A model generated the notes under the pieces. That model saw nothing but the letters and a program-made list of their open reading frames with translations, did no database searches and was not told the origin of the DNA. 64,000 bases of DNA from Eledone cirrhosa. Its lineage: Eukaryota. Below, piece by piece: positions 1-64,000 of this stretch. The position numbers were made by a program, and so were the translations under genes. The DNA lies in contig OZ024741.1 of the NCBI GenBank assembly GCA_964016885.1, positions 192,138,001-192,202,000 on the forward strand, read 5' to 3'. How positions within the stretch are numbered: position 1 is the first letter of the stretch; each line of letters opens with the position of its first letter.

Positions 1-77
1 AACATTCGCACGCGCGCACGTGTTTCCACTGTCGGACAGACAGACAGAGAAATTGCTGGTTATATATTATAAGGAGA
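1..77 (-). mobile_element. Helitron-like 5' end (fragment)
   Basis: Minus strand reads TCTCCTTATAATATATAACC...(TGTC)n, the same style as the Helitron 5' ends at 56531 and 56847. Confidence 0.4.
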
Positions 78-113
78 TGAATGTAAGAAGAAGTGAAGTT
101 CGGTTGTAAATTT

Positions 114-470
114 TGTAGTCACGAAAGAAATATATCTGTTGCCGCAGTGATAAGAACCTTGTGAAAGGTAGTGTTGGGCTGGCATGCCATTTAGAAAGGA
201 ACAAACAAATTAAGAGTTAAGACTGGCCGACCAGGCCGAAGTAGAGTTATTGTCATTACATATTGGCTAGTGGTCGAACGGCAAAAGAAAAATGGTGTTT
301 ACCTTTCTACGATCAAGCAGCAACTGTTTAGTGAAAACAAAAGAAGCGGGAAAATCTTTGAGCTGGGCAGAAGTTGAAATATATCCATGCATGGCTTACG
401 ATTGGTCTAACATAACCAAATCACGCATGGATAGTTTATTGATACATGCCATGCAAGTAGCTCCGCTACA
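114..470. mobile_element. Solo LTR, diverged relative of the TRIM LTRs at 3717-5692
   Basis: TGTAG...CTACA termini, 4-bp TSD ATTT (110-113 / 471-474), shared blocks (ttacatattg, gcaaaagaa..tggtgtttacctt) with 3717-4169. Confidence 0.75.
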
Positions 471-899
471 ATTTCAATGTATTACATTTTTTAAACACAA
501 TATCTTACTTTCTTGTCTTTTTTCCTTACTTTTTCTTTTTTCTTCCTTTACCTCATTGTTTTTTCAGTCTCATGAGACTATAGTTGCTATAAAAAGCACT
601 ATACCGTCTCTTAGTTGTCACATAAAATTCTGTGTGTACCTGTTATAGCTTAATTGTTATAAGTTATTGTTTTGCTTTGTCTTTTACTCCACAGGCAGCG
701 CTTTAGCTTGTGTCAGATGTTGTGACATTGGTTGGACCAGCAGTAGCGTCAGTAAGGGTTGAAACTGCCAAAGTCAATTTCCACGGCTGAAGACCTGGGA
801 GTTGTCTTTCGTTATTTCTTTTTGTTCTGCCTTATTTTTATTTGTTGTCTTCTCTTTGTTCATTTTCTTAATTTCATATGTATGTGTGTGTACTCAAAA

Positions 900-1020
900 G
901 AAAAACAGAAATAACAAAACAAACAACACAGTACAATGAAGAAATATATTATTAGTTTTACGCTTGATATAGTCTTAACGTTTTGGATACTAGTCCTTCA
1001 CCAGAAAATAGAATGAGAAA
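900..1020 (-). mobile_element. Penelope pseudo-LTR fragment with decayed minimal hammerhead
   Basis: Minus: CTGGTGA-AGGAC-TAGT-ATCC-AAAA-CG-TT-AAGA; same family as 32141-32176 but with a mutated core. Confidence 0.6.
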
Positions 1021-1564
1021 TTATATATATATAAATATATATATATATAAATATAAATACAATATCGGAGAAAGCTTTTTAGCGATACTCCGGCCAAATT
1101 CCAACTCACTCAACAAACATTAGGAAATAAGTGATTATATTCCCAATTATGTGTTCGGGGTGCTAACTAAAAGTATTGCGTGGAAAATTGACTGTATTAT
1201 TTCAAATGAGACATATCTAATATATCTCTTCCCAGACGGACGTCTCGTTTCATTATAGGACTCCTACAATTTGGGTGAAATTATACCAGTTTATGTAGGA
1301 GCTTGTATATCATCAATAGATATATATTCAAGTGGGCTCCTATAATTCATCAGTGGGTGCCCCAATAATACTAATATTGATAGTCTAACCAACATCAGCA
1401 TTTAGCGATAATCACTTTCTGTGCCTGAGGTATCTGTCAGGTAGCCAGTCCAGCAGTTCTGAAAGAAGTGCTCGAACTGATTCAAAAAATGAGGAAGTGA
1501 ATTACCGCCAAAAAACAATACATGCGCGTGACAATGAACTCTGAAAGGAATTCAGGCCACGTGC

Positions 1565-1737
<173 letters not shown>

Positions 1738-1759
1738 AAAATGTGGAGAAGGAGCACAC

Positions 1760-3586
1760 GAGTTGGAATATATATATGTATGAAAATAGGGAGAAAAAGA
1801 CGATTATTAGGAAGAAAAAAAATTTTTTTTTTCCTTTTATTTTTTAATCTTTTTTCTAGGTTAGAAAATGTTTAAAACAAAATATTTTACTTTGTGTTAA
1901 GGTATTAGTTAATTCATTTATTAATTAACAATGGCATTTATTTATTTATTTATTTATATATTTAATAATTGTCTATTACCGGTTTCAGCATTTTATGCAT
2001 TATCAATTTGTATTGGTGTAAAATGTAGGAGAGAAGATAATGTGATGTTGAACATGTTAAGAAAATGGGAAAGTAAGAATAATTTTATTTACAAACAAGG
2101 TTTTTGAAGTAAAAAGAAAAATAGAAAAAAAAGGGGGTGATTTAGAACATGATAAGGTAATGGGAAAGAAAGAATAATATTATTTACAGGCATAGCTCTT
2201 GAGGATAAGCAGTTCAAAAAGTGTTATTATGGCAAGAGCGCTTGGTTGGTCCATGATGGAGGCAAATGGTAGTCTGGGATGGATATGATTTCCCTTTTTA
2301 GAGAGTTAATATGCAGGGGAAGGTAATTCAGGGTGGTCTGGCAGGAGAGAGAGAGATGAGTGGGAGCAATTCATTTATATAAGAAAAAGGATTAGGTAGG
2401 GTTTTAGGGAGGTAACTCTTTAGAGAATATAGGAATTGGGGTTTTGGTTCATTGTTCGTTCCAGTTATAGTTTAGTCCGAAGTTTAGTCCATTAAGTGGA
2501 GGTTGGAATTTGTTAATGAAGTACGTTTCCTTATTGGTACGATGGATGAAAGAAGCGTTGTCTATGAATTTGTAAATGGGGAAAATTCTAAACTTTGGAT
2601 GTTGGTTAGGTGTACAATTGGCGATATGTTCACTAAAAGCAATCTTTCTGTATTCCTGTATTTTGATTTGTAATCTATGGACGGTCATACGTTGTCGGAG
2701 GCTGTTTTTTGTCTGCCCTATGTAGTGCTCTCGACAACCTGAGCAGGTCAAAACATAGATTAGGTTTTCAGATGCATATGTAAAGTTGTATTTAACTGTG
2801 AAATGTTGTCCGTGTTTAAAATGGAATGTTGAACCTTCTATTAGATTTATGCATATACCACAGTTGGGCCTTCCACATTTTTTTTACTGTAGGGTTCATT
2901 GTGAGGGTTGGTTGGATTTTGGCTTATGTGAGGATTTTTTTAATGGATTTAGGTTGTCTTTTGTTCTTTATGATGTTGTGTGTTTGGAGGATTTTGTTCA
3001 TTCTTGGGTCTCTTTTTAGTAAAGGATGTTCTGGAGGATGGTGTCGAATGCCCCATTGTTGAGGGGGTTGTGTGTGGAGATGTATGGTAAAGTTTTCTGT
3101 TGCGGTTCATTCCTGGGTTTGGAGTGTCTGAGTTCCTGGATGTTGAGCTTTAGGGCACATTGTTGATTGGGGATGGTGGATAGTTTCTGCTGATAAGTGT
3201 GTTCTTTAATTCTTCTAGTCGTGTGTAGCATGTGTATTTATCTGAAACTATTGTGCAGATCCTTCCGGCTAGGTTATAAGGAATTGCTATTTTGGTATGG
3301 CGAGGGTGGCACGAGTTAAATGAAAGATATTGTTTGGAGTCTGTGTGTTTGTAGTATATGTCTGTTTCTATTTTGGTGTTTGTTTTCTTGATGAGGATGT
3401 CGAGGAAAGGGAGTTGTTCATGACTAATCCATTGTAAATTGTAAGTTTGTGTTGAGTCCATTTAGAAGGGTTTTAAACTCAATCAGTCTTTCTATACTTT
3501 GATGCCAGAGGATGAAGCAGTCGTCCAGATATCTCTTCCAGTTTTTTCTATGTGTAGGTAGAAGTGATTACCGCATTTGTCTAGAA
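1760..3586 (-). mobile_element. Penelope-like element (Neptune-type), 3' part: RT C-terminus, Zn-finger linker, GIY-YIG endonuclease, 3' region with decayed hammerhead (~1973-2012)
   Basis: Frameshifted ORFs read WKRYLDDCF, LPFLDI...TDIYYKHTDSKQYL..SCHPRH, CGRPNCGIC and IYVLTCSGCREHYIGQT..LRQRMTVH. The left boundary is approximate. Confidence 0.9.
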
Positions 3587-3716
3587 CAAAGATTCTCAAC
3601 CCATTTCGGCCAAATCACGAAACGCCCCACTACCCTATTTTTGCATTTTTCAATATACTACTGATTTTGATATCAGTAGATTACTAAAAAATTGATTAAC
3701 GATATTCCAAAGATAC

Positions 3717-5692
3717 TTTAGCGGAGAGTTATATTTAGAAGTTGGTAAGGTTGCCACGTGGAACCAGGTTTGGTAGAAAGATATGATAGGAATATCGACA
3801 ACGACTTTAGCTTGGTTTTACATTATTTATTAACAGAGGTTAAGAAGGGAATTAAGCTGGCATGCCAAGAGAAATGAAATAATTCAATTAAGATTACAAG
3901 AGAAAATACGGTCGACTGGCTGAGGCGTTTAGCCAGGTCCGTAGCAATGTTTTGTCGTTACATATTGTTTGTGCTTACGGAGCAAAAGAACAAGTGGTGT
4001 TTACCTTAGCATGGTCAAGCTGCAAGTCTTTGATTCCTCAAATCTTCGCGGGCTATTTCTCCCTCAGAACGCGTAGGGATACATCCTCTTCCCCTGGCGC
4101 TGATTGGCTGAGCTGAGCCAAATCACGCACAGAGAATGTATGTGAGCCCGCGGAATGTAGATCACTACATCACCTCCGAGCAGATTTTTAGCCGAAAATC
4201 GTTAACGATGAAGCCAAGGACCCACAAGGTACAGTTTAAACCCCCCCCCTTCTAGACGGAAGTCGATACAGATTATTGAATCAGCAAGAACAAATGCTGA
4301 AAGAGCACATCAGTGAAAAAATAATTGAGCAGAAAGATGCATGCAAGAAAAAAAATGAGGCGCTACGGGCCGTGTTGAGCCGCTGTCAAATGACTAGCTG
4401 TTTTGTAGTTTATACGTGACCACCAAAGGTCTAACAGAAAACAGATAAAGTCTGACACGGGCGAAGTTGCTGTTCTTGCATTAAATGTTAATGGTAAGTG
4501 TTGTAGCTGTGGACGAAGTGGCGTAAAGTTTTTGAAATACTGCTAATTTTTTTCTAAAAATATTCTAAAGAAAATTTGAATAATAAAAATAATCATTTTC
4601 CATGGCAAGAAAATCCCAAGATGGCCGATTGAAAAATGTGCCTGTGATGAAGAAGCCGTCATGTGGCACGATGCAGCCAATCAGATGGCTGGAATTGAAG
4701 AAGACAAGCTGTACGCGGGAAAACAAAATTTTTGAGTCTCCATTTGTAATTTTAACAGAAGTTTGAAAGCAAAATTCTATATCCAGAGAAATCCTTTTTT
4801 TTTTTTTTTTTTTTTTTGTTTGTTTGTTTTTAACAAACTATGCTTGCAAGGCAAGTTGTTCTTAGTCGGTGGTCACCGTACTCATTTTATCAACTAATTG
4901 AAATATACCAAACCACCTCAACCGGATAGAAGACATCGCATAATTTTCAATCCAAAAGAGAAATTTTTTGTTAGTCGTCGAAAAAACTCTTTCTTTTGTG
5001 TTGTATTTTTGTGTTCGTCTGTATGCGTGAGTCACTAGTGTTACCATGAAAGTTATGACAGAAATATTGTGCAGGCCGCGTGCTTCAACACATGGAATAT
5101 TATGAATTTTATGGACTTACGCTAAGTGAGTCTAGCTACCCGATTCGAACATTCCAAATGTTAAGCCACTCCACATTGCCGTTAAAACGAATGGCGAATT
5201 CAAATAGGCTGCGTTTTCATACTTAATCGTCGAAGGTCACCAATTTAGCGGAGAGTTATATTTAGAAGTTGGTAAGGTTGCCACGTGGAACCAGGTTTGG
5301 TAGAAAGATATGATATATCGACAACGACTTTAGCTTGGTTTTACATTATTTATTAACAGAGGTTAAGAAGTGAATTAAGCTGGCGTGCCAAGAGAAATGA
5401 AATAATTCAATTAAGATTACAAGAGAAAATACGGTCGACTGGCTGAGGCGTTTAGCCAGGTCCGTAGCAATGTTTTGTCGTTACATATTGTTTGTGCTTA
5501 CGGAGCAAAAGAACAAGTGGTGTTTACCTTAGCATGGTCAAGCTGAAAGTCTTTGATTCCTCAAATCTTCGTGGGCTATTTCTCCCTCAGAACGCGTAGG
5601 GATACATCCTCTTCCCCTGGCGCTGATTGGCTGAGCTGAGCCAAATCACGCACAGAGAATGTATGTGAGCCCGCGGAATGTAAGTCACTACA
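3717..5692 (-). mobile_element. Non-autonomous LTR retrotransposon (TRIM-like), complete
   Basis: Near-identical LTRs 3717-4169 and 5244-5692, TSD ATAC, PBS TGGTGACCTTCGACG (tRNA-Trp-like) next to the 5' LTR, weak PPT, ~1.07-kb internal region with no long ORF. Confidence 0.9.
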
Positions 5693-6159
5693 ATACCATT
5701 GTAGGCAGTTGAAAGTATAAATACATTCCTTGAAAGGAAGTATATAAATTTCAAAAAAAGGAACATAAATGTTCTTTTTTATGAATAAGGACCAGTTAAA
5801 TTTGTTATATTCCCACCAGACGATACCAGCTATTTTGAACATTTATACAAGAGCAACTCTATCTATCCAAAGAGTGATCTTATCTGGAAGAAAGTGGCAA
5901 TTGTATTATTTCAAAGCTTTCCAATTTTCCCTTTAATGAAACGGAGAGAATAAATGTCGATATCTAACTTGATGTCCCTCCGCTTTGTGAGCTTAGAGAC
6001 CACGGAAGAGGGTTTTCATGACCACGTAATAGGGTATATTCATTAGTAAACGGTAAAATATATACAACAAATGAGTAAGTGAATTGTGGTAGATGGTTTC
6101 CAATCCAGTCAGACTGCAGCTACAAATAAAAAATCGACTTACTTCGACCTCGTTTCAAT

Positions 6160-7515
6160 GGGACCCTTGAGCTTCATGGAGTTTAGCTAACTCTTTGGCA
6201 TCAGGCTGGATTTTCGTAAGATGTAGCCGGAGATCTCCACGTGCAATCACATTGTAGCGGTTGCGAGCCTTACTATGCAGTCTGGAAACAGCGCCAAACC
6301 CGACTCTCGACTAAGTATGAGCTAGGAAAAGGCAAAGCAAATCTCTTAGTCTCTGCATGTAGGAGTAGAAATCGACGCTGAATTTCCTCTTGCATCCAAA
6401 AAGGGGTTCACCTAATTTGGAAAATTTAATTTTGATAATGTCATCTGTCTGAAGTTCAATTAATTCTCCCTGAAATTTAACGTCCAAATCGTCGACGTTA
6501 GCTATGAAGGGATCTGCTATCCATATTGGGCTGTCCATCTGCAAAAGGTCGACAAACCGTTCTCTCATGTTGTCTTGTAGTGCACGGAGGTGCGCGGTAT
6601 AAATTTGGAGTTGGTCATCGCTCACAATGTTTTGAACATTGGCGACACTAGGAAAATTATAGAATTCCCGTCGACAAAGATTCCTTTCGATGACTTTCAA
6701 TTTGGCCAGGAATATTTTCACAGCATTCCTTGCTTTAAACAAGGTGATCTTCTCCCCCTGCAAAGCCATAATGAGGCTATTGCATTTGTCGAAGATGTCG
6801 GCGAGGTAGGCAGAGTCTTGCCTTACATCGAGGGTATTTTTATACAGTTCTGTGTTGCGTCCTCGAAGAAACTCAATGATAGAGTCGAACAGTTCAAAGA
6901 AGCGAGTAAGGCACTTGCCCTTTGAAAGCCACCTCACTTCAGTATGAAGGAGAAACTCGACGAATTCTTCGTCATTATCTTCGCACAGTTGCCGGAAAAT
7001 TCTTTCATTGAGGGCATGGCGTTTAATATAATTGATGACATCAATGGTTACCTGCAAAGACTTGCTCAGCGGCTCGCTGAATTTCTTCGCAGCTAAGTGT
7101 TGTCAATGAATGACACAATGAACAGCAAATACAGATGGACTTTCTCTCTTCAGAAGAGAGACGAAACCCTTATGTTGGCCGACCATTGCTCTTGCGCCGT
7201 CAGTAGCACATGATACAATATTGTTAAGAGGTATCTCTTTTTCTTCGAGGTATCCTTTGACAAATTCAAAGATGGTGGCACCTTTAGTATCTGTGGCATT
7301 TCGTTTTGGTGGAAAAATCGCACGTATCCCAGTAGTAAGGACTGATTCCCGGAAAGTGTGCTTTCATCAAGCTGCAAAGCCAATTGTGTCGATTTCAAGA
7401 TGTTGCATAATTTTTGTTCAACATTTTCCGCCATTTCGTCGATGCGTCTCCTTATTGAGTCGTTACTCAACGGAATACATTTCAAGGTCTTTAACGGGTA
7501 GTACTGTTGAAAAAT
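6160..7515 (-). pseudogene. Buster-type hAT transposase, catalytic and C-terminal part (frameshifted)
   Basis: IPLSNDSIRRRIDEMA, LQLDEST, CATDGA, VHCVIH, LLHTEVRWLSKGKCLTRF, FPSSYLVESGF. Confidence 0.92.
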
Positions 7516-7659
7516 TGATGTGGTGTGTGACAAACATGTTGGATTGTAGCAGTTTTATTAATCACCGTTTAGCAGAGTTATTTAGATGTAGTAATGTAGT
7601 TGTTTGAGGAAATAATGTAATTGTCATTAATGTGGATATAAGTTGTAACAATGAAAGAA

Positions 7660-9200
7660 TGGTATTTAACTAATGTATTGGTACGCGATGGGGCCCACCC
7701 ACAGCCCCGGCGGACAGAATGGAGAAGGCGTTTCCCCGGAGGACGCGCTGGAAAAGCCACTCCAATTCGCGGGGCTCACACATGCGGCTGGCCAGCTCAG
7801 CGCCTGTGTGACGGACTTGCAGATCACCTTGGCAGCCAGCCTCCGGAAGACATTGCCCACAGCAATGGGGCGTATGCCACCCTCTTTCTTCCTGAGAGCG
7901 GTGAGGCTGGCTGAAAAAAGAGGCCTCGGGCGTAAGGGTCGAGGGCACCATGAATGAGCCTATTGGTGAGCCCCACAATTGCACTTAGAAGGCGGCGCCC
8001 GGCCTCAGCGGAGAGGGGGGATGTCAATTCCTTGAGGTGGCCTGGTCGGAGACCATCAACACCTCCGCAGCTGCTAGCTGGGAAGGACCTGATGGCGGAC
8101 ATGATATCTGCATCAGTAGCCACAAGGAGCAGGTGGGGGTCGGGTGGGGGTATGGGTCTGAGATCAGTGGGTGGCTCAGGGTGTTTGATCCGCAGAACAG
8201 CCAGGATCTCCTCGGTGGGTTGGAGGACAGTGTCCTCTGAGGCAACAACTCTGACTGCGGCCGAGACATCACCCATGATAAGCTTTGCGTTTACTGGTCA
8301 CGCAAACGCTTGGCGATGGCCTCGGGGGTGGAGGATAGGGGTACCTGAGGGTGGGATGTGTGGCGTCCCTGGGCACGCTTGGAATGGGTGCTCGCCCAAA
8401 TGACGAGACATTGGCCTTGACGAAGGCCGCTGTTGACCGGCCGCCCCGGTCAGCGCCAGAGCTGGGGAGGCCGAGGGCAAGTGGGGCTAAATAGAACAGC
8501 CGCTCCCAGTCACTGGCTCGATTGGAGTCCAGGGCGCTCTCAATCGAGGAAGCGAGGGCATCGGCTACAGGCACCCGTGCCGCTCTCGGGATCCTGAGTG
8601 GGATCTTCCGGAGCCGCCTGAGTCGAGTGATGTTGACCAGCGAGGCTCGGGCGTCAGGCAAGCTCGCTGTCCCATCTGGTGGTGTGCCAGACGGCCGTGG
8701 CTGGGAAGACGTGGGGAAGAGGCAGCTCCTGCACCTCCACGCTGCGAGGGCATTGGAAGCTCGACGAGTCAAGCCAACGCAGGTGAGGTGTTGGAAGCAG
8801 CCACACCCCAAACAGTTCCGGCCCCTCTTCCATTTGTTAGTGGTGCCGCAAGTGCTGCAGGTGTCGGTTTGGAGGGGTGGGGGATGGGGTGTGAGACCGG
8901 GGACTGGGGAACCGAGCGGCATCAGGGGTGGGTGGCTGGTGTGTGTGGGTGGAAGGGAAAGTGCTGGTAAGAGGGCAGCATAGTTCACCTATATATATGG
9001 AGGTGCCAGAAAACGAGAGCAAAAAGGGGCTGCATGGAGAGGGAGACACAGTAAGGTAGAATGGCAGTAAATGAATGAGTGAATGGATGGATGTACACAA
9101 AAGAGGGGGGGGGGGGGGAACAAGGGGTTGTTCCCTGCGGAAAGACCCAGAGTTCAGCACGCACAGATGCGAGCAACTGAGCAGTTTGTCATAGACGATA
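7660..9200 (-). mobile_element. CRE-clade non-LTR retrotransposon, internally deleted: 5' UTR, PHD finger, RT N-terminus fused to the extreme C-terminus
   Basis: CSTC..CLGC..H..C..WRCRSC (PHD); SFPASSCGGVDGLRPGHL; PIAVGNVFRRLAAK; then at ~7800 a jump to LEWLFQRVLRGNAFSIL*. GC-rich. Confidence 0.85.
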
Positions 9201-9544
9201 TTCTCAATGGACGCGCTTACAATATTTGAATATAACTGAACCGTCGTGTCATTTAATTTGAAAAGTGGAGCAAAGTAAAAGGAGAATAGTGAATTTGGAG
9301 TGTCAATCCCTTGTGATTTTTTTTTCTTTTTCAATACCGGACTTACAGTTTTCCAGGATTTATACTCATTTTTTTTTTCCTTCAAAAGGATGGAGGCGTT
9401 TTATCTCCTTATGAAACTGACATTACTTAATGATGTTCGTCATCTATGGCTTATTCATATGTATTATTTCATAACTCTATAGAACTATTAGAATGTTTGT
9501 GCAGTGTTCTGTGTCCAGCCAGGTTTGTACAACAAGTAAGAAAA

Positions 9545-10585
9545 ATGATGAGGCGGTGCTGGTCGAGCTGGCGTGTGAGCCTGTCTGAGGCCAGGTTGCA
9601 GTGGATGGCATCCCAAGTGCGTTGGGAGGACTTGACACCTACAGGGGAAGAAAGAGGAGGGACGTCTACTGGGTTAAGTCCCAGCCGGTCCCACGTCTCA
9701 CAGGCGGCCTCACGTTCTCTGAACACAGAGGGTTCTGTTGTGTTTTGAAGAATCCTGCTGACGAGGACGCGGCACGAGGTTACCGACGAAAGATACGCCG
9801 GCAAAGCTAGTGAGATCGAGGATCGGAGGCCTAGGCCGCCATACCTGACAGGTAAAGTGGCCTGTTGCCACCCTATGTCGTCAAACTTGACGTTGCATAT
9901 CCCCTCGGCTGCTGCTCGGATACAAGTATCGAGGTCAGCGAGGAGAGATGTCTGGGTGTAGCATGGAGCGCTGCGGAGTGTATAGAGGAGCTTCGGCATG
10001 GCGAAGCAGTTCCTCAGAAGAAAGAGAGCTGGGTGGCCGTCAATCAAACCAAGTCGGCTCGTGAGAGTCTGAAGCTGTTGAAGCCTGGACCTGATGGTGG
10101 AGCGGATGACCGGCGGGTGAATCGGTGACCCGAGGATGAAGACATCCTCTTTGGGGGTCACCTGAACCTGGCGGAGAATGGACCGCAAGTCCAAGACGGA
10201 GGCTGCAAAGCTCGCAGCATCGAGGCTGACGTTCACCACCTCCGACTTGGCCGAGTTGACCTGGAGGCCGATTCCCGCCAGGGCAGGAATCGCCGATTGA
10301 AGGTCTTGGCAGACCCTCCGTACGGGCCCGCCCAACGTAGCATCATCCAGATACCAAACGTTGAGAGGGGCCGTGATACTCCGGGCGATGTGGTCAATAC
10401 CAAGGGCGAACAGGAGGGGTCCCAAAGGGTCGCTCTGTTGGACCCCAGTAGCCAAGAGTATGACTGTATCAGCAGCTAGGAGCATGCTCGGGGCTCCATA
10501 TGACAGGTAGGCCAGCGGGTAGGCAGAAGGGGCTCGGCTGAGGCAGGCCTCGAGCAGATGATCCCGGCGTAAAGGAATGTGCCAT
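9545..10585 (-). mobile_element. CRE-clade RT central/C-terminal segment (open frame)
   Basis: LRRDHLL, TGVQQSDPLGPLLFAL, WYLDDATL, GLQVNSAKSE, PKLLYTLR, QATLPVRYGGLGLRS. Confidence 0.9.
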
Positions 10586-10859
10586 TGTGCTAGGCCCGAG
10601 GCAGGCCGGCAGGAAAAAGTGCAAATCTCACCGTTACATATTGTACGTGTCGATCCTTCGGCGTTGAAGCAACAAGAGACCAAGAGGTCTTTACATTACC
10701 ATGTTCAGGTTGCTAGAGAGAGATTCTTCAAATCCTTGCGGGGAATTTCTCCCTCGGGGAGCGTAGGGATACATTCTCTTCTGCTGGCGCTGATTGGCTG
10801 AGCTGAGCCAAATCACGCACAGAGAATGTATGTGAGCCCGCGGAATGTAGGTCACTACA

Positions 10860-11217
10860 AACTTCTGAGATGACAGGAGCTACCAATGTTTCACCCAAGG
10901 AATGGGGCTTGCCACACTTTGCGATTACGTTGGCAATATTGTAAGATGCGACAAGTCCATCAACATTTGAAGCTTCAACTTTTGAAAAGGCAGAAGAAAT
11001 TAGTGTTGTTTTCTGAAATTGGTCCCTAAGAGACTTATCGGGGGTGCCTCACCTCCAGGTGTCTACTCAAACGCGATGGCTTCATCGCCTCATTCGAAAA
11101 TGACTCCTTGCAAATTAAACACATGGGTGACAGGTGGTTCGACGGCGATGGGATGAATGCGAACCGTAAGTAATCAACGCTGTACTGCCTGCATTTTTTC
11201 TTCATTGCTGAGGCCAT
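10860..11217 (-). pseudogene. Buster transposase N-terminus with BED zinc finger
   Basis: MASAMKKKCRQYSVDYLRFAF..PMCLIC..SNEAMKPSRLSRHL..H, then ASYNIANVIAKCGKPHSLGETLVAPVISEV. Confidence 0.9.
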
Positions 11218-11972
11218 TTTCTGTTTATCGAATGTGTTTGGTAAAATTACGCAAAGATTTGCCTATATAAGCCTATAAAATTATGTATAAGGAACTTACT
11301 ATAATGAGTCCTGTTGCAGTATGATAAAGTTTCAAGTAATGTTCTGGAATAACACTTTGTAATAAACAAAACTGCAATGAAAAACACAAATACTGTCATT
11401 AATTAACCAAGTCGAGACAAGTTATATATGAAGATTAACCAGTCTTTCATGTAGGAATAGTAATAACTTAGCTTGAGGGAATTAAGGTGGCAGACTCAAT
11501 AAAGGATCAATGAGGCAATGAGTTCAATAGAACGTAATGCAAGAATGACTAGTAATGTGCTATTTTGAAATGGAATTCATCAATTAAGCATGTAGTGATA
11601 AGACGCGATAATACTAAGTTAAGACATTACTTATTAGTCAGACTTACTCAAATTATCGCCCTTACCTTAATGCATCACTGTGATATTCTTGTAATGGTGC
11701 TGCAATTATAATGGATGACTGTTGAAGACTACAAAAGCACTTCCTTAAACCCAAGGCTATAACAAGACTTGATCGATCGTAGTATAAACAGTCAGTTTAT
11801 ATAGGAATAGCAACAACCTAGTTATAGAATAATTGATGTGGAAATGCAATGAAGAGAAGATGGGGTCAAGCAAACCGAATGTTAGTAAGAATGAGCTGAA
11901 GTATCGAGGTCAAGCTGAACACGGTGATGAACGGGTTAGTGAATTCAATTCATGAATAATGTTGCTCTTTTC

Positions 11973-13230
11973 CAGGGGCCTCGTTTGCCTTAAAAATGTG
12001 AGGGGACAAACCAACATTTGTTGGAGCATTTTAGTATTACTTATGGTGTCTTTCCTGAACCCTATCACATAAGTCAAATTTTACGCTAATTAAATTTTAT
12101 ATATTCAATTGAAGTTCAGATATAAAAAAATAAGCTTAAAAAGTATTTATTATATCAAATAAACAAAAAATAAAACAGACATTTTAATAAAAATCATATA
12201 AAGTAAATTTATTGTCTTTTAGAACTTTCCAAATGTATCATATCTCGCATAATTGCTGTCAATAAATAATTTAGTAACTTCTTCACAACTAATCTTTTTC
12301 AAAACATCTCTATGGACGTGGCATATTAGAATATGATTCAACCTTTGTTGAGTCATGGTCGGTCGCAGCCAAGCTTAGCAGAGCGCTAAAAGATCTTTCA
12401 GATTCACAAGAACTGGTTGGAAACATTAAAAGTAGCCTGAACAACTGCTCAAAATTTAGAAACATGCGACGGACTTCTGGTTGCATTTCACCGAATATTT
12501 TACGACGGTCCTCGAGAGATGATCGATTATGATGATTTCTATAAAAAAGTATTTCGTTCCTTAAAGAAAATTCATCAAGCTCTGGATAGTGCATGATCAC
12601 TTCAGCACAAACATTTCCATTGAGTAAAATATTGCTCAGTTTTTCATAATCTGCTAAATCCCGTGAAAAAAAAAAATCTTTCAAATTTGATATTGCAGTA
12701 TCCACTACCTGCAAATACGGCACTCTGTAATGATCCAAATAATATCAGTGTTGATATTTTAACGCATTCCCTTCCTGGTATCTTTTAGGAACTTTTCGTT
12801 GCCTGGGTAGCTCCAAAGGAGAAATATCGAGTTGATAAATCATTTTTTTCTGCTCCTGAAATTTTTCTTCACTGCGTAGATTTTTTAGCTCCTCTTGCAC
12901 CAGTTTGACACTATGCAACATGCTACCTAGATTGAAGGTGGTACTTTGAAAAGATTTGTTCAATCCTTCAAGGAATTGAAGTAATGGAACTACAACGTGC
13001 AATCCAAGAACACATTGGCCCGGAGAGTGACACGTAAGAATAACATTAGCTCTGGATGCAATGTTGGTGCCAAACTCATTTGTTGCCTCTTGTAAAGAAA
13101 TAGGGACATCTGAATAATTGTCAAGAAGGGCTTTGACTGCAGAAAGTCGTGTTAGCCATCGAGTAGGGCACAGGTTTTAAAAAGTGTGGTGACGATACTT
13201 CATTTTCTTCATCATCGTCTCCTCCAGGAC
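11973..13230 (-). mobile_element. Second hAT (Tip100/ZMYM-like), 3' fragment with decayed transposase
   Basis: CPTRWLTRLSAV, LPRQRKVPKRY, PTSSCESERSFSAL, MTQQRLNHILICHVH; CAGGGG terminus at 11973. Confidence 0.8.
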
Positions 13231-13289
13231 GTAATGGCCCTTTTGTGTCCTTGAGTTTGAGACCCCTCTTCTACGCACACACACATTTT

Positions 13290-13541
13290 ACTTTTTTTCT
13301 GTCTCTGGACTACGCCTATGCTGGAGCATCACCTTGGTCAGTTATGGGGACGTCAACAAACCAACAAGCATTGGTGGGAGGGCAAACACAAACGCAAGGA
13401 CACACACAGACATATACATATATACGACGGGCTTCTTTTAGTTTCGGTCTATCAAATCCATTCACAGGGCTTTGGTCGGCCCGGGCAGTGGGACTGAAAC
13501 CGAAAATATGTGGTTGGGAAGCAAGCTTCTTGTCACACTGC

Positions 13542-13542
<1 letters not shown>
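13290..13542 (-). mobile_element. Octopod-type SINE fragments
   Basis: gacgggcttcttttagtttcggtctatcaaatccattcacagggctttggtcggcccg...gcagtgggactgaaacc...gtggttgggaagcaagcttctt resembles abundant octopus SINEs (recalled, not searched). Confidence 0.6.
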
Positions 13543-13599
<57 letters not shown>

Positions 13600-13615
13600 A
13601 TAATATATATATTAT

Positions 13616-13646
<31 letters not shown>

Positions 13647-13713
13647 ACCTTCCCGCTTAAATATAAATGCATAGCTATATACATACGTAAATGTATGTAT
13701 GTATGTAGATTTA

Positions 13714-13749
<36 letters not shown>

Positions 13750-13958
13750 TGTATGTATGTAGATTTATATATATATATACATGTATGTATGTAAATTTAT
13801 ATATATATATGTATGTAGATTTATATATATATATATGTATGTATGTAGATTTATATATATAAATGAAGTAATTCCGTCGGAAAAGTCCAGGAAAAAAGAG
13901 TGCTCTATGTAGGTAACAGAGCTTAATAGTTATATAATAAACAACATAAGGCAATTAT

Positions 13959-14017
13959 TTCATTTACCAGTGGTTTCTTAAAAGCAAAAAAATGTTGTTT
14001 TCAATCATCAGAATGAA
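13959..14017 (-). ncRNA. Type I hammerhead ribozyme (mirror copy)
   Basis: UUCAUU-CUGAUGA-stem II-GAAA-CC-ACU-GG-UA-AAUGAA on the minus strand. Confidence 0.8.
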
Positions 14018-14077
14018 AAAATCCTGGTGTATTTATTGGCATTGGATTTTAAATGCCAATAAATACACCAGGATTTT

Positions 14078-14136
14078 TTCATTCTGATGATTGAAAGCAA
14101 CATTTTTTTGCTTTTAAGAAACCACTGGTAAATGAA
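14078..14136 (+). ncRNA. Type I hammerhead ribozyme
   Basis: UUCAUU / CUGAUGA / UUGAAAGCAA..UUGCUUUUAA / GAAA / CC-ACU-GG / UA / AAUGAA. All core nucleotides and three helices are present. Confidence 0.85.
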
Positions 14137-14189
14137 ATAATTGCCTTATGTTGTTTATTACATAACGATTTATATATATATATATATAT

Positions 14190-14542
14190 GGTAAATTTCT
14201 TTAAGTCGTTTGGCAGCCTCGACAATGCAGATGGGTAAATCTCCGGGTAACAAGATCCGGTGGTGGAGAGAGAGATGTAAGTGGGTGTACGTTGAGATGC
14301 GTGGCGTGTAGAAGACTGTAGCGTGTAGAAGAATGTAGGAAAGAGTGTAAAGGATAAAAATAAAAATAATAACACGAGATAGAGTTACCTTGGGAGAGAT
14401 TTAATTGTCCCTATATATTTCGGAGAGAAGCGAAATGAGGTGGTTGGTTTAAGTAAACAAACGATGCAGCAACACACGCACACACACACACAAGCGAGAC
14501 AGCAACACACGCGCACACACACACAAGCGAGACAGCAACACA

Positions 14543-14599
<57 letters not shown>

Positions 14600-15203
14600 G
14601 CATTCTACCATACGAACATACTACACTGCCAATACAGAGGAACAAGGCAACAACACACGCACACACACTCAAGCGAGACAACAACACATACACACACACA
14701 CAGTAACATTCACCAAACAGGCAGAGAATACTATGGACTGACAGCTAGCGGCACCCCACTCCCACAATTGAAAAAACTATTTCGGCCGCCAACCTCTGCT
14801 TGACCGACCCCATTTCACGCGCACACGCGCTCTGATGAATACCTCAGATATTCAAAACAACAAACAGCGGAGGACACGTTTCGCACCTTTCCGACAGACC
14901 CCCCCCCCGGAAAAAACCCCAGTTGATGGATGTGAATCCGAAATATATAGGGACAATTAAATCTCTCCCAAGGTAACTCTATCTCGTGTTATTATTTTTA
15001 TTTTACGCTCTTTCCCACATTCTTCTACACGCTACAGTCTTCTACACGCCACGCATCTCATCGTACACCCACTTACATCTCTCTCTCCACCACCGGATCT
15101 TGTTACCCGGAGATTTACCCATCTGCATTGTCGAGGCTTCCAAACGACTTAAAGAAATTTACCTTATTATTCCACAATGCTTCAAGCAAACTTCAATACT
15201 CTC
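14190..15203. mobile_element. Inverted pair of pseudo-LTR tails (arms 14190-14424 and 14937-15163) with decayed hammerhead at 14917-14952
   Basis: ~230-bp inverted repeat flanked by (TA)n; CCC-CAGTTGA-TGGAT-GTGA-ATCC-GAAA-TATA-TA-GGG. Confidence 0.7.
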
Positions 15204-15221
15204 TTATATATATATATATAC

Positions 15222-18200
15222 ATACGAAATATAAGGAGGACTTCATCAGCAACCCCTCGATAAGACTTATCTGCCCTTCCAAGTCCGACATTGGTATTAT
15301 CAGCAAGAAAATTTTAGATAAAATCATCCCACAAATTAAACACAAGATACACCTTAAACAATGGGGAAATACGGGTGAAGTTATTGAATGGTTCAAAGAT
15401 ATCAAGAATAATAAAGACAAAAAATTTATTCAATTTGATATCAATTCATACTACACCTCTATTTCCCCTATCCTATTAAATAAGGCACTAATCATGGCCA
15501 TGAACAATAGCGACCTGACTAGAGCCCAGATTGATGTCATCCTTGCGGCCCGTAAAACCATAATCACCTTCGAGGACCAACTATGAACACGCAAGGATAC
15601 GCACAACAACTTCGACATAACCATGGGATCTAGTGACTCGGCGCAGGTCACTGATTTGGTCGGCCTGTACCTTCTTAATGAAATTCATAAGGACCTTCCC
15701 TACCTCAACGGTGGTTTGTACCGCGATGATGCACTTCTACTTATAGAATATAAAAAATTTAATATAGAAAGAACTAGAAAACTATTGCACAAGACATTCA
15801 AAAACTTTAACCTTAGTATCACCATGGACGAAAACACCAAAAATGTTAACTTCCTAGACGCCACACTATACCTAGACTCAAAAATATATACACCTTTCCA
15901 TAAGCCCAACGAAAAACTCATTTACGTAGATACCAAGTCTAATCACCCTAGATCAATATTAAACTCTATCTCTAAGGGGGTATCCAATAGAATATCTAAT
16001 CTATCCTATGACGCAAACATATTTAGCAAAACTCACAATATTATAATCAAGCATTAGCTAGATCCGGCCATAATATAGAAATTGAGTTCCTACCTAAGAA
16101 AACGCATAGCTACAACATCATCTCGCACAACATGTCCATGAGGAAACCTAATAATAGGAATAGCAACCACAAGTACACCGAAGCGGAGGGTGCCACCGGA
16201 AGTAACCATTACCACGGAAACTACTGGAGTGCCTTAGGAAGAAACAACACACCAGACACTAAAAACAAAAATAGAAGAAGAAATAACACATTTTTCAACC
16301 CTCCTTTCAACCTAAATGTCTCCACCAACATACCTAGGGCTTTCTTCTCACTACTAGATAAAAACTTCCCTCTAGGACACAAGTACCACAACCTTTTAAA
16401 CAAAAACACTATTAAAATCTCATACTCTATGACGCCTAACCTAGCATACCACATAGCTAGCAGCAATAAAAGTAAAATTAATTGTTACTTCCAACAAACG
16501 AAATCACAACAGGAGGTAAACCTTCTAAATACCTCTGTAGCAAGCGACCATAGTAACGGCAGTAACAATAGAAATAACACTAGTATAAGAAATAACACCG
16601 GGGTCGACAACCCGAATGTCCAAAATCCTATAGCTACCACCCAGACCTCTGCACTGCATTATAACCAGCAGACTAACACACAGGATAATTGTAACTGTAG
16701 AGCTAATAGAACCTGCCCTTTAGATAAGAAATGCCTAACCAAGGATATCATATACTCATGTACCGTCACAACTAGCAACTCTTCAGAAACCTATGTAGGC
16801 TCCACTTCTAACTGCTTCAAAATCAGATATAATTCGCACATCCACTCGTTCAAAAAGCACAGTCTAGCCAACTCCACCTCACTATCTAGCTACATACACT
16901 ATCTAAAAACTAAAAATAAACCTTACACACTCAAATGGGAAGTGATAGGTAGCGCGACTTCGTACAAACCACCTAATAAATTTTGTAACCTCTGTATACT
17001 AGAGACCCACAATATTATCTTCTCTAACCGCAACCTACTTAACAAAAAATCTGAAGTGTTTGCAACTTGCCAGCACCGCTTCAGACATTCCTTCCAAAAC
17101 TTTAAGCCCAATATATAGCAATGTCGGACTTGAACCAAACACCACCTCTAGCATCAAACACCAGGGGCACACCTTATACCACATACCCAACACTAACTGA
17201 TCTAATATAACACAAACAGCGGCATCCCTCTAGAACCCTTCGCAGGGCAAATACCCATTTGTACCTCTACTTTAGGCGTGACAACATCCACCCACTTGAA
17301 CTGCACTACACCGCTCTATAGGTAATTTAAGCATGAATTGATTGTCTTGTTAGTGTTGTGCGGAGGAAGTGCCATCGTTGGACAGATGAAAAACGAATTA
17401 ATCTGGTAACGCTGATGAGCAGTATGACCGGTACGCTGAGTGCAGGGAACGAACGTATTGCAAGTGGCGTATGGGTTGTACATATATGGATGATTTGATG
17501 GTCATATTGGGGTTATGAGGACTGCGGATTGACCTCTGGTCGGCCCTGGTGATGATTATCTTTCGACATCCAATGTAGCAAGCGATGACCCAGGACTTAC
17601 CAGAGATCATTGTGTGTTGAAGTGATTCTGCAATCACCGCACCTGGTCCTTTGAGTGAACTACAACCACAGAGATCATTAATTTAGAATCCTCGCTTGTC
17701 GTCTATAATATTCATTTGTGGCACTCTACGATGGGGGTTAATCACCATAATAATACGAACACCTTCAGCACAACTTAATAGACTACTCTATAGTTAAAAC
17801 ACTTTAAGTTTTAGAATTTTTTTAGAAATTGCGCATAACCATAGAAGTTAGGGTCTATATTGAGACACATTTCAATAGTTAGTAATAGAAACCTCGGAGT
17901 TACCTCCCCTTATGCATTAACTCCCCTTAGCCACACACACACTTCCGGGTAGTATTTCGATGTCGATTCTCGAAACGTAACATCCTCCTGTATTGAACTA
18001 AAGAACATCAGACTACGATTCTCTAACTGGATTGTCAAACGCTCAATATCGAATCGTCGTAGATTATGTGAGGGGCATATAATCTGAAAAATACATTCCC
18101 CAGACTATGAAAATGTCGAAGTACATGAAGTCCATATCCTTTCGCTGCGCATTTCCAATATTTTTGATATTTTTAATGCTTGCAATATTTTTAATGCTTA

Positions 18201-18810
18201 TATTACTTCTCCACACACAGACTATAACAATCATATAAAGAATTTGTCACCAAATCAACCAACCTAACACTCTTGTTTACCTACTTAAGTGCTTCTACTA
18301 CACGTAACTCTCTGCCACACTATATAAACAAGACGCACGTGCTTGCCACACATATAATCCTTTGCACTATATAACCGCTTATTTTCATGTTGTATTTTAA
18401 CCTGCATTTTTGATTGTATCTTTTAATATGAATGTAATCTCTAAGTGTGTATTGCCACTCTAAATGCTGTAATGAATGTTGACCCACAATGTTTGCATAT
18501 GTATCTGTATGTCTCTTGGGTGAAAAGGAGGTCATATAAGTGTTCATGCATTAATAAATTGCTCCGAAGAATCCAAACCTCGGTTTGGAGGAAACAGTTG
18601 TAAGCATAAAAATGTTTTGAACAGTTCTTTGATTCTTATATTTCATATAACTGCTCTGTAAATCATCTGATGTTTTTACATTGAGCTACTTAACTTATTG
18701 GTAATAAGGTAGTAATATATTACTGCCTACCACTATTTAGGGTTTGTATAAAAATATATATAACTGCAAAAGGTTTTTGTATTTACATAACCATAAATAG
18801 TATAATTAAT
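15222..18810 (+). mobile_element. Penelope-like element, Naiad-type, 5'-truncated; RT plus C-terminal GIY-YIG, long 3' UTR and pseudo-LTR
   Basis: IRLICPSKSDIG, QWGNT..VIEWF, FIQFDI..YYTSIS, FDITMGS.DSAQV..LVGLYLL, GLYRDD, SNHP, CNCR..CPLD..C, IIYSC..YVGST..FK.RY..H, CNLC..E, CQH. One TGA at 15584 and one frameshift near 16030. Confidence 0.88.
18560..18606 (+). ncRNA. Hammerhead ribozyme (CCGAAGA core variant) in the Naiad pseudo-LTR
   Basis: UGCU / CCGAAGA / A-UCCAAACC-UC-GGUUUGGA-G / GAAA / CAGUUG / UA / AGCA. Confidence 0.7.
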
Positions 18811-18855
18811 ACTATATATATATATATATATATATGTATGTAGATTTATTATTAT

Positions 18856-18892
<37 letters not shown>

Positions 18893-19413
18893 GTATAAAA
18901 ATCAATACAAAATAATTACCTCATTACCAGAGGTTTCCCGAATAAGACGAATACGAAAGAGACGTCTTCATTCGTTCGTCGGACATAGATAAATATTTTG
19001 AAAGTCTCCTCAAGAAATGCAAGAAAAATTATATATATATAGATGAAGGTAATACAATGGACATATAAAATATATAAAAAAATATTTTAAGAAATATATT
19101 TAGGTGTGTGTATATGTATGTATATACACTCACAGTTTCAACGGAAACTTCTATACATATATATATTTAATACAATAACAGAGATAGCTTAACGCTAAAC
19201 TCCGACTGGTAACCATCTCACTCAACAAACATTAGGTTATATGTTAGTATAACCCAATTTAAGTGTTTGGGTGCTAACTATATGTATTTTGTGGAAAGCC
19301 AGTATATATATATTTATATATATATATATATATATATAGTAATAATAATAAATTTGAAGACTAAAATCCAAAGAGGGCTCGATAAGGATAAATATATAAG
19401 AACCGTAGAGCAA

Positions 19414-19542
19414 ATATTTATTAAAATAACAGATTAAAGTTTAAGCAAAGAATCGCTGCTTTCACCCTTAACGGGAGTTTCAGAAGATCCCGTTAAGGGT
19501 GAAAGCAGCGATTCTTTGCTTAAACTTTAATCTGTTATTTTA

Positions 19543-19550
<8 letters not shown>
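19414..19550. repeat. Fold-back palindrome (63-bp arms, 11-nt loop) abutting (TA)n
   Basis: 19414-19476 is the reverse complement of 19488-19550; a single-arm copy lies at 60502-60570. Confidence 0.92.
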
Positions 19551-19606
<56 letters not shown>

Positions 19607-19609
<3 letters not shown>

Positions 19610-19801
19610 AACGAGTAGGACCCCGACGGCTGAGCTCAAGCCGTTTCGACGGCTAATTCTGGACTGTCCAGAATTAGCCGTCGAAACGGCTTGAGCTCAG
19701 CCGTCGGGGCCTTACTTGTTCCTATTACCCACTCTACTACCCTAAGTATTGAGTACTTTGGTGCGTTATGGTCCACCTGGTTCCTTACCACATTTCCTTC
19801 G

Positions 19802-19802
<1 letters not shown>
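19607..19802 (+). mobile_element. Hairpin-headed pseudo-LTR fragment in (TA)n, copy 1
   Basis: Palindrome centred on 19665. The arm contains the hammerhead 3' half GAAA-CGGCU-UGAGCUC-AGCCG-UC-GGGG. Confidence 0.8.
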
Positions 19803-19873
<71 letters not shown>

Positions 19874-20502
19874 CTACATACATACATATATACATACATT
19901 TACGTATGTATATAGCTATGCATTTATACATTTGTATATATACATGCATTTATATTTAAGTGTATAAGGATGTTGATATGATCTATGTGTTCTTTTTTGG
20001 TAAGGAGAACAATTTTGTCGCCAGGTTTTATTACCTAGGGACATTAAATACCACACTGGCTGAAAACTGACCGGGTTCTCAACCTCATCAAACACTAATG
20101 CCGGCCTGTGTGTGGAGATATGTGTGTGTGTGTATGTATGTATGTGTGTGTATATTCACCACCATTGCTTCTTTTTGATGTCATTTCTGTTGAAGTAGTC
20201 CTTATTTTCATTCTCTTTGATTTCTTTTGATTTTCTTTTATATCCCTAGGGAATTCGTTGACAAGCTTCTTTTATTATTTTCTTCATTTTCTTCATTCAA
20301 ATCCATTCACACTGGCTGTCTAAGAGACGTACAAATATGACTTATACAACTTACCAAACTAAAGGGGCTTCTAACGCCCCCAAAGTTTCAAACATCCCCC
20401 TAACGCCCCCTTAATGCAAAACGACCCCCCCCCCCCCTGGAGCTAAGAAACACCCCCGGGGGGGGAGGGGGGGGGCATATGTCCCTCCGTTGAGAACCTT
20501 TG

Positions 20503-21590
20503 GTCTAGAACTTTGTGGTAGAGAATGGTTTCCAAATATCCCATGGCAGTCCCAAATTTCTGTCTGTAGTATTTGGCATCAAATTCGAAGAAGTTGTTTT
20601 CCAAGATGAATTTGACCCCCTCCAACACAAATTATTTAGGGATGCGCTGTGGAAGTTCACTAGCGAAATTTTCAAGCCAGAATTGTATTGCCTCTATACC
20701 TAGGTTGTGTGGGATATTGGAATATAGATTGATGATATCAAAGGTTACTAGTAGGGTATGTTCATTATTAAGTGTTGTTGGGAGGTGGTTGAGCATGTCA
20801 AGGTCGTCCCTTATGAAGCTTTTTATGTGTTTTATGAAAGGTTTAAGCAGAATATTAGGAAGTTGCTTAGGCAGTGGGTTTCACATGTGGTACCTACTAT
20901 TATGGATCTTAATTTAAGGTCATCAGGAGGGGGTATATTGATGTAAATGTCTGTGGTTTGCTTGCAGGCCCTGCCTATTACTTCGCTTTTGTGTGCCTTT
21001 GGGATACCGTAAAAAAAGCTGGTTCTGCTTTTGAAATTGGTGATGTAGTTGTATTCCTTGTCGGTAAGGCCTTCTTTGTAAAGGGTTGTTTGGGATTTTA
21101 GGTTTCTCATTATTTTCTGTTGTGTGTAGTGTTGGGCCTTTTCGTAATATGTTTGGTTTTCTAGAGTTGAGAGTACTAGAGTTGTGTAGTAATCTGTCCT
21201 CATAAGGACTACTGCACTCCCTTTATCCGCCTCCTTGATTGTTAGGGTTTTGTCGTTCTTTAGACTGTTAAGACCATTCCATTCCTTTTTGCTTGGGTTT
21301 GGTTTTTGTTTATGTCTGTGTAGGTGGTGGTATGGGTAATTAGTAATCTGTTCGTAGAATTGATCGAGGAATTTGTTCTTGCCTTTTGGTGGGGTATAGT
21401 TGCTTCTATTTCTGGCTATTGAGTCATCCTCATTGGATTTGTTGTATAGTTGCTCGCTGAGTCTTAGTTATCTACAGAATTCTGCAATGTCTTCCTTCAT
21501 TTCGGGGTAGTTTGATCGTTGGGGAGTTGGTGTAAATTTCAGACCTTTGGAGAGTATGTTGATTTGGTCTGTTGTTAAATTAACGATTTT
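20503..21590 (-). mobile_element. Penelope-like element (Neptune-type), 5' part of RT; joins 3586 across the hAT insertion
   Basis: IKEADKGSAVVLM, FYGIPKAHKS, LKLRSII, VTFDIINLYSNIPH, ILENNFFEF..YYRQKFGTAMG. Reads YHKVLD|KCGNH.. when the hAT is removed. Confidence 0.92.
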
Positions 21591-21604
21591 TATTACATTT
21601 TGTG

Positions 21605-21933
21605 TCTCAGACCGAGTGATGTGTTGTTTCCTTGAGCAAGACACTTTATTTCACATTGCTCCAGTTTACTCAGCTGTAGAAATGAGATGATAGGACTGGG
21701 GTCCCTATCATTCCACTGCAAAGTGGTCGTGGAGGTGCCGCGGCAAAAAAAGCACCCAGCCCATACTGTAAAGTGGATGTGTAGGCGGAAAAAAAAAGCA
21801 TCCAGCACTCACTGTAAATGAGGTTGGTGTTAGGAAGGGCATCCAGCTGTAGAAATCAAGCCAGAATCAGTTCCCGTCCCAGCCTTGCAAGCAGGGAAAA
21901 GCGGACGTAAAATGATGATGATGATGATGATGA
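21605..21933 (+). mobile_element. tRNA-derived SINE with CORE-like body and RTE-type tail (5'-truncated)
   Basis: Matches 47482-47790; the tail ..GGAAAAGCGGACGTAAAA(TGA)n is shared with the RTE end near 53815. Confidence 0.8.
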
Positions 21934-22045
21934 TATATATATATATATGTTAAAAACAAAAAAACAAAAACAATAACGAAGAGTGCAGTACAAACAGTGT
22001 AGGTATTAGGTTCACGCTTGAGAGTGTGTTGGGGGGGGGGGGGGG

Positions 22046-22080
22046 GAACTACGTTTCGGGCATAAGCCCTTCATCAGGAG
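22046..22080 (-). ncRNA. Minimal hammerhead in a Penelope pseudo-LTR (helix I decayed)
   Basis: CUGAUGA-A-GGGC-UUAU-GCCC-GAAA-CG-UA. Confidence 0.6.
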
Positions 22081-22285
22081 AAAAGTTGGAAGGAAAAGAG
22101 CTCCGATTGTGTGAGGGGGAACGGTGGAAAGGCATTAAAAGGAGAGGGTATTAAAGGGAAGGGAAACATTTTAAAATGAAAACAAGTGGTGAAATGGTGT
22201 GAGGCGTGTAGAAGTGGTGATGGATGGAGGGGGAGAAGGAAACAGGGGGTCTGAACGGGGAGAGCGGAAAGTGGTGTGTGTGTAG

Positions 22286-22318
<33 letters not shown>

Positions 22319-22682
22319 GATGAGAGTGTGAGAGTTTGGGGAAGAACGAGGCTCCATGTTCATAATGATGATAAACGTACATATTACTTGACCTCTGATA
22401 CCAGCTTCCTGGGAGGCAATATCCACATGGCTGATCATAAATCAACCTCATATACACACCCTTCTAACTATAAGGTTATTATAAATACAACGACTTAGGA
22501 AACCTAAAGGCAGACCCGAAGCAGCAGTCAGCGAGTGATAACGATTTAGGCATCAGCAAACCTTTTACCCTTTCTCTCTCCTGGCCCTTACTGGCTCTCA
22601 CATTATCGGCCACAGACACAGCCAGACAGCCAGCCATGCCTGCCTGACAGATTGACCACTACGACAATATTGTATTCTAAGA

Positions 22683-22748
<66 letters not shown>

Positions 22749-22965
22749 TAAGTTCATATTGTTTACATTCTATTCTTTCTGTCATATTGTTATTGTAAAA
22801 TAAACGTTGTTAACAACACAATCATGGCATTATTCTTTTCATCAAAACATCCACACTAAGAATAACAACTTATCCACTACACACATATATATATAGTGTA
22901 GTGAATTTCATCAAAAATTTCAAATCCACAGTTGGCGGAGCACTCAGTCCAAGAGACGAGTTGTA

Positions 22966-23112
22966 ATATACAAAATTAGGTAAAATTCACAACAGTTTCA
23001 TCTGTTGTATACATGAGTTTAGTTGTGGAATTATTTCCGCAGCTCATCAGTCTAACATCCTGCGGAAATAATTCCACAACGATAGATGTGAATTTAATCT
23101 AATTTTGTATAT
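22966..23112. repeat. Imperfect fold-back with a hammerhead core remnant in the loop
   Basis: Outer ~27-bp and inner 21-bp inverted repeats; TCATCAG in the loop and TTTC in the left arm. Confidence 0.6.
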
Positions 23113-23115
23113 ATA

Positions 23116-24114
23116 TTTAACGAAGGGTATTAGTAGTTGTTAGAATGAAAGAACATGGTTGTTAGATGAAATAACAAGAATAACTGATTTACTTCATATA
23201 TTAAAAGGTTTACTTCACTTCAGTCAAAAAGAACAATAAACAAGTTACCATGAGTTGCGCAGGTTGACAATGTTATTTTGTTGTTGGTTTATGAGGCTGG
23301 TGTAGTCTGAGACCAGGAGAGAGAGAGAGAGAGAGAGAGAGAGTAATGGTCTGTAGACCTCTGCGGCCTTATATAGCTTGTTGCTAGCGTAATGCTCCGA
23401 TCTCTCTGTATAAACGTGGTATGATACAGGCTTTATATACCTGTCGCTTTCTGTCCCCTGCCTCGAGGGATCGCTTACGCATCAACTTGTTAACGCCAAA
23501 AGGGTGGTGACCTAGAGTTTGACTTTTAGGTGTCACCCAAGGTTCAAGGCGTGGACAGATTTCGCTACATTAGTTCCCTACCCAGATCGATGCAGGAGCA
23601 GCGATCGACTACAAAAGGGGTAGCGAAATCTGATTCCAGAAGCGTGTCCCAAAACACACAAAATGTGGGTACTGCGGCCGCATTTCGAGTGCAGAGAAAT
23701 TTGGAGAGAGAGAAAAAAATCGTATAACTGTGTATGCATGTGTGTGTGTAACATTTAGAAGAAACTGTAAATTTACAAAGTTGTGATCATGTATTTCGAA
23801 CTGTTGTGTATGGATGGCTGAACGTTCGGGGTTGCGGTATCAGATTACGATATGACAACACAGGACTATTTCTCTCGATGTATTATCATACGCAAGATGC
23901 TTTTCCAGTGAGTCGAGGTTTATACTATGACATGAGTGTGTGCAATTTTGAGTTGCGTGCCTGAGTGAGTCCAGGCGTGTACCCGTGGGTTGTTTCTCAT
24001 GTGTTTAATAGCTGTTGCCGAACCTCGACCCGTTGAAAAGTGATCTCGCAGAAACCCAACCGAATCAAGAATATACCATAGACAAGGTTCAAGGCGTGGA
24101 CAGGTTTCGCTACA
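23116..24114 (-). mobile_element. Deleted LTR retrotransposon: ~32-bp 5' LTR stub, internal remnant, PPT, full 3' LTR (23116-23569)
   Basis: TGTAGCGAAA.CTGTCCACGCCTTGAACC at 24114 and 23569; PPT GGGTAGGGAACTAA; TATA on both flanks. Confidence 0.75.
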
Positions 24115-24221
24115 TATATGGTATGGAGTCGTAGGGGAATATAGTGTTTCTTAGGTATGTTAAGCATGGCGGAGCCCATCCCTCTCCAGGCCTAATTTAT
24201 ATATATTTATTTATATATATA

Positions 24222-24930
24222 TTAGCTGTGTATCCCGGCATTGCACGGGTAAGAACATTGGTAATAGCACCTCCAATGAGAAACGTTTATTTGTGAGTGC
24301 CTGTTAAAAACTCACGAAAATATACCGACAGGAAACTTGTTTTATTTGGAGAAAATTAAGAAGTCGAAAGTACAGTTTAGCTGTCTACGTGCATTGTTCA
24401 TAGAAATATTGTTGAGCCCCTTCTTTTCATACTCCTCTGTTTTGGCCTTTTGGAGTAAATGTGAAAGAGAAAGTTACAGGTTAAGTTGGCAGAAGGTTCC
24501 AGTGTCATAGCAGTAAGGCATAGACTATTTACCTCAAAAGTTCATTCGCACTCTTGCCACTAAGTTATTCTTTCTCTCTATCCCTCTCGGTGCAGTCCCT
24601 TGCGAATTTCTCGCGTAGGTCTGGTGTAGATTTGCAGTCGATCCATCTGCCCGATGCACATGTCCGTTTTGTACGGCTTTTGGAGGAAGGAGTGACTAGC
24701 AGTACGTTGTTCGGTATTATTACGAAAAGGTGTAGCAGAGAATCCCGCGTGAACTAACAGCTCGGGAGGAAACTGCTTACCTCGAAGATTCATTCGCCAT
24801 CGTTCTTGTCAACGCTCCATTTAGTTGGTATTTGTTGGTCTACAGTTAGATGAATGGGGCACAAAGGGTTAATGTTTATTGGCAAGAGGTTTTTTGAATA
24901 ATAAAAGACGGGTTAAAGCGACCTACAATG
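24222..24930 (-). mobile_element. Helitron-like fragment with 3' end
   Basis: Minus: CCCGTGCAATGCCGGG hairpin then ATACACAGCTAA-T, like the ends at 60434 and 60871. The right boundary is uncertain. Confidence 0.55.
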
Positions 24931-24945
24931 TATTTGTGTGCGTGC

Positions 24946-25036
<91 letters not shown>

Positions 25037-25038
25037 TA

Positions 25039-28000
25039 TCTAGCGACCCCTTACAGCTGGAACTCAGCACGTATAGGAGTTGCGTCCCTTTGTGACGGTC
25101 GCGACTCCCAGTGGCAGATCCATGTACTAAATGGAGTTACGTCCTCATGGGGACTATATATTTGAGAACGTGAGGCAATTCTCTCTCACTTCCTACGCCG
25201 TAGCCGAAAAGACCACTTCAACCTTACCAAGAGACGATTCCTGCTTTCTCTCCCTAGAGATGAATCCTGTCTTATGAAGAGATGACTCATGTCTTCTCTC
25301 TCTCTCTTCTCTACACTCTCCAGTCTGGGAGTTGCGACCAACTCACCATCAACATGTGGTAAAAATTATTTCTATTAATTTATTTGACTTCTGTGAAGTA
25401 AAACTATGTCACAACACATACCTGCAATTATTGTCATTTCTAATAATACATATACACTGATGCTAACATTCTAAATTGGTGACATCGAAAAAAAAAAAAA
25501 TAGGAAATAGTATTATGTGTATATAAAAAAAAAAGAAAAAAACATTTAATACAGAACAATACGCTTCATTCTGATCTGGCTGTATTTTACTGATTTCAGC
25601 ATCTTTATCTGTAACATTTAACAATCAAACTCCTCATATGTGCAAAGCGAACATTCCATTTATTTACACACAAAAAAAAAAAAAATAAAAGATATTGCTG
25701 CTAGCTTCCTAGCAATTGTATGAATGTTTTTTCTTCTTTTCATCTTTATGCCGAGAGCGCGAACCACTGCGTGCAATCTTGCTCGTTTCATAAGGCGGGA
25801 AACGTCAAAGAGGTCCGCTGACGGGGGCAGTTGACCTCAGCATAAAGCCACCAAACCACCATTTCTTCGTTAAGGACGCGAAGAGGTTTCCTCGTGGATA
25901 CGGGAGCCTCCTGTAGTATTTGGCCGATCCATTGCCTGAAAGATATCCCCGTGGAGTCATCCGTTACTCTGAAGGCCGTTAATCACTCGTCTATAAAGAC
26001 GTACGGACAAATCTCGCTTCCTCTCAAATTCCTAAATCTTCGTATGGATTTTAAGTGGATTTTTACGGTTGCCGATTTGCCATACCCTATCTTAGGAGCG
26101 GATTTCCTCCACAACTTCTCTTTGACTGTGGGCGTCCGTGGCAACGCCTGGTGGATGATATCACCGGTTTTTCAATTCGTGGCCGGAAAGCCAATGCTCC
26201 AACAGTCAGTCCCATAGTCTTCATCGCTGCCGCTGGAGACGCCTACCATTCGTTGTTAGGTTTTTTCCCGGAGCTCACCGATGGAAATTTTCGAGTCACT
26301 GAGCCAACCGACTCAACTGAAGATTTCATTTCCACCACCGGTGCTCCAGTGTTTTCGCGTCCACACCGCTTATCGGCGGACAAATTAAAGGCAGCACGGT
26401 CCGAGTTCGACCATATGCTGCAGCTGGGCATTATTCGCCCATCTACGAGTCCTTGGGCTTCACCGTTACACATGGTGCCCAAGACTTCTGGCGACTGGAG
26501 ACTCACGGAGGATTATAGGAGGTTAAATGCTATGACCGCCCCGGACAGGTATCCCATCCCCCATCTCCAGGATTTAGCATCTTCATTGCAGGGGTGTAAG
26601 ATTTTCTCAAAACTAGATTTAGTGCGAGCTTACCACCAAATTCCGGTCAGGAAGGAGGATATTCCGAAAACGGCGATTACAACTCCTTTAGGATCCTTCA
26701 AATGTTTTACCATGCCTTTCGGACTCAGGGCCGCCGCTAGCACTTTTCAGCGGTTCATAGACGAAGTCGCTCGTGGTCTGGACTTCGTTTATGCATACAT
26801 AGACGATCTTCTCGTCGCTAGTTCCTCTCCAGAAGAGCATATGCGCCACATGCATCTTTTATTTCGGCGACTTCAGGATTACCGCATTCGTGTGAATCCC
26901 GCAAAGTGTGTTTTTGGTTCCACTTCGTTAAATTTTTTAGGCCACCTCATCGATGCCGAAGGTATTAGGCCGCTCCCTCAGCGAATTCAAGCCATACAGG
27001 ATTTACCTCCGCCTACAACACTTCACCAGTTGCGTCACTTCTTAGGCCTAATCAATTTTTATAGGCGTTTCGTTCCTCATTGTGCTAAATTGCTATCTTC
27101 CCTTACTGACATTTTGAAAAATGGTCGTAAGAAGAATGAGGATATTTCCTTGACACAAGGACAGCTTAAAGACTTCCAGACTGCCAAGACAGCACTTGCT
27201 AGTTCATCTTTGCTAGCCCACCCTGTACCAGAGGCCAAGCTTTCGCTCTGTGTTGATGCATCTGATACCGCTGTGGGAGCAGTTTTACAGCAGTACAACG
27301 CTGGAAACCAACAACCTTTGGCATTTTTCTCAAGGAAGCTGAAACCAGCAGAAACGCGTTACAGCACGTTTGGGCGGGAATTATTAGCCATATATCTGTC
27401 GGTGAAATATTTCTCTCATATTCTTGAGGGGAGAAATTTTACTGTTTTAACTGACCACAAACCCCTGACCTTCGCTTTGAGGGCTAAAGCCGACAGATAT
27501 TCACCCAGAGAGACAAGGCACCTGGATTACGTTTCGCAATTTACAAATGATATCCAGCACATTGCTGGCTCGCTTAACATAACTGCAGACGCATTGTCAC
27601 GTTTGCCAATCAGCTCCATCTCGTCATCCCAGGAGATCGACTTTAGTCGTTTAGCTGCAGACCAACCTGTACTCCAATCGTTGGATACTCTTTCTGCCGA
27701 GTTTGCGACTTGCATCTTCAAATATCTGCCCTTGTCGACCACCTACAGGCAGATTCTATGTGGTGTATCTACGGATTCACCACGACCTTATGTTCCCGAG
27801 ACTCACCGTCGAATTGTGTTCCTTGTTTTGCACAGCATTTCTCACCCAGGAATTTCAGCCACAGTAAAGCTCATAACGACTAGATTTTTATGGCCCAATA
27901 TGAGGCGAGAAATTACTGTCTGGTGCCGTTCCTGCACACAGTGTCAGAGATCTAAAGTCCACAGACACATCCGGACTCTACTTGGTACTTTCAGTACTCC

Positions 28001-29561
28001 AGATGCTCGGTTTCAACACATCCACATTGATATCGTTGAACCTTGGCCATTCAGTAGTGGATATTCTTACCTCTTGACCTGCATCGATCGTTTTTCGCAA
28101 TGGCCTGAAGCCACCCCCTTAAAAGATATTACTGCTGAGACTATAGCGCGTGCCCTGGTATCAGGGTGGATTACTCGCTTTGGCATGCCAACAATAGTCA
28201 CCACAGACCGTGGTAGACAATTTGAGTCTCATCTCTTCTCTGAGCTGACAAAGATCATTGGTGCTCAACGGATTCGGACCACAGCTTATCATCCTGTTTC
28301 GAACGGAATGGTGGAACGATTCCACCGCCAATTAAAGGCCGCTCTTCGCGCCTATCCAGACTCTCAACGTTGGAACGAGTACCTTCCTATTGTGTTATTA
28401 GGAATTCGGTCATCAATAAAGGAGGACCTTGGGTTCTCCCCGGCCGAATTACTGTATGGTGCTCCTCTAGCGTTGCCTGGGCAAATGCTTACCCCTGTTG
28501 ATCTTGCTTTTCAGGACCCTCTTTCCTACGTATCTCGTTTGCGCTCCTATTTTCAGGACTTATCGCCCATGAATACTAGGAAACAAACTATTAAAGCTGC
28601 AGTCCCGAGGGATATTGCCTCGTGGACACATGTATTCGTCAGAAACGACGCCGTTACTCCACTCCTCACACAGCCGTACTCTGGACCCTACCGTGTGTTA
28701 GCACGTACTGACAAACATTTCACAGTAGACATTAAGGGGTTCAGAGAGACAATTTTGGTGGATAGACTAAAAAGGGCATACAATGACGCTCATACACCCG
28801 AGCCACAAATACCCCAATATTTCTCTCTTGTGCATACACCTGCTCCTTCTGTCCCACCTTCACCTACATACAAGACCACGACCCGTCCTGGTAGAAGAGT
28901 CCACTGGCCCCAAAAACTCTGCCAAACTGTTTTTATGTGAACTGGCTACTGGAGCCTTTTTTTTGTTTTTCTCTTTATTGTATTACTATGTATACATGTA
29001 CCCTTTCATTACTATTTCATGCCTGATTTATACATGTACCTTTTCGTTAATATTTCATGCCTGTGCTGGGAGCCCATGCTTGTGGGTTCGCTACAATTGC
29101 CTTCGGGCTTTTCGCCTATCGTCTAGAGGAGGGTACTATAGCGATCCCTTACGGCTGGAACTCACCACGTATAGGAGTTGCGTCCCTTTGTGACGGTCGC
29201 GACTCCCAGTGGCAGATCCATGTACTAAATGGAGTTACGTCCCCATGGGGACTATATATTTGAGAACGTGAGGCAATTCTCTCTCACTTCCTACGCTGCA
29301 GCCGAAAAGACCACTTCAACCTTACCAAGAGACGATTCCTGCTTTCTCTCCCTAGAGATGAATCCTGTCTTATGAAGAGATGACTCATGTCTTCTCCGTC
29401 TCTTCTCTACACTCTCCAGTCTGGGAGTTGCGACCAACTCACCATCAACATGTGGTAAAAATTATTTCTATTAATTTATTTGACTTCTGTGAAGTAAAAC
29501 TATGTCACAACACATACCTGCAATTATTGTCATTTCTAATAATACATATACACTGATGCTA

Positions 29562-29571
<10 letters not shown>
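25039..29571 (+). mobile_element. Gypsy/Ty3 LTR retrotransposon, gag largely missing, inserted in (TA)n
   Basis: LTRs 25039-25475 and 29137-29571 are highly similar; PBS TTGGTGACATCGA; PPT AGAGGAGGGTAC. Confidence 0.95.
25797..28940 (+). CDS. Gypsy pol (PR-RT-RNaseH-integrase); one frameshift near 26130 between PR and RT
   Basis: VDTGAS; [12 protein letters not shown]; YIDD; VDAS; RELLAI; TDHKPL; H..SHPG..CTQC; [21 protein letters not shown]; PYSGPY. Confidence 0.93.
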
Positions 29572-29611
<40 letters not shown>

Positions 29612-29616
29612 TATAT

Positions 29617-29919
29617 ATATTAAAATATAAATATTAATAAAATAGATGTTCTTTTGATCAATTAAATTTTATTATACATATTTCAGAGGTACAATAGTAC
29701 GTCCTCATCAGATGAAATATAATGATACATGACATACCCCGAGATGTTAAATGGTTAAGATTTAATCAAGGTAAATCTTAACCATTTAACATCTCAGGGT
29801 ATGTCATGTATCATTATATTTTGTCTGATGAGGACGTACTGTTGTACCTCTGAAATATATATAATAAAATTTAATTGATCAAAAGAACATCTATTTTATT
29901 AATATTTATATTTTAATAT
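29617..29919. repeat. Fold-back palindrome (148-bp arms, 7-nt loop) holding two hammerheads (29667-29717 minus, 29819-29869 plus)
   Basis: UUUUGU-CUGAUGA-GGACGUAC-UGUU-GUACCUCU-GAAA-UAUAUA-UA-AUAAAA and its mirror image. Confidence 0.9.
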
Positions 29920-30000
29920 TAATGACTCTGGAAAATATTTTTTGTAGAGTGCTTCCAATCTACTGTAAAACTTATTCTTTGATGTACTCATTGAATCTTT

Positions 30001-30050
<50 letters not shown>

Positions 30051-30059
<9 letters not shown>

Positions 30060-30657
30060 TGAGATGAGCAGAACAAACAAACATTAAACAATCCTTTAAA
30101 TAAATTAAAAAATGATTTAAATATCTACCTGTTCGTAATGCTATTACCGGTGGTTTCGCTTTACAAAAGATTAGAAATTCAGAGAATTTCTAACGGAAAA
30201 GTAAAGTTCATCAGATAGCTATTTTCATCCTATAGGACTAAGTCCCACGGTCTGCAAATATAATGCCAACTACCAGCTCGTATGAGTTATGGCCGTTAAA
30301 GTGACCCACACGTGAACTGGCCGCTAGTGAAAGCGGGAATATTACAGACTTGTTGATGGCTTTGCTGCTAAAAAAATAGTAGTAAGCAACAACGAATTTT
30401 TTCTCTACATAGATTGGAGAATATATAAAATGAGGTAAATATCTCTCTGAGTACTAAGTACCCATAGAGATATATAGGGTGTCTATAATATAATTGTTGT
30501 TCTATGGTACTAATTTGAGATACCAGAACTATAAAAATTGATGAGCAGAACAAACAAACATTAAACAATCCTTTAAATAAATTAAAAAATGATTTAAATA
30601 TCTACAGACACCCTATATATCTCTATGGGTACTTAGTACTCAGAGAGATATTTACCT

Positions 30658-30669
<12 letters not shown>
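30051..30669 (-). mobile_element. Small non-coding hammerhead retroelement (retrozyme-like, ~477-nt unit)
   Basis: Direct repeat 30051-30128 / 30530-30605, inverted repeat 30421-30484 / 30606-30669, (TA)n on both sides. Confidence 0.7.
30140..30219 (-). ncRNA. Type I hammerhead ribozyme with extended helix II
   Basis: GCUAU / CUGAUGA / ACUUUAC..UUAGAAAUU-CUCUG-AAUUUCUAA..GUAAAGC / GAAA / CC-ACC-GG / UA / AUAGC. Confidence 0.85.
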
Positions 30670-30706
<37 letters not shown>

Positions 30707-30791
30707 CACCACCACCCCACTCTCAAGAGCGTGAAACTAATAAACTTTTGTTCGTACTGCCTCTCTGTTTTGTTCCCGTTCAATTTTTTAC

Positions 30792-30827
<36 letters not shown>

Positions 30828-30841
30828 CGTGTGTGTGTATG

Positions 30842-30925
<84 letters not shown>

Positions 30926-31011
30926 AGCGTGTGTATATATACATATATTATATATGTATATGTGTATATATATATATGTGTATATGTGTTTGTAAATGTA
31001 TATATATATAT

Positions 31012-31351
31012 ATATATTGGTAAAAGGAAAAGAAAATGCTGACAAATTGTTCCCAGTGAAAAATAGTTTAATTAGGAATAAGTAAAAATTAGTAATAAGT
31101 ATTGGTTAGTATTCAGTTTTGGTTTTAAGTTTTTACCGGTTGCGCATTTCTAATGCTTTTCAAAAATAATTTTGAGATAGAGCGCCCGTGATGTTTGCTC
31201 TAATCTGCATTAGAAATGCGCAACCGGTAAAAACTTAAAACCAAAACTGAATACTAACCAATACTTATTACTAATTTTTGCTTATTCCTAATTAAACTAT
31301 TTTTCACTGGGAACAATTTGTCAGCATTTTCTTTTACTTTTACCAATATAT
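31012..31351. repeat. Fold-back (145-bp arms, 50-nt spacer) with decayed hammerhead
   Basis: 31012-31156 is the reverse complement of 31207-31351; minus strand UUGAAAA-A-GCAU-UAGAA-AUGC-GCAA-CCGG-UA-AAAA. Confidence 0.88.
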
Positions 31352-31384
31352 CACAACTCGTGTATTACACCTCTATTCTTTTAA

Positions 31385-31422
<38 letters not shown>

Positions 31423-31423
<1 letters not shown>

Positions 31424-31620
31424 GGAACGAGTAGGACCCCGACGGCTGAGCTCAAGCCGTTTCGATGGCTAGTTCTGGACTAGTCCAGAACTAGCCGTCG
31501 AAACGGCTTGAGCTCAGCCGCCGGGGTCCTACTCGTTCCTATTACCCACTCTACTACCCTAAGTATTGAGTACTTTGGTGCGTTATGGTTCACCTGGTTC
31601 CTTACCACATTTCCTTCGTA
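31423..31620 (+). mobile_element. Hairpin-headed pseudo-LTR fragment, copy 2
   Basis: Same ends and fold-back point as 19607-19802. Confidence 0.8.
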
Positions 31621-32140
31621 ATGCACTGGGTAATTGCTGGCCTTGTGCCTAAAGTAGAAACAGTTATATATATATATATGTGTGTTTATATATGTGTATA
31701 TATATATGTATATATATAAGTATATATGTATATATATGTGTGTGTGTGTGTGTGTGAATGTAGAGCGAAGATAATACGTCAGCAATGACGTGTTCGTCAG
31801 AATGTCGTTATGCACACAGCCAGACATACAGACAGATATTATAAGGGCTCGACGGAGATAGATAACCGGCGCCTAACACCCCTTTAACAACAGAAAATTG
31901 AAAAATAAAAGCGCCAGTTAGTATCTTTAGACCGCAAGGAATATATAAATGCAAGTTTGAAGTCAATCGGAGTAGAAAGGTGGATTTGTATAGACTTTGC
32001 AAAAATGAGGACACACACACACAGAAGATCAACAGTTTTGCAAGAGTTGTCAACATGAATGGAGCTATTATTTTTATCTAAAGACATTTTTTCCAATTAA
32101 CACCCGCCCGCCCCCTTAATCTATTTTATTTCTCATTCTT

Positions 32141-32176
32141 TCTTCTGATGAAGGACTAGCGTCCGAAACGTTAAGA
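32141..32176 (+). ncRNA. Minimal type I hammerhead in a Penelope pseudo-LTR
   Basis: UCUU / CUGAUGA / A-GGAC-UAGC-GUCC / GAAA-CG-UU / AAGA; palindromic AACGUU helix III. Confidence 0.85.
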
Positions 32177-32257
32177 CCCTCTTCCTGCTATATCAAGCGT
32201 TAACCTAATATATATATTCCATATACTGTACCGATTGTGTTGTTATTTCTGTTTACC

Positions 32258-32362
<105 letters not shown>

Positions 32363-32432
32363 AGGTCGCCCTCATGTCTCTGATTTTCAGCCCCATGGAT
32401 TTTGTCTATTATATTCCTTTGTTATATTTCGA

Positions 32433-32490
32433 ATACCTGATGATGTCACTGGATTCTTACTGAACCCGGTCATTGAAATGATCATAGTAT
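32433..32490 (+). ncRNA. Type I hammerhead with palindromic helix III
   Basis: AUAC / CUGAUGA / imperfect stem II / GAAA-UGAUCA-UA / GUAU. Confidence 0.75.
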
Positions 32491-32681
32491 AATAAACCTT
32501 TTAAGGAATTACACCAGTCCAGCCTCCTGTTATTTTATAATAACTCACTCCGTACTCGCACCACCAAGTACACAAACGAAGACGGGTGAGTTGCATTACT
32601 TTGAGTGCTCTCCATAATATTACATCGAGGTTGACCATACGGAATGACCAGTTCTATCCAGTGGTGAACCAACAAACCTAA

Positions 32682-32776
<95 letters not shown>

Positions 32777-33385
32777 GATCTGTCCACGCCTTGAACCCTG
32801 GGTGACACCTAAAAGTCAAATTCTAGGTCAACATCCTTTTCGGCGTGGACAGGTTCATGCGTGGGCGATCCCTCGAGGCAGGATGACAGAAAGCGACAGG
32901 TATATAAAGCCTATATTTTCCCACGTTTTACAGAGAGATGGGAGCCGTACTCTATAGACAAGCTATGTAAAGATTCACCGCTATCTACAGGCCGCTGAGG
33001 TCTACAGACAAACACAGACCATTACTGTTGTATGGACTGGGAATCGAACTCACAACCTCATTGTTGTATGGACTGTTAAATTTCTATTCAATTTACACGT
33101 GCTCAACATTTGCATATGAATCACGTGACCTGGGCAGTCAGTCAGCGTTGGTATTAAAAACTCGGTCACAGGCTGCTACTTACTTACTTTATGTTATTCT
33201 GCTACTGCGAGGAGGGGCGTTTTGGTTGTTTCGCAAATTACACAAATTATTTGATATAACTCGTTGTGTTTTCTCTGCGAGTACCGAGAGGAATAGAACA
33301 GAGTTTATTGGCGTCGCCGATAGGATTTACCTACATTGCCGATAGGATTTACCTACATTGCCGGGAAATTGTTTATCACAAAAAC

Positions 33386-36300
33386 ATGGCGAAACAACAA
33401 ACAGCGGAGCTAATAAAATTGTTTAGAGAACAGATGGAACAACAAATGCAACAACAGGAACAACAAATGCAACAACACAAGAAAGATATGGACACTCTGA
33501 TAAAACTGTTTGGTGCTCGAGATTCTGAACAACAGAGTTTATTGGCGTCGCCAGTTGCTTCGACACCAACAGCATTCATCCCACCATTTGCTGCTTTTGA
33601 TTCAACAACAGAACTATGGCCTGATTACTGGTCAAGATTCTGCACGTTTGTGGCTGCTAACACTGTACCCGAGCAACGCATGGCACAAGTGTTCCTGACT
33701 AATCAGACGGCTGCTATCTACAAACAACTTGCAAATCTGGCTGCTCAACAAAATCCGCCTAAAAATATCAACAAGTTGACAATGGACGAAATTGTTGACT
33801 TCATGAAAGAACAGTTCGACCCAAAATTTTTCATTGTGAGAGAACGTTTCCAGTTCTGGAGTGACATGCAACGGAAGCCAGGCGAAACTCTCCAGGAGCT
33901 GGCAGCACGTATACGTCAGGATGCAGCTACCTGTGATTTTCCTTCGATCACAAATCCACAAGATGAAGCTCTAAGACAGAGATTTATATGTTCTGTCAAT
34001 AATGAAGCTGTGTTGAAGGCTATTTTCAAGATCAAGGATACAGAACTAGATTTCGCCCGTGCTGTCCAAGTTGCCATCGGGACCGAAGACGCAGCAAAGG
34101 TTGCCAAGGAAACTGTTTACGGTTCCAAAACCAAGTAAGTCTACAAGGTCCAGCAGAACAAGAAAAAGGGTCCTCGAAAGAACTATCAGCAGTCTTATTC
34201 CACAGACCAGGAGATGTGCTACCGATGTGGAAAGGCCCACAAAGCGACAGACTGCCCCTTCAAAGAAGTAAATGTCATTTTTGTGACAAAAAGGGACATT
34301 TGCAAGCGGTGTGTAGAAAGAAACAACATCAGCAACGTAATCATCGCTCACAGAATTACGTGAAAAGAATCACGAAAGCTGAGCTAGTCAAGGCGATCCT
34401 TGGTGAAGTTCCCCACGATACTCATAGTTTGAATGTGCCAATAACAATCCAGAACAGACTTTTCACAATGGAATTGGACACAGCTACTACAGGCAATTTT
34501 GTTTCCTTGTCAGTTTGGAAACAATTAGGAAAACCGAAGCTGTAAGATGTCAAACATCGGTTTGAATCTGCCAGCAAGCACGACCTGCCCGTTCTGGGAA
34601 CTTTCATGGGCCAAACCAAGGATCCAACGATCGGTAAACGGAATTCAATACCCTACATCGTCACCAAGATCCCTGATCTTAATTTGCTGGGACGAAACGC
34701 TATCCAGACTCTGGGAATTTCTGTGGACAATGCTCTAGGATTGAAAAGCATAGACAGCCAGGCCAAGAGTGAGGGTGCAGAAGTGATGCATACAAAGACC
34801 TCAAATGAGCCCTATATTTCCATGCAACGAGATTGTCACAACATGTGTGATGAATTCCCAGATCTCTTCAAGCAAGAATTGGGATGTCTTAATGACTTCG
34901 AACTGGAAGTGAAGTTCAAGTCGGACTCGACACCGGTCTTTCACAAGGCACGCCCGGTCTCGTTTGCTCTTCGTGATGACCTGGCCAAAGGTTACGAAGA
35001 AGGCATCGCCAAAGGAATCTGGAAGCCAGTACAGTTCAACGAATACGGAACGCCAGTGGTACCGATTCGTAAAGCACATACTTCAGGCAACCTGAAGCCC
35101 AAACTACGGATTTGTGGTGACCAACTTGCAGATCATCGTCATCCAATGCCACTCCCAGAGGAACTGATGCAGAAGCTCGGAGGTGGATTCGGATATACAA
35201 AGATTGATCTTGCTGATGCCTATAATTAGATCAAGCTGGCTCCAGAAAGTCAACGCAGGCTTGCACTCAGCACTCACCGTGGGGTGCTCCTGCAGGAACG
35301 ACTCCCTTTCGGAATCAAGTCAGCACCTAGTTACTTTCAGGAGATCATGGAAAACCTGACTCAAGATCTACCTGGTGTGGCCGTCTTCCAGGACGACATG
35401 CTCGTCAGTGGGAAAGATGCAAACGATCACATGGACAACCTAAAGTGTCTGCTCACACGTCTGTGTGACAAAGGACTCAGATGTCCCCGTGAGAAGTTCC
35501 AGTTGCAATACCCAGTGTGGAATACCTTGGACACACCTTGTCGGCTGAAGGGATCGTGAAGGGATCCAAGGTCGAAGTAGTTTTAAAGATGCCACCTCCA
35601 ACGAATGTCTCAAGCTTGAAGTCTTTCCTGGGTTCAGTTCAGTTCTATGGAAAGTTTATCCCAAACCTGGCCAGCATGGCAGAGCCACTCTATTGCCTTA
35701 CGAAAAAAACGACAACTTGGAAGTGGGGAGATGAAGAACAGTCAGCTTTCGATCAGTTGAAAAATGTGCTTTCATCGGATCGAGTTCTGATACACTTCGA
35801 TTCAAACAAAACTTTGGGACTGGCTTGCGACGCGTCAAACGTTGGTATTGGAGCAGTCCTGTTTCATCGCTATCCTGATGGAAGCGAGCGTCCAATATCC
35901 AATTTGTCCAAGACTCTTACTTCTGCACAGCGTAACTACGGCCAAATTCAAAAGGAAGCCCTGGCCATCATATTTGGCTTGCAGAAGTTCTATCAGTATC
36001 TGTACGGACATCAGTTTATACTCGTGACTGATCACAAACCACTGACATCACTGTTCAGTCCGAGGAAAGGGACGCCACTTCTCGCTGCTAACCGACTAGC
36101 ACGGTGGGCCCTGTGGCTGAACCAGTTTGACTACACCATCGAATATCGGAAAACAGCGGATCATGGCAATGCAGATGCCCTCAGTCGCTTGCCATTTGGT
36201 AATGACATCGACTTTGACAGGAAGGAAAATGGTGAAGACATGGACATGGTGTGCGCCATCAAAGCTCTCAGTCTTCAAGTCCAACCTATCGATTCTAACG

Positions 36301-37135
36301 TCCTCCGTCAAGAGTCAGGGAAAGATCCAGTGATATCTACAGTGATACGCTACGTCCGTGAAGGCTGGCCACCAAAGAATACTGAGATCAATGACGAAGT
36401 CAATAAGTTCCGGAAGTTATCGGATTCACTCAGTATCTGCCACGGATGCCTTATCCATGGATCGAGAGTTGTGATTCCACATAGCTTACAGCCAAAGATC
36501 CTCAATCTTCTGCATCTCGGACACTTTGGCATGGAGCGCATGAAACAATTGGCAAGAACTGCTGTTTATTGGTCTGGTATCGATGCTGCTATAGAGAAAA
36601 CCAGTCGACAATGTGATTCGTGTGGTGAACATCAAAACCAGCCATCCAAGTCTCCAGTTCACCCATGGATGTTACCTGAAAAGCCGTAGAGCCGCTTACA
36701 CCTGGACCACGCAATAAATTTCATGGGCAGTAATTGGTTGGTGATCACGGATGCTTATTCCAAGTATCCATGCATTCATCCTACGTCATACACGTTTGGT
36801 GCAGAACTTCAAACAAGCTCTGAGGAAGACTTCTCTTCCGCCGAAGCGAGCACTTCAAGAGTTCTTAATGCAGTACCGGAGAACACCGACATCCAGTGGA
36901 TTCTCTCCGAGTGAACTTTTGAATCACCGGCAGATACGGACAAGGATTGATTCTCTGCTGCCCTCGCCAGCACACATCGCTCAAGGCAAGCAGTCTAAGG
37001 AAGCATATAAGTCTCAGATGACTCCGGACTCGGCAGGTGTCGCTAAAGTTACCAGGCAGTACAAGGCTGGAGATCCTGTGTATGCACTGTACAACGGACC
37101 TCGCCGAGACAAAGATCTCTGATGGGTACCAGCAA
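33386..37135 (+). pseudogene. gag-pol pseudogene (two CCHC knuckles, PR, RT, RNaseH, partly deleted integrase)
   Basis: CYRCGKAH..C, CHFCDKKGH..C, LDTATT, IDLADAY, FQDD, ACDAS, TDHKPL, HLGHFG..CDSC; several stops and frameshifts. Confidence 0.92.
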
Positions 37136-40100
37136 TCATTATCCCCCCTTGGCTCGATTAAAAAACCGAAAGGAGACTAAATCGGGGAACCTAAAAAACC
37201 AAACGAAACGAAACTGGTCCAACCTAAGCGCATGCGCAATGCCGTCCAACATTCGCGCATGCGCTGTGCGGTTCGACATTCGCGCATGCGCAGTACGGTC
37301 CGACCTTCGCGCATGCGCACTACGGTCCAACCTTAGCGCATGCGCAGTGCTGTCTAACCTTGGCGCATGCGCAGTGAACAGTGGGCTATTTCCGGGTGTT
37401 TCTGCGTATATCCGGGTATTTCCGGTTATTTCCGGTTATTTCCGGGTATTAAATTAAATTATCTCCCCTTGGCTCGATTATCTCCCCTTGGCTCGATTAT
37501 CTCCCATTGGCTCGATTATCTCCCCTTGGCTCGATTATCCCTCCTTGGCTCGATTATCTTCCCTTGGCTCGATTATCTACCCTTGGCTCGATTATCTCCC
37601 CTTGACTAGATTATCTCCCCTTGGCTCGATTATCTCCCCTTGGCTAAATTAAATTAAATTAAATTAAATTAAATCAAATTCATTAAATTAATAAATTAAT
37701 TATTTAATTAATTAATTAATTAAATTTATTTTATTTATTTTTATTAATTACTTTATTAATTAAGTAATTAATTATGTTAATTCATTTTAATTCAATTTAA
37801 TTTAATTTAATTTAATTTAATTTAATTTAAAAAACGAAACGAAACCGGGGAACCTAAAAAATCAAACGAAACGAAACCGGGGAACCTAAAAGACCGAAAG
37901 GAGACGAAATCGATTATCTCCCCTTGGCTCGATTAACTCCCCATGGCTTGATTATCTCCCCTTGGCTCGATTATCTCCCCTTGGCTAGGTTATCTCCCCT
38001 TGACTCGGTTATCTCCCCTTGGCTCGGTTATCTCCCCTTGGCTTCGTTATCTCCCCTTGCCTCGGTTATCTCCCATTGGCTCGGTTATCTCCCCTGGTCT
38101 CGGTTATCTCCCTTGGCTTGGTTATCTCCCCCTTGGCTCGGTTATCTCCCCTTGGCTCGATTATCTCCCCTTGGCTCGATTATCTCCCCTTGGCTCGATT
38201 ATCTCCCCTAAATTGAATTAAATTAAATTAAATTAAATTAAATTAAATCAAATTAATTAAATTAATGAATGAATGAATGAATTAATTAATTATTTAATTA
38301 ATTAATTAATAAAATTTATGTTATTTTATTTATTTTTATTTTTGTTATTAATTACTTTATTAATTAATTAATTAATTATGTTAATTCATTTTAATTCAAT
38401 TTAATTTAATTTAATTTAATTTAATTTAATTTAATATAATTTAATTTAATTTAATTTAATTTAATTTAATTTACTTTAATTCAATTTAATCTAATTTAAT
38501 TTAATTTAATTTAATTTAATTTAATTTAATTTAACAAAACGAAACGAAACCGGGGAACCTAAAAAACCGAAAGGAGACGAAATCGGGGAACCTAAAAAAC
38601 GAAACGAAACGAAACTGGTTTCGAGGCTGGACCGTAGTGGGCATGCGCGAAAATTGGACCGTTCTGCACATGTGCGAAGGTTGTACCGCACTGCGCATGC
38701 GCCAAGTTTGGACAGCACTGCGCATGCGCAGTAGGTCCATCCTTAGCGCATGCGCACTACGGTTCAACCTTCGCGCATGCGCACTATGGACCAACCTTAG
38801 CGCATGCGCAATGCCGTCCAACATTCGCGCATGCGCTGTGCGGTTCGACATTCGTGCATGCGCAGTACGGTCCGACCTTCGCGCATGCGCACTACGGTCC
38901 AACCTTAGCGCATGCGCAGTGCTGTCCAACCTTGGCGCATGTGCAGTGCACAGTGGGCTATTTCCGGGTGTTTCCGGGTATTTCCGGGTATTAAATTAAA
39001 TTATCTCCCCTTGGCTCGATTATCTCCTCTTGGCTCGATTATCTCACCTTGGCTCGATTATCTTCCCTTGGCTCGATTATCTCCCCTTGGCTCGATTATC
39101 TCCCCTTGGCTCGATTATCTCCTCTTGGCTCGATTATCTCCCCTTGGCTCGATTATCTCCCCTAAATTAAATTAAATTGAATTAAATTAAATTAAGTTAA
39201 ATCAAATTAATTAAATGAATGAATGAATGAATGAATGAATTAATTAATTAATTAAATTTATTTTATTTTATTTATTTTTATTTTTGTTATTAATTACTTT
39301 ATTAATTAATTAATTAATTATGTTCATTCATTTTAATTCAATTTAATTTAATTTAATTTAATTTAATTTAATTTAATTTAATATAATTTAATTTAATTTA
39401 ATTTAATTTAATTTAATTTAATTTAATTTAATTTAATTCAATTTAATCTAATTTAATTTAATTTAATTTAATTTAATTTAATTTAATTTAATTTAATTTA
39501 ACGAAACGAAACGAAACCGGGGAACCTAAAAAACTGAAAGGAGACGAAATCGGGGAACCTAAAAAACCAAACGAAACGAAACTGCTTTTTAGGTTGGACC
39601 GTAGTGCGCATGCGCGAAAATTGGACCGTACTGCACATGTGCGAAGGTTGTACCGCACTGCGCATGCGCCAAGTTTGGACAGCACTGCGCATGCGCAGTA
39701 CGGTCCATCCTTAGCGCATGCGCACTACGGTCCAACCTTTGCGCATGCGTACTATGGTCCAACCTTAGCGCATGCGCAATGCCGTCCAACATTCGCGCAT
39801 GCGCTGTGCGGCTCGATTATCTCCCCTTGGCTCGATTATCTTCCCTTGGCTAGATTATCTCCCCTTGGCTCGATTATCTTCCCTTGGCTCGATTATCTCC
39901 CCTTGGCTCGATTTTCTCTTTTTGGCTCGATTGTCTCCCCTTGGCTCGATTATCTCACCTAAATTAAATTAAATTAAATTAAATTAAATTAAATTAAAGT
40001 AAATTAAATTAAATCAAATTAATTAAATTAATTAATTAATTAATTAATTATTTAATTAATTAATTAAATTTATTTTATTTTATTTTTTTTTTATTTTTTT

Positions 40101-40180
40101 TTAATTAATTACTTTATTAATTAATTAATTATGTTAATTCATTTTAATTCTATTTAATTTAATTTAATTTAATTTAATTT
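37136..40180. repeat. Composite higher-order satellite: 19-bp, 27-bp, (TTAAA)n/(TTTAA)n and GAAAC-rich blocks
   Basis: GGCTCGATTATCTCCCCTT arrays, 27-bp units centred on GCGCATGCGC, AT pentamer blocks; the block order repeats 3-4 times. Confidence 0.95.
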
Positions 40181-40687
40181 GCTGTTGATGCTTCTTTTGT
40201 CGCATCAATTTCGGTGGGGAGGTGTTGTATGGACTGGGAATCGAACTCACAACCTCATTGTTGTATGGACTGTTACATTTCTATTCAATTTACACGTGCT
40301 CACACATTTGCATATGAATCACGTGACCTGGGCAGTCAGTCAGCGTTGGTATTAAAAACTCGGTCACAGACTGCTACTTACTTACTTTATGTTATTCTGC
40401 TACTGCGAGGAAGGGCGTTTTGGTTGTTTCGCAAATTATACAAATTATTTGATATAACTCGTTGTGTTTTCTCTGCGAGTACCGAGAGGAATACAACAAT
40501 TACACTCTCTCTCCTGGTCTCAGACTACACCAGCCTCATGAACCAACAACAAAATAACATCGTCAACCTTCGCGACTCGTGGTAACTTGTTTATTGTTCT
40601 TTTTGACTGAAGTGAAGTAAACCTTTTTATATATAAAGTAAATCACCTATTCTTGTTATTTCATCTAACAACCACTAATACCCTTCG

Positions 40688-40760
<73 letters not shown>

Positions 40761-40894
40761 GAGGTTATATTTAATTTGTTGTGATTCAACAAGCTTAAAC
40801 ATTTTTTATAACTGATATAAAGCACTCAATAGATTAGTGGAGTAAATACACAATATATTAATAAATGGAAACTATATTTATAAAACCATATTTA

Positions 40895-40956
40895 TTTTAT
40901 TATACATATTTCAAGGGCAACCAAGGCAAATTATGGTGCGCTTTCATCAGATAAAA
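40895..40956 (-). ncRNA. Type I hammerhead in a Penelope-type pseudo-LTR next to (TA)n
   Basis: UUUUAU / CUGAUGA / AAGCGCACC..GGUUGCCCUU / GAAA-UAUGUA-UA / AUAAAA. Confidence 0.75.
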
Positions 40957-41122
40957 AAGAGATTTGTTTTACAAATAAATATTGATATACCTGGAAAAAA
41001 GACAACCTTAACGGTTGAAGCTCCCTGGAAAGTGGAGATAGTACATTTATTGAGGGTAATATAAAGTTATGAGTGAGTATGCAAATGGGTGTCCGAAAGG
41101 TTGAAAAGATAACGATTTATTT

Positions 41123-41490
41123 TGTAGTGACCTACATTCCGCGGACTCACATACATTCTCTGTGCGTGATTTGGCTCGGCTCAGCCAATCAGCGCCAGGA
41201 GAAGAGGATATATCCCTACGCGCCCTGAGGAAGAAATTCCCCGCGAGGATTTGAAGAATCTCTCTCTTGTACCAGAAACTTCGAACCAGCAACACGCACA
41301 ATGTAACGGTGAGATATTGCACCTTTTTATCTGTAACTTCAACCATATAAGTTAACAAACATTGTTTGTGCTACATCAAAAATAAACATACATTTCATCT
41401 CTAATTTCTGCTGTTGAAATCATTATTATGTTACTCGTGTCTCAATAACATCTATAATCCATGCTGCTGGAATTGGCGACCTGACGAAAG
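41123..41490 (+). mobile_element. 5' LTR of the TRIM-related family with PBS-like motif
   Basis: TGTAGTGACCTACATTCCGCGG start, as at 10859 and 5692; TTGGCGACCTGACG near 41473. Confidence 0.7.
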
Positions 41491-41986
41491 GAATATTGTA
41501 AATACAAAGATGGTAAATAGATCGAGGGACCTTCCCTCACGTCTATGTCGACAAGATAATCCAACGAGGATAACATCACTTTACTACACTGGCAACTAAC
41601 ATCCTTTCATCCTACTACCCTGCTAAAATTTAAATTAAACTGTTGGAAGAAGATGATAAGTAGGGGAGAGAGAAAAAAAGAAAAAAAGAAAGGAGAAAGA
41701 TAGAACGATTATACATATTGATAGTGAAGATAGAGTTAATGAAGAAATAAGTTTCAAAGGAGAAATATACACAACGTAAGTATATCTTAGTGAAAGAAGA
41801 AATAAGATTACATGGAAGAATAATATTTATAATGCAGGGTTCATTACGTTTTGATTACAATACTTATAATGATAGGTTGAAAAATTAGATTAAAATTAAA
41901 AATTAGAAATCAAAATTAAAGATTAAAATTTGCCTTAATATTAAAGATTTAATTTAATAATTATATTATATTAAGATGTATTAGTA

Positions 41987-42176
41987 ATAATTGTTTCGAC
42001 TTTAGGCATAAGGCCAGCAATTACTCAGTGCATTACTGGTACTTTATTTTATCGACCCCGTGAGGATGAAAGGCAAAGTCAACCTCGGCGGGATTTGAAC
42101 TCAGATCATAAAGGGACGTAACTATGCTGGAAAGCATGGCGTCCGACCCTCTACCGATACTGCCAATCCATCGCCC
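41987..42176 (-). mobile_element. tRNA-derived SINE
   Basis: A-box TGGCAGTATCGG, B-box GAGTTCAAATCC, body CTTTCATCCT.ACGGGGTCGATAAAATAAAGTACCAG. Confidence 0.88.
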
Positions 42177-42669
42177 TAATAATGTATTAGTAATAATATA
42201 TTGGTTAAATGTGTATGTTAAGGATTATAAATTATTTAAATAAATATATAGTATGTTACATTAGAGAAAATCTAGTATAGTTTATTTTATTAAAAGTTGT
42301 AACTCAAAATTTAAACATCTAAATAATTCTAAATTTATGAAAAATTTACGAGAGTTTACAAAGGAATAACCATTTAATTATATTATAAAAACAGTAAGGA
42401 AGTGTAAAGGAAGTTAGAAGTGATTTTTTAAGATCTCAGATGACTCCAAGGATTAAATGTTATAAAGTTAACATTTTTTTATCTTAAGAATATAATTAAA
42501 ACATGAACCATATATTATTTTACACGAACTCATAAATTTACTTGCTATTCTGGTTAGATTTTAAGTTTCTATTATTAATTCTATTAATATTCTGCGCTAT
42601 AATTTTATAGCAAGTAAATTTATGACTTCGTGTAAAATAACATATGGTTCATGTTTTAATTATATTCTT

Positions 42670-43050
42670 GACCAGGGGCACAGTGTAAGACCGTCAGGTC
42701 TTTTCCCATCACTTATGGACAACCCAGACGGTTTCAAAATTGAGGGTATATTTGCCGGGCCAAAGCTCTCTTGAAGATGAGGTTTAGTTCCGTGTGACGT
42801 GCGAAGCGACCAGCAGTCAGGCGGCAAGTAAGACCGTGGAGGCCTGTAGAGTTGAGGAGTTTGCCACACCAACACCCCAGACACGTACAGACGTCGGGTC
42901 CCACTCTGAGGGCAATAGAGACACGAAGCTTGTCCAAGCTGAGTAGCCACGGGTAGGGGATCCTCCCAGTCGCTTGGGTATTTGATGCTAGCAGACAGTA
43001 AGTGGCACCTTGAGAACTGATATGACTAGTCGAAGAAAGAGTCAATGGTC
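42670..43050 (-). mobile_element. CRE-clade fragment (CCHC finger and start of restriction-like endonuclease)
   Basis: LRVSIALRVG, CWCG..GLHGLTC..GRFARH, DGKRPDGLTLCPW. Confidence 0.85.
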
Positions 43051-43383
43051 GCCCCCGAATGTATGCTGTCCCAAGCTCTCTGACTCCGTCTGTCCTCCAC
43101 CTTGCCAGGAAGAAACAAGCCCAGCTCACTCCATCGTATTGTTTTTAGCCTAATCAACACGCATGATGAACGGATCTATATTGGTGTCCGGTCTATCATG
43201 TTGAGCTAATCATCGGTAAAACGTATACAACGGTCGATATTCAATAAAAACATTTTAAAGTGACACACACACTCACACATTATATATATTCAATATAAAT
43301 AAATTTCTAATACGAAACTGAAGCTATAGGTATGTGTATATGTGCAATGTAACTTTAGTACGAAACTAAAACTAGAATGATCT

Positions 43384-43410
43384 GTTGTTACGGTGTTGTT
43401 GGTAACAACA
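43384..43410. promoter_or_regulatory. Candidate RFX X-box upstream of BBS1
   Basis: GTTGTT-GGTAAC within the palindrome TGTTGTT-GGT-AACAACA, ~185 bp before the candidate ATG. BBS genes are established RFX targets. Confidence 0.5.
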
Positions 43411-43584
43411 ATGTGTCATTAGTTGGTATTTACGCTGAAGACAAAGAGAGAACTAGATATACAGAAACACAAAGAGAGAGAGAGAGTCAACGTTATGTTT
43501 CATTCTTTCTAAACATTTCTGAAGCTGATGTAGAAAACTCACAACTTACTTCTCATTATATAAAGTTGTGTTCATAGCTCCACA

Positions 43585-43589
43585 ATGAA
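43585..43589 (+). CDS. BBS1: Candidate BBS1 first coding exon (ATG AA)
   Basis: ccacaATGAA|gtaagt. The phase-2 donor matches the acceptor at 52062 and gives MKEENKSKWLDAH. Confidence 0.6.
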
Positions 43590-43834
43590 GTAAGTTATAT
43601 ATTATAGAACTTGATTGCTGTTGTTATTTTGTCTCTGATCCAGACGTTATATTCTACCACTTCTTTCGCCCAGATAGTGTATGTTTAAGACTGTTCTTGT
43701 CTAGCCCCAGGCCTGTCTCTGATCTAACAGACTTACGATGATAATGTTGATGTGAATACTGATTGTGGGTGACCAAATGCCATATCTTTTATAGAGTATA
43801 ACGTGTCGTGCATGTGAGTTTATACACGCGCGCG

Positions 43835-43944
<110 letters not shown>

Positions 43945-44594
43945 GTATATGTATGCATAGCAGCTCCTATTATAGCGTGTTGAATGCTGGGATGAGATGA
44001 TGGTGTGTTGTGGTATTGATGCGGTTGCTGTGTGTACTCACTTGTGGAATGCTCTGTTGTGTGGTCACTGTGGTGTAGCATGTAGGCGAAAGAAGATTGG
44101 TGTGCCTGATACAGTGTAGCCAGAGAATGGGTGTGTTCAAGTGAGTGTTTATTATGATAATGATGATGAATACTTGGGAAAGTGTTTTACCCTGATCACA
44201 TAACACAATAACACGCAGCCTCTATGTTATTAATTTATTAAATATTACTTTCGTCGCAGTTATATGACAATACATGAAGAACAAATAACCACAGATGAAT
44301 TGTGTGATGTTATGTATCAGGATGATATGTATGCATGTTGGCTTTCAAAAGTATTATTTAAAATCTATTTACCAAACCTCTGTTGATGCGATGAATTTCG
44401 TTGGCCTGGCAGTGAGAGGACCAAGAGAGAGAGAGAGAGAGAGAGAGAAATCTGTATATGAGACAGGTGACCACTACATCTTAGCTGATCAGTAGGAACT
44501 CTGAAACTTCTCTCTTTGACTCTGGGAGCTAGCTATTTATCACTATCACTAATTCTGTCTCTGGAGCACTTTCTCCAGCAGTGTTTTTGTTGAA

Positions 44595-45335
44595 TCTTGT
44601 GTCTGCTTTGGAGGATGTATGTAAGTGATGTTGAGGTCCTTGAAAGAAGTCATGGTCAGATTATTAAGTCGATTATTTTGCAACATTGCCTACGATGGGT
44701 AGGACATATGGGGAGAATGGAAGACTGTACCCAGACATCTCCTTTTGGTGAACTGAGTGATGGCAAATGTCAACCCCATAAACCTAAGATGAGGTTCAAG
44801 GGCTGAGAAAACATCTCTGAAGAAAGCTGGTATCTCCGATCGATACTGGGAACAAGCTGCCAATAATTGAACTCTGTGGAGAGAAGCTGTATAAAGAAGG
44901 GAAAGTACACTTTGAAACAACCTGAAAAAATTATGAAAGATTAAAAAGGGATGTGAAGAAGGGCTTGAAAGTGGAATTGCCAGGAAGCATGGGAGACCAA
45001 AGAGAGCTGACATGCAATGATTGTGGGAGAGCTTAACTCAGCAAAGCTGGATTAAAGAGTAAAAAAGGAGCCATGTAAAAAGGGATGATGTAGATTACAT
45101 TGGTGAATATGGCATAAAAATCTGTCATCAATGTGGTAAAGTCTGCCAATCAGTAGCAGGCCTGAGGTGGCATATGAAAGTACATGGCAACCAGCTATCA
45201 ATTCTTGTTACCAAAGGCCATGTCTGTAACATCTGTGCCAGAGAATATAGGACTCCTGCTAGCCTAAAAATTCACATCTATGTGGTTAGCATTTCAAGCG
45301 ATGGCTATACTCAAGCGTGAGGTAGCTGCCATCAC
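44595..45335 (+). mobile_element. Decayed RTE-like LINE 3' end with C2H2-like repeats
   Basis: EVLERS..LRWVGHMGRMED..FGELSDGK..PKMRFK, then CxxC...H motifs. Confidence 0.7.
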
Positions 45336-45344
45336 ATATATATA

Positions 45345-46250
45345 CAGTGATATCTTGCAGTACAAGTTTAATTCGTTCCATGACCGAGCTCGGTTTACAA
45401 ATCAATTTTCCTCATTGAAATTAATTCAAATATAATTAATCCGTTCCAGTCCCCCCAATCATTTTTTATGGGTTTTAAAACAGAAAAGATGTAGTAACAA
45501 GGAAAATGACAATTATATAAACATAATAAAAGAGAATGCAAAAGAAATGTGTAAACTGCTTTTATTAATTTAATTACCTTAATGATGGGACAATTTGTGT
45601 GCGAGGACGATGATGGAGTGGGGTGGAGGAGGATTATTGTTTGGAAGGAGAATCTCCTTCCATTAAGACTTCAAGAAGAACAATTTCTGGGTTTTTCTCT
45701 CTCACTTAGCTTAATTTAGGGTTTTTGGACACTTTCTTCACTGTCCACACATTCAGATCGTTTCAATAGAAACATATCAAGAGAAGTCTGCTTTTTCCTG
45801 CCTTTCAAAATGTTATGAAAATGCACCATAGCAGTGTCATTAAATAAAGCAGCTGCACAACCTGTAGATACTTTTTCAGGATGATTTTTTTTCCACAAAT
45901 TCAGAAACATCCTGTCACTTGGTCAACACTGCCTTTATGTTACTCCTAGAGATTGCCTTCTCCGCTACAATGTCCTCCTCTGGGGAACCAATCTCTTCTA
46001 CTAATTATTATAAAATAAAAGCAAAAAACACACAAAACTAAAAAAAACTGGGAGAAACACAATAGGGATGCTGCCACAATGAGATAAACACGTGAGTGTG
46101 CAGTAGCTGTGCTTGTTGGGAGATTGTGTCTGAGCTCAGCACTTGTACTGTGGATTTCCACTTATACTACAAGACAAAAATTTGCATGAGCCTCGGCTCG
46201 TACAGCAAATTACTCGTACAATGGTGCACTCCTACTGTGAGGTTCTACTG
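45345..46250 (-). mobile_element. Tigger/pogo-like DNA transposon, internally deleted
   Basis: CAGT..ACTG termini next to TA; C-terminal HPEK..LFND..HF..ILKGRKKQTSLDMF. Confidence 0.75.
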
Positions 46251-46650
46251 TGTATATATATATATATATATATATGTGAATGTATGTATAGTATATTTGG
46301 CAATATACCGTATGTTTAATTAAAAACATTTTGAAGACCTTGCACTATCATTTTAAAGTAGTGACTATGTCACTTACTTCTTTTTTCGGCAAAGGAAGGG
46401 AGAGAAGCTGACAGATTCTGTTTCACACTGTTGGTGATCCTCAAAGAAAGGGGTTTTTCTGAGCCATGTAATATAATTGAATATAAAAGAGAGATAAACA
46501 CAGATATAAACATACATGTGTTCAAATTGTAAGGGACCAAGTTCGCTAGGGTGAAAAAAATACTAACTATAACAATATGGTTTGCCAGACTCAATTTAAA
46601 GTAATAAATCAAGAAAAAGAAAAACAAACTTATATTGGGCAACTGCCTGA

Positions 46651-46729
46651 ACACCCAGACAGCTTATGGTAGGCTGTTTCGCAATTTTTAGCGAAGGAAA
46701 TTACCAATTCTTTGCTCATTAGTGGGTGT
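46651..46729 (-). ncRNA. Hammerhead, core mutated (CUAAUGA)
   Basis: Mirror of 47213-47291 with intact GCAA/UUGC helix II. Confidence 0.7.
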
Positions 46730-47212
46730 AAAATTAGTAATCCCTCCACTTCTAAGTATCTCAGAAGACTGAATAGTGTGCGAATATAAAATAACGCACA
46801 TGGCATCAGAACCCAGCGTGTCTCATAAACATACGCTACTAAAAAAAAAAAATAGCAGCCATGTTTACATAACATTTAAAATAGCTCAACAAAGTTTGAA
46901 GGAACCGACTGTATCTCTCTTCAATTATATTACACTACAATTATATTACACGGCTCAGAAAAACCCCTTTCTTTGAGCTATTTAATTGTAAGAGACTATT
47001 TTGAGTTTCTAACTCAATATATACCTTTGATATAGTCGGCTCCTTCTAACTTTGTTGAGCTATTTTAAATGTCGTGTAAACTTGGCTGCTATTTTTTTTT
47101 TAGTAGCGTATGTTTATGAGACACGCTGGGTTCTGATGCCATGTGCCTTATTTTATATTTGCATACTATTCAATCTTCTGAGATACTTAGAAGTGGAGGG
47201 ATTACTAATTTT

Positions 47213-47291
47213 ACACCCACTGATGAGAAAAGAATTGGTAATTTCCTTCGCTAAAAATTGCGAAACAGCCTACCATAAGCTGTCTGGGTGT
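47213..47291 (+). ncRNA. Full type I hammerhead ribozyme (GUC site)
   Basis: ACACCCA / CUGAUGA / GAAA..UUGC / GAAA / CAGC-CUACCAUAA-GCUG / UC / UGGGUGU. Confidence 0.85.
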
Positions 47292-47481
47292 TCCGGCAGT
47301 TGCCCAATATAGGTTTGTATTCCTTTTCTTGATTTATTATTTTAAATTGAGTCTGGCAAACCATATTGTTATAGTTAGTACTTTTTTGACCCTAGCGAAC
47401 TTGGTCCCTTTCAATTTGAACACATGTATGTTTATATCTGTGTTTATCTCTCTTTTATATTCAATTATATATATCATAATC

Positions 47482-47790
47482 ATCATCATCATTTTACGTC
47501 CACTTTTCCCTGCTTGCAAGGGTGGGACGGGAACTGATTCTGGCTTGATTTCTACAGCTGGATGCCCTTCCTAACACCAACCTCATTTACAGTGAGTGCT
47601 GGGTGCTTTTTTGCAGTGGAATGATATAGACCCCAGTCCCTATCATCTCATTTCTACAGCTGAGTAAACTGGAGCAATATGAAATAAAGTGTCTTGCTCA
47701 AGGAAACAACACATCACCCGGTCTCAGAATTGAACTCACAACCTTTCGATTGCAAAGCCAATGCTCTAACCACTAAGCCATGTGCCTCCA
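47482..47790 (-). mobile_element. Full-length tRNA-CORE-like SINE with RTE tail
   Basis: TGGCTTAGTGG A-box, GAGTTCAATTC B-box, CCTTGAGCAAGACACTTT body, (TGA)n tail. Confidence 0.85.
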
Positions 47791-48271
47791 TATATATATA
47801 TGTTAGAAAAAAAGAGCCTTGCATAGCTAAAAACATATGAATGAATAAAAAATATGGGCAAAGACAGAAAACTGAATGAATACAGACAGTCCCATCTCAT
47901 CAGTCTACTGCTAGTGGTACATTGTTTAGAGCTTTAAGATTGATACAAATGGCTTTTGTGCACAAGGGACACAAATGGACAAAGGACAAGATGATAGTCT
48001 CAACGACTATTTTTAAATAAGAGAATATTTGCCACTAACCCGTGAGCTGCAACTCAGATTCTTCTACCCCCACTCTTGGAGTTTTCTTCACCATTTAAAC
48101 AAATTTTTCATGTGTTATCAACGAATCTGTCCTCTAAACCAAATGGAAACAACTAGCTTTGTAGAAAAAGGAAGGGAAAGGGGAGACCCTTTGAGTTTCG
48201 CAGATCTACACCTTCATTTGATGGGAAATAGTTTTTCTGTAGTTTTTTTTCAATCTGTTCTTCAAACTTCT

Positions 48272-48340
48272 TAACCCCAATCCGAACTCTAACCACTAAC
48301 ACTAACCCTAACCCTAACACTACCCTAACCCTTTCCTAAC
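48272..48340. repeat. Degenerate (CCCTAA)n tract
   Basis: ctaaccactaacactaaccctaaccctaacactaccctaaccc. Confidence 0.7.
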
Positions 48341-51300
48341 ACTTCTGACATTGGTTGTGAAGTATGATTAACTAAAAAAAGAATAATGTAACATATGAAA
48401 AATAAAGAAAACTTGGGAATTGGGGGTGGGGTCTAGTGTTCCCCCTTTTCACTCAGTTTTCCAGAAAAAAAAAGTCTATTGCATATGAAAAAAAACAAAA
48501 CTAAACAAGGAAAATAATTATTTCCCCCTGAAATCGAGAGGGATTTTCTTCTATAGGAACTGGGGAGACCTCCAGTATTGTGGTAAGGTACTGTGATAAT
48601 AGCTACTAGGAATATATCTTGTGTGTCAGGATTATGGAAGGGAGGATCTAGAGTAGAGTAGAGTGTTGAGTGATGATCCTGGATAGAGTGTGTAGAGGGT
48701 GTTAGGATTTAGGGGAGTGGATGGGATCTTGGATAGAGTAGGGGTAGGGACATTATAAATTCCTTCCCCAAATGAGTCATCTTGTTATTTACCAACAGTC
48801 TCTAATCTCTTATCTGTTAGTAGTGTTCTTCTAAATGTTCTACTTATACTACAACAACTCTTTTGCTATAAAACGTACCATTATCCAACCTTTTATTCTC
48901 CTATTATTCGACATTGCTGTCAATATTTTCTTAAATCACAGGGGTCCAAACCTATGGCTGCTGGTTTAGTATATTAAACCCCACCCCATAATGAGGTAGT
49001 GCAGGTCTCACTGTAAAAGCATCTAGTCTTCACTGTACGGCAGTAGTGTTGGTGCCACAAATATAGCCCCCAGTCAACCCTGTAAAGTGGTAGTGCCAGA
49101 GTTACAATAAAATGCTCTTAGTTAGCCCTGTGATAGTGCCACAATAAAATGCTCCCAGTCAACCCTGTAAGGTGGTAGTGCCACAATAAAATGCTCCCAG
49201 TACATGCTGTAAAGTGGTTGTAACTAAGAAGGGCATATATATGGTCATCTGAAAATCTGATGAATTTACCACAATTGGCTGTTAGAATTTGAAACTAAAG
49301 TCAATTTATATCCAAATAATTGTTATTTAGCCCCAGTTTAGCTCTTATGGAGCACATCTATCATCAAAGGTGTTTTACTTATGACCATCCCATCTTTTAT
49401 TCTATTATCAATGACCATTATATCCAATGTTACCCTCCTGTTTCTTCCCTTTTAAGATGATAGTGTACAATTTGAGTGTGATTTGACATCTATTTCTAGC
49501 AGTTTGAATGAATGCATTGAGGCAGACTTGTAATTTTGTTCCAAAACAACTCTGACCAAGTAAGTCTATGATAAAAGACATTCCAGCTGTAATCATCCCA
49601 ACGCCTTAGGAATATTGAGACCAGCCATAGGAAAACTGTAGCTTGCAGGCTGCATGTGTCCTGCTTGGATTTCTGAATGGCACACCTGATGAAAACATTA
49701 CTTTGAATTTTTTAATAGTGTGGCCTGCTTTATGATGAGCCATATCTCATGCTGCCAACTGCTTGGAAAAGGTTGCCTCATGCCTTGATCTAGACTAGAC
49801 TATATAATGTCTTCAGCAGGTTGAAAGACCACTATTTTAGAATAAAAATGAGTTTTTTAAGGGGAGGTTAGTCATTTTGTTTTATATGAACGTAGGGATG
49901 GCTGACTGGTTAAGAGGTTTATTTCACAGTCATATTGTGTCTGTTCAATCCCGTATCGTGGCATCTTGGTCAAGCGTCTATTACCATAGCCTAGAGTCAA
50001 CCTAAATCTTGTGAATGAAGCTACATAGACAAACTGTTTACAGTTCCACCGGATTGATTATACATGTAATTCAAATGTCCAACTGTGTCAATGTGTTACG
50101 CTGAATCTCCCCGAAAATTACGTTAAAGGTGCAGATGTCTATGGAATACTCAGCCACATACACGTTAAATTCGCGAGCAAGTTGTTTCATTGATTAAACA
50201 ACTGGAACATCCATTATCGAAAATGACAATGACCACATTATTTAAGATTGCTATTAACTGTTATTTCTAGCAATTTGAACAATCAGATAAAGGATCACTC
50301 AGATGTTGGCTTGTTGTTTATCTTTAGATCAACCCTGATCAAGCCTAGGCCTTCCAGACGCGACTATCCCGTCAAATTGTTGGCATCTGGGACTACATTA
50401 TGTGTCCCCTTTTCTTTCAAAGATATTTAGCTGCTATTTCTGGCAGGGTGAACGACTACATCTTGGATCGCTCGTATGTTGGCTCCTCGTTGTTTAGTCA
50501 CAATCAACTTTAACTGAGGCGTTCCAGTCGTGACCATCCTGCCTTAAGACTCCGTCATCATATGTTATTTTCGTTTTCAAGGCCAATGTATTAAAGGGGG
50601 ATGACTCCGTCTGTTTATTTTAAAACTGTTTTGATTTTAGAATATATTTCTGCTAGAATTTTGTGTTGTTAAGTTAATACTTCCTAAATGCCTGGTAATT
50701 TAATGAAGAAAATTTAAGGTTGTAGTTGGATTTGTTGTTTTTATTGTTTTGTTGATTATAACTAATTAAATGTATTCTAACCGTGGCCGTTATGATTTTT
50801 TTGTGGTTGCTAGGGGTACATTATCTAATGTGTCTTCCTTCTCAAGATTTGAGGGAGATATAGCTACTGTTACTAGTATATTGAGCGACCACATAGAAGC
50901 TCCCTCATTTGCTCGTGTTGTGGTTTGTGTAAAGGTTAATAATGACAAGCATTTTAAAGCCATCTTCTAAAGTAGAATCAAGCAAAACTGCCCACAGAAC
51001 CAACAACAATAGTCTGAAGATACAACTCCCCACTCCCTTAATATGTGAATGGACTGGAAGTTGGGGACTCACTATCAAGAGCATTCAAAAGACAAACTTT
51101 TAGTTTTAACATCTAATGTCTGTCTGTTCATCTGTTTGTATATCAATCTAATCTGATCCGAACCGATCCAGCTTAATCTGTTCCAATCCATTTGTCCAGA
51201 AATTGTGGGTTCTTTCATTGATGAACCTACTGAGGAGTCACTTATGGATGATCTCAGTGAACCCCAGGAAGAATGTAATCTCTAGCAAGCATAAATGTGA

Positions 51301-51528
51301 GATGCTCTAACTGGACCTAACTAGTTGGTTATATGTTTCACTAATTCTAAATATTTTCATATTATATCTTGTTTAAATGATTACGTTTTATCCAATTTTA
51401 ATGAATGCATTGCATTATATCTTTGCCCTTATCCTCGTTTACATAAAATGTTGTTGTGTTCAGCATTACATGTATTGTAACTTCTATGTTTATAACGTTT
51501 ATTGCATGAATCCTTATGACAGAATTGC

Positions 51529-51946
51529 TAGTTGGATTGGCAGTATAAGTAGAGCGTCAGATACTATGCTTTGCGGCATAGAGTTATGGCCCTTTACGTT
51601 CTGAGTTCAAATCCTGCTGAGGTTAACTTTGCCTTTCATCCTTACGGGGCCAATAAAATAAATCACCAGTAATGCACTGGGGTAATTGCTGGCCTTATGC
51701 CAAAGGTAGAACTAATTATTTTATTATATTAGAGTGGTAGATTGGCAATATCAGTAGAGCGTGAGATAACATGCTTTGCAGCATAGAGTTATGTCGCTTT
51801 TCGTTCTGAATTCAAATCTTGTCATGGTTAGCTTTGCCTTTCATCCTTATAGGGTCGATAAAATGAAATATCAGTAACACACGATGATCAATTTAATCAA
51901 CTTTCCTCTCCCCTCACATTGTTGGCCTTGTACAAAAATTAGAAAT
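51529..51946 (+). mobile_element. Two tandem tRNA-derived SINEs
   Basis: Two copies (51529-51716, 51733-51946) of the family at 41987 and 60943. Confidence 0.85.
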
Positions 51947-52062
51947 CATTATTAATTGTGCCAAAAGTAGAAACAATTATTAATTAATTAATTAAACAAT
52001 TCATTCATTCATTTCTATTTATGTAACAAAAAAAAATTAATGGCATTGTCTTTGTATTTCAG

Positions 52063-52232
52063 AGAAGAAAACAAATCTAAATGGTTGGACGCACATCACG
52101 ATCCAGTTGCCTCCCTTTATACATTCTCGCAGTGTCTAGCTTTGTCTGATATTAAAGCTGATGGTGATTGGAAATTGGTGATTGGCAACTTAGGAATCGA
52201 TAATTACATCACTAAACTGAAAATCTTTCAAG
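52063..52232 (+). CDS. BBS1: Bardet-Biedl syndrome 1 protein, internal exon
   Basis: EENKSKWLDAHHDPVASLYTFSQCLALSDIKADGDWKLVIGNLG..KLKIFQG matches the BBS1 N-terminus; tttcag acceptor and gtttgt donor. No later exon was recognised in the window. Confidence 0.93.
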
Positions 52233-52356
52233 GTTTGTCTGTTATGCTAGTAAACGTCTCTTTATGTATAGATAGCCTCTACTTCAGTGGATTACACCTG
52301 GTATGTCGCCACACCCTAGTAGTCAGGAGGGTCTACATTAAAAAATATTTATCTTG

Positions 52357-53820
52357 AAGGGTTTTATTAGTGAGACAACTACAAGAGAGGTTCTTAGAGA
52401 AGAATAAGACACTATACTTAGCTTTTGTTGACTTAGAGAAGGCCTTTGATAGGGTATCCCGATCTGTCATCTGGTGGTCCCTTAGGAAACTAGGTGTAGA
52501 GGAATGACTTGTGAGGACAGTGCAAGGTATGTACTGAGGTGCTGTCAGTAAAGTGAGAGTAGGAATGGAGTTTAGTGAGGAATTCCAGATACAAGTAGGA
52601 GTGCATCAGGGTTTGGTCCTCAGCCCGCTCTTGTTCATTATAATGAAGCCATAACAGAGAAGTTTAAGACTGGCTGCCCATAGGAACTTCTCTATGCTGA
52701 TGATCTGGTTCTTATGGCAGAATCAGTAGAGGAGCTAGAGAATAAATTCTGGCTACGGAAACAGCAGTTGGAATCAAGAGAACTGAGAGTGAACATAGCT
52801 AAGACAAAAGTGTTGATAAGTAGAAATTTGACAGTAGTAATCGCAGTGATAGACACATTTTTCAAATGCAGGTGGGTTCTATAGAAGTGGTTGATAGCTT
52901 CCGGTACCTAGGTGATCAGATTAGCATGGGAGTGGGGTGTTCCAAGGCCATAATAACCTAACTATCTCTATATTTATAAATAAATAAATAAATAAATAAA
53001 TAATAAATAATAAATAATAAATAAAAAAAATGTGACAATCACTTGATCACCTATAGATCAGGGGAGCACACCAGCCAGATAGATTTTATCCTTACTAGAA
53101 AACGAGACTGTTTTGACACTAAGTCCCTCCCTTGCGAAGAATGCACCTCCCAACATAACTTAATAGTCACTGTGATAGACACATTTTTCAAATGCAGGTA
53201 GGTTCTATAGAAGTGGTTGATAGCTTCCGGTACCTAGGTGATCAGATTAGCATGGGAGGGGATGTTCCGAAGCCATAGTATCTAGAATAAGGATGGGTTG
53301 GAAGAAGTTTAGGGAGCTGCTTCCTCTGTTGACAAAGAAGGGTTTCTCCCTACGTACAAAAGGCCGGTTATATGATGCCTGTTTGAGATGCGTGATACTT
53401 CATGGTAGTGAGACATGAGCAGCAACTACAGTGGATATGCGACGGCTGGAGAGAAATGAAGCACACATGCTCCGTTGGATGTGCAATGTCAATGTGCGTG
53501 AACGACTGAGCATGGATGTGTTGAGAGAGAAACTGTGTCTGAGAGGGATAGAATGTAGTGTGCGAGAGAGGAGACTGCAGTGGTATGGACATGTGATGCG
53601 CATGGAGGATGACCACTGGGTAAAGAAATGCCAGTAGAAGGAAGACGCAGTAGAGGAAGACCACGAAAAACATGGGCGGAGGTGGTGGGAGCAGACCTCA
53701 GATTGCTGAAGCTCACGGAGGAGATGACGAAGGACCGTGACAAGTGGAGAGATGCTGTGCTGAATAGGACCCGTCCCACCCTAGCAAGCAGGGAAAAGCG
53801 CACGTAAAATGATGATGACA
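52357..53820 (+). mobile_element. RTE LINE, 5'-truncated and decayed, with internal duplication
   Basis: AFVDLEKAFDRV, GVHQG, LLYADDL, RLERNEAHMLRWMC, LQWYGHVMRM; 52834-52950 is repeated at 53163-53280. Confidence 0.9.
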
Positions 53821-53829
53821 GTAAGGAAG

Positions 53830-56252
53830 AACTATTAGAGACATACAATATAGAGAAATAGTGGGAATTCCTGAAAGTTAACCTGCTGAAGGCGACTAAG
53901 GAAATCTGTGGCTGGAGCAAACCGTTAGACACGAGGTGAGTGACATGGCGGTGAAATAGTAAGGTGGAGGAGTCCATCAGGGGTAAAAAGCAGGTTTGGA
54001 ATGAATGGCAGGATGGGGGTAGTAGAGAACTCTATTGGGTAGCTAGGAGAGAAGCTAGGCGACAAGTATACTTTGCAAAAAGGAAAGCAGAGGATAGTAA
54101 GTTCAAGCATGTTCTACAACGCGAGGACCAAAGACGTGAGGTGTTCATGATTGCGAAGCAATGTGTCAAGGAGAATTGTGATATTGTCGGGGAGACGTGT
54201 GTCCATAATGACGATGGTATACTTGCCCGCAGTAATATTGATAAGAAGGTAGTTTGGAAGAGTCACTATGGGAGACTACTAAATGAGGATAATAAATGCC
54301 CCAAATCGATCCAATAGTAGGACCAGCTGTGCAAGTTAATGGTTGTATAATAAGTAAGGCAATCAAAGATATGAAGACAGGCAAGGCAGCTGGCCCTTCG
54401 GAGATAGTTGCTGAAATGTTGAAAGCATCTGGAATGGTGGGACATACTATAGTCTCCCGGATAGTAAACCAAGTAATACAGAATGGGGTCATACCAAATG
54501 ACTGCCATAGCAGCATCATTGTCAACTGTTACAAGGTTAAAGGAGACACCCTTGATAGAGGAAAATATAGAGGCATTAAGTTAGTTGACCAGGTCATGAA
54601 GGTCACAGAAAAAGTTATTACTCAACTGATTAGAGACCGAATTGATCTAGATGAAATCAGTTTAGGTTTGTGCCAGGTAAAAGTACCACGGATGCTCTTT
54701 TCCTTGTACGGCAACTACAGGAGAAGTACCTAGCTAACAGTAAACCCCTCTACTTAGCTTTTGTTGACTTGGAGAAAGCCTTTGACAGAGTCCCCTGCTG
54801 CTTAATCTGGTGGACTCTTAGAAAACTAGGAGTAGATGAGTGGCTAGTGAGAGCTATACAAGCCATGTATAGAGGAACAGTCAGCAAGGTAGAATTAACA
54901 ATGAATATAGTGAAGAATTTAGCGTAAAAGTAGGCGTTCACCAAGGCTGTGTTCTTAGACCTCTCCTGTTTATTATTGTCCTACAGGCTATAACAGATCA
55001 GTTTAAGACTGGCTAACTTTCATAGTTGAATCCATAGCTGAACTAGAGAAGCATCGCCTAGAATCAAAAGGCCTTAAAGTTAACTTGTCTAAGACTAAAG
55101 TTCTAGTATGTAGAAAGGAAAATAATAGTATGTAGAAAGGAAAATAGGGCACAGGTGCCCTCTGGGAAATGGCCATGCTCAGTGTGTAAAAAGGGAGTAG
55201 GTAGAAATTCTATTCTATGTCCCAAATGGTACATAAAAGATGTAGTGGGATCAGAGGTAAGCTATCTAAGAATATAAATTTTTATATGTGGCTGATATGC
55301 AGATCCAGTAAGTAGCAAGGGCCCACTGGATACTATCTCCTTCAACTGCCCAATTACCTGGGTAATAAAATCAGTAGTGGAGGAGAGTGTTCTGAAAGTA
55401 CAGTATCCAGAATTAGAATGGGATGGAAAACATTCAGAGAGCTAATACTGCTGTTGGCCACAAAGCGTTTTTCTCTAAAAATGAAGGGCAGAATGTATGA
55501 TGCTTGTATACGAACGGCAATATTACATGGTAGTGAGACCTGGGTGTTGTGTGCTGAAAACTTGCGCAGATTAGATAGAAATGAAGCTTGTATGCTCCGG
55601 TGGATGTGTAATAGTAATATATGCGAACAACAAAGCATAAACGAATTGAGAGAGAGACTAAGCATAAGTGATATCAAATATTGTGTTCTGGAGAGGGGAT
55701 TGCACTGGTATGGACATGTGATGCATATGAAGGATGACAACTGTATAAAAAAGTGCAGAGCGATCAAAATCGATGGAAGCTACAGAGTGGGTAGACCAAG
55801 AAAAACCTGGGACGAGTTGATAAAAGCTGACCTTGCACATTTACACTTCTCTAAGTCACTGGATCGAGATCTTTGGCGCTATGCAGTTATACAGAAGACC
55901 TGCCTTCCCTTGCATACAAACTTAAACCTACAGTCAGTAGGCACCTCTTAACCCAATATACACCCTACACACCCTACTCCATCCTTCCACATCCGTTCCC
56001 TGTAAAGTGACAAAAAGTATCCAGTCCACACTGTAAAGTGGTCATGTAGGAGACACGGTAAAAAGGCTCCCTGTCCAGACTGTAAATGTAGTTGGTGTTA
56101 GGAAGAGCATCCAGCTGGAGAAAACCTGCCTGAAACAGTTCTGTATGAACGATACACGGTCTCCTGACCAATCTCGCCTCAAGTGGGACAAAACCATCCA
56201 ACCCATGCTAGTGTGGAAGATGGACGTTAAACTATGATGATGATGATGATGA
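53830..56252 (+). mobile_element. RTE LINE, decayed, with 3' UTR and (TGA)n tail
   Basis: MKTGKAAGPS, YRGIKL, PGKSTTDALFLVRQLQEKY, ILHGSETW, GRPRKTW. Confidence 0.9.
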
Positions 56253-57446
56253 TATTATTAATACACAATACTATCACTGCATTATACTATACTATATTAT
56301 TGATACACTAAACTATCATTCATTATATTATCGGGGTCGATAAAATAAAGTACCAGTAATGCACTGGGTAATTGCTGGCCTTGTGCCTAAAGTAGAAACA
56401 ATTATATTATATTATACTATACTATACTATTGATACACTACACTATCAATATACTATACTGTCACTACTTTATACCATACTATAATATCAATACACTATA
56501 CTATATTATCAATACGCTATACAATCAATATCTATATATCTAAAACAGAGAACGTCCATCTGTCTGTCTGTCTGACTCCCTAAAACTCGAGAACCACCCA
56601 ACCGATTGTTTTCAAACTTTACACATGTAATACTGATGGTCCTGTGAGTGTTTTGAGCAGTAGGGACCGCAATAGGCGATTTAGCGATCTCTCTCCATAA
56701 TTCTTAGTCTTTCTTTTTAAATAGATACATAGATATAATGTTGCACCCTTATAATATCTGTCTGTCTGTATGTCTGGCTCTCTGCATTACGACATTATGA
56801 CGCTATATGTGTGTGTGTGTATATATGTATATATAGTGTGTGTATATCTAATATATATAGTGAAGTTGGGCGTTGTTTGTTTGGTGTCCCGAACTTGCAG
56901 GCTACACCATTCATCCGATTTTCATGAAACTTGACACATATATAAAACTTGACCCATAGATTGGAATAGGCTACTTGAAATTTTCGAATAATCGGACCCC
57001 CAGAGGCAAAAATCGATATTTTCAGAATTCGTCCGATTTCAATGAAATTTGATATTACCACAATAATCAATAATAGATCCATTAGGAGTTACTCCAAGGC
57101 TGCAAAAATTCAGAAAGTTTTTTTAAACTCATAAATCATGCGTTAAATGAGACCTTTAAGAGTTAGGGCAGACAAGTATTCATAGTTTAATTATCAATGG
57201 CGCAATATTGTGGAAATATGCAAATCTACGCCTTTCTTTATGGGAAAATGGAAGGCTTTACAAACAGATATTCAGGGTTCTTTAAGTAGAATTCTTAATT
57301 CTTAAATAATTGTACAGTCAACAAAATATATGACAATGTTTTTCATATTTTTTTCAAAAATCTTTCGATTTCAATGAAATTTAATGTGTATGTATTTCAT
57401 ATGCCCATATAAGCAAGCAAACACTGTGACTCACGTGCATTATTGA

Positions 57447-57636
57447 TGGTGGTGGATTGGCAGTATCGGTAGAGGGTCGGACGCCATGCTTTGACGCATA
57501 AAGTTACGGCCCTTGCCATTCTGAGTTCAAATCCCGCCGAGGTTAACTTTGCCTTTCATCCTTACGGGGTCGATAAAATAAAGTACCAGTAATCCACTGG
57601 GTATTTGCTGGCCTTGTGCCTAACGTAGAAACAATT
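57447..57636 (+). mobile_element. tRNA-derived SINE
   Basis: Same family as 41987-42176. Confidence 0.88.
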
Positions 57637-58693
57637 ATTGATTGAAACACAAACAAGTATGCACGCACGTTCGAACCGCCTTTTTCTCTTTGTGTGTATC
57701 CGCTTTTTGTGAACAACAATAAATCCGGCCGTCTCACTAAACGGACCTTTACAGAATTTGCCCACTTATCGGTGAGTTAGTGCTTATTTATTTAGACTAC
57801 TTGCATGCCATTTCAGTTAAATTTAATTCATTTTTCGCCTTCCTTAAATTTAAAAATCCCCATTGGGACTAGGGGATTGTCGACATCTTAGCGTTAAACT
57901 TTTCATATTCCCCCTTATTCAAGTGCAAATACAGTATTATCCCTATCTGAAAGGAAACCAAATTTAATGGTGTCTTTTGTGATGCTAAAAGCTAAAAGCG
58001 GTGAGTAAATTTTCAAACAGTCTTAAATAATCATGCTTTTTGAAAAAAATTTACTAAATAATACTTTGACCAAGTTGTATTGGACACATACAAAGTTGTA
58101 CAAAATGTTACATCCGTACCAATTTTTTCCTTTTTTAAACAAAAGGTTCTAAAAAATTACTTAATTCATAACACTACTGTCACAGCCTTTTGCACAGGAA
58201 GTGAGTAAGTTTTCGGGTTTTTAAACGTAAGTTCACCAGGGTTTGTCTCTTTTCCATTATTAGCCCACCTCTAATGGCATTTTTTGTTTTGTTTACGATT
58301 AAATGTTATGAGCGTATTTGCAAATTGCTATTGTTCTTTAATTTTTTTAATTAGTTGTCATAGACCATCTGCATGCAGTGCAATTGATTGCGCACACGTA
58401 CACACCTGCATGCAGATAAACACTGACAGCTAATAAAAAATCGATAATTTGCTTATTAAGACATCGGTCGTACTTTAGAAAATTTTTTGAATATATTGTT
58501 CTTTTTGGCATGATATGTCAGAAATATAGCTACTATTCACATTGGTTATTTTTTGTAACTAAGAAACGGTTCTTTTTGGGTGGATACTTAACGAGAAAGA
58601 TCCCAGGGTTTGGGACAAGTTTGTTTCAGGCACTGTATAGATGCCAATTTTGTCACACCTTGGTCATGAATTCGTATTCTTTTCCAATAGATA

Positions 58694-58949
58694 CCATATT
58701 TTCCGCTCTATAAGGCTCACCGGGATATAAGGTGTATCATTTAAAATCAGGTCCGCGCAACGGCGTGTAAGGCCAACCAGGAAAATGCTATCTTCTTTAC
58801 TTTTAGTCTAGATCTATTACTTCTGTTAGAGCCGTGATTGATTACCATTGTATTATTTATACATAAGGCTCACCGGAGTATAAAGCGCAGAGCTGTTTTT
58901 TGATGAAATTTAGGTATTTTAAGTGCACTTTATAGGCCGGAAAATTTGG
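58694..58949. mobile_element. pogo-like MITE
   Basis: TA|CCATATTTTCCGCTCTATAAG ... TTATAGGCCGGAAAATTTGG|TA; internal repeat ATAAGGCTCACCGG. Confidence 0.7.
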
Positions 58950-59391
58950 TAAGTTATTATAATCATATTTCCAAACCTTCCCATTCACCAGTAACCATGC
59001 TAGCGAATCTGGTGTCACCTCTCTCTGTACTTAATCACCCCTCTCTAACCTAACAGCTTCGTTACACGTCGTTAAGCCCACACGGAAACATTCAAGACTT
59101 AGCTCCAAAAAAGGTACAGCTATTGCTTTGAGACGACGAATTAGGCGTTCTCTGGTATGCGTTCATTCACAATTGGTTAATCGTTTATGCAATATTCTCC
59201 CTTAATGTTAGCAAGCACTGCGTTTATCCTAACTGTCACCACTTTTAAGCAACTACAACATTCTAATCGTAGTTATATTAAATTTATTGTCTTACCTTGA
59301 TTCCCTTTTGTTCATATTATACTTTTCTCATTTACTATTGGCACAGTGCCTTTGGCTTAGCTAACCAGTAGCATTAATTAACTTTCTCTAG

Positions 59392-60366
59392 GAAACACCT
59401 GCTGAGTGTGAATCTCGACTCGCTGATAGACGTCTTTCCCGGCTGGTTGAGTCACCAACACCCCGTACAACAAGGCTTGCTGATGTTCATCCTCGTCGCC
59501 AACAAGCGCTTGCGGAGGAGTCACCAACACCCCGTACAACAAGGCTTGCTGATGTTCATCCTCGTCGCCAACAAGCGCTTACGGAGGAGTCACCAACATC
59601 CCGTACAACGAGGCTTGCTGGTGTTTGCCTTCGTCGTCAACAAGCGCTTGCAGAGGAGTCACCAACATCCCGTACGATGAGGCTTGCTGGCGTTCGCCTT
59701 CGTCACCAACAAGCGCTTGCAGAGGAGTCACCAACATCCCGTACGACGCGGCTTGCTGGCGTTCGCCTTCGTCACCAACAAGCGCTTGCAGAGGAGTCAC
59801 CAACATCCCGTATGACGCGGCTTGCTGGCGTTCGCCTTTGTCACCAACAAGCACTTGCAGAGGAGTCACCAACATCCCGTCAGACGAGGCTTGCTGGGGT
59901 TCGCCTTCGTCATCAACAAGCACTTGCAGATGAGTCCATGGCAGACAGAGACAACAGGCTTGCTGCTAAGCGTTCCCGGCATACATTAGCTACTGCTGCC
60001 AAGAGCTCAGGCTGGGTAAAAGCAGCCTTCAGATATAACCCCTCTGAGGAATATGGACTTCTGCCTACAGTTTCCATTGGCAAAATGGATAATGTCAGTA
60101 CATCCTACAAAGCAATGAAGTGGCCAGGCGAGGCGCCTTCTATGTGCTGTGTAGGAGGTAAGGTGCAACTAGAGGCATTGGCTGACCGGCCAGACGTTCT
60201 TCTGAATCTACTTACAGGTGACGACACTACGGCTACAACGTTCCGCCGTAGCATGTGGAAATACAACTCCTGTTTCATGATGACCTCCTTTGGTGTAGAC
60301 AATAACAACGCCAACAACAGCGTGAACCCCAACACCAACGTTGCACCTGTGATGCGCGGGAAGTAA
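59392..60366 (+). pseudogene. Helitron RepHel N-terminal exon with seven 69-bp (23-aa) repeats, truncated
   Basis: Open frame from an acceptor at 59391; ESPTSRTTRLAGVRLRHQQALAE repeats at 59449-59931; IGKM..AMKWPGEAPSMCCVGGKV..KYNSCFMMTSFG. Confidence 0.85.
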
Positions 60367-60562
60367 CTTTCACACATTTTAATAACAGAGCAAAGGTCGA
60401 CTTACATCCGGGCAACGCCGGGTACTTCTGCTAGTATACGTATATAGTGTGTAACGTTTTTACGAAATATTTACTTCTGCATTCACAGATTGATTTTTTT
60501 TGTTTCAGAAGATCCCATTAAGGGTGAAAGCAGCGATTCTTTGCTTAAACTTTAATCTGTTA

Positions 60563-60616
<54 letters not shown>

Positions 60617-60942
60617 TATATTCGTGTACAGATATTTTTGCATACACAATAACAAAATATAAACAAAAGTATTTATTTTGCGATAAAGAATTGATTTTCT
60701 TCGCACGGAAAAAACCCTGGTAATCTACGACGGATTTTTTTTATAAGCACAAAATGTAGACACCATCCCGATGCCGAGGTATTCCGTACTTCTCTGTACT
60801 GTTTCAGAAAGGAGGGATAAACATGCCAATATATGTTTAGAATCCCGAGCAACGCCGGGCCATTCTGCTAGTGTTATACTATATTATCATTGTACAATGT
60901 AATCAATACACTATATGATCATTACATTATACTATATTATAA

Positions 60943-61134
60943 GGGCGGTGGATTGGCAGTATCGGTAGAGAGTCGGACGCCATGCTTTGAAGCATAGAGT
61001 TACGTCCCTTTATGATCTGAGTTCAAATCCCGCCGAGGTTAACTTTGCCTTTCATCCTTACGGGGTCGATAAAATAAAGTACCAGTAATGTACTGGGGTA
61101 TTTGCTGGCCTTGTGCCTAAAATAGAAACAATTA
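60943..61134 (+). mobile_element. tRNA-derived SINE
   Basis: Same family; A/B boxes intact. Confidence 0.88.
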
Positions 61135-61829
61135 TACTATATTATTGATACACCACACAATCAATATATTATACTATCACTATATTCATCATCATCATCA
61201 TCATCATCATTATTTTACATCCACTTTCTATGCTGGCATGGGTTGGATGGGTTGTCTTGATCTAAGGCAGTTCTTGTTCAGAGTTCCTGTCCCCCTTGAT
61301 AGGTTGAGAGATCACATCATGCTTACATGTTCCAAATTTTGGCATATGTTCTACAGCTGGTTAGCCTTCCTAATAACAACCACTTTGCAGAGTTTATTGG
61401 GTGCATTTTATCATGGCCACAACACTAGAGAGGTTGTCATGTACTCACCAAGAATAGAATATCCTCTCTACCTTACATTGTCACTGTGTATTGGACAATT
61501 ACTTTACAGAATGTACTGGATGTATTTTACAGTAGGATAAGCACTAGAGAGGTCAATTCCTTGACACAACCAAAGAGTCTTCTTTTAACAATGTTGTCTC
61601 CTTTCAGTTGTCAACCATTATACATAGTTTACTGAGTGGGGAAGCAGCATGAGCAACATACCAATAGAGGTGTCATGGTATAAGAGAGGTAATAATGATG
61701 AGGGTAAGTAATAGAAGATGGTAAAGAGATTGCATATAGGCCAATCTGATGCACTTCTTCCCTGTTACTCAGTCAGCATAGTATAGTGGGTATCATAGCA
61801 GGGTCATGGAAAGAGGGTTAAACTATACT

Positions 61830-62308
61830 ACTGTAAGGTGGACATGCTGGTGACACAACAAAAGCCACTAGTCCACTATGCAAGGTGCTCATGCTGGTGA
61901 CATGACAAAAGAACGTCTAGTCCACCCTATAAGGTGGTTGTGTTGGTGACATGACAAAAAACACCCAGTCCATCCTGTAAGATGGTTGTGCTGGTGACAC
62001 AATGGAAAAGTTCCCAGTCCAACTTGTCAGTTGGTCATTTTGGTGCCACAATAAACAAGAGATTGGATATAGGCCAATCAGATACACCTCTCTACCTGTT
62101 ACTCAGTCAGCATGGCGAAGTGGGTATCATAGCAGGGTCATGGAAATGTGGTTGGTATTAGGAAGGGCATCCAGCTGTAGAAACTAAACTAGAAACAGTT
62201 CTGTCTGAGCAAGACACGGTTACCTGATCTGACTTGTCACATAACGAGACAACTCATGTAACCCATGCTAGTGTAGAAAATGGACTTTAAACAGTGATGA
62301 TGATGATG
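61830..62308 (+). mobile_element. RTE 3' UTR remnant with ~47-bp tandem repeats
   Basis: Repeats of ggtgacat.acaaaa..ccagtcca..ctgtaa and a tail like 56095-56252; a similar array lies at 49040-49235. Confidence 0.65.
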
Positions 62309-62309
62309 A

Positions 62310-63060
62310 CAGGGTTACTCAGTTCTTTGAGGGCATTTGCATGAATTTAGTGAAAGACTCATAAGTTATGAAAGAAGTGTTTTATTTGAGAAAACATTCA
62401 CAGGAATAATCTTAAGACTCTTTGTGGCACATCTACTCAGTGATTTTATCGTATTATGGTGGTGTTGATTGGCTTCTGTCTTGACTAAGTCCCATACGTA
62501 ATAGTTAGGTCTGGAGAGCTAGGAGGCCATATGTTTGGGGTGATGTGATTGTGGAGATTGTAACTCTTCCATTCTTGGCTCATCTAGGTCTTCTCAGACA
62601 ATGCAGAGTCTTCCATTACTCCCCTTCTCTGTCAAAAGGAAGAAGTGAGCAGCCATAACATCTCCCTCATTGCTCTTGACTTACAGATCCATCATAGTTG
62701 CCGGAAACTTTGTGTGCATGACCGTTGAAATGTCTTTATGGTCTCTGTGTAACCATCTGTCATTCCTTTGGTTGATCTTTTGAACTTGACCAAAGAGTCT
62801 CTCATCAGAAAAAAATCCAAAGCATTCCAGGTTCTTGATGTTTCAATTTGTTCAACAAGATCATTGTGTGGATCTTTTGCCTTTGTGAACATGAATTGGT
62901 TTCTTGGCATCATATATGACTTGTATCGAATATGATCATGCACAATTCTTCCAATTGCTTGCCTTGAAACCTTGAACTCCTTAGCAATAATGCTAATTAA
63001 TTTTTGGAGTTCTTACCAATAATTTTCTGCACTTTTCATACAAATTTAGATGTCCTGATG
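62310..63060 (-). pseudogene. Tc1/mariner (maT/DD37D-like) transposase remnant
   Basis: HDHIRYKSY, FFSDE..F, VMHTKFPATM, SNEGDVM, HITPNIWPPSSPDL..YYVW across frameshifts. Confidence 0.78.
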
Positions 63061-63611
63061 CACCCTTAGCAGGTGTTTTACATTTGGCTACAGTATGACC
63101 ACCTTACAGGATGGACTGGGTGCTTTATGATATATATATATTAGGAAGAGTTGGGCCCCAGCGCTTTCTTATATAGTAACACTCTACTATCCCAAGTATT
63201 GAGTACTCTGTTGAATAATGATCTAACTAGTTTAAAACTGGTTTAATCCTGATATATGTACACACACACACCATCATCATTTAACATTTGTTTTCCTTGC
63301 TAGCAAGAGTTGGACAGGTCATCACAGACCAGGTCAATACTTAATTGGAGATACTGATCTCTCATCTATATCTGTGTATATACTTCACTGACATACTTCA
63401 CTACTGGATAGACTACATAGCCACTGGCATATCACAATGATTGCATAATAACTGCACCTGTGATTGCATAAGCATCTGATGAAATCACACGAATAACCAT
63501 GTAACAGAAATATATATAATACAATAAACATTAATGGTGAATTAGTCCTGTTTTAACTACTATTATTTGATTTTGATATAATATATTTTGATATAATATA
63601 TTTGATATAAT

Positions 63612-64000
63612 ATATTCTGTTACCTGGGTGATGAAATCTGCAGTGGAGGAGGGTGTTCTGAAAGTACAGTAGCCAGAGTTAGAACGGGATGGTAAAAGTT
63701 CAGAGAGCTAATACCACTGTTGGCCACAAAGGGTTTTTCTCTAAAAACGAAAGGCAGATTGTACAATGCTTGTATATGAACAGCAATATTACATGGTAAT
63801 GAGACCTGGACATTGTGTGCTGGAGACTTGCGCAGATTGGAAAGAAACAAAGCTTGCATGCTCCGGTGGATGCGTAATAGTAATGTTCGCGAACAGCAAA
63901 GCATAAACAAATTGACAGAGAGACTAAGCATAAAAGGTATCAAATGTGTGCAGGAGAGGAGATTGCATTGGTATGGACATGTGATGCGTATGAAGGACAA
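63612..64000 (+). mobile_element. RTE LINE 3' fragment (runs off the window)
   Basis: Closely matches 55354-55740 (FCYLG..LHGNETW..MLRWM..WYGHVMRM). Confidence 0.88.

What the first reader, a model, noticed from the sequence alone, without database searches (positions are those of the whole stretch)
46440..47472. Candidate ~524-nt retrozyme inserted as a head-to-head pair, with its tail-to-head junction captured on both strands
Seen: the + copy runs tail end (caattatatt, 46938) > CGGCTCAGAAAAACCCC body > full hammerhead > tail end (47462). The minus copy runs body > hammerhead > tail end and continues into TGGCTCAGAAAAACCCC (to 46440). The same junction in two differently permuted copies is what a circular or tandem template of ~524 nt predicts. 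There is no ORF. This is the strongest candidate here for an undescribed circular-RNA ribozyme retroelement family.
Basis: partly seen in the sequence, partly recalled or inferred. Interest (0 to 1): 0.78.

Follow-up and report, generated by a model that had tools for sequence, protein, structure and literature searches.

The report
Hammerhead mini-Penelope element, inverted insertion
This is one decayed copy of a widespread, protein-free jumping element of about 520 bases that carries a hammerhead-ribozyme motif and sits at TA repeats with the end pattern of Penelope-type retrotransposons, whose enzymes likely move it; whether its RNA cuts itself or forms a circle is untested.

Summary
Two arms of one ~524-nt unit sit head-to-head at 46440-47470, 95% identical, with no ORF and a type I hammerhead in each. 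The unit is a dispersed family: 202 exact copies of the 27-nt junction and 1,144 core-motif matches genome-wide, 0 in both controls. Its hammerhead stems show compensatory changes across subfamilies. Copies end at two fixed points, the unit end and 74-88 nt further on, next to (TA)n. They are variably 5'-truncated, and 59 of 90 carry an inverted arm. This is the Penelope-like (PLE) pLTR + tail + inversion signature, so the element is a non-autonomous PLE of the non-LTR retrozyme kind, a described class. PLEs without hammerheads make the same structures, so it does not prove a circle. The map is closed and 44 of 137 arms read through the cleavage site, which fits a circle or an uncleaved tandem transcript. 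No autonomous parent was found in 50 PLE loci. Both local ribozymes carry substitutions. Expression could not be tested. New family of a known kind.

The parts
46440..46915 (-). Minus arm: 5'-truncated unit (unit 83-524, window 46915-46471) continuing into a tail cut short at 31 of 88 nt (46470-46440)
46651..46729 (-). Type I hammerhead of the minus arm; core reads CUAAUGA (G5>A at 46720), predicted inactive; predicted cleavage 46658|46657
   Evidence: effect of G5 change is recalled knowledge
46912..46951 (.). Head-to-head inversion joint: TATC microhomology (46912-46915), short piece of the upstream unit end, 14-nt direct duplication with a TA spacer
   Evidence: bridged by one contig
46947..47470 (+). 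Plus arm: one complete 524-nt unit ending at the family's first fixed 3' terminus (pLTR end)
46947..47034 (+). 88-nt segment that forms the 'tail' of other copies (second fixed 3' terminus at 47034); most conserved part of the unit (94% vs 88-92%)
47213..47291 (+). Type I hammerhead of the plus arm: 7-bp stem I, CUGAUGA 47220-47226, 4-bp stem II (C>A at 47228) with 27-nt loop, GAAA, 5-bp stem III, GUC; predicted cleavage 47284|47285
47471..47476 (.). Remnant of the (TA)n target, followed by (CAT)n and an unrelated very high-copy repeat
46270..46439 (.). Fragment of a different fold-back repeat that abuts the shortened tail; not part of the element
   Evidence: 75-94% matches, in both orientations, in several unrelated loci

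Best explanation
The locus is one insertion of a dispersed, ORF-less, hammerhead-bearing repeat family with Penelope-type ends, likely a non-autonomous Penelope-like element (non-LTR retrozyme) copied in trans by a PLE reverse transcriptase/GIY-YIG endonuclease. Shown: a closed ~520-nt map, two fixed 3' termini 74-88 nt apart, (TA)n next to both, variable 5' truncation, an inverted second arm in about two thirds of insertions, the tail on one arm only, and a covarying hammerhead. Inferred mechanism: the PLE protein binds an RNA longer than one unit (or a circle) and cuts both strands of a (TA)n tract. It primes cDNA internally at the tail end on one side and at the unit end on the other. The two cDNAs stop at unrelated points and are joined head-to-head by short microhomology or filler. 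The hammerhead would cut multi-unit transcripts into ~520-nt monomers that RtcB could circularise. I put about 45% on such a circle existing and about 35% on it being the main template; an uncleaved tandem transcript explains the DNA equally well. The likeliest helper is a Neptune-type PLE (about 60%), from target preference only.
For: Family size: 4,324 first-look candidates, best copies 86-92% identical. Exact junction 202 vs 0 control. Core pattern 1,144 vs 0 control, with 27 of the first 30 matching the unit profile. Ends: 73 of 90 junction loci stop at unit 70-89; 59 of 90 have an adjoining inverted arm, and 49 of those 59 end at the unit end. Of 60 loci with an inverted arm, the tail is on one arm in 51, on neither in 9, on both in 0. 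(TA)3+ follows 157 of 199 termini vs 290 of 2,096 background positions. Of 66 head-to-head joints, 28 overlap, 15 are near-blunt and 23 have filler; the two 5' breakpoints differ by a median of 134 nt, so this is not simple fold-back. Arms of one insertion differ by a median 5.7% (31 inverted pairs) and 6.2% (35 tandem pairs) vs about 10.8% to other copies. Hammerhead: 22 double-sided changes vs 6.7 shuffled in 83 copies (0/500) and 40 vs 11.4 in 32 copies (0/500). The majority unit folded as a circle has z -6.1. The genome is rich in RT + GIY-YIG PLEs, most with a Cys linker motif of the Neptune type. Two internal RT starts defining the tail were shown in vitro for a Poseidon PLE (PMC11167929).
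Against: No partner with shared sequence was found. The unit matched 5 of 50 PLE loci, each as a separate nested insertion: antisense, behind (TA)n, or about 2 kb downstream. The tail (74-88 nt) is longer than the 30-40 nt described for PLEs. Only 4 of 266 same-strand runs hold two whole hammerhead regions, 2 with both cores intact, and none has three units, so few loci could release a monomer. Alone, the majority hammerhead prefers a fold that hides the GAAA core (-23.4 vs -17.0 kcal/mol). Helices around the junction are 94% paired but show no covariation above shuffles (72-128/500), and RNAalifold gave no consensus pairs there. The shuffle control ignores relatedness, so the covariation counts overstate independent events.
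Confidence: 0.85

Rival explanations
1. The unit is the pLTR of a rare autonomous PLE, and all copies seen are 5'-truncated stumps of it.
For: PLE stumps outnumber full elements, and paired HHRs 100-700 bp apart on opposite strands are described as truncated PLEs (PMC4209133, passage seen). Only 50 of more than 10,000 GIY-YIG candidates were examined.
Against: After the tail, copies either stop at (TA)n or lead back into the unit itself; the window's + arm runs through unit 88/89. Among 136 loci, 40 free 5' ends and 16 free internal 3' ends share no adjoining sequence. All 20 further loci picked by the tail stop there. Diverged subfamilies (70-85%) are also ORF-less.
Confidence: 0.08
2. A circular monomer RNA, ligated at the hammerhead site, is the obligatory template.
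For: Closed map. 44 of 137 arms cross the cleavage site with no significant pile-up there (8 of 53, P 0.12). Runs reach 984 nt, yet no array of three or more units was seen. Segments within an insertion are more alike than background. Related retrozymes of coral, mussel and axolotl are abundant circles (PMC7229834).
Against: Uncleaved tandem transcripts or template jumps give the same DNA. For the Anolis PLE, HHR mutants insert equally well and unprocessed RNA is the main substrate (PMC11167929). 8 of 9 Xenopus retrozyme dimers did not cleave in vitro (bioRxiv 10.64898/2026.07.22.740005).
Confidence: 0.35
3. The head-to-head pair arose by a later local inversion-duplication of one copy, or by assembly error.
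For: The two arms (4.6% apart) are closer to each other than either is to any other copy (minimum 5.8%).
Against: Inverted arms are the family norm (59 of 90) with stereotyped outer ends. A contig bridges the joint. Shared template explains the similarity.
Confidence: 0.04
4. A MITE-like DNA transposon or satellite that happens to contain a hammerhead.
For: Insertions look like inverted repeats and sit at TA.
Against: Arm lengths differ at each locus, ends are asymmetric (tail on one arm), 5' truncation is polar, and the hammerhead covaries.
Confidence: 0.03

Closest known systems
Non-LTR retrozymes of animals (Cervera & de la Pena 2020, PMC7229834; Li, Clavereau & Pollet 2026, bioRxiv 10.64898/2026.07.22.740005)
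   Same: Non-coding, AT-rich unit with one type I hammerhead; predicted strongly self-paired; some direct dimers with two hammerheads; co-occurs with PLEs; length inside the 51-972 bp range of Li et al.
   Different: Mostly dispersed sub-unit to ~1.9-unit insertions rather than arrays; longer than the 170-400 nt invertebrate circles; 5-bp stem III and 27-nt loop II instead of a 1-2 bp stem III; shows the full PLE end signature (two fixed termini, inverted arm, (TA)n), which the parts of those papers that I read do not describe; no homologous autonomous PLE found; circles not shown.
EN+ Penelope-like elements: pLTR, inverted pLTR and tail (Arkhipova 2013 PMC3846280; Craig 2021 PMC8557442; Frangieh 2024 PMC11167929)
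   Same: Partial tandem, inverted 5'-truncated arm, tail on one end only, microhomology joints, hammerhead upstream of the two termini, (TA)n bias as for Neptune/Naiad.
   Different: No RT or GIY-YIG ORF; tail of 74-88 nt instead of 30-40 nt; the sequence after the tail returns into the unit instead of into an ORF.
Non-autonomous Chlamys PLEs such as MRC1 (PMC8557442, passage seen)
   Same: Non-autonomous PLE forming pLTRs and head-to-tail copies.
   Different: Those mostly resemble an autonomous family at the 3' end and most Chlamys lack a hammerhead; here a hammerhead is kept and no partner similarity was found.

Membership tests
Non-LTR retrozyme | Type I hammerhead in each unit | tested here: met
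   Covariation; core intact in 50 of 93 copies, core plus perfect stems in 15 of 93; both local copies carry substitutions
Non-LTR retrozyme | No protein coding | tested here: met
   Longest ATG ORF 58 aa in the doubled majority unit
Non-LTR retrozyme | Direct tandem units with at least two hammerheads | tested here: met
   Met only by a minority: 4 of 266 runs, 2 with both cores intact. Not met at this locus, where the two hammerheads are on opposite strands
Non-LTR retrozyme | Small, low-GC, highly self-paired unit | tested here: met
   518-524 nt; GC 0.36 for 46001-48000; circular fold z -6.1 for the majority sequence and -4.5 sense vs -2.4 antisense for the window copy
Non-LTR retrozyme | Self-cleavage of the RNA | not testable with these tools
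   Needs an in vitro assay
Non-LTR retrozyme | Accumulates as circular and linear monomer RNA | not testable with these tools
   No RNA run was available
LTR retrozyme (plant type) | Type III hammerhead in LTRs | tested here: not met
   Topology is type I (stem I open). PBS and PPT were not searched
Penelope-like element, insertion signature | Partial tandem (pLTR) with variable 5' truncation | tested here: met
Penelope-like element, insertion signature | Adjacent inverted 5'-truncated copy | tested here: met
   59 of 90; 66 head-to-head joints vs 1 tail-to-tail
Penelope-like element, insertion signature | Optional tail at one end only | tested here: met
   One arm in 51, neither in 9, both in 0 of 60; length 74-88 nt rather than 30-40
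Penelope-like element, insertion signature | AT-rich / (TA)n target | tested here: met
   157 of 199 vs 290 of 2,096
Autonomous Penelope-like element | RT + GIY-YIG ORF | tested here: not met
   No ORF in the unit; PLE-protein hits near 9 of 90 junction loci vary in position and orientation
Non-autonomous derivative of a named PLE | Sequence homology to the pLTR of an autonomous partner | tested here: inconclusive
   None in 50 PLE loci by blastn and nhmmer; this is a small sample of more than 10,000 candidates

The most novel reading that the evidence does not exclude
An old, independent ORF-less RNA lineage with no surviving parent element, whose circular monomer is the direct template for a Penelope-type RT that primes at two internal sites on opposite sides of a (TA)n break. 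Its >1,000 genomic insertions would then be a fossil record of target-primed reverse transcription on a circular RNA, and a ready system for asking what PLE hammerheads are for.
Probability: 0.3. Interest if true: 0.68.

Novelty: new member of a known kind. Interest (0 to 1): 0.45.

Why it matters
That PLEs mobilise animal retrozymes was proposed from shared features (PMC7229834) and supported by co-occurrence and pLTR homology in vertebrates (bioRxiv 10.64898/2026.07.22.740005). This family adds insertion-level evidence: an ORF-less hammerhead unit with the PLE tail, inverted arm and (TA)n target across hundreds of loci. It separates the cis signals (hammerhead, two start sites) from any ORF, so it could test two open questions: whether circles are retrotransposition templates, and how the inverted arm is made. 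It does not define a new kind of system, and this copy is decayed.

Tried and rejected
Rfam: no gathering-level hit; weak E-value hits were fold-back noise. Pfam PF26215 is not in the library. Expression: no RNA holder listed; this blank says nothing. The three runs laid were contigs of one sample, so depth was not used. Partner search: 30 GIY-YIG loci, 20 long-ORF PLE loci, 27 short-loop hammerhead hits and 30 long-loop hits. L033, L051 and L058 first looked like partners but are nested insertions in the (TA)n after another PLE; L248 is separated from its Penelope ORF by unrelated sequence and (TA)n. Pile-up of 5' ends at the cleavage site, expected for linear cleaved monomers: not significant (8 of 53, P 0.12). 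Loop II (UUGGU) with loop III (ACCA) pairing: above letter shuffles (0/500) but no covariation between copies (266/500, 56 of 115 rows parsed); rejected. Junction-spanning helices: no covariation. Rows left out: 10 of 93 hammerheads (gapped or paired duplicates) were not in A1. A2 used 26 of 30 loci, 5 and the window copy, nearly all chosen on an intact core, so core invariance there is by construction. A3 used 58 of 105 junctions. Three of the 35 tandem pairs come from one minisatellite (L126). Earlier scan notes: none for this genome or sequence.

Full report
Observation. The window holds two arms of one unit, head to head. The + arm is a complete 524-nt unit at 46947-47470 (unit position u = window minus 46946). 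The minus arm covers u83-524 (46915-46471, 95% identical) and continues into u1-31 (46470-46440). The arms are joined through a TATC microhomology and a 14-nt duplication; one contig of a public run bridges the joint, though the run may be the source sample. There is no ORF of note (58 aa at most from ATG). A type I hammerhead lies at 47213-47291 with predicted cleavage at 47284|47285, and its mirror at 46729-46651. Neither local copy is intact: the + copy has C>A in stem II and the minus copy G>A in the CUGAUGA core.

A dispersed family. The window comes from a 3.0-Gb animal genome; I took it for octopus-like from recalled repeat motifs, which no call tested. The unit gives 4,324 first-look candidates, the best 86-92% identical. 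The exact 27-nt junction occurs 202 times against 0 for the reversed control. A core pattern occurs 1,144 times against 0, and 27 of the first 30 hits match the unit profile. Diverged ORF-less subfamilies at 70-85% identity keep the same layout.

The hammerhead is maintained as a structure. In 83 copies 90.4% of cells pair and 22 show double-sided changes against 6.7 in shuffles (0/500); slid controls pair 22-41%. In 32 mostly diverged copies the figures are 93.1% and 40 against 11.4. The shuffles ignore relatedness, so these are not independent events, but several distinct swaps occur in stems I and III. The core is intact in 50 of 93 copies, with all stems perfect in 15. Stem III has 5 bp, unlike the 1-2 bp of most metazoan type I motifs (PMC4209133, passages), so monomer cleavage is plausible. 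However, the isolated majority motif prefers a fold that hides GAAA (-23.4 vs -17.0 kcal/mol). The whole unit folds far better than shuffles as a circle (z -6.1; window copy -4.5 sense, -2.4 antisense). Helices around the junction show no covariation, and a loop II-loop III pairing was rejected.

The ends give the mechanism. In 90 loci chosen only by the junction, 73 stop at u70-89, 59 have an adjoining inverted arm, and 49 of those 59 end at the unit end. The tail is on one arm in 51 of 60 inverted loci, on neither in 9 and on both in none. (TA)3+ follows 157 of 199 termini against 290 of 2,096 background positions. Of 66 head-to-head joints, 28 overlap, 15 are near-blunt and 23 hold filler; the two breakpoints differ by a median of 134 nt. 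Segments within one insertion differ by about 6%, against about 11% between insertions. This matches the PLE pattern of partial tandem, inverted 5'-truncated copy and one-sided tail (PMC8557442; PMC3846280; passages). It also matches the in vitro result that the tail lies between two internal RT start sites and that both target strands are cut and extended (PMC11167929, parts 1-2 of 4). I infer priming at u74-88 on one side of a (TA)n break and at u524 on the other, with the two cDNAs joined head to head. At this locus the minus arm carries the tail, later shortened next to another repeat, and the + arm ends at u524.

Circle or not. Naiad PLEs without hammerheads make the same structures, so the junction is no evidence for a circle. 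The stronger fact is that the map is closed: after u88, copies stop or return into the unit. 44 of 137 arms cross the cleavage site with no significant pile-up (8 of 53, P 0.12), so templates were ligated or uncleaved. The longest of 266 runs is 984 nt; 4 hold two hammerhead regions, 2 with both cores intact, and none has three units. Related retrozymes are abundant circles (PMC7229834, parts 2-4 of 6). But the Anolis PLE inserts from unprocessed RNA and 8 of 9 Xenopus dimers did not cleave (bioRxiv 10.64898/2026.07.22.740005, parts 1-3 of 5). No RNA data were available. The question stays open.

Partner. The genome has 10,597 GIY-YIG candidates. Sampled long ORFs carry RT, and GIY-YIG at the C terminus, most with a Cys linker of the kind Craig et al. 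tie to Neptune and microsatellite bias. The unit matched 5 of 50 PLE loci, all as nested insertions. Free ends in 136 loci share no flank, and 20 of 20 further tail-selected loci stop at the tail. No parent was found in this small sample; Neptune is a guess from target preference.

Comparison and novelty. It works like a non-autonomous PLE and meets the sequence-level features of non-LTR retrozymes; cleavage and circles are untested. Literature searches found no description of this family. An Octopus vulgaris repeat annotation does not contain the word ribozyme (PMC13282606, passages). Supplements, bioRxiv supplements and Repbase were not seen and may list it. One earlier AI note on a shark genome reports similar per-insertion mirror arms; it is a lead, not support. 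Verdict: real, a new family of a known kind, with unusually clear insertion-level evidence for PLE mobilisation. Interest 0.45.

Noticed in passing
window 13860-14170: A second, unrelated hammerhead element between (TA)n: about 310 nt, made of a 65-nt one-sided extension plus a ~246-nt palindrome with two head-to-head type I hammerheads with a short stem III. 1,760 first-look candidates; 41 full-length or near-full copies listed at 92-100%. Unlike the main family the overall length is nearly constant among these top hits (selected for full-length match), while the centre varies slightly.
   Followed up: partly
unit positions about 250-270 (window about 47200-47222): 5' breakpoints cluster just upstream of hammerhead stem I (9 of 31 at risk vs median hazard 0.093; nominal P 0.002 before correcting for the scan over windows). 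Possible RT stall, transcription start or microhomology bias; unexplained.
   Followed up: partly
L126 (G000:C1:268363575-268366601): An 83-nt piece of the unit (u426-509) is amplified into a minisatellite of at least 15 copies upstream of a normal junction and tail.
   Followed up: no
L083/L089 (G000:C2:194055619-194055911): One segment of a dimer 1.9 Mb away is 97% identical to the window's + copy while its partner unit is 89%; closeness to consensus, conversion or template switch not resolved.
   Followed up: no
window 2482-3587 and 20500-21593 (minus strand): Decayed fragments of Neptune-like PLE ORFs.
   Followed up: no
window 46270-46439; L032, L214, L016: Fragment of another fold-back repeat found as inverted pairs elsewhere; may be another non-autonomous element.
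   Followed up: no
L066, L070, L078; L232-L253: Other hammerhead families: one in loci of autonomous Neptune-like PLEs and a short-loop family at about 9 loci, neither homologous to this unit.
   Followed up: no
L033, L051, L058: 3 of 30 GIY-YIG loci have a copy of this family inserted in the (TA)n that follows the PLE's own 3' end, consistent with shared targets.
   Followed up: yes
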